Assembly: GCA_040225955.1 (NCBI GenBank)
Contig: JBECUL010000036.1
Coordinates: 1 to 22,026, forward strand
From: Candidatus Asgardarchaeum abyssi
GTDB lineage: Archaea; Asgardarchaeota; Asgardarchaeia; Asgardarchaeales; Asgardarchaeaceae
DNA: 22,026 bases
Reading direction: 5' to 3'
Part shown: positions 1-22,026 of the stretch, piece by piece
Position numbering within the stretch: position 1 is the first letter of the stretch
Layout: each line of letters opens with the position of its first letter
Made by a program: the position numbers and the translations under genes
The notes under the pieces: generated by a model
The model's input: the letters and a program-made list of their open reading frames with translations, nothing else
Told to the model about the DNA's origin: nothing
Database searches by the model: none

Positions 1-210
1 TCTCCGTCTCATTATTAATCGCCAAGAAAATAATCATCCACGGGCCACTTATCTTTTGCGCCTAATTAGAAAGTTACAAAATAGTTATAGTTTAATATCA
101 CTATATTTTTAAATAAATATGTCTTTGAATAAATCTAAAAAAATAAATTACCAATATGTAGAAAAACATGCTCGTATTACTTACAAAATAAACCAATTAA
201 AGGTGTCACT

Positions 211-1635
211 ATGAAGGAAGAGCTCTTAAAGATTGTTGAACAAGGTATTAAATTAGGAGCAACATTTGTTGATTTACGTTTTCAAACAGTAAATAAAACA
301 ATTCTTAAAGTTAGTAATAATAAGATTGAGGTAAGCAATGTAGGTACGGAACAGGGAATTGGCATCAGAGTGTTTGTAAATGGCGCAGTAGGATTTGCTA
401 CATCTAGTTCTTTAGATGAGGAATCTATATCCTCGGCTCTTAATTCTGCCTATAAAATGGCTAAAGCTAGCAGTGAATCTATAAAAATGCGCGTTAACCT
501 AGCTGACACCAAGATTCAAGAAGATACTGTTAAAGCAAAGTTAGATATTGACCCAAGAAACATATCAGTTGGCGAAAAAATATCTAACATTATGCAAATC
601 AATACCTTATTACTTAAAAGTTCAGAGTACATTAGAAACAGTACTGTTGAATATGCTGATCTTGTAATTAACCAAATTTATGTTTCAAGTGAAGGTACAT
701 ATATAGATCAAGAGAAGGTTTATGTGTGGACAAAAGTTGTAGCTACTGCTAGACGAAATGATATTTACGCATCAGCAAGATACGAATTTGGATCACCAAA
801 AGGCTATGGCATATGGAATGTTGAAACACCAGAAAAAATTAGTGAAGTTATGAAAAATCGTTTGCTTAAACAACTCGAAGCTAAAACACCAAAGGCTGGA
901 TTATTCCCTGCTGTCCTAGCTCCTGAAGTAGTTGGTGTATTTACACATGAGGCATTTGGCCACTTGGCAGAGGCTGATCTAACATTTAGTGGTGCTATCA
1001 CCTTAAATAGATTAGGGCAGAAAATAGCGTCTCCTCTTGTAAACATATATGATGATGGTACGTTAGAAGGAGGTTTTGGTAGTTTTAAATATGATGACGA
1101 GGGTGTGCCTGCACAGAAAACGTTACTTGTTAAAGAAGGGAAAATTATAAGTCTCTTATATGATAGATATCATGCATCCTTAGCCAAAGTAATGCTCGAG
1201 AGAATGGGTACCTTAACAAATGAATTTAATACGGAACCCACAGGAAATGCAAGGGCTGAAAGTTATCGTTTTGCTCCAATAATCCGTATGAGAAATACAT
1301 ACATTGCTCCTAGGGATTGGACAAAAGAAGAACTATTTGAGGATATAAAATTTGGTTATTATCTAGTATCGTTTAGAGGGGGGCAGGCGAATCTAGACGG
1401 AACATTTCAAGTTGGTATTCAAGAAGGCTACGAAATAATAAATGGTGAAATTGGAGCGCCGGTTAGGAATTTATCAATAAGCGGAAATACATTAGAGACT
1501 CTTCTTTCAATAGATGGTATAGCAAATGATCTAGCATTTGAGTCTGGTAGGTGCGGTAAAGGTCAAACTGCATTTGTAGGTAGTGGGGGGCCACATATAA
1601 GAGTAAAGAAAATAGTAATAGGGGGCCGTGAATGA
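211..1635 (+). CDS. tldD: TldD family metalloprotease (catalytic subunit)
   Basis: HEAFGHLAEAD (HExxxH metal motif), DDEGVPA, TGNARAESY, RMRNTY, C-terminal CGKGQ...GGPH; ATGA overlap with the downstream paralogue. Confidence 0.95.
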   Translation: MKEELLKIVEQGIKLGATFVDLRFQTVNKTILKVSNNKIEVSNVGTEQGIGIRVFVNGAVGFATSSSLDEESISSALNSAYKMAKASSESIKMRVNLADTKIQEDTVKAKLDIDPRNISVGEKISNIMQINTLLLKSSEYIRNSTVEYADLVINQIYVSSEGTYIDQEKVYVWTKVVATARRNDIYASARYEFGSPKGYGIWNVETPEKISEVMKNRLLKQLEAKTPKAGLFPAVLAPEVVGVFTHEAFGHLAEADLTFSGAITLNRLGQKIASPLVNIYDDGTLEGGFGSFKYDDEGVPAQKTLLVKEGKIISLLYDRYHASLAKVMLERMGTLTNEFNTEPTGNARAESYRFAPIIRMRNTYIAPRDWTKEELFEDIKFGYYLVSFRGGQANLDGTFQVGIQEGYEIINGEIGAPVRNLSISGNTLETLLSIDGIANDLAFESGRCGKGQTAFVGSGGPHIRVKKIVIGGRE

Positions 1636-3005
1636 TGGAACATATAGAAGAGTTATGTAGATATGCAATAAATAGTGCTTTACAATTGGGAGCAGATGAA
1701 GTAGAAGTATATGCCCAAGATGAAATTGAAATGTCCTTATCGATCAAAAGAAATGAGATTAGAGAGACTCAATTTTTCTCAGATAGAGGATTAGGTATTC
1801 GCGTCGTCGTTGGGAAAAGATTGGGATTTGCGTATACAAATGACTTAAGAAGAGAAAAAATTGAAGAAACTGCAAAAAACGCAATATCCCTAGCTAGAGC
1901 AAGAAAACCAGATAACGATTGGGCTGGTTTTCCTGTTTCTAAAAAATATCCAAATGTAGAGGGGCTTTATGATAAGCGTATAGAGTCTATTGATGCGAAT
2001 GATGTTATAGAAGTAGCAAGGGCCCTTTTGGATTCAGCGCTTGATTATGATCCCCGTATAGTGTTTGCTATGGGCGGAGTTGGTGTTGATAGAGTAAAAA
2101 GATTCATTTTCAATACTAATGGAATAAGTGCTATCGATAAGGGTACATTCGCATTTCTCTATAGTGGCCTTATTGCTCGTGAGGGTGAAAATGTTTCACC
2201 TTTGTCCATAGAGCTTGATGTTTCTAGAAGCTTTAAATTAAATCCAACAGAAGTAAGTCAAGCTTGCGCTGAAAGGGCTGTTAAATCCTTAAACGCAAAG
2301 AAAATAAAATCTGGAAAGTACGATGTTATTTTCACCCAATACGCATTTTCTCAAATTCTAGAGTATACATTGGTTGAAGCAATAAAAGCGGATAATGTTC
2401 AAAATAATAGGAGTCCATTGATAGGAAAGATAAATCAAATGATATTAAATGAAAGGCTAACAATTATTGACGATGGAACGTATGCTGGCGGTTTTTCTTC
2501 GGGAAAGTTTGATGATGAGGGCGTTCCATCACAAAGAACTGTGATATTCGAAAAAGGGGTCTTAAAAAGTTACTTATATGATAATTATACTGCTAAGAAA
2601 TTTAATAAAGAAAGCACTGGGAATGGACTAAGAAAAGGTAGCAGCATTGGTGCATCGATAGCTTACACACTTACACCATCTATACATAAAACGAATTTAA
2701 TAATAGCTCCTGGCAAAGCATCTCCAGATGAGCTGATTAGTGAGATAAAAGAAGGAATTATAGTTTGGAATGTTCAAGGGGCTCATTCTAGTAATCCATC
2801 AACTGGTGAGTTTAGTGTGGCTGCTGCTCCAGCATGGAAGATAGAAAATGGCGAAATAGCATACCCTGTTAAAGGTGCATTGGTTTCTGATACAATATTT
2901 TCTATGCTATCAAGAGATTTGATTATTGCTAATAACTTAAAAATGGATATTGGGTACATTCTTCCGTGGATACTCGCCAGAAATGTTCCAGTTGCATGTC
3001 AATAA
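1632..3005 (+). CDS. pmbA: PmbA/TldE family protein (non-catalytic partner of TldD)
   Basis: GADEVEVY, GLGIRV, FDDEGVPS, STGNG, GAHSSNPSTGEFS; lacks HExxxH; directly coupled to tldD. Confidence 0.92.
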   Translation: MMEHIEELCRYAINSALQLGADEVEVYAQDEIEMSLSIKRNEIRETQFFSDRGLGIRVVVGKRLGFAYTNDLRREKIEETAKNAISLARARKPDNDWAGFPVSKKYPNVEGLYDKRIESIDANDVIEVARALLDSALDYDPRIVFAMGGVGVDRVKRFIFNTNGISAIDKGTFAFLYSGLIAREGENVSPLSIELDVSRSFKLNPTEVSQACAERAVKSLNAKKIKSGKYDVIFTQYAFSQILEYTLVEAIKADNVQNNRSPLIGKINQMILNERLTIIDDGTYAGGFSSGKFDDEGVPSQRTVIFEKGVLKSYLYDNYTAKKFNKESTGNGLRKGSSIGASIAYTLTPSIHKTNLIIAPGKASPDELISEIKEGIIVWNVQGAHSSNPSTGEFSVAAAPAWKIENGEIAYPVKGALVSDTIFSMLSRDLIIANNLKMDIGYILPWILARNVPVACQ

Positions 3006-3062
3006 TGAATCATCAAATCACAAACTATATTACTCTTTAAATTTCCTTTTATTATGATAGAA

Positions 3063-4088
3063 ATGGGTGTAAATCTACGACCTTTAGTTCGAGTTACTAA
3101 AAAGATAAAGTTTGAACATTTAACTGGGAAGAGGATAACTATAGATGCTAACAATACACTCTATCAATTTCTTGCACTTATTAGAATGCCAAATGGTAAA
3201 CCTTTTACTGACCCTGAAGGTAATATTACATCCCATCTTATAGGCCTTTTTTACAGAACAACCAAACTCATTTCAGATTACGGTGTTCTTCCTATTTTTA
3301 TCTTCGATGGTAAGCCGCCGAGGTTCAAACAAAAGGAGCTTGAGGAAAGAAAACTAATCCGGACTAAGTTGAAGCAAGAATATATAGAGGCAATTAGGAG
3401 AGGTGATCTGAGAACTGCGTGGTCAAAGGCCGTAAGAATGGATTCTCTTTCAAGGAGAATGATTGATGATGCAAAAAGATTGTTGACCTTAATGGGGGTT
3501 CCTATAATTCAAGCTCCTAGTGAAGGAGAGGCTCAAGCTGCATATATGGTAATGGTAAATGATGCATGGGCCTGCTCAACGCAAGATTATGATGTTTTAC
3601 TTTTTGGAGCACCACGCATAGTTCGAAACTTAACATTTACTGGAAAACGCTTCTACAGGAGTAAGGGTATAGCTGTACCATTAAAGCCCGAATTGATAAT
3701 ACTTGATGATTTGCTAAATGATTTAAAAATAACTAGAAAGCAGCTTATTGAAATAGCTTTCCTAATAGGAACAGATTATAATGAGGGAATTAAAGGTATT
3801 GGGCCTAAGAAAGCATATGAGTTGATTAAAAAATATGGTGATATAGAAGCACTACCTACTAAGTATAAAATGAAATTGGATGAAAATTATGATAAAATTA
3901 TTTCTTTCTTTGCTAATCCGCCAGTCACAAAAGATTATAAGATTTCATTTAGAAATATTGATGAGGAAGGATTAATTGAATTCCTCTGTGATGAGAAAGG
4001 TTTTGATGAAGAGAGAGTAAAAGATACCATTAAAAGGCTCAAAAAAGGGCTTATGAGGGGGATACAGACATCCTTAGCCGATTTTTAG
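3063..4088 (+). CDS. fen: Flap endonuclease-1
   Basis: MGVNL N-terminus (ATG 3063 preferred over 3054), IDANNTLYQFL, FDGKPP, APSEGEAQAA, QDYD, GTDYNEGIKGIGPKKA (H3TH), C-terminal PIP box QTSLADF. Confidence 0.97.
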   Translation: MGVNLRPLVRVTKKIKFEHLTGKRITIDANNTLYQFLALIRMPNGKPFTDPEGNITSHLIGLFYRTTKLISDYGVLPIFIFDGKPPRFKQKELEERKLIRTKLKQEYIEAIRRGDLRTAWSKAVRMDSLSRRMIDDAKRLLTLMGVPIIQAPSEGEAQAAYMVMVNDAWACSTQDYDVLLFGAPRIVRNLTFTGKRFYRSKGIAVPLKPELIILDDLLNDLKITRKQLIEIAFLIGTDYNEGIKGIGPKKAYELIKKYGDIEALPTKYKMKLDENYDKIISFFANPPVTKDYKISFRNIDEEGLIEFLCDEKGFDEERVKDTIKRLKKGLMRGIQTSLADF

Positions 4089-4100
4089 GAGAAAATGTAT

Positions 4101-5251
4101 GTGAAATTTTAATTGGAACATCTGGTTGGTCTTATAAAGATTGGATTGGTATCCTCTACGAAACTGAAGATAACATGCTTGAACAGTATTGGAACGTATT
4201 TAAGACCACTGAAATAAATTCAACATTTTATGAATACCCGAGCCCATCTTTTATCCAATATATTGCAAGAAGAAGTCCTAAAGATATGATTTTTTCAGCA
4301 AAAGTGCATAAAGATATAACACATAAGAAGATGCTCAAAACTAACCTTGCTGTAGATCGAGAACTAAATAAATATTTGGAGCTAATGAAACCTTTAATTG
4401 AATCAAATAAATTAGGTGTGTTGCTTATTCAACTTCCTCCATACCCTCCAAAGAAATTTCCTACTATAGAGGAATTCCTTAATTTACTTCCAACAAATTT
4501 AAAGTGGGCCATGGAGTTTAGGCATGAGGATTGGCTCAGTGAGGAGTATTTTAAACTTCTTGAAAAATATAATGTTGGTTATGTAATTGTTGATGAGCCT
4601 TTACTTCCTCCTGTTTTGAGGATTACAACCAATTTTGCGTATATTCGCTGGCATGGTCATGGAAAACAACCTTGGTATTACTACTTATATTCGGAAGGTG
4701 AACTAAAGAATTGGATTCCAAAACTTCGTGAACTTGAAAAGCAAGCAGATATTATATATGGGTACTTTAATAATCATTTCAATGGATACGCAGTTATTAA
4801 CGCGCTTCAAATGTTACGTTTACTCGGTATAGCAAACTCTAAGCAATTGGAGAAATTGACTGTAATCGAAGAAAAGCTTAGGAGGCCTACGCTAATTAAA
4901 AAGCTTCCAAAGGAGTATCGTAATAAAGCTTTAACACTAGTCGAACGATTTTTGCTTATGCTTACTGAACCAAAACGTTTTGAGCGAGGGAAAAAAATAG
5001 ATAGTAAAGAAGTTTTAATATTAAGAGCCGATAAAGAAATTATAGAGGGCCGAATCAAAAACTATTTCTTTAAGATAGACTCAAACTTGAAAGAAATACA
5101 TCACAACTGTGATGATTGGCTGAAACAAGTATCTAAGAAGAGATTTTGTAAACACATGGTCAAGGTATTTCTAAGCCTTCCGCCTGATATTTCCGAAAAA
5201 GTACTTAGTGATATAGTTAAAAACTACGAAGAATGGAAATTCAAAGCCTAG
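4101..5251 (+). CDS. DUF72-family TIM-barrel protein with C-terminal SWIM-like zinc finger; true start unresolved (first in-frame ATG 4175)
   Basis: IGTSGWSYKDW (4112-4144, in frame upstream of ATG 4175), EINSTFY, QLPP, EFRH, YIRWHG, YFNNH; C-terminal HNCDDW...FCKH. Confidence 0.85.
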
Positions 5252-5266
5252 AGGATAGTGAACAGT

Positions 5267-5614
5267 ATGCCAAAGAAAGAACGCGAATGGGTGGTGGGAA
5301 TACTATTCTTACAAATCCCGGAAGTGAAAGAGAAGAGAATAACTAAAAACAGAGTTTTAAAGCTCTTAAAAGGAGTAGAAACGGCAGATATAAAATTTCT
5401 AATTGCAATAAAACCAGATATTATTATTTTCATAAAACAAAAAGGAGTTCCTAATAAGGAAGTGAGACGATTGGCAGATGTTGCATTAAAAACGGAATAC
5501 AGAGGCATTAATAGCTATGTTTTTTCATATATTACTATAAAAAAAGCATATAAGGCAGCTAAAGACATTCACTATAAACTAATAAGTAAAAGAGCTGGTA
5601 TAAATAAAAAATAA
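5267..5614 (+). CDS. Small basic hypothetical protein
   Basis: Open frame immediately after the DUF72 gene on the same strand, GAGG upstream, GTG 5258 or ATG 5267 start; no family recognised. Confidence 0.65.
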   Translation: MPKKEREWVVGILFLQIPEVKEKRITKNRVLKLLKGVETADIKFLIAIKPDIIIFIKQKGVPNKEVRRLADVALKTEYRGINSYVFSYITIKKAYKAAKDIHYKLISKRAGINKK

Positions 5615-5641
5615 TATTGAACATGATAAGTATGTTTTTAA

Positions 5642-6136
5642 TTAACGCTTATATCCTATTTTTCTGAGGAATTCCTTTCTCTCTTTTATCTTATCTTCAT
5701 CTTCTACTCCTAAGGGTGTAAATCCGTCTACTACTCCTAAAACGCCTCTACCTTGTTCTGTTTTAGCAACTATTACTTGTACAGGATTTGCAGTTGCACA
5801 GAATATTCTAAGAATCTCTGGAGTGTTTCGTAGATAAGGCAATACATTGATAGGATAACCATTTTTCAAGAATACAACAAAAAAATGTCCAGCTCCAACC
5901 TTCTTAGCCGCTTCAATAGCCCTATCTATTAGTTCCTTATCGTTGCCATCAAATCGAATCAATCTATCTCCCGATGCCTCACAAAAAGCAATGCCAAACT
6001 TTATGTGTGGCGACGCATTGACAATAGCCTCATAAACATCTTCCACAGTTTTAATGAAATGTGACATACCTAAGATTATATTACATCCTTCTGGGACCTT
6101 TATATCAACTACATCGAATTCTACTTTTGCGCACAT
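5642..6136 (-). CDS. DUF355 adenosine-specific kinase family protein
   Basis: [62 protein letters not shown]; ATG 6136 follows GGAGGGTGG, so it is preferred over 6199. Confidence 0.9.
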
Positions 6137-6255
6137 TGTACCACCCTCCAGTTGATAATTTAGGTTTTCGATCCTAATATTATCACAATAAATTATCAAT
6201 AAATTATCTCTAATAATTATTAAGATGAAATTTCAACTGTTAAGATATGCATAAC

Positions 6256-6263
6256 TTTAATAA
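6256..6263 (+). promoter_or_regulatory. Putative TATA box for the GC-rich RNA candidate
   Basis: TTTAATAA ending about 25 nt before the GC-rich block starting at 6289; weak evidence in an AT-rich genome. Confidence 0.35.
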
Positions 6264-6288
6264 TTATTTTTGAGTTATCAATCTTAAA

Positions 6289-6394
6289 GGGTAGTCCCGT
6301 GGTTGAGTAAGGGCAGAGATTTTCAATGAAGCTTCTTTTCCCCCACGGGGTACACCGATGCGGCGCCGGCTCTCGAGTCACCGGCGCCACAATC
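6289..6394 (+). ncRNA. Candidate structured small RNA, H/ACA-guide-like (two hairpins, each followed by ACA)
   Basis: About 60% GC (hand count) in an AT-rich spacer; CCCGTGG 6296-6302 pairs with CCACGGG 6343-6349, then ACA 6352-6354; GGCGCCGG 6362-6369 pairs with CCGGCGCC 6381-6388, then ACA 6389-6391. Confidence 0.55.
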
Positions 6395-6531
6395 TTCTAT
6401 AAACACAAAATAGATTAAGACCAATATTAATAATATTTTTTAGTTTTTAATAATAAGAGATTTTTTCTCTATTGCGCTAGTATAATAATCCTATGGAGAT
6501 ACATGACTTAGAATTGTCGTGTGGGTTTAAT

Positions 6532-6852
6532 ATGACTAAAATTAAGGTTGACCTTTTCACCTGCCCGGTCTGTATGAGTGTTATTGATTATCTAGAAGTG
6601 GATTTAGAAGAAACAGAAAAAGTTTTTTTGGAAACGGGAAAGCCAGTCCCTGTAATAGTTACATGTCCAAATGGGCATGCCCTGATAGTATATGTTTATA
6701 TAAATATTGAAAATAATAAAAAGAGAGCCTTGATTAGACAAGTCAAATCAGCCATCGCTGTGACGAGTTCAAGTAAAGAAAATACTGAAAAAGAAGAAAG
6801 CGAATCTAAGAACGCTCTATCTAAAGCAAAAAATTGGTTAGAAGGACTATAA
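6532..6852 (+). CDS. Small zinc-binding protein (CPVC...CPNGH), Asgard-type hypothetical
   Basis: CxxC and CxxxH motifs followed by the beta strand ALIVYVYI; ATG 6532 (or 6493); 15 nt upstream of the next gene's likely start. Confidence 0.75.
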   Translation: MTKIKVDLFTCPVCMSVIDYLEVDLEETEKVFLETGKPVPVIVTCPNGHALIVYVYINIENNKKRALIRQVKSAIAVTSSSKENTEKEESESKNALSKAKNWLEGL

Positions 6853-6867
6853 GTAGAGGTGAGATAC

Positions 6868-7263
6868 ATGACTATAAATAGTGTTCATATAATAAATAAG
6901 GAAGGGATCCCCATAATATCTATATCCTCTGGTAATGAGCCTATTGATCCAGAAGTGATGAGTGCTATCATTACAACTCTTAAAGCTTTAGCAGAAACCT
7001 CAAAGGTTTCTGGAGGAGAATTAGACAGTTTCACAATCGGTAATACTCAATTTTATGCGATAGATATTAAAAATAAAGAACTAACAATTGTAATTTCCGT
7101 TGAAAAGCCAACAAAAAGTGATTTTTCTAAGATTGATCAAATCAAAAATGTGGTAGTAATCGAAAATGACATGTCAAAAATTAAAGATAAAATAAATGAG
7201 ATTTTATATAAAGAAAGTTTGCTTGATAAAACTCGAAAATGGGCGGATGAAGTTTGGGGCTAA
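6868..7263 (+). CDS. Longin/roadblock-like domain protein
   Basis: SD GAGGTGA before ATG 6868; INSVHIINKEGIPII...IDPEVMSAIITTLKALA...LDSFTIG...LTIVI fits the beta-beta-alpha-beta-beta-beta pattern of Asgard longin-like domains. Confidence 0.65.
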   Translation: MTINSVHIINKEGIPIISISSGNEPIDPEVMSAIITTLKALAETSKVSGGELDSFTIGNTQFYAIDIKNKELTIVISVEKPTKSDFSKIDQIKNVVVIENDMSKIKDKINEILYKESLLDKTRKWADEVWG

Positions 7264-7360
7264 CATTGCTTGAAGGATAAAAATACACATAGATAAATTT
7301 ATTTTTGCTTAAGCTATCGTTATTCAAGTTCCGCATAGCACAAGGGTGGGTATTTTTGAA

Positions 7361-8278
7361 ATGACTATCTTTGAATTAGTTTTCCTTGGAACTGCTGGTT
7401 CTATCCCGACAGAAGATAGAAATCTAAGCGCTATTGCACTGAAAAGGAAAAGGGAAGTGTTTCTTTTTGATGCAGGTGAAGATGTTCAACGACGTTTTAT
7501 TAAGGCAAAACTCGGGCTTAACAGACCTTTAAGAATTTTTATTACTCACATGCACAGTGACCATATTAATGGTCTACATGGTTTATTGTCAAGATTTGCG
7601 ATGGAGGACAGGAGTGAGAAAGTTGAAATTTATGGGCCTCCTGGAATACAAAAATACCTTACGTGTATATTAAATGTCGAAGATATATCAGAGAATTCAT
7701 ATACGCTAGAAATATATGAATTCGAAAAAGAGCAATGCCTTGTAGAAACAGATGAGTATTCAATTTTTGCGATAAAGGTAAATCATAATATCCCTTATGC
7801 TTTTGGGTATATATTCTTAGAAAAACCTCTCCCAGGGAAGTTTCACCCTGAGAAGGCGGAAGAACTTGGTATACCTAAGGGTCCGTTATGGAAAAAATTG
7901 CAGACTGGAGAAACTATAGAAATCAATGGTAAAATTATCCGACCTACTGATGTAATGGACCCTCCTAGACCAGGAGTAAAAATAGTAATAAGTGGTGATA
8001 CCACCTATTCTGAAAATTTAATTACTCATGCTAAGAATGCTGATTTTCTAATTCATGAGGCAATGTATACACATGACCTTGAATATGAAGCCATACTTAG
8101 GGGACATTCAACAGCAAAACAAGCAGCTCTAATTGCAAAGAGAGCTAACGTTAAAATGCTGATATTAACACATATTAGTGCACGTTATAAGGATCCCTCA
8201 AAATTAGAAGAAGAAGCAAAAGCTATATTTCCTAATACGATAGTTGCTTATGATTTGCTCAGGATAAAAATAAGATAA
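7361..8278 (+). CDS. rnz: Ribonuclease Z (tRNA 3' processing)
   Basis: FLGTAGSIP, LFDAGE, THMHSDH (HxHxDH), flexible arm GIPKGPLW, SGDT, HEA, GHST, LTHISARY; start ATG 7361 or GTG 7346. Confidence 0.95.
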   Translation: MTIFELVFLGTAGSIPTEDRNLSAIALKRKREVFLFDAGEDVQRRFIKAKLGLNRPLRIFITHMHSDHINGLHGLLSRFAMEDRSEKVEIYGPPGIQKYLTCILNVEDISENSYTLEIYEFEKEQCLVETDEYSIFAIKVNHNIPYAFGYIFLEKPLPGKFHPEKAEELGIPKGPLWKKLQTGETIEINGKIIRPTDVMDPPRPGVKIVISGDTTYSENLITHAKNADFLIHEAMYTHDLEYEAILRGHSTAKQAALIAKRANVKMLILTHISARYKDPSKLEEEAKAIFPNTIVAYDLLRIKIR

Positions 8279-8289
8279 TCATAAAATTT

Positions 8290-9777
8290 TTATTCTGGCG
8301 GTTTCCACCTTTTTATATATTCATCCAGAAAACCTCTTTGTTTTAAATATTCTCCGTATGTTGCTAGTGCATGCATAGCTCTTACGGCTCTCTCGGGTGT
8401 TGGATATGCGGGTATACCTACTTCATCAAATGAATCTCTTAAGTAGCAAGCATACTCTTGAGATCCAATATCACAAGCAACTATAGGTTTATTGTATTTT
8501 TTCATAAGATTGATAAATCTATCCGTTATTGTATCATCAAGCATAGGAACATGGTGTAAAGCAATCACTACCAGCCCATCAATATGCGGGTCTCTTAAAA
8601 GAACATCCGCTGCGATTTCAAACATTTCTGTACTTGCACTACCAGTTAAATCTACTGGATTAACATTAGTTGCAAATTTTGGTAATACACCCTCCTTCTT
8701 TAGCTCTTCAAATTTATTATATGTTTCTTCTGGCAATTTTATTATATTAAGGCCAATCATCTCTGCTGCGTCGGTTGCCATTACTCCTGCTCCTCCTCCG
8801 TCTGTTAAAATTGCGATATTCTTTCCTCGAAGTGGTCTCTGGAATATTAATGCTTTTGCCATGTCGAACATATGCTCCATATCTTCAGCTCTGAGAACCC
8901 CTGCTTGTTTAAATGCAACATCGTAAATAACATCACTTCCCGCAATGGCAGCTGTATGACTAGCTGCAGCTCTAGCTCCCGCTTCCGTGCGTCCAGACTT
9001 TAATATTATAATTGGTTTTACAACACTCACCTTCTTTGCAATCTCAACAAATTCCCTTCCCCTTTTTATCGTCTCACTATAGATTAAGATAACCCTTGTT
9101 TTTTCATCTTTTGAGAGATACTCTAACATGTCGATTTCGTCTATATCAGCCTTATTTCCATAACTAACAAAACGTCTGAGACCTATTCCTTCACCTGCCA
9201 TGTAGTCAAGTACTGCAATACCGAAAGCTCCACTTTGAGTTAAAAATGAAATATATCCTGGCTTAGGTCTAGGCGTACCCACAAGCTCTCTATTATCTTT
9301 AGTTCTCTTCTTCTCAGGTAAAAATAATGTATCAACACCAGAATAAGAATCTAATACTCCCAACCCGTTAGGGCCAATAATGCGAATTCCATATTTTTTC
9401 GCAATACTTATAACTCTCTTCTCCAACTCTACATTTCCTATTTCACTGAATCCAGCACTTATAATAACTACAGCTTGGGTTCCCTTTTTTCCAATTTGTT
9501 CCATCACATCAGGTACAAACCTAGCTGGAATTATTACAACAGCTAGATCTACGCTCTCAGGAATATCTAAGATGCTTCTATATATCTTATATCCTAATAA
9601 TTCTTCTCCTTTTATATTTACAGGATATACCTTACCTCTAAATACACCATTTTTGATGTTATCGACAAAATTTTTAAATGTCACATACCCAGGAGAGTTA
9701 ACATCAGTAGACGCACCAATAACAGCTACCGTCTTTGGGTTAAAAAATTTAGATATTTTTTCATCATCGTGTTGCAT
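8290..9777 (-). CDS. acdA: ADP-forming acyl/acetyl-CoA synthetase alpha subunit
   Basis: FFNPKTVAVIGAS, ISAGFSE, IIGPNGLG, QSGA, SYGNKAD, AASHTAAIAG (phospho-His), NPVDLTG. Confidence 0.92.
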   Translation of the reverse strand: MQHDDEKISKFFNPKTVAVIGASTDVNSPGYVTFKNFVDNIKNGVFRGKVYPVNIKGEELLGYKIYRSILDIPESVDLAVVIIPARFVPDVMEQIGKKGTQAVVIISAGFSEIGNVELEKRVISIAKKYGIRIIGPNGLGVLDSYSGVDTLFLPEKKRTKDNRELVGTPRPKPGYISFLTQSGAFGIAVLDYMAGEGIGLRRFVSYGNKADIDEIDMLEYLSKDEKTRVILIYSETIKRGREFVEIAKKVSVVKPIIILKSGRTEAGARAAASHTAAIAGSDVIYDVAFKQAGVLRAEDMEHMFDMAKALIFQRPLRGKNIAILTDGGGAGVMATDAAEMIGLNIIKLPEETYNKFEELKKEGVLPKFATNVNPVDLTGSASTEMFEIAADVLLRDPHIDGLVVIALHHVPMLDDTITDRFINLMKKYNKPIVACDIGSQEYACYLRDSFDEVGIPAYPTPERAVRAMHALATYGEYLKQRGFLDEYIKRWKPPE

Positions 9778-9888
9778 GAGTATCCCTCATTCTATTTCTT
9801 TATGTAAAGTACTTCCATATTTTTAAAAAATATCTATGGATTAGTTTACTAAAATTATTAAAAAGTGAAAATACTTTCACGAGTAATT

Positions 9889-10293
9889 TTATCTCTTCTC
9901 TCTTTTATTTTTTATACCAGAAATCCATTTTCGGTAAGCCTTAGCTAACCTTTCAAGTGCCGATGCAAAGTCAGTAGATAAATAGTAAGTTCCTATACCT
10001 CTTTCAAACCGTATCATTCCTAATCTTTTCAAATCCTTTAAAAGCCTATAAAAAGTTGCTTTACTAACTTTATCCCTTAAATTCTGCTGAATTTTAGCAA
10101 CTTCCTTTCTTGTTAAACCATTCCTCGGATTACTATATAGAATATTTAAAATATACAATGCAACCTTCTTCTTATTCTCTTCTCTATCTTTGGGATATAT
10201 TAAGTCGATTATTTGCTCTATCTTTAACTTTGTAGAAATATCTCGATGTCGAAAATGGATCTTTGGAAGATCAATACTATTTACTTTAGCCAT
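9889..10293 (-). CDS. Winged helix-turn-helix protein
   Basis: GLTRKEV...VSKATFYRLLKDLKRLGMIRFERGIGTYYLS wHTH pattern. Confidence 0.75.
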   Translation of the reverse strand: MAKVNSIDLPKIHFRHRDISTKLKIEQIIDLIYPKDREENKKKVALYILNILYSNPRNGLTRKEVAKIQQNLRDKVSKATFYRLLKDLKRLGMIRFERGIGTYYLSTDFASALERLAKAYRKWISGIKNKREKR

Positions 10294-10434
10294 AATCTCA
10301 CCAAATATACAACTTAAATATAAAATATTACTAAATTGCTATGTTAGTAAATCTAATGATTTATACACTTACAGAGAAATATTTATTTGAAGCTTCAATA
10401 TAAGATTATCCACAAATCTTAGGGTTGAAAGAAA

Positions 10435-10752
10435 ATGAGTACTAAAAAATGCCCTTATTGTAATGCTATAATTCCTGCCGATGCTGTATTCTGTCCAAAC
10501 TGTGGCGCTCAATTAACAGCTCCACAGCCTCAACCTACGTATCAACCACCACCCCAGCCTACATATGCTCCACAACCACCAGCACCAGCTATGCCTCCTG
10601 TGTATCCTCAACAACCTATTAAAGAAAAAAGCTCAGCTATTGCTGCTATTTTGTCATTTTTAATACCAGGAGTAGGGCAGATCTATGTTGGAAAGGCAAA
10701 GAGAGGCATCTTAATTCTAATACTTGGGATAGTTATTGCTAAATTAATTTGA
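10435..10752 (+). CDS. Zinc-ribbon / Pro-Gln-rich / TM2-like membrane protein
   Basis: CPYC-x10-CPNCG ribbon, PQPTY repeats, KSSAIAAILSFLIPGVGQIYVGK..RG TM2-like motif. Confidence 0.8.
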   Translation: MSTKKCPYCNAIIPADAVFCPNCGAQLTAPQPQPTYQPPPQPTYAPQPPAPAMPPVYPQQPIKEKSSAIAAILSFLIPGVGQIYVGKAKRGILILILGIVIAKLI

Positions 10753-10789
10753 AAAAGAGTATATTGATGCTTCCAGAAGGTAACTAACC

Positions 10790-11287
10790 ATGAGATATAT
10801 ATTAGTCAGTGCATGTCTCTTAGGTTTAAACACAAGATATAATGGTAAAAACAATTTCAGAGAAGAGATTGTCAAATTAATAGAAAAAGGTATTATTCTT
10901 ATTCCAGTTTGTCCTGAACAATTAGGAGGTCTTCCAACTCCTAGAGAAAATGCAGAGATTATTGGAGGAGATGGAAGCGACGTATTAAGAGGGACTGCAA
11001 GAGTTATAACTAAGAGTGGCCGTGATGTGACAAATGAATTTATAAAAGGGGCCAAGGAAACATTAAAAGTCGCTAGGTTATACAATATAACGCTTGCAAT
11101 ACTTAAGGCAAAAAGTCCTTCTTGTGGAAAGGGAGTTATATATGACGGAACATTTACATCATCTACCAAAAATGGTGATGGCGTTACCGCTGCCTATCTG
11201 AAAATGAATAATATTAATGTATTAACCGAGAATGAGTTATCTGAGATACAAAAACTTTACAGCAAATCGAATAAAAATAAAAGTTAG
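10790..11287 (+). CDS. DUF523 / 2-thiouracil desulfurase family Fe-S protein
   Basis: ILVSACLLG..TRYNG, VCPEQLGGLPTPRE, LKAKSPSCG, GDGVTAA. Confidence 0.92.
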   Translation: MRYILVSACLLGLNTRYNGKNNFREEIVKLIEKGIILIPVCPEQLGGLPTPRENAEIIGGDGSDVLRGTARVITKSGRDVTNEFIKGAKETLKVARLYNITLAILKAKSPSCGKGVIYDGTFTSSTKNGDGVTAAYLKMNNINVLTENELSEIQKLYSKSNKNKS

Positions 11288-11327
11288 ACCACGTCTATGT
11301 TGAATTAAAAATAAAGAGTGATGCGAG

Positions 11328-11444
11328 TCACTCTTCTTCTTCCCAGTCCTCTTCCTCTTCCCATTCTTCTTCCTCTTCTTCCCAGTCCTCCTCTTCTTCC
11401 CACTCTTCTTCTTCCCAGTCCTCTTCCTCTTCAAACGGTCGCAT
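11328..11444 (-). CDS. 38-aa acidic Glu/Trp repeat peptide MRPFEEEEDWEEEEWEEEEDWEEEEEEWEEEEDWEEEE (not in ORF track)
   Basis: ATG 11444, TGA at 11330-11328, SD GAGGTGA 6 nt upstream; the GAA/GAG variation within the repeat is synonymous in this frame. Confidence 0.75.
   Translation of the reverse strand: MRPFEEEEDWEEEEWEEEEDWEEEEEEWEEEEDWEEEE
11331..11432. repeat. Imperfect purine/pyrimidine-skewed tandem repeat, (GAR)4-6(GAC)TGG units on the minus strand
   Basis: Repeated TTCCCAGTCCTC / CTCTTCTTC blocks on the plus strand; this is the coding sequence of the acidic peptide. Confidence 0.85.
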
Positions 11445-11450
11445 TGCACA

Positions 11451-11490
11451 TCACCTCTTTCAGCAGATAATAACATTAACTACAATATAA
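11451..11490 (-). promoter_or_regulatory. SD (GAGGTGA) and putative TATA (TTATAT) for the acidic peptide gene
   Basis: Plus-strand TCACCTC at 11451-11457 and ATATAA at 11485-11490; the spacing would put a transcription start just upstream of the SD. Confidence 0.5.
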
Positions 11491-11715
11491 CTTATTTGGT
11501 AATACACTTAGAGGTTTATTATTTCTTTTTTTTAAGAAAATATCCTTTTAAAATTGTTATTTAGAAGAAATATTAAAGAATTACACTTATTTAAGAAAAT
11601 AATAATTTTTTATGCCTTTGTTTAAAAAAAAGATAGATAATGTTTAATATTAAGATGGGTCTAAGAAATATTGCACCGAATATTATAAGATGGGTAAATG
11701 ATTACTGGTGAAATC

Positions 11716-12501
11716 ATGCAAGCACGTCATGTAATAAACTTTGTCATTGTTGCAAAAAGTAAGGAAGCTATTAAGAGGCTATCTATAAAAAATTATCTTA
11801 CAAACCCAATAGTTTTCTATGACAGCAGTAATATTATACTCAGTGGATACTCCTTGAAATCATTGGAGGAAATAAGCTTATTAAAAAATTTAATGTCATT
11901 TAATGGTTTTGTTTTCATTCAAAAAAGAAAATCAATTCCGAGCCCAAATGTATCTAGCTCTAAAAGACAAAAAAAATTATGCAAATTTCATCTAGTTCAT
12001 ATTTCGGAAATACCAAATGAAAAAACCAAGAAAAAAGTAACGAAACTGTTAAAAAAATCTTTATTTTTTAAAATTGCTCGAAATACTTATCTTATTCCTG
12101 CATGGAGTACAAAAGTTTATGAGAAATTCGAAATGATAAGCCCTCCTCTTTTTATTCTTCATAAATTAAGGAGATTGGGTCTTGACATTCTCATAATTCC
12201 TTCATTAGTTCCTATAAATGGTGATATGTATCTAAGATTATTGGAGAAAATTTCAAATTCTTTTATAAAAGAATTTGAAACAGAGCTTAAGAAAGCTAAA
12301 AAATTAAGAACGTATTTTAAAGAAAATAGAGAGCCACATATTACTATGCGGAAGTTAAAAATTTTATTTAGAAACTTAAAAATACTTAAAGAAAAAGCGA
12401 TCATACTTAAGAAAATTACAAGTAAAAATTATAAAAAATTTTATAACAAAGTTTATGTTTATTTGATAAGACTAAAGAAAGACATAGAAATTTACATTTA
12501 A
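11716..12501 (+). CDS. Highly basic hypothetical protein with central ChrB-N/PaaX/Cas2-like ferredoxin segment and helical C-terminus
   Basis: GGTGA SD before ATG 11716 (ORF track start 11698); FHLVHISEIP...KKKVTKLLKKSLFFKIARNTYLIP pattern; fold call is tentative. Confidence 0.65.
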   Translation: MQARHVINFVIVAKSKEAIKRLSIKNYLTNPIVFYDSSNIILSGYSLKSLEEISLLKNLMSFNGFVFIQKRKSIPSPNVSSSKRQKKLCKFHLVHISEIPNEKTKKKVTKLLKKSLFFKIARNTYLIPAWSTKVYEKFEMISPPLFILHKLRRLGLDILIIPSLVPINGDMYLRLLEKISNSFIKEFETELKKAKKLRTYFKENREPHITMRKLKILFRNLKILKEKAIILKKITSKNYKKFYNKVYVYLIRLKKDIEIYI

Positions 12502-12719
12502 TCATGTTGTGCTTTTTAAAAGTTATATTTAAAAGTTTGAGGGAGAAAAGTTGCAACTAAGCTGTTAAAAATGAGAATTATTCACAAAATACCAAAACTT
12601 ATAAATCACTTAGATAAAATATGATTTAAGTGAATACTAATATCGATTAAAATCCTTGAAGCTATAAAAGATATCATGTCAATAATTTTTTTATTCTAAA
12701 ATTATGTGAGGGATTTTCA

Positions 12720-13376
12720 TTGCTTCATGGAATTATTATAACGAGATTTGATCTAAAAATAGGACCACTAGCAGAATACGTTTATCCTAAAGATTTTATG
12801 GGGGAGGGAGAACTATTTGACTTATCGTTTAGAATTTGGACTGGAGCTGGTTTCTTAAATTTATCCGAAGCAAAGGGTTTCACTTACCAAACTTATAATC
12901 CTCACAAAAAGTTTGGAATTACTATTTTTGATACTACAGATACTTTAGGTACGTACGCGATTACATGTCTTTTCTCCGAAGATGATTCCGCGTTAATAGT
13001 TCCAAATATTCGAAAGTTTCAGGATGTCATCTCGAAAGCAAATGAAAAAATAAAAGATGGCAAGATGCCAGAATCAGTGTTAGAAGAATTATATACTCAA
13101 CTCGTTAAATTATATAATGAAATAAAAGAAAGATCATTTGCTCCAAGAGAAGTAAAAATGCTACCTCAAGAAAAAAGGCAAAAGTTAGTTAATGGACTAT
13201 CTGTGGTATTTTCAAATATAAGAAAACTTAAAGAATTAGCAGCAAATTTAAATGATGAGGCCCTAAAGAAGGAACTATTAGCATCTATTGAAGTAATATC
13301 ATCAGCACTAATGACCATAGCATCCTCAGTTTTAGAATCTGATGAAATAAGTCAACTTCTTTCTAAGCTTCTTTAA
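12720..13376 (+). CDS. uDENN/NPRL2-like longin domain protein with helical C-terminus
   Basis: GIIITRFDLKIGPLAEYVYPKDF N-terminus (F-D/H-x3-GP-x6-P motif), followed by helix and strands GITIFD, YAITCLF; TTG start. Confidence 0.65.
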   Translation: MLHGIIITRFDLKIGPLAEYVYPKDFMGEGELFDLSFRIWTGAGFLNLSEAKGFTYQTYNPHKKFGITIFDTTDTLGTYAITCLFSEDDSALIVPNIRKFQDVISKANEKIKDGKMPESVLEELYTQLVKLYNEIKERSFAPREVKMLPQEKRQKLVNGLSVVFSNIRKLKELAANLNDEALKKELLASIEVISSALMTIASSVLESDEISQLLSKLL

Positions 13377-13388
13377 GAATAAATATAG

Positions 13389-14294
13389 TTAGGATTTCTC
13401 CTCACTTTTCTTTAACAATCTTTTTGAAATAGCCTCTTTTAGTTCGCTCATATATGTTAGTGAGGGTTTCTCCTTCTTTTTAATCATTTTCTCTTCAATT
13501 AGATACTTTAATAACAGATCCAACCTATTTGTTTTCGGCATAAATTTTTCTGGTTCAAAAATTAAAGTCTTTAATCTCTGAATATCAATAGTACCATCTA
13601 CGGCTATTTCTTCTAATAATGCCATATTTAGGTTTAATTTTTCCTTAGAGAGTGAAGATAAGGTATCCTTACTTAATGTGCTATCGAAGGGATATAATGA
13701 AAAAGCAATTAAGGATACAACCTTTTCATAACTTCCTCTAAATCTACCAGATAAGGTTTCTAATATTTTTATGATTTTTGATATTTCATCTAAGTTTGAT
13801 AATCGTGGAATTATTAGCTCACTCGTTGAAGTTTTTATTACTTGTGAGATTTCTTTTATTAGGGAAGCTTCATTAATACCTGAGACTAGAAGCATAACAA
13901 AATCCATTAAACTTTGGTCAAATAATTCTGTTAGTGGATATCTATGAACTTGTAATCCATTTAATCTAAAGAGAGGAATTATAGCAGCTCGTTTAACAAA
14001 GAATGAGAGAAAACTTTCGTACATTGATTGAAGCGGCTCTGATTCTAATGATTTAATAGTATCCAATGCATTTTTGTCTACAGATATGTTTAAAATTAAC
14101 ATATCAGAATCAGTTTTAACAATATTGTAAGAAACATCATTAAATGTCGTTTTTCCAACACTAACTTGTAGAATAATATCATATGCTCCTATTCCGAGAA
14201 TGAAAGTGTCATTCAACCTAATAATGAATGCCATCAAATTATCTTCAAGCTTTCTTAGTAAGTCACTATAAACTTCATGGGATTTAATTATCAT
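13389..14294 (-). CDS. Hypothetical protein, possible C-terminal winged helix
   Basis: 301-aa ORF with GGAGG SD; LLEEIAVDGTIDIQRL...LDLLLKYLIEEKMIKK resembles a wHTH. Confidence 0.7.
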   Translation of the reverse strand: MIIKSHEVYSDLLRKLEDNLMAFIIRLNDTFILGIGAYDIILQVSVGKTTFNDVSYNIVKTDSDMLILNISVDKNALDTIKSLESEPLQSMYESFLSFFVKRAAIIPLFRLNGLQVHRYPLTELFDQSLMDFVMLLVSGINEASLIKEISQVIKTSTSELIIPRLSNLDEISKIIKILETLSGRFRGSYEKVVSLIAFSLYPFDSTLSKDTLSSLSKEKLNLNMALLEEIAVDGTIDIQRLKTLIFEPEKFMPKTNRLDLLLKYLIEEKMIKKKEKPSLTYMSELKEAISKRLLKKSEEKS

Positions 14295-14339
14295 CCTAAG
14301 ACCTCCGAAATAAAAATATACACATGTGTTTAATAATTA

Positions 14340-14966
14340 TTAAACAGAATAAATAAAATATTTATTCTTTTTTTTTGATAGATAAATCCAATAGCCACCA
14401 CTTTTTTCCAATACATCACAATTCCCAAAAACTTCTTTCATCTTTTCCATGAGCCGACGGCCACCTTTTTTATGTCTAGCAACTATTTGTAAGATTCCTC
14501 CTTTATTTAGATGAGTGTATGTCTCACTAATTAGTCTGTAGCAAACTTTCATTCCGGCAGATATAGGAGGATTTGAAATCACAACATCAAACATTTCATT
14601 TATTCTTTCATATAAGTTACTTTTTATCACTTTACAATTTGGCAACATATACTTTCGGACATTCATTTTCGCAATCTTAACAGCACGTTCATTAATATCA
14701 CTCATATATACAATGCTAGAAGGAGAAAGAATTGCATATATAATCCCTATAACTCCAATTCCGGTACCTAAATCGAGAACTTTTGCATTATCTATTACTT
14801 TCATGTTTTCAATAAGAACTTTAGTTCCATAATCTAATTTTTTATAAGAAAAAATACCTGGCGAAGAGTAAAGCCTAAGTGTTAAACCTCTAACACGAAC
14901 TATAATCTCAAATATTTTGAAGTGTCCACCTGGTTTTTCAGAAAAGTAATGGGGATTGCTCCGCAT
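14340..14966 (-). CDS. Class I SAM-dependent methyltransferase, RsmC/MTS-like
   Basis: HYFSEKP, PGIFS...LDYGT, VLDLGTGIG, DINERA, ISNPPI. Confidence 0.9.
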   Translation of the reverse strand: MRSNPHYFSEKPGGHFKIFEIIVRVRGLTLRLYSSPGIFSYKKLDYGTKVLIENMKVIDNAKVLDLGTGIGVIGIIYAILSPSSIVYMSDINERAVKIAKMNVRKYMLPNCKVIKSNLYERINEMFDVVISNPPISAGMKVCYRLISETYTHLNKGGILQIVARHKKGGRRLMEKMKEVFGNCDVLEKSGGYWIYLSKKKNKYFIYSV

Positions 14967-14969
14967 TGT

Positions 14970-15392
14970 TTATAATTTCTCCGAATAGAGAGTTTTTAAT
15001 TTAAATAAAGCATCCTCAATTATCTTTTTATGATCGAATGCAAGCTTTTCTGGTGGTGTCTTAAAGAATTTTGCAATTTTTGCATCCGTGGAAGCTTTTA
15101 AGGTGCCACCTATTATTTTTGCAAGAAAAGTAATTGATATTACATGTCCTCTTGGATCTCTTTTAGGATCGGAGTAAACTCCAACTAAATCGATTACTTG
15201 AACATCTAACCCAGTTTCCTCCTTCATCTCTCTAATTGCTGCTTGTTCAGCAGTTTCTCCGTATTCAATAAAGCCACCTGGTAGTGCCCAATAATTCTTA
15301 AATGGTTCATTTTTTCTTGATATTAGAACAAACTCTAAGTTATCATTAATCGCAAAAATATCTACAGCAATGCGAGGATACTTCTTGGTCAT
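14970..15392 (-). CDS. Nudix hydrolase, ADP-ribose pyrophosphatase-like
   Basis: Nudix box GGFIEYGETAEQAAIREMKEETGL, YSDPKRDPRGH, LAFDH. Confidence 0.93.
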   Translation of the reverse strand: MTKKYPRIAVDIFAINDNLEFVLISRKNEPFKNYWALPGGFIEYGETAEQAAIREMKEETGLDVQVIDLVGVYSDPKRDPRGHVISITFLAKIIGGTLKASTDAKIAKFFKTPPEKLAFDHKKIIEDALFKLKTLYSEKL

Positions 15393-15417
15393 TTCTAGGC
15401 ACCAATTGTCTTTATTC

Positions 15418-16104
15418 TCATTTAACCATGGCTAGTAATTTGTCAACTCTGTCAATAACTTCTGGATTTATAAGGCTAATAGCTGGGAGTTCTATTTCAA
15501 GGTAATAATATTCGCCGCCGCCCTCCTCCTTACCACAATATCGTAATAGGATATGTCCTGCCTTTATATCTTCTTTAAAAACCTTTTTGATTGTTCTAAA
15601 GAGCCTTCTAAATTTTGGATCTGCTGTTTCTAAGTCAAGTCCTCTATCACAAGGCAAGTGAGCTTTAACGATTTTTATAGTCTCTCCAATAAGCATTTCT
15701 GCTTTTTCTATTGCGCCAAGCTTCTTTTTCTTTATTAAGGCCTGTATTAGTTCTTCTACAGGTATCGTAATGAGATGATCTTTCTTCCTGTTAAAGATTA
15801 TATAAAAATTCGCTACTAATCGCCCAAGTTCCCATGCAACTTCCAAAAATATTTCTGCATCCTTTGGAAGGACCTTATCAAATACCTCTTTGACCTCATA
15901 GCGTTTTCCATCTTCAACATATACCTCTCCGACACGTCTTCCTTGTCGTGATACGAAAAACGTTGTTTGTGAATCTCTCAATCCATAAAGTAGATTGAGA
16001 CCCCACATTTTTAAGTCCTTAAATGAAACCTTCATAGATTTCGGAATCTCTCCCTTTTTGTACACTTTAAAAGTACCATCATTAAGAACTTCAACAGAAG
16101 CCAT
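15418..16104 (-). CDS. Conserved archaeal hypothetical protein
   Basis: GGGTGA SD before ATG 16104; first gene of a minus-strand run with the Nudix and methyltransferase genes; FKDLKMWG motif. Confidence 0.75.
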   Translation of the reverse strand: MASVEVLNDGTFKVYKKGEIPKSMKVSFKDLKMWGLNLLYGLRDSQTTFFVSRQGRRVGEVYVEDGKRYEVKEVFDKVLPKDAEIFLEVAWELGRLVANFYIIFNRKKDHLITIPVEELIQALIKKKKLGAIEKAEMLIGETIKIVKAHLPCDRGLDLETADPKFRRLFRTIKKVFKEDIKAGHILLRYCGKEEGGGEYYYLEIELPAISLINPEVIDRVDKLLAMVK

Positions 16105-16219
16105 AGTTATCACCCAATATTCATATACTTTGAGATTAGAATTTAAAATAAAGTTTCAAATTAATGAATGTACAAAAAGTATAAAAATGTGTTTACTGTT
16201 TAGATTTGTGGGGTGCCAA

Positions 16220-16747
16220 ATGTACTATTATAACGTTGAACCTACTTATGATTTTTCATATTTGAAGAAAAGTATATCCATTGGAGCTTTGTATGCTCTT
16301 TTGATAGCTTTATTAGACACATTAAGATATGAACTTTTTCACCAGAGATTCATAATTCCGCTTCAAACAGATTTAACACCTGCTAATTATTTCTTCCTAC
16401 TTATAGTATCTGTAGTGTTGGGAGGGTCTCTTGCAAAGGCTCTTGATTCAAAGGAGGCTGTATACACCTCCTTTTTCACAGCAATACTTTTCTATTTCTT
16501 TAATATAATCATTCTTGTTTTTCACTTTACTTATTTAGATTATAGGGTTGTCTACGATTTTATCCCTATTCTGAAGCAAGGATATCCAAACTATAATCCA
16601 TCGGTTGATTATGTTCCAGTTTTGGGTATTATTTTATTCACACTACTAGGTAATATAATAATCTACATAATTTTGGTATTCCCTATGATTTTTGGATTTA
16701 TGGTTGCGAGCTACTTCTTTATAAGGCTAATAATGAAACAATATTAG
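16220..16747 (+). CDS. Integral membrane protein (about 4 TM helices)
   Basis: Four long hydrophobic segments; ATG 16220 after GGGGTG is preferred because the ORF-track start 15995 overlaps the divergent gene. Confidence 0.75.
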   Translation: MYYYNVEPTYDFSYLKKSISIGALYALLIALLDTLRYELFHQRFIIPLQTDLTPANYFFLLIVSVVLGGSLAKALDSKEAVYTSFFTAILFYFFNIIILVFHFTYLDYRVVYDFIPILKQGYPNYNPSVDYVPVLGIILFTLLGNIIIYIILVFPMIFGFMVASYFFIRLIMKQY

Positions 16748-16776
16748 ATTTTAGAGAGTGTGCACATGGTGATTTT

Positions 16777-17190
16777 ATGTCTATACGTATTATGGTGGCT
16801 TTAGAAAATACTATTTTCACAGCTGGAGATATTCTTAAGGGTGAAGTAATAATAGCATCTTCTAATATCATAACAGAGATTTTGGAGATTATAATCAATC
16901 TTAAAGTACTCGAAAATGTAGTATTAGAGGGGAAAAGAGAATCGTATGTATTCTACAACACTAACTATAAGATATATGATCGAAAGCAGTTAATTCAAAC
17001 TAGTATCGACAAAGGTCTAACTATTCCTTTTCAAATAATTCTTCCGTATGATGCGCCAGGAACATATAATGGGCACTATGCAAAATGCCTATGGACTTTA
17101 AGAGTAAAGGTTATACTTAAAGGAAATAAGGAAATAATAAAAGAAATACCCTTTATTGTTCTTCCACATCCACAATATATTGAAAGCTAG
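16777..17190 (+). CDS. Arrestin-N / Spo0M / Vps26-like beta-sandwich protein
   Basis: FTAGDILKGEVII...IIINLKVLE...IPFQIILPYDAPGTYNG....LWTLRVKV...IPFIVLP matches arrestin-N hallmarks; GGTGA SD. Confidence 0.75.
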   Translation: MSIRIMVALENTIFTAGDILKGEVIIASSNIITEILEIIINLKVLENVVLEGKRESYVFYNTNYKIYDRKQLIQTSIDKGLTIPFQIILPYDAPGTYNGHYAKCLWTLRVKVILKGNKEIIKEIPFIVLPHPQYIES

Positions 17191-17199
17191 GTTGAATAG

Positions 17200-17886
17200 C
17201 TATAAATAAGAATCAAGCTTTTTCTGCTTATTTCCGAATTTTACCTCAATCTCTTTGATAGTCTCCCATGTTCTTCTAACTATTGGAGGCCATGTTCTCT
17301 TTCTTACATAAAGATCAATAAGGAATTGTTTTGTTTTAGGGTCGCTTGGATAGCCGCTTCCGAAATCTCCGAATTTCTGTTTCATCTTTTGTATAATACT
17401 ATCTCTTTTTACTTTAGCTATTATAGAAGCAGCAGAGACTATGGGATACTTTTTATCTGCATCATGCTCTGCAATTATTTCACACTTGTCATTTTTAATT
17501 AAGGGTTTTATGTTTCTTGTAAATCGTTTAACATTGATATCTGGGCAATCTATGTATACTTTATCAGGATTTAGGAAATTTATTATTTCGGCCATTTTTT
17601 CAAGTTCTAATTGATTTAATGTTTTATGCTTAATTATGCGAGAATCTATTTCTTCAGGAGAAATAATAAGGATTTTGTAATCATCAATAATTTTAATTAT
17701 CATAGAGAAGAGTTCTTCTCTTTTTTTAGGTGTTAGCATTTTTGAGTCTTTTACTCCGAGGGAATCAAGCCTGTTGATGTCATTCTCACTTAATATAAGA
17801 ATTCCCACAATAACCATAGGTCCTATTACTGGGCCTCTTCCTGCCTCATCAATTCCCACAATTTTCATAGTATCATCCATCTTCAT
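17200..17886 (-). CDS. rnhB: Ribonuclease HII
   Basis: GIDEAGRGPVIGPMV, GVKDSK, VSAASIIAKVKRD, FGSGYPSDP, PIP-like QKKLDSYL; start may be 17868. Confidence 0.97.
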   Translation of the reverse strand: MKMDDTMKIVGIDEAGRGPVIGPMVIVGILILSENDINRLDSLGVKDSKMLTPKKREELFSMIIKIIDDYKILIISPEEIDSRIIKHKTLNQLELEKMAEIINFLNPDKVYIDCPDINVKRFTRNIKPLIKNDKCEIIAEHDADKKYPIVSAASIIAKVKRDSIIQKMKQKFGDFGSGYPSDPKTKQFLIDLYVRKRTWPPIVRRTWETIKEIEVKFGNKQKKLDSYL

Positions 17887-18003
17887 AAGTAACTCTTAAA
17901 TACTAAAAATAAAACCATAATTAATAGAAGGAATTTTGAAAGATATTTTTTAGTCACTTAAAAATTTTGAGGTAAATAATTAGCAACAATAAAGGCGATT
18001 CTA

Positions 18004-18540
18004 ATGAGTGAAAAACTTCTCGTTTATAAGGTTGTCATGGCTGGTGACGCAGCCGTTGGAAAAACGAGTTTGATAAAAAGGCATGTTGACCATACTTTTA
18101 CTAAGGAATACTTAACTACTGTGGGTATCCAAGTTAGCGTAAAAGAATATAGAGTTGAAGATTTCCTTGTTAAAGCTATGATTTGGGATATTGCGGGTCA
18201 ACAAACCTTTGATAAGGTTCACTCACTTTATTTTAAAGATTCCGATGCTGGTATATTTGTTTACGATATCACGCGAAGAGATACTTTTAGGAATATAAAA
18301 TTATGGTATAAGAAACTTCAAACTAACTCTCCTGGCGCTTTAGCAATATTATGTGCCAATAAAAAGGATCTTGAGTGGAAAAGAGAAGTTGGATTTGATG
18401 AAGGACAAAGATTAGCTAAACAAATTAAAGCAAAGTTTTTCATAGAAACATCAGCATTAACCGGCGAAGGTGTTGATGATCTTTTTGAAATGCTTCTAGA
18501 AGTACTATTATTAGAAAAAGAAAGAGCGGTGGAACTTTAA
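18004..18540 (+). CDS. Rab-like small GTPase (Ras superfamily)
   Basis: G1 GDAAVGKTS, G2 TTVG, G3 WDIAGQ, FVYDIT, G4 NKKD, G5 ETSAL. Confidence 0.93.
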   Translation: MSEKLLVYKVVMAGDAAVGKTSLIKRHVDHTFTKEYLTTVGIQVSVKEYRVEDFLVKAMIWDIAGQQTFDKVHSLYFKDSDAGIFVYDITRRDTFRNIKLWYKKLQTNSPGALAILCANKKDLEWKREVGFDEGQRLAKQIKAKFFIETSALTGEGVDDLFEMLLEVLLLEKERAVEL

Positions 18541-18541
18541 C

Positions 18542-20209
18542 CTAAAAGGGCTTTAAATTTAGAATTTTTGAAATATTCAGCTCAAAAAGTACGACTGGAT
18601 TCTCTAGATTAAAATTCACTAGTACCTCTGGATTTACTTCACCAACTATGCCCACCTCACTATTATCGCAGATTATTTTTGCAGATCGTCCGCTTATGAA
18701 ATATGGATAGTTATATCGCTTTAATGTATATTTCTTGCCGATTTGTATCATCAACTGATGAAGAGGCGCATGTATATCTTCAAAGCTAATTTCGTAATCG
18801 GTCACAGCTGCGGATAGATTCCTATATTGAATTGTTTTTGTTTCAGCTTTTTCATCCACAATTACAACATCACCTATTTCAAAAATTTTCTGTGGATATG
18901 GAGCATGTATATTATTACTTAAGAATTTTAAAATTCCTGGAAATAAAGAATCTCTAAGTACCGTATAAAGACTTGTTACTGGGTTAGCGACTTCAACAAC
19001 ATTCTTTTCCTCTCTTAGTACTTTTCGGAATAGTATGTCTTTATTTGTAAAAATGTAGTTTCTTATCTCTTGGAAGCCATTACCTATCATAATGTCTCTT
19101 ATTAATTCCGTTACTCTCTCAGTCTCATGTATCTTACCAATTGTGAATAAATTAGGAAGCTCAGGTGTTAAGTTATTATATCCAAATGCGATAGCAACAT
19201 CTTCGGCGATGTCAACTGGATGCAAGAAGTCAGCCCTCCAAGGAGGAATAATAACTTTAATTTTATCAGCGTCTATTGGCTTTGCATCCAATCTAGCTCT
19301 CCTTAAGTAATTAATTACTTCGTCTCTTGTTAAGACTTTGCCAACAACTTTACTTATATATGTCACTGAAGCATCAATTTCATTGTTATCAAATTTAGGA
19401 GATAAGAAACTATATGACGGATATTTAACTTCAATCAACTCTATTTTACCTCTTCTTTCAGCTAAGTTAGCTACAATTGTATTTAAGGCATAATTTATAA
19501 CATCTTCGGAAAGACCTGTTACATCTATGAAAAGGTTTTTAGTATCCTCTGTAACACGAGTATCCTCGCTATTAATAATCGGCGGCATTGAAAGTACTGT
19601 CCCCTCAGAGTCAATAAGTAGTGGATACTCAGGGGCTCCCTGTAATAAGTGTGCAAATTCTATACCCTTAGGATGTTTTTCAAGTATCTCTCTCCCATTC
19701 ATTTCTTCTTTAGTATCCAATGGCACGAATCGTATTTTTTCAGGAGGTAGAGCAAGATAAGTTATTGGAGGTTTAATTTTATCCAAATCATATATTCCAA
19801 TAGATGCTTTTTTCCTATTTCTACACCATGTCATATGGAGCTTTTCTTGAAGTTGTAACGATTGAATTAAAGCGTCCTCGGATAAATTCACACCTCTCAC
19901 TATAGCTGCAACTATATAAGGACGCACTTTTAAAACACTACTATCCACTTTTAGATGAGTTGTTGCTGGTAAAATTGGATATTCAGGAATTCCAGTTTCA
20001 ATTTCAAGAAATCCCTTAATTGCTCTTGCCCACCCCTCAGTAGAGAGCAGATCTATCCTATCAGCAGTGATCTCTATAGTAATTTCTTTACCCTCAACCT
20101 CCTCAACCTCTCCTTTTAATAATAAAATTATCTCTTCCAGCTCATCTAGTGGTATTTCTTTACCAATAAGTTTTATTAAATCCCCATAATTTATTGTGAT
20201 AGTTGGCAT
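18542..20209 (-). CDS. pheT: Phenylalanine--tRNA ligase beta subunit (archaeal type)
   Basis: MPTITI, DRIDLLSTEG, LQEKLH...RNRKKASIGIYD, LSMPPIINS, RADFLHPVDIAEDVAIAFGY. Confidence 0.97.
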   Translation of the reverse strand: MPTITINYGDLIKLIGKEIPLDELEEIILLLKGEVEEVEGKEITIEITADRIDLLSTEGWARAIKGFLEIETGIPEYPILPATTHLKVDSSVLKVRPYIVAAIVRGVNLSEDALIQSLQLQEKLHMTWCRNRKKASIGIYDLDKIKPPITYLALPPEKIRFVPLDTKEEMNGREILEKHPKGIEFAHLLQGAPEYPLLIDSEGTVLSMPPIINSEDTRVTEDTKNLFIDVTGLSEDVINYALNTIVANLAERRGKIELIEVKYPSYSFLSPKFDNNEIDASVTYISKVVGKVLTRDEVINYLRRARLDAKPIDADKIKVIIPPWRADFLHPVDIAEDVAIAFGYNNLTPELPNLFTIGKIHETERVTELIRDIMIGNGFQEIRNYIFTNKDILFRKVLREEKNVVEVANPVTSLYTVLRDSLFPGILKFLSNNIHAPYPQKIFEIGDVVIVDEKAETKTIQYRNLSAAVTDYEISFEDIHAPLHQLMIQIGKKYTLKRYNYPYFISGRSAKIICDNSEVGIVGEVNPEVLVNFNLENPVVLFELNISKILNLKPF

Positions 20210-20213
20210 TATA

Positions 20214-21740
20214 TCACCACCTTAGACTCTTTTCCCTTAACCACTGAAGGTCTTGAGAATGAAGATACCTTATATCATCAATACCAAGTTTTAGCATTGC
20301 TAATCTATCTATACCTATTCCCCAAGCCAACACTTGAATTCTAGGATAATCGATACCGAGAGGTAATAGAACTTCAGGTCTAAATAGACCAGCTCCGAGG
20401 GCCTCAAACCAACCAAGTTTAGGATGATATAGAAAAGCTTCCACGCTCGGCTCTGTAAACGGAAAGTATGATGGCTTAAATTTGATTTTTTCAAATCCAA
20501 GTTCAATAGCAAATTGCTTAAGATACCCGAGTAAGTGTTTTAAATTCAAGCCTTCTCCTACAACTATACCTTCGCACTGCATAAATTCAATGCTATGGGT
20601 TCTATCAATTACATCTGGTCTGAATACTTTATCTATTGAAAACATCTTGTATGGTATAGGTACTCCTCTCGCTAAGGTTCTTGCTGAAACAGAAGTTGTC
20701 TGACTTCTAAGAATCAATCGTCTAGCTATTTGGAAATTCCACTTATAATTCCATCCAGTAGATCCAGTTATCCATCCCTTTTCATGAGTTTCCTTAACTC
20801 TTTCAACAAGTGGTGTAAGTGAAACATTTGCTGTCTGTGGTTTTTTAACTATAAAGCTATCATGTATCTCTCTAGCTACATGATCTTGTGGTTGAAATAA
20901 TACATCAAAATTCCAAAACTCGGCTTCCACGAGAGGCCCCTTAGCCTCTACGAATCCCATAGAAATTAATATTTTCCTTATTTCTTCAAGAAACACTGTA
21001 TATGGATGTTTTTTACCAGGATACACCATAGGTGGCATGGCTTCAATATTATATGGTTTAAACTCAACAGATTTCCATTTTCCTGTTATAATAAGCTCAT
21101 GATTTAACCTTGCTATTGTTTCTCTGACTACTTCTATTTTTTTGGTTAAATCCAATCCTTTCTCTGTTAGAGAGAGAATCCACTCTTTTTCTTCCCGAAT
21201 ATTAACTAATTTTCGTTCAACAGCTTCATCTATAGCGTCTCTTAGTTCAGTTGATATTTCATTTTCACTGACTTCCTTATTCTCTTTAATGAACAACAGA
21301 AGTTCTTCTAATTTGGTTCTCTCAGGAATGCTCTTTATTAATGGAGATACATATGTTATATTATCTATTTTCTCAAGCGATATCCACTTCTTACGTCTTG
21401 CCCAGTTCAGAGCTATATTAAGCTCCTGCTTTGTTAATGACGTAATTATTCTTGGTAATTCTTTAGTGGAAACACGTTTAATTTTCAGTAATTCTTGAAG
21501 AAGACGGGCCTCAGGTAGTCTCAGTGTGACATATCTAGAACCCTCATCAGTTACTCTAAAGTATTTATGGATAACTTCTTCTACTTCAATTAGTTTCTTT
21601 ACTCTTAATGACTCAATGGTTGCTAAAACTTGATCAACGCGTATTCCTGCTTCTTCAGCTATAGCTTCTGCATCGGCTTTTCTATTAAGTTTTGATAATG
21701 CAACTAAAACTTTCTTTTCAATTGTACTTAACACTGGCAT
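20214..21740 (-). CDS. pheS: Phenylalanine--tRNA ligase alpha subunit (archaeal type)
   Basis: GKKHPY, FWNFDVLFQPQDHVARE, LRSQTT, FRPD, YFPFTEPS, GAGLFRPE, AWGIGIDRL; ATG 21740 (TTG 21743 in ORF track). Confidence 0.97.
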   Translation of the reverse strand: MPVLSTIEKKVLVALSKLNRKADAEAIAEEAGIRVDQVLATIESLRVKKLIEVEEVIHKYFRVTDEGSRYVTLRLPEARLLQELLKIKRVSTKELPRIITSLTKQELNIALNWARRKKWISLEKIDNITYVSPLIKSIPERTKLEELLLFIKENKEVSENEISTELRDAIDEAVERKLVNIREEKEWILSLTEKGLDLTKKIEVVRETIARLNHELIITGKWKSVEFKPYNIEAMPPMVYPGKKHPYTVFLEEIRKILISMGFVEAKGPLVEAEFWNFDVLFQPQDHVAREIHDSFIVKKPQTANVSLTPLVERVKETHEKGWITGSTGWNYKWNFQIARRLILRSQTTSVSARTLARGVPIPYKMFSIDKVFRPDVIDRTHSIEFMQCEGIVVGEGLNLKHLLGYLKQFAIELGFEKIKFKPSYFPFTEPSVEAFLYHPKLGWFEALGAGLFRPEVLLPLGIDYPRIQVLAWGIGIDRLAMLKLGIDDIRYLHSQDLQWLREKSLRW

Positions 21741-22026
21741 CAACCAGTAGATACCCCCATAAGTTGTTCTCTAAAATTGAGGGAAATACTATATTTAGTG
21801 AATAACGAAAATGAGTATAAAACGTAACCAAAAATAAATACACAATGTGTGAAGATTATTGAAATTGGTAGGGCATCACCAAATCCCAACCTGATTATAT
21901 ATCTCTTAAGAATTGATTGTATGTAATTAATAAATCTTTCTTTTATTACGAGCACTTGTAAAAAATATGCCTCAAAAAATCAAATTTCAGCCCCTTTTGA
22001 AAAATAAAGCTCCGTATCCACTTATC

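Follow-up and report, generated by a model that had tools for sequence, protein, structure and literature searches.

In the genome of Candidatus Asgardarchaeum abyssi, a short minus-strand reading frame spells out runs of glutamate punctuated by tryptophan, which raises two questions: Is this frame a gene and, if so, with what does its product work? I examined it within a window, the whole stretch of 22,026 nucleotides analysed here, which belongs to an assembly of 2.64 Mb in 189 contigs with 34% GC. Its genes include one for ESCRT-II and one for an actin that scores 448 bits with the Pfam Actin profile; judged by these two, the actin being eukaryote-like, the genome is that of an Asgard archaeon. 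An earlier note on this DNA had described a frame in which DW and W alternate, with 26 Glu, 3 Asp and 5 Trp, and the minus strand of 11328-11444 reads just so. The product, MRPFEEEEDWEEEEWEEEEDWEEEEEEWEEEEDWEEEE, has that composition and a net charge of about -28; it contains neither Cys nor Lys and a single Arg, so that tryptic workflows would miss it. Its codons are ATG-CGA-CCG-TTT, then 34 that are GAA, GAG, GAC or TGG alone, then TGA. The features of the locus are listed here in order of position.

11303..11336, minus strand: terminator-like 9-bp hairpin and T-run, containing the stop codon of the microgene
11328..11444, minus strand: coding sequence of the microprotein, 38 codons plus TGA (MRPF, five E4-6(D)W units, final EEEE)
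11445..11697, no strand: divergent intergenic region of 253 nt, AT-rich, which should hold both promoters
11451..11457, minus strand: Shine-Dalgarno-like GAGGTGA, 6 nt 5' of the ATG
11485..11490, minus strand: TATA-like TTATAT, the inferred promoter, about 45 nt 5' of the ATG, in a block shared with the related locus L225
11698..12501, plus strand: divergent partner gene, 267 aa, pI 10.2, 56 K+R against 20 D+E

The GAGGTGA six nucleotides before the ATG and the TATA-like element had both been proposed before, and they lie, in the direction of reading, at 11457-11451 and 11490-11485. The block that contains the Shine-Dalgarno-like sequence, TCACCTCTTTC, is common to the window and L225. In the terminator-like element the arms GAAGAGTGA and TCACTCTTT enclose the loop CTCGCA and are followed by ATTTTTAATT; one such site was found at the microgene where shuffled sequences gave an expectation of 0.1. 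With its own Shine-Dalgarno sequence, TATA-like box and hairpin plus T-run, and with a convergent gene downstream of it, the microgene appears to be an independent transcription unit. The convergent gene (10790-11287, plus strand) encodes a 2-thiouracil desulfurase (PF04463), and L225:577-1050 does likewise. The convergent neighbour in Desulfurococcales loci (161-175 aa) is unrelated to it and belongs to no Pfam family; because it is not PF04463, the adjacency to 2-thiouracil desulfurase is conserved with L225 only.

The only ORF of at least 60 aa at the locus is the +1 K/R frame (11237-11476, 79 aa), just as the earlier note had remarked that the open-reading-frame track held a K/R-rich shadow frame alone. 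The exact peptide is absent from a collection of 15 billion proteins, and Tandem Repeats Finder reports the tract as a tandem repeat of 15-18 nt. Could such a frame arise by accident? Since the microprotein is the sole acidic/Trp ORF across all six frames of the whole 2.6-Mb genome, relaxed criteria included, it is not a chance product. From the signals around it and the relatives described below, I conclude that the E/W frame is a genuine and previously unannotated gene, and that it is presumably translated.

The closest relatives differ from the window in an instructive way. On a 5.4-kb contig from a close strain (run X1), the ORF carries GAA>GAG, GAC>GAT and one extra GAG before the stop; the change GAC>GAT would mean Thr>Ile in the K/R frame. 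The contigs of runs X2 and X3 each have a 3-nt deletion within the ORF, and the metagenome contig L126, which is 98.5% identical, has a 3-nt deletion (one Glu codon fewer) together with GAG>GAA. L225 came to light through its copy of the basic neighbour, which is 37% identical, and it shares the synteny of the window. Its ortholog is present as a 39-aa gene in public gene calls; this reads MRPFEEEEDWEEEDWDEEDEDWDEEEDWEEEDWEEEEEE and keeps MRPFEEEEDW...EEEEEE. The K/R frame of L225 lacks a start codon, is closely preceded by a stop and has a tail unrelated to that in the window. The proposal that selection acts on the protein is borne out by these comparisons, in which relatives differ by synonymous changes and 3-nt in-frame indels alone. 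Two kinds of counter-evidence were also sought: frame-breaking indels, of which there are none in X1, X2, X3, L126 or L225, and conservation of the K/R frame in place of the E/W frame, which is broken in L225 and not kept across the family.

Does the microprotein have relatives further afield? Species-representative genomes were scanned with the DNA pattern W-E4-x0-3-W-E4-x0-3-W, which yielded at least 119 loci. Among the matches listed, these are nearly all from Thermoproteota, where they are mostly 20-40-aa ORFs of the form M-x(1-4)-(E3-8 W1-2)n. In an even sample the pattern was found in 57/201 Thermoproteota genomes, a reversed control giving 0 matches, and in the five genomes checked it marks a single locus each; with this genome counted, members are single-locus in all six. 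Within the phylum of the window itself this E-only pattern is rare (6/301 genomes). Operationally, the family comprises ORFs of at most 60 aa that begin with Met and a short N-terminus whose last residue is aromatic or hydrophobic, followed by at least 60% D/E with a W every 4-8 residues; further criteria are a stop directly after the repeat with a C-terminal Trp, and adjacency to either a ChrB_N-like basic protein (Asgard type) or ABCE1 (Thermoproteota type). Set beside 103 members (among the matches listed) and 21 Asgard members, the window peptide, with MRPF and its E4DW/E4W units, has the composition and spacing of this definition. It lies by the basic protein and not by ABCE1. Its stop is flush with the repeat but its last residue is Glu (EEEE) and not Trp. 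Among the matches listed, W is the C-terminal residue in 91/103 members and E in 9/103; a Glu C-terminus also occurs in the L225 ortholog and in the Asgard genome G006. By composition and context, the window peptide belongs to a so far undescribed family of acidic/Trp microproteins in archaea, of which it is the Asgard, Glu-rich form; a literature search found no paper describing the peptide family or the pair of peptide and basic protein.

The family also speaks to the reading frame. Among the 103 members in the matches listed, 93 have an in-frame ATG for the E/W frame, and the stop of this frame lies flush with the repeat (interquartile range 0-0 codons); for the other two frames an ATG occurs in 13 members and internal stops in 6-9 members. 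Within the same set (among the matches listed), a Shine-Dalgarno-like 5-mer lies 2-11 nt upstream in 66/103 members, and T5+ follows the stop in 71/103 as against A5+ in 6/103. The GAA fraction of Glu codons is 0.59 in the peptides against 0.47 in neighbouring genes, and is higher in the peptide at 82/102 loci, which are drawn from the matches listed and are not independent of one another; the window member itself has 0.65 against 0.71 in its neighbours, that is, no GAA excess. Together with the strain-level changes, the positions of starts and stops indicate that the E/W frame is under frame-specific selection.

In Thermoproteota the setting of these microgenes is dominated by one gene. ABCE1, recognised by Fer4_RLI and two ABC domains, is the next gene on the same strand in 78/104 loci among the matches listed, with a spacer of 53-495 nt save at two loci (median 129 nt, among the matches listed). 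Six loci, again among the matches listed, are divergent from an RPB9-like/ABCE1 operon. About 15 Thermoproteota loci (L010, L049, L064, L080 and others) also encode a protein of about 96 aa that has a zinc ribbon of the RPB9/TFS type at its N-terminus; its gene either separates the E/W microgene from ABCE1 or shares an operon with ABCE1. The ABCE1-side microproteins resemble the window peptide closely: Met, then 1-4 residues often ending in Phe, then E3-8 runs parted by W or DW, in 20-40 aa with their own Shine-Dalgarno sequence and T-run. The window peptide differs in that it is not by ABCE1, ends in EEEE, belongs to an Asgard genome and has a basic ChrB_N-like partner. Its own genome carries ABCE1 on a different contig (C47 of G000, locus L123:1468-4275), 54 nt downstream of an Asparaginase_2 gene and with no peptide between the two. 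At 21 Bathyarchaeia loci among the matches listed, the E/W microgene sits between Asparaginase_2 and ABCE1. Because this synteny is shared with Bathyarchaeia and the peptide is missing from it, the arrangement suggests loss of the peptide gene from this position, or its transfer elsewhere, in the Asgard lineage.

The C-terminal [DE]-W of the family presumably resembles the C-terminal Trp signal of Lto1 and of CIA clients, which is said to serve Fe-S maturation of Rli1/ABCE1. A signal of this type does not apply to the window peptide, which ends in Glu.

Acidic runs at the N-terminus of a nascent chain trigger intrinsic ribosome destabilisation, as in MgtL. Might the frame then be a cis-acting leader, in which the acidic nascent chain destabilises the ribosome, or a polypurine repeat that codes for nothing, with no functional peptide in either case? 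It has such acidic runs near its N-terminus, many members stand upstream of ABCE1, and the tract is a tandem repeat. Yet in the window no gene on the same strand lies downstream and a terminator-like element follows the stop, six loci are divergent from ABCE1 and a strand-specific T-run follows 71/103 members (both among the matches listed), and conservation is specific to one frame. The microgene RNA shows no significant structure (z = 0.87), the terminator-like hairpin being the only stable element, and an Rfam search of it gave no match. Because the downstream gene is convergent and a terminator intervenes, this explanation is effectively excluded in the window, and overall I regard it as most improbable.

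If the window peptide does not stand by ABCE1, what does it stand by? The divergent gene encodes a lysine-rich protein with a net charge of about +36. A single-sequence search found weak homologues of it in 8 other Asgard genomes (19-30% identity, 233-280 aa, pI 10-11.1), and an acidic/Trp micro-ORF adjoins the basic gene at 7/8 of these loci, the eighth ending at a contig end. With a family profile, the basic protein is present in 83/301 Asgard genomes and mostly as a single copy; it follows the Asgard families, occurring in 54/76, 17/19 and 3/3 genomes of some and in 0/68, 0/29 and 0/21 of others. A divergent acidic/Trp micro-ORF, typically M-x-F-D/E...W, lies about 190-430 nt upstream at 27/30 further Asgard loci. 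The signature W-acid4-7-W-stop occurs in 45/301 genomes and, among the matches listed, its in-frame matches are confined to families that have the basic protein, most of them within about 1 kb of it. The background is one acidic/Trp ORF per 2.6 Mb. Metagenome loci of closer family members have the pair in 3/3 cases. Of the four sets of loci from distant homologues, two (L258; L263 and L264) have nothing more nearby than short poly-Glu ORFs with a terminal W and the other two have none, so that pairing is looser among distant homologues than among closer members.

The pair is not uniform in every respect. Same-strand and convergent cases exist beside the dominant divergent layout, the Asgard genome G006 has its E/W peptide and its basic gene on different contigs, and the charge of the peptide does not covary with that of its partner (rho 0.16, p = 0.39, n = 30). 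Among the loci compared, no other neighbour of the pair is conserved across lineages. Lysine-rich micro-ORFs directly follow the acidic microgene at L244:2713-2775 (plus strand, MAKKKPAKKAKPATTSKKKK) and L241:2695-2766 (plus strand, MMGKKKGKAKQKGKTKTDVKQKK); the window has none at this position. On the far side of the basic gene, the window encodes proteins of 218 and 301 aa without a Pfam family (12720-13376, plus strand, and 13389-14294, minus strand), and L225 has an equivalent pair of 218 and 308 aa after its basic gene.

The recurrence of the two genes together indicates that microgene and basic gene are a conserved two-gene module, and the pairing appears far too regular to be incidental. 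The earlier note had offered several roles for the peptide. One, a mimic or chaperone for a basic protein, gains support from the conserved pairing with a pI-10 protein in Asgard families and some Thermoproteota. Another, a precursor of a modified peptide, is not supported: no modifying enzyme (radical SAM, YcaO, ATP-grasp and similar) is found among the conserved neighbours, the lone neighbour kept across lineages being the basic protein, which has neither an enzyme family match nor invariant residues. The docking motifs of WASP, kinesin light chain and COPI, to which the note had likened the peptide, would be possible analogies.

The basic family reaches beyond Asgard archaea, its profile matching 14/201 Thermoproteota genomes. 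At about 10/12 of the Thermoproteota loci one finds a bare E/W peptide or else a zinc ribbon of the LysW type, with an acidic tail whose last residue is aromatic. The bare peptide stands beside the basic gene at L268, L269 and L270, and further away at L265. At L271-L273 and L276, zinc-ribbon proteins of 61-98 aa, with a LysW-type ribbon and a tail ending EEDLF or EEELF, lie beside or upstream of the basic gene; the tails of L271-L273 have no Trp, and that of L276 ends EEDLF and has a single Trp. L274 shows the acidic tail alone, a contig end intervening. At L023 (Methanomethylicia; 6123-6404, minus strand), a PF21344 zinc ribbon (30.2 bits against a cut-off of 27) has a complete E/W tail, and 172 nt separate this gene from the basic gene downstream of it. 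IMG calls members of the zinc-ribbon cluster 'ribosomal protein S27E' or 'RpoP', which looks like misannotation. In the Asgard genome G005, L207:5009-5554 (minus strand) encodes a protein of 181 aa that combines a Cys-rich domain (C..DGICTCWCW ... YCALCP) with a long E/W tail at its end; it has no Pfam match and is another natural fusion of the tail, here to a possible metal-binding domain.

How do the two contexts relate to one another? Three Thermoproteota genomes have both modules, their ABCE1 having an E/W microprotein of its own about 100 nt upstream. Since these genomes carry both with separate acidic genes, the ABCE1 and basic-protein modules are distinct and can coexist. A strict either/or rule, by which the peptide stands by ABCE1 or by the basic protein, is rejected by the same three genomes. 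The basic protein was also searched for in four genomes of the ABCE1 type and was not found. Because Thermoproteota peptides are mostly by ABCE1, in genomes where the basic protein was not found, the function of the family cannot depend on the basic partner everywhere.

These findings bear on the idea that the window peptide is a general polyanion of translation like the ABCE1-linked peptides, a helper or mimic in ribosome recycling (compare the acidic motif of eIF3j and the stalk tail of aP1), to which the basic neighbour would be incidental or one of several clients. The shared design of M-x-aromatic, acid runs and spaced Trp fits it, as do the 78/104 loci by ABCE1 (among the matches listed) and the genome's own ABCE1, which keeps its Bathyarchaeia-type Asparaginase_2 neighbour but has no peptide, as a relocation of the peptide gene would leave it. 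Against this, the genome's own ABCE1 is on another contig, the three genomes with both modules make the contexts look functionally distinct, and the pairing with the basic protein is too regular for an incidental neighbour. I consider this account quite unlikely for the window peptide.

What kind of protein, then, is the partner? A Pfam search of the 267-aa protein from the window gave no match. Searching 1.84 billion proteins with the family profile returned 109 cluster representatives, and among 78 homologues PaaX_M (PF20803) matched 10/78 (best E 5.5e-8) and ChrB_N (PF20229) 4/78. An AlphaFold2 model built with the 78 homologues (pLDDT 85, pTM 0.83) has a beta-alpha-beta-beta-alpha-beta unit of lower confidence at the N-terminus, a second ferredoxin-like domain at residues 97-172 and three long helices at 175-266. 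Foldseek returned weak matches only, to PaaX 8a39 and the Cas2 entries 2ivy, 6k2e and 1zpw. In the ESM-Atlas, hypothetical proteins of Thorarchaeota and Bathyarchaeota match the model with TM 0.70-0.78, and bacterial ChrB models reach TM 0.43-0.51 over residues ~85-267. A wide fold search with residues 172-267 gave generic three-helix bundles only. The model and the homologue profiles point to two ferredoxin-like domains, the second of the ChrB_N/PaaX_M (Cas2-like) kind, followed by a C-terminal three-helix bundle. What the protein may have in common with the N-terminal domain of ChrB and the central domain of PaaX is a predicted Cas2-like ferredoxin fold, along with the profile matches of some of its homologues; it differs in having neither the wHTH of PaaX nor ChrB_C, in being far more basic, in being archaeal and in having an acidic microprotein as its partner. 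The alignment of the 78 sequences contains no invariant or nearly invariant column and, for want of an invariant residue, the partner appears to be a binding protein rather than an enzyme.

That same alignment weighs on a further possibility, that the locus is like a toxin-antitoxin pair in which a nuclease of Cas2/VapD fold is neutralised by a small acidic antitoxin. The Cas2-like central domain and the small acidic gene adjacent to it would suit such a pair. The want of any invariant or nearly invariant residue in 78 homologues speaks against it, and the family is mostly single-copy, with a presence that follows Asgard families (54/76, 17/19), unlike mobile loci; its orientation is variable and no mobile-element context was seen among the loci compared. 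A toxin-antitoxin role is very improbable.

The ChrB and PaaX assignments invite another reading, in which the basic protein is a DNA-binding regulator of the divergent promoter and the microprotein is the output that it controls, acting elsewhere (for example on ABCE1, ribosomes or other basic proteins). The Pfam names and the atlas fold matches speak for it, ChrB and PaaX both being regulators, and the divergent layout with a shared intergenic region of 190-430 nt dominates. The window and L225 have short conserved intergenic blocks in common, among them TGTATTACC and AGTGTAATT (minus strand), and at Thermoproteota loci the peptides are tied to ABCE1 where the basic protein is not found. The partner model, however, has no winged helix-turn-helix, its N-terminal domain being predicted as beta-alpha-beta-beta-alpha-beta; orientation is not fixed, since same-strand and convergent pairs exist; and some lineages have the tail on a zinc ribbon whose gene immediately precedes the basic gene in one operon, an arrangement more in keeping with a protein complex. 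A regulator and its target are an unlikely explanation of the pair. In the intergenic region the motif TAAGTGTA occurs twice on the minus strand (11503-11510 and 11582-11589); these repeats and the conserved cores may be candidate regulator sites, or may reflect chance in AT-rich DNA.

At this point the reading I favour, with about even confidence, is that the peptide is a disordered polyanionic partner of the basic protein and acts as a nucleic-acid mimic, inhibitor or chaperone. It draws on the conserved gene pair and on analogy with known acidic proteins, and both the physical binding and its consequence are what I infer from them. The microgene would produce a 38-residue, intrinsically disordered polyanion studded with Trp, which would dock along the basic surface of the 267-aa protein, the Glu/Asp runs providing electrostatic attraction and the Trp side chains serving as hydrophobic anchors. 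By mimicking nucleic acid, the peptide could block, release or chaperone a nucleic-acid-binding partner. The conserved element would be the aromatic-punctuated acidic tail, free or tethered to a zinc ribbon, beside a strongly basic and apparently non-catalytic protein. A complex prediction with the peptide and the 267-aa protein as alignments, run without controls, gave a score of 0.00, which is no verdict on binding.

Comparable arrangements exist elsewhere. DSS1/Sem1 is a tiny, disordered, acidic adaptor of eukaryotes, a DNA mimic whose conserved Trp residues are anchors and which binds basic surfaces of its partners. Like it, the window peptide is tiny, disordered, acidic and Trp-containing; unlike it, the peptide is a pure repeat in place of two defined motifs and matches no profile, since 0/21 members matched the DSS1/Sem1 profile PF05160 at E <= 10 and the window peptide had no match at E <= 0.01. 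In LysW, a Trp-containing acidic tail docks on positively charged partner proteins. The likeness to LysW, with its PF21344 zinc ribbon and acidic tail, lies in the L023 relative, whose zinc ribbon carries an E/W tail; the window peptide differs in that it lacks a zinc ribbon, Cys and a C-terminal acceptor Glu of the EDWGE type, and no LysX/Z/Y/J/K genes are near the window microgene. Finally, YbiB has a positively charged groove for DNA, which the disordered acidic C-terminal domain of ObgE occupies in competition with DNA (PMC10123104). There too a polyanion occupies the nucleic-acid groove of a basic protein, as proposed here by analogy only; that system differs in being bacterial, in having a tail that belongs to a large GTPase and in a partner of unrelated fold (TrpD2). 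A wider and highly speculative idea, to which I give little credence, would be that in Asgard and TACK archaea free or zinc-ribbon-borne acidic/aromatic tails are portable docking modules for dedicated basic receptors, forerunners or functional equivalents of DSS1/Sem1-type adaptors, and that the window peptide is a trans-acting subunit switching a nucleic-acid-binding protein on or off.

Several elements of this picture appear to be new: the Asgard-type setting of a Glu-rich member that looks like those of Thermoproteota, the data from close strains on selection of the E/W frame, the assignment of a partner without invariant residues to ChrB_N/PaaX_M, and the LysW-zinc-ribbon fusions together with the presence of both modules in one genome. 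Any model that gives the family a single function is constrained by the two conserved contexts, ABCE1 and the ChrB_N-like protein, because they are able to coexist in one genome. Gene callers and protein databases miss the microgene, yet it is under frame-specific selection, and its partner gene is kept across Asgard families though the partner proteins are only ~15-25% identical. The synthesisable 38-mer and the 267-aa protein make a concrete pair that can be tested at the bench. Should the peptide indeed bind a basic protein that itself binds nucleic acid, and mask it, the two genes would constitute a simple regulatory module, perhaps widespread in the closest archaeal relatives of eukaryotes.
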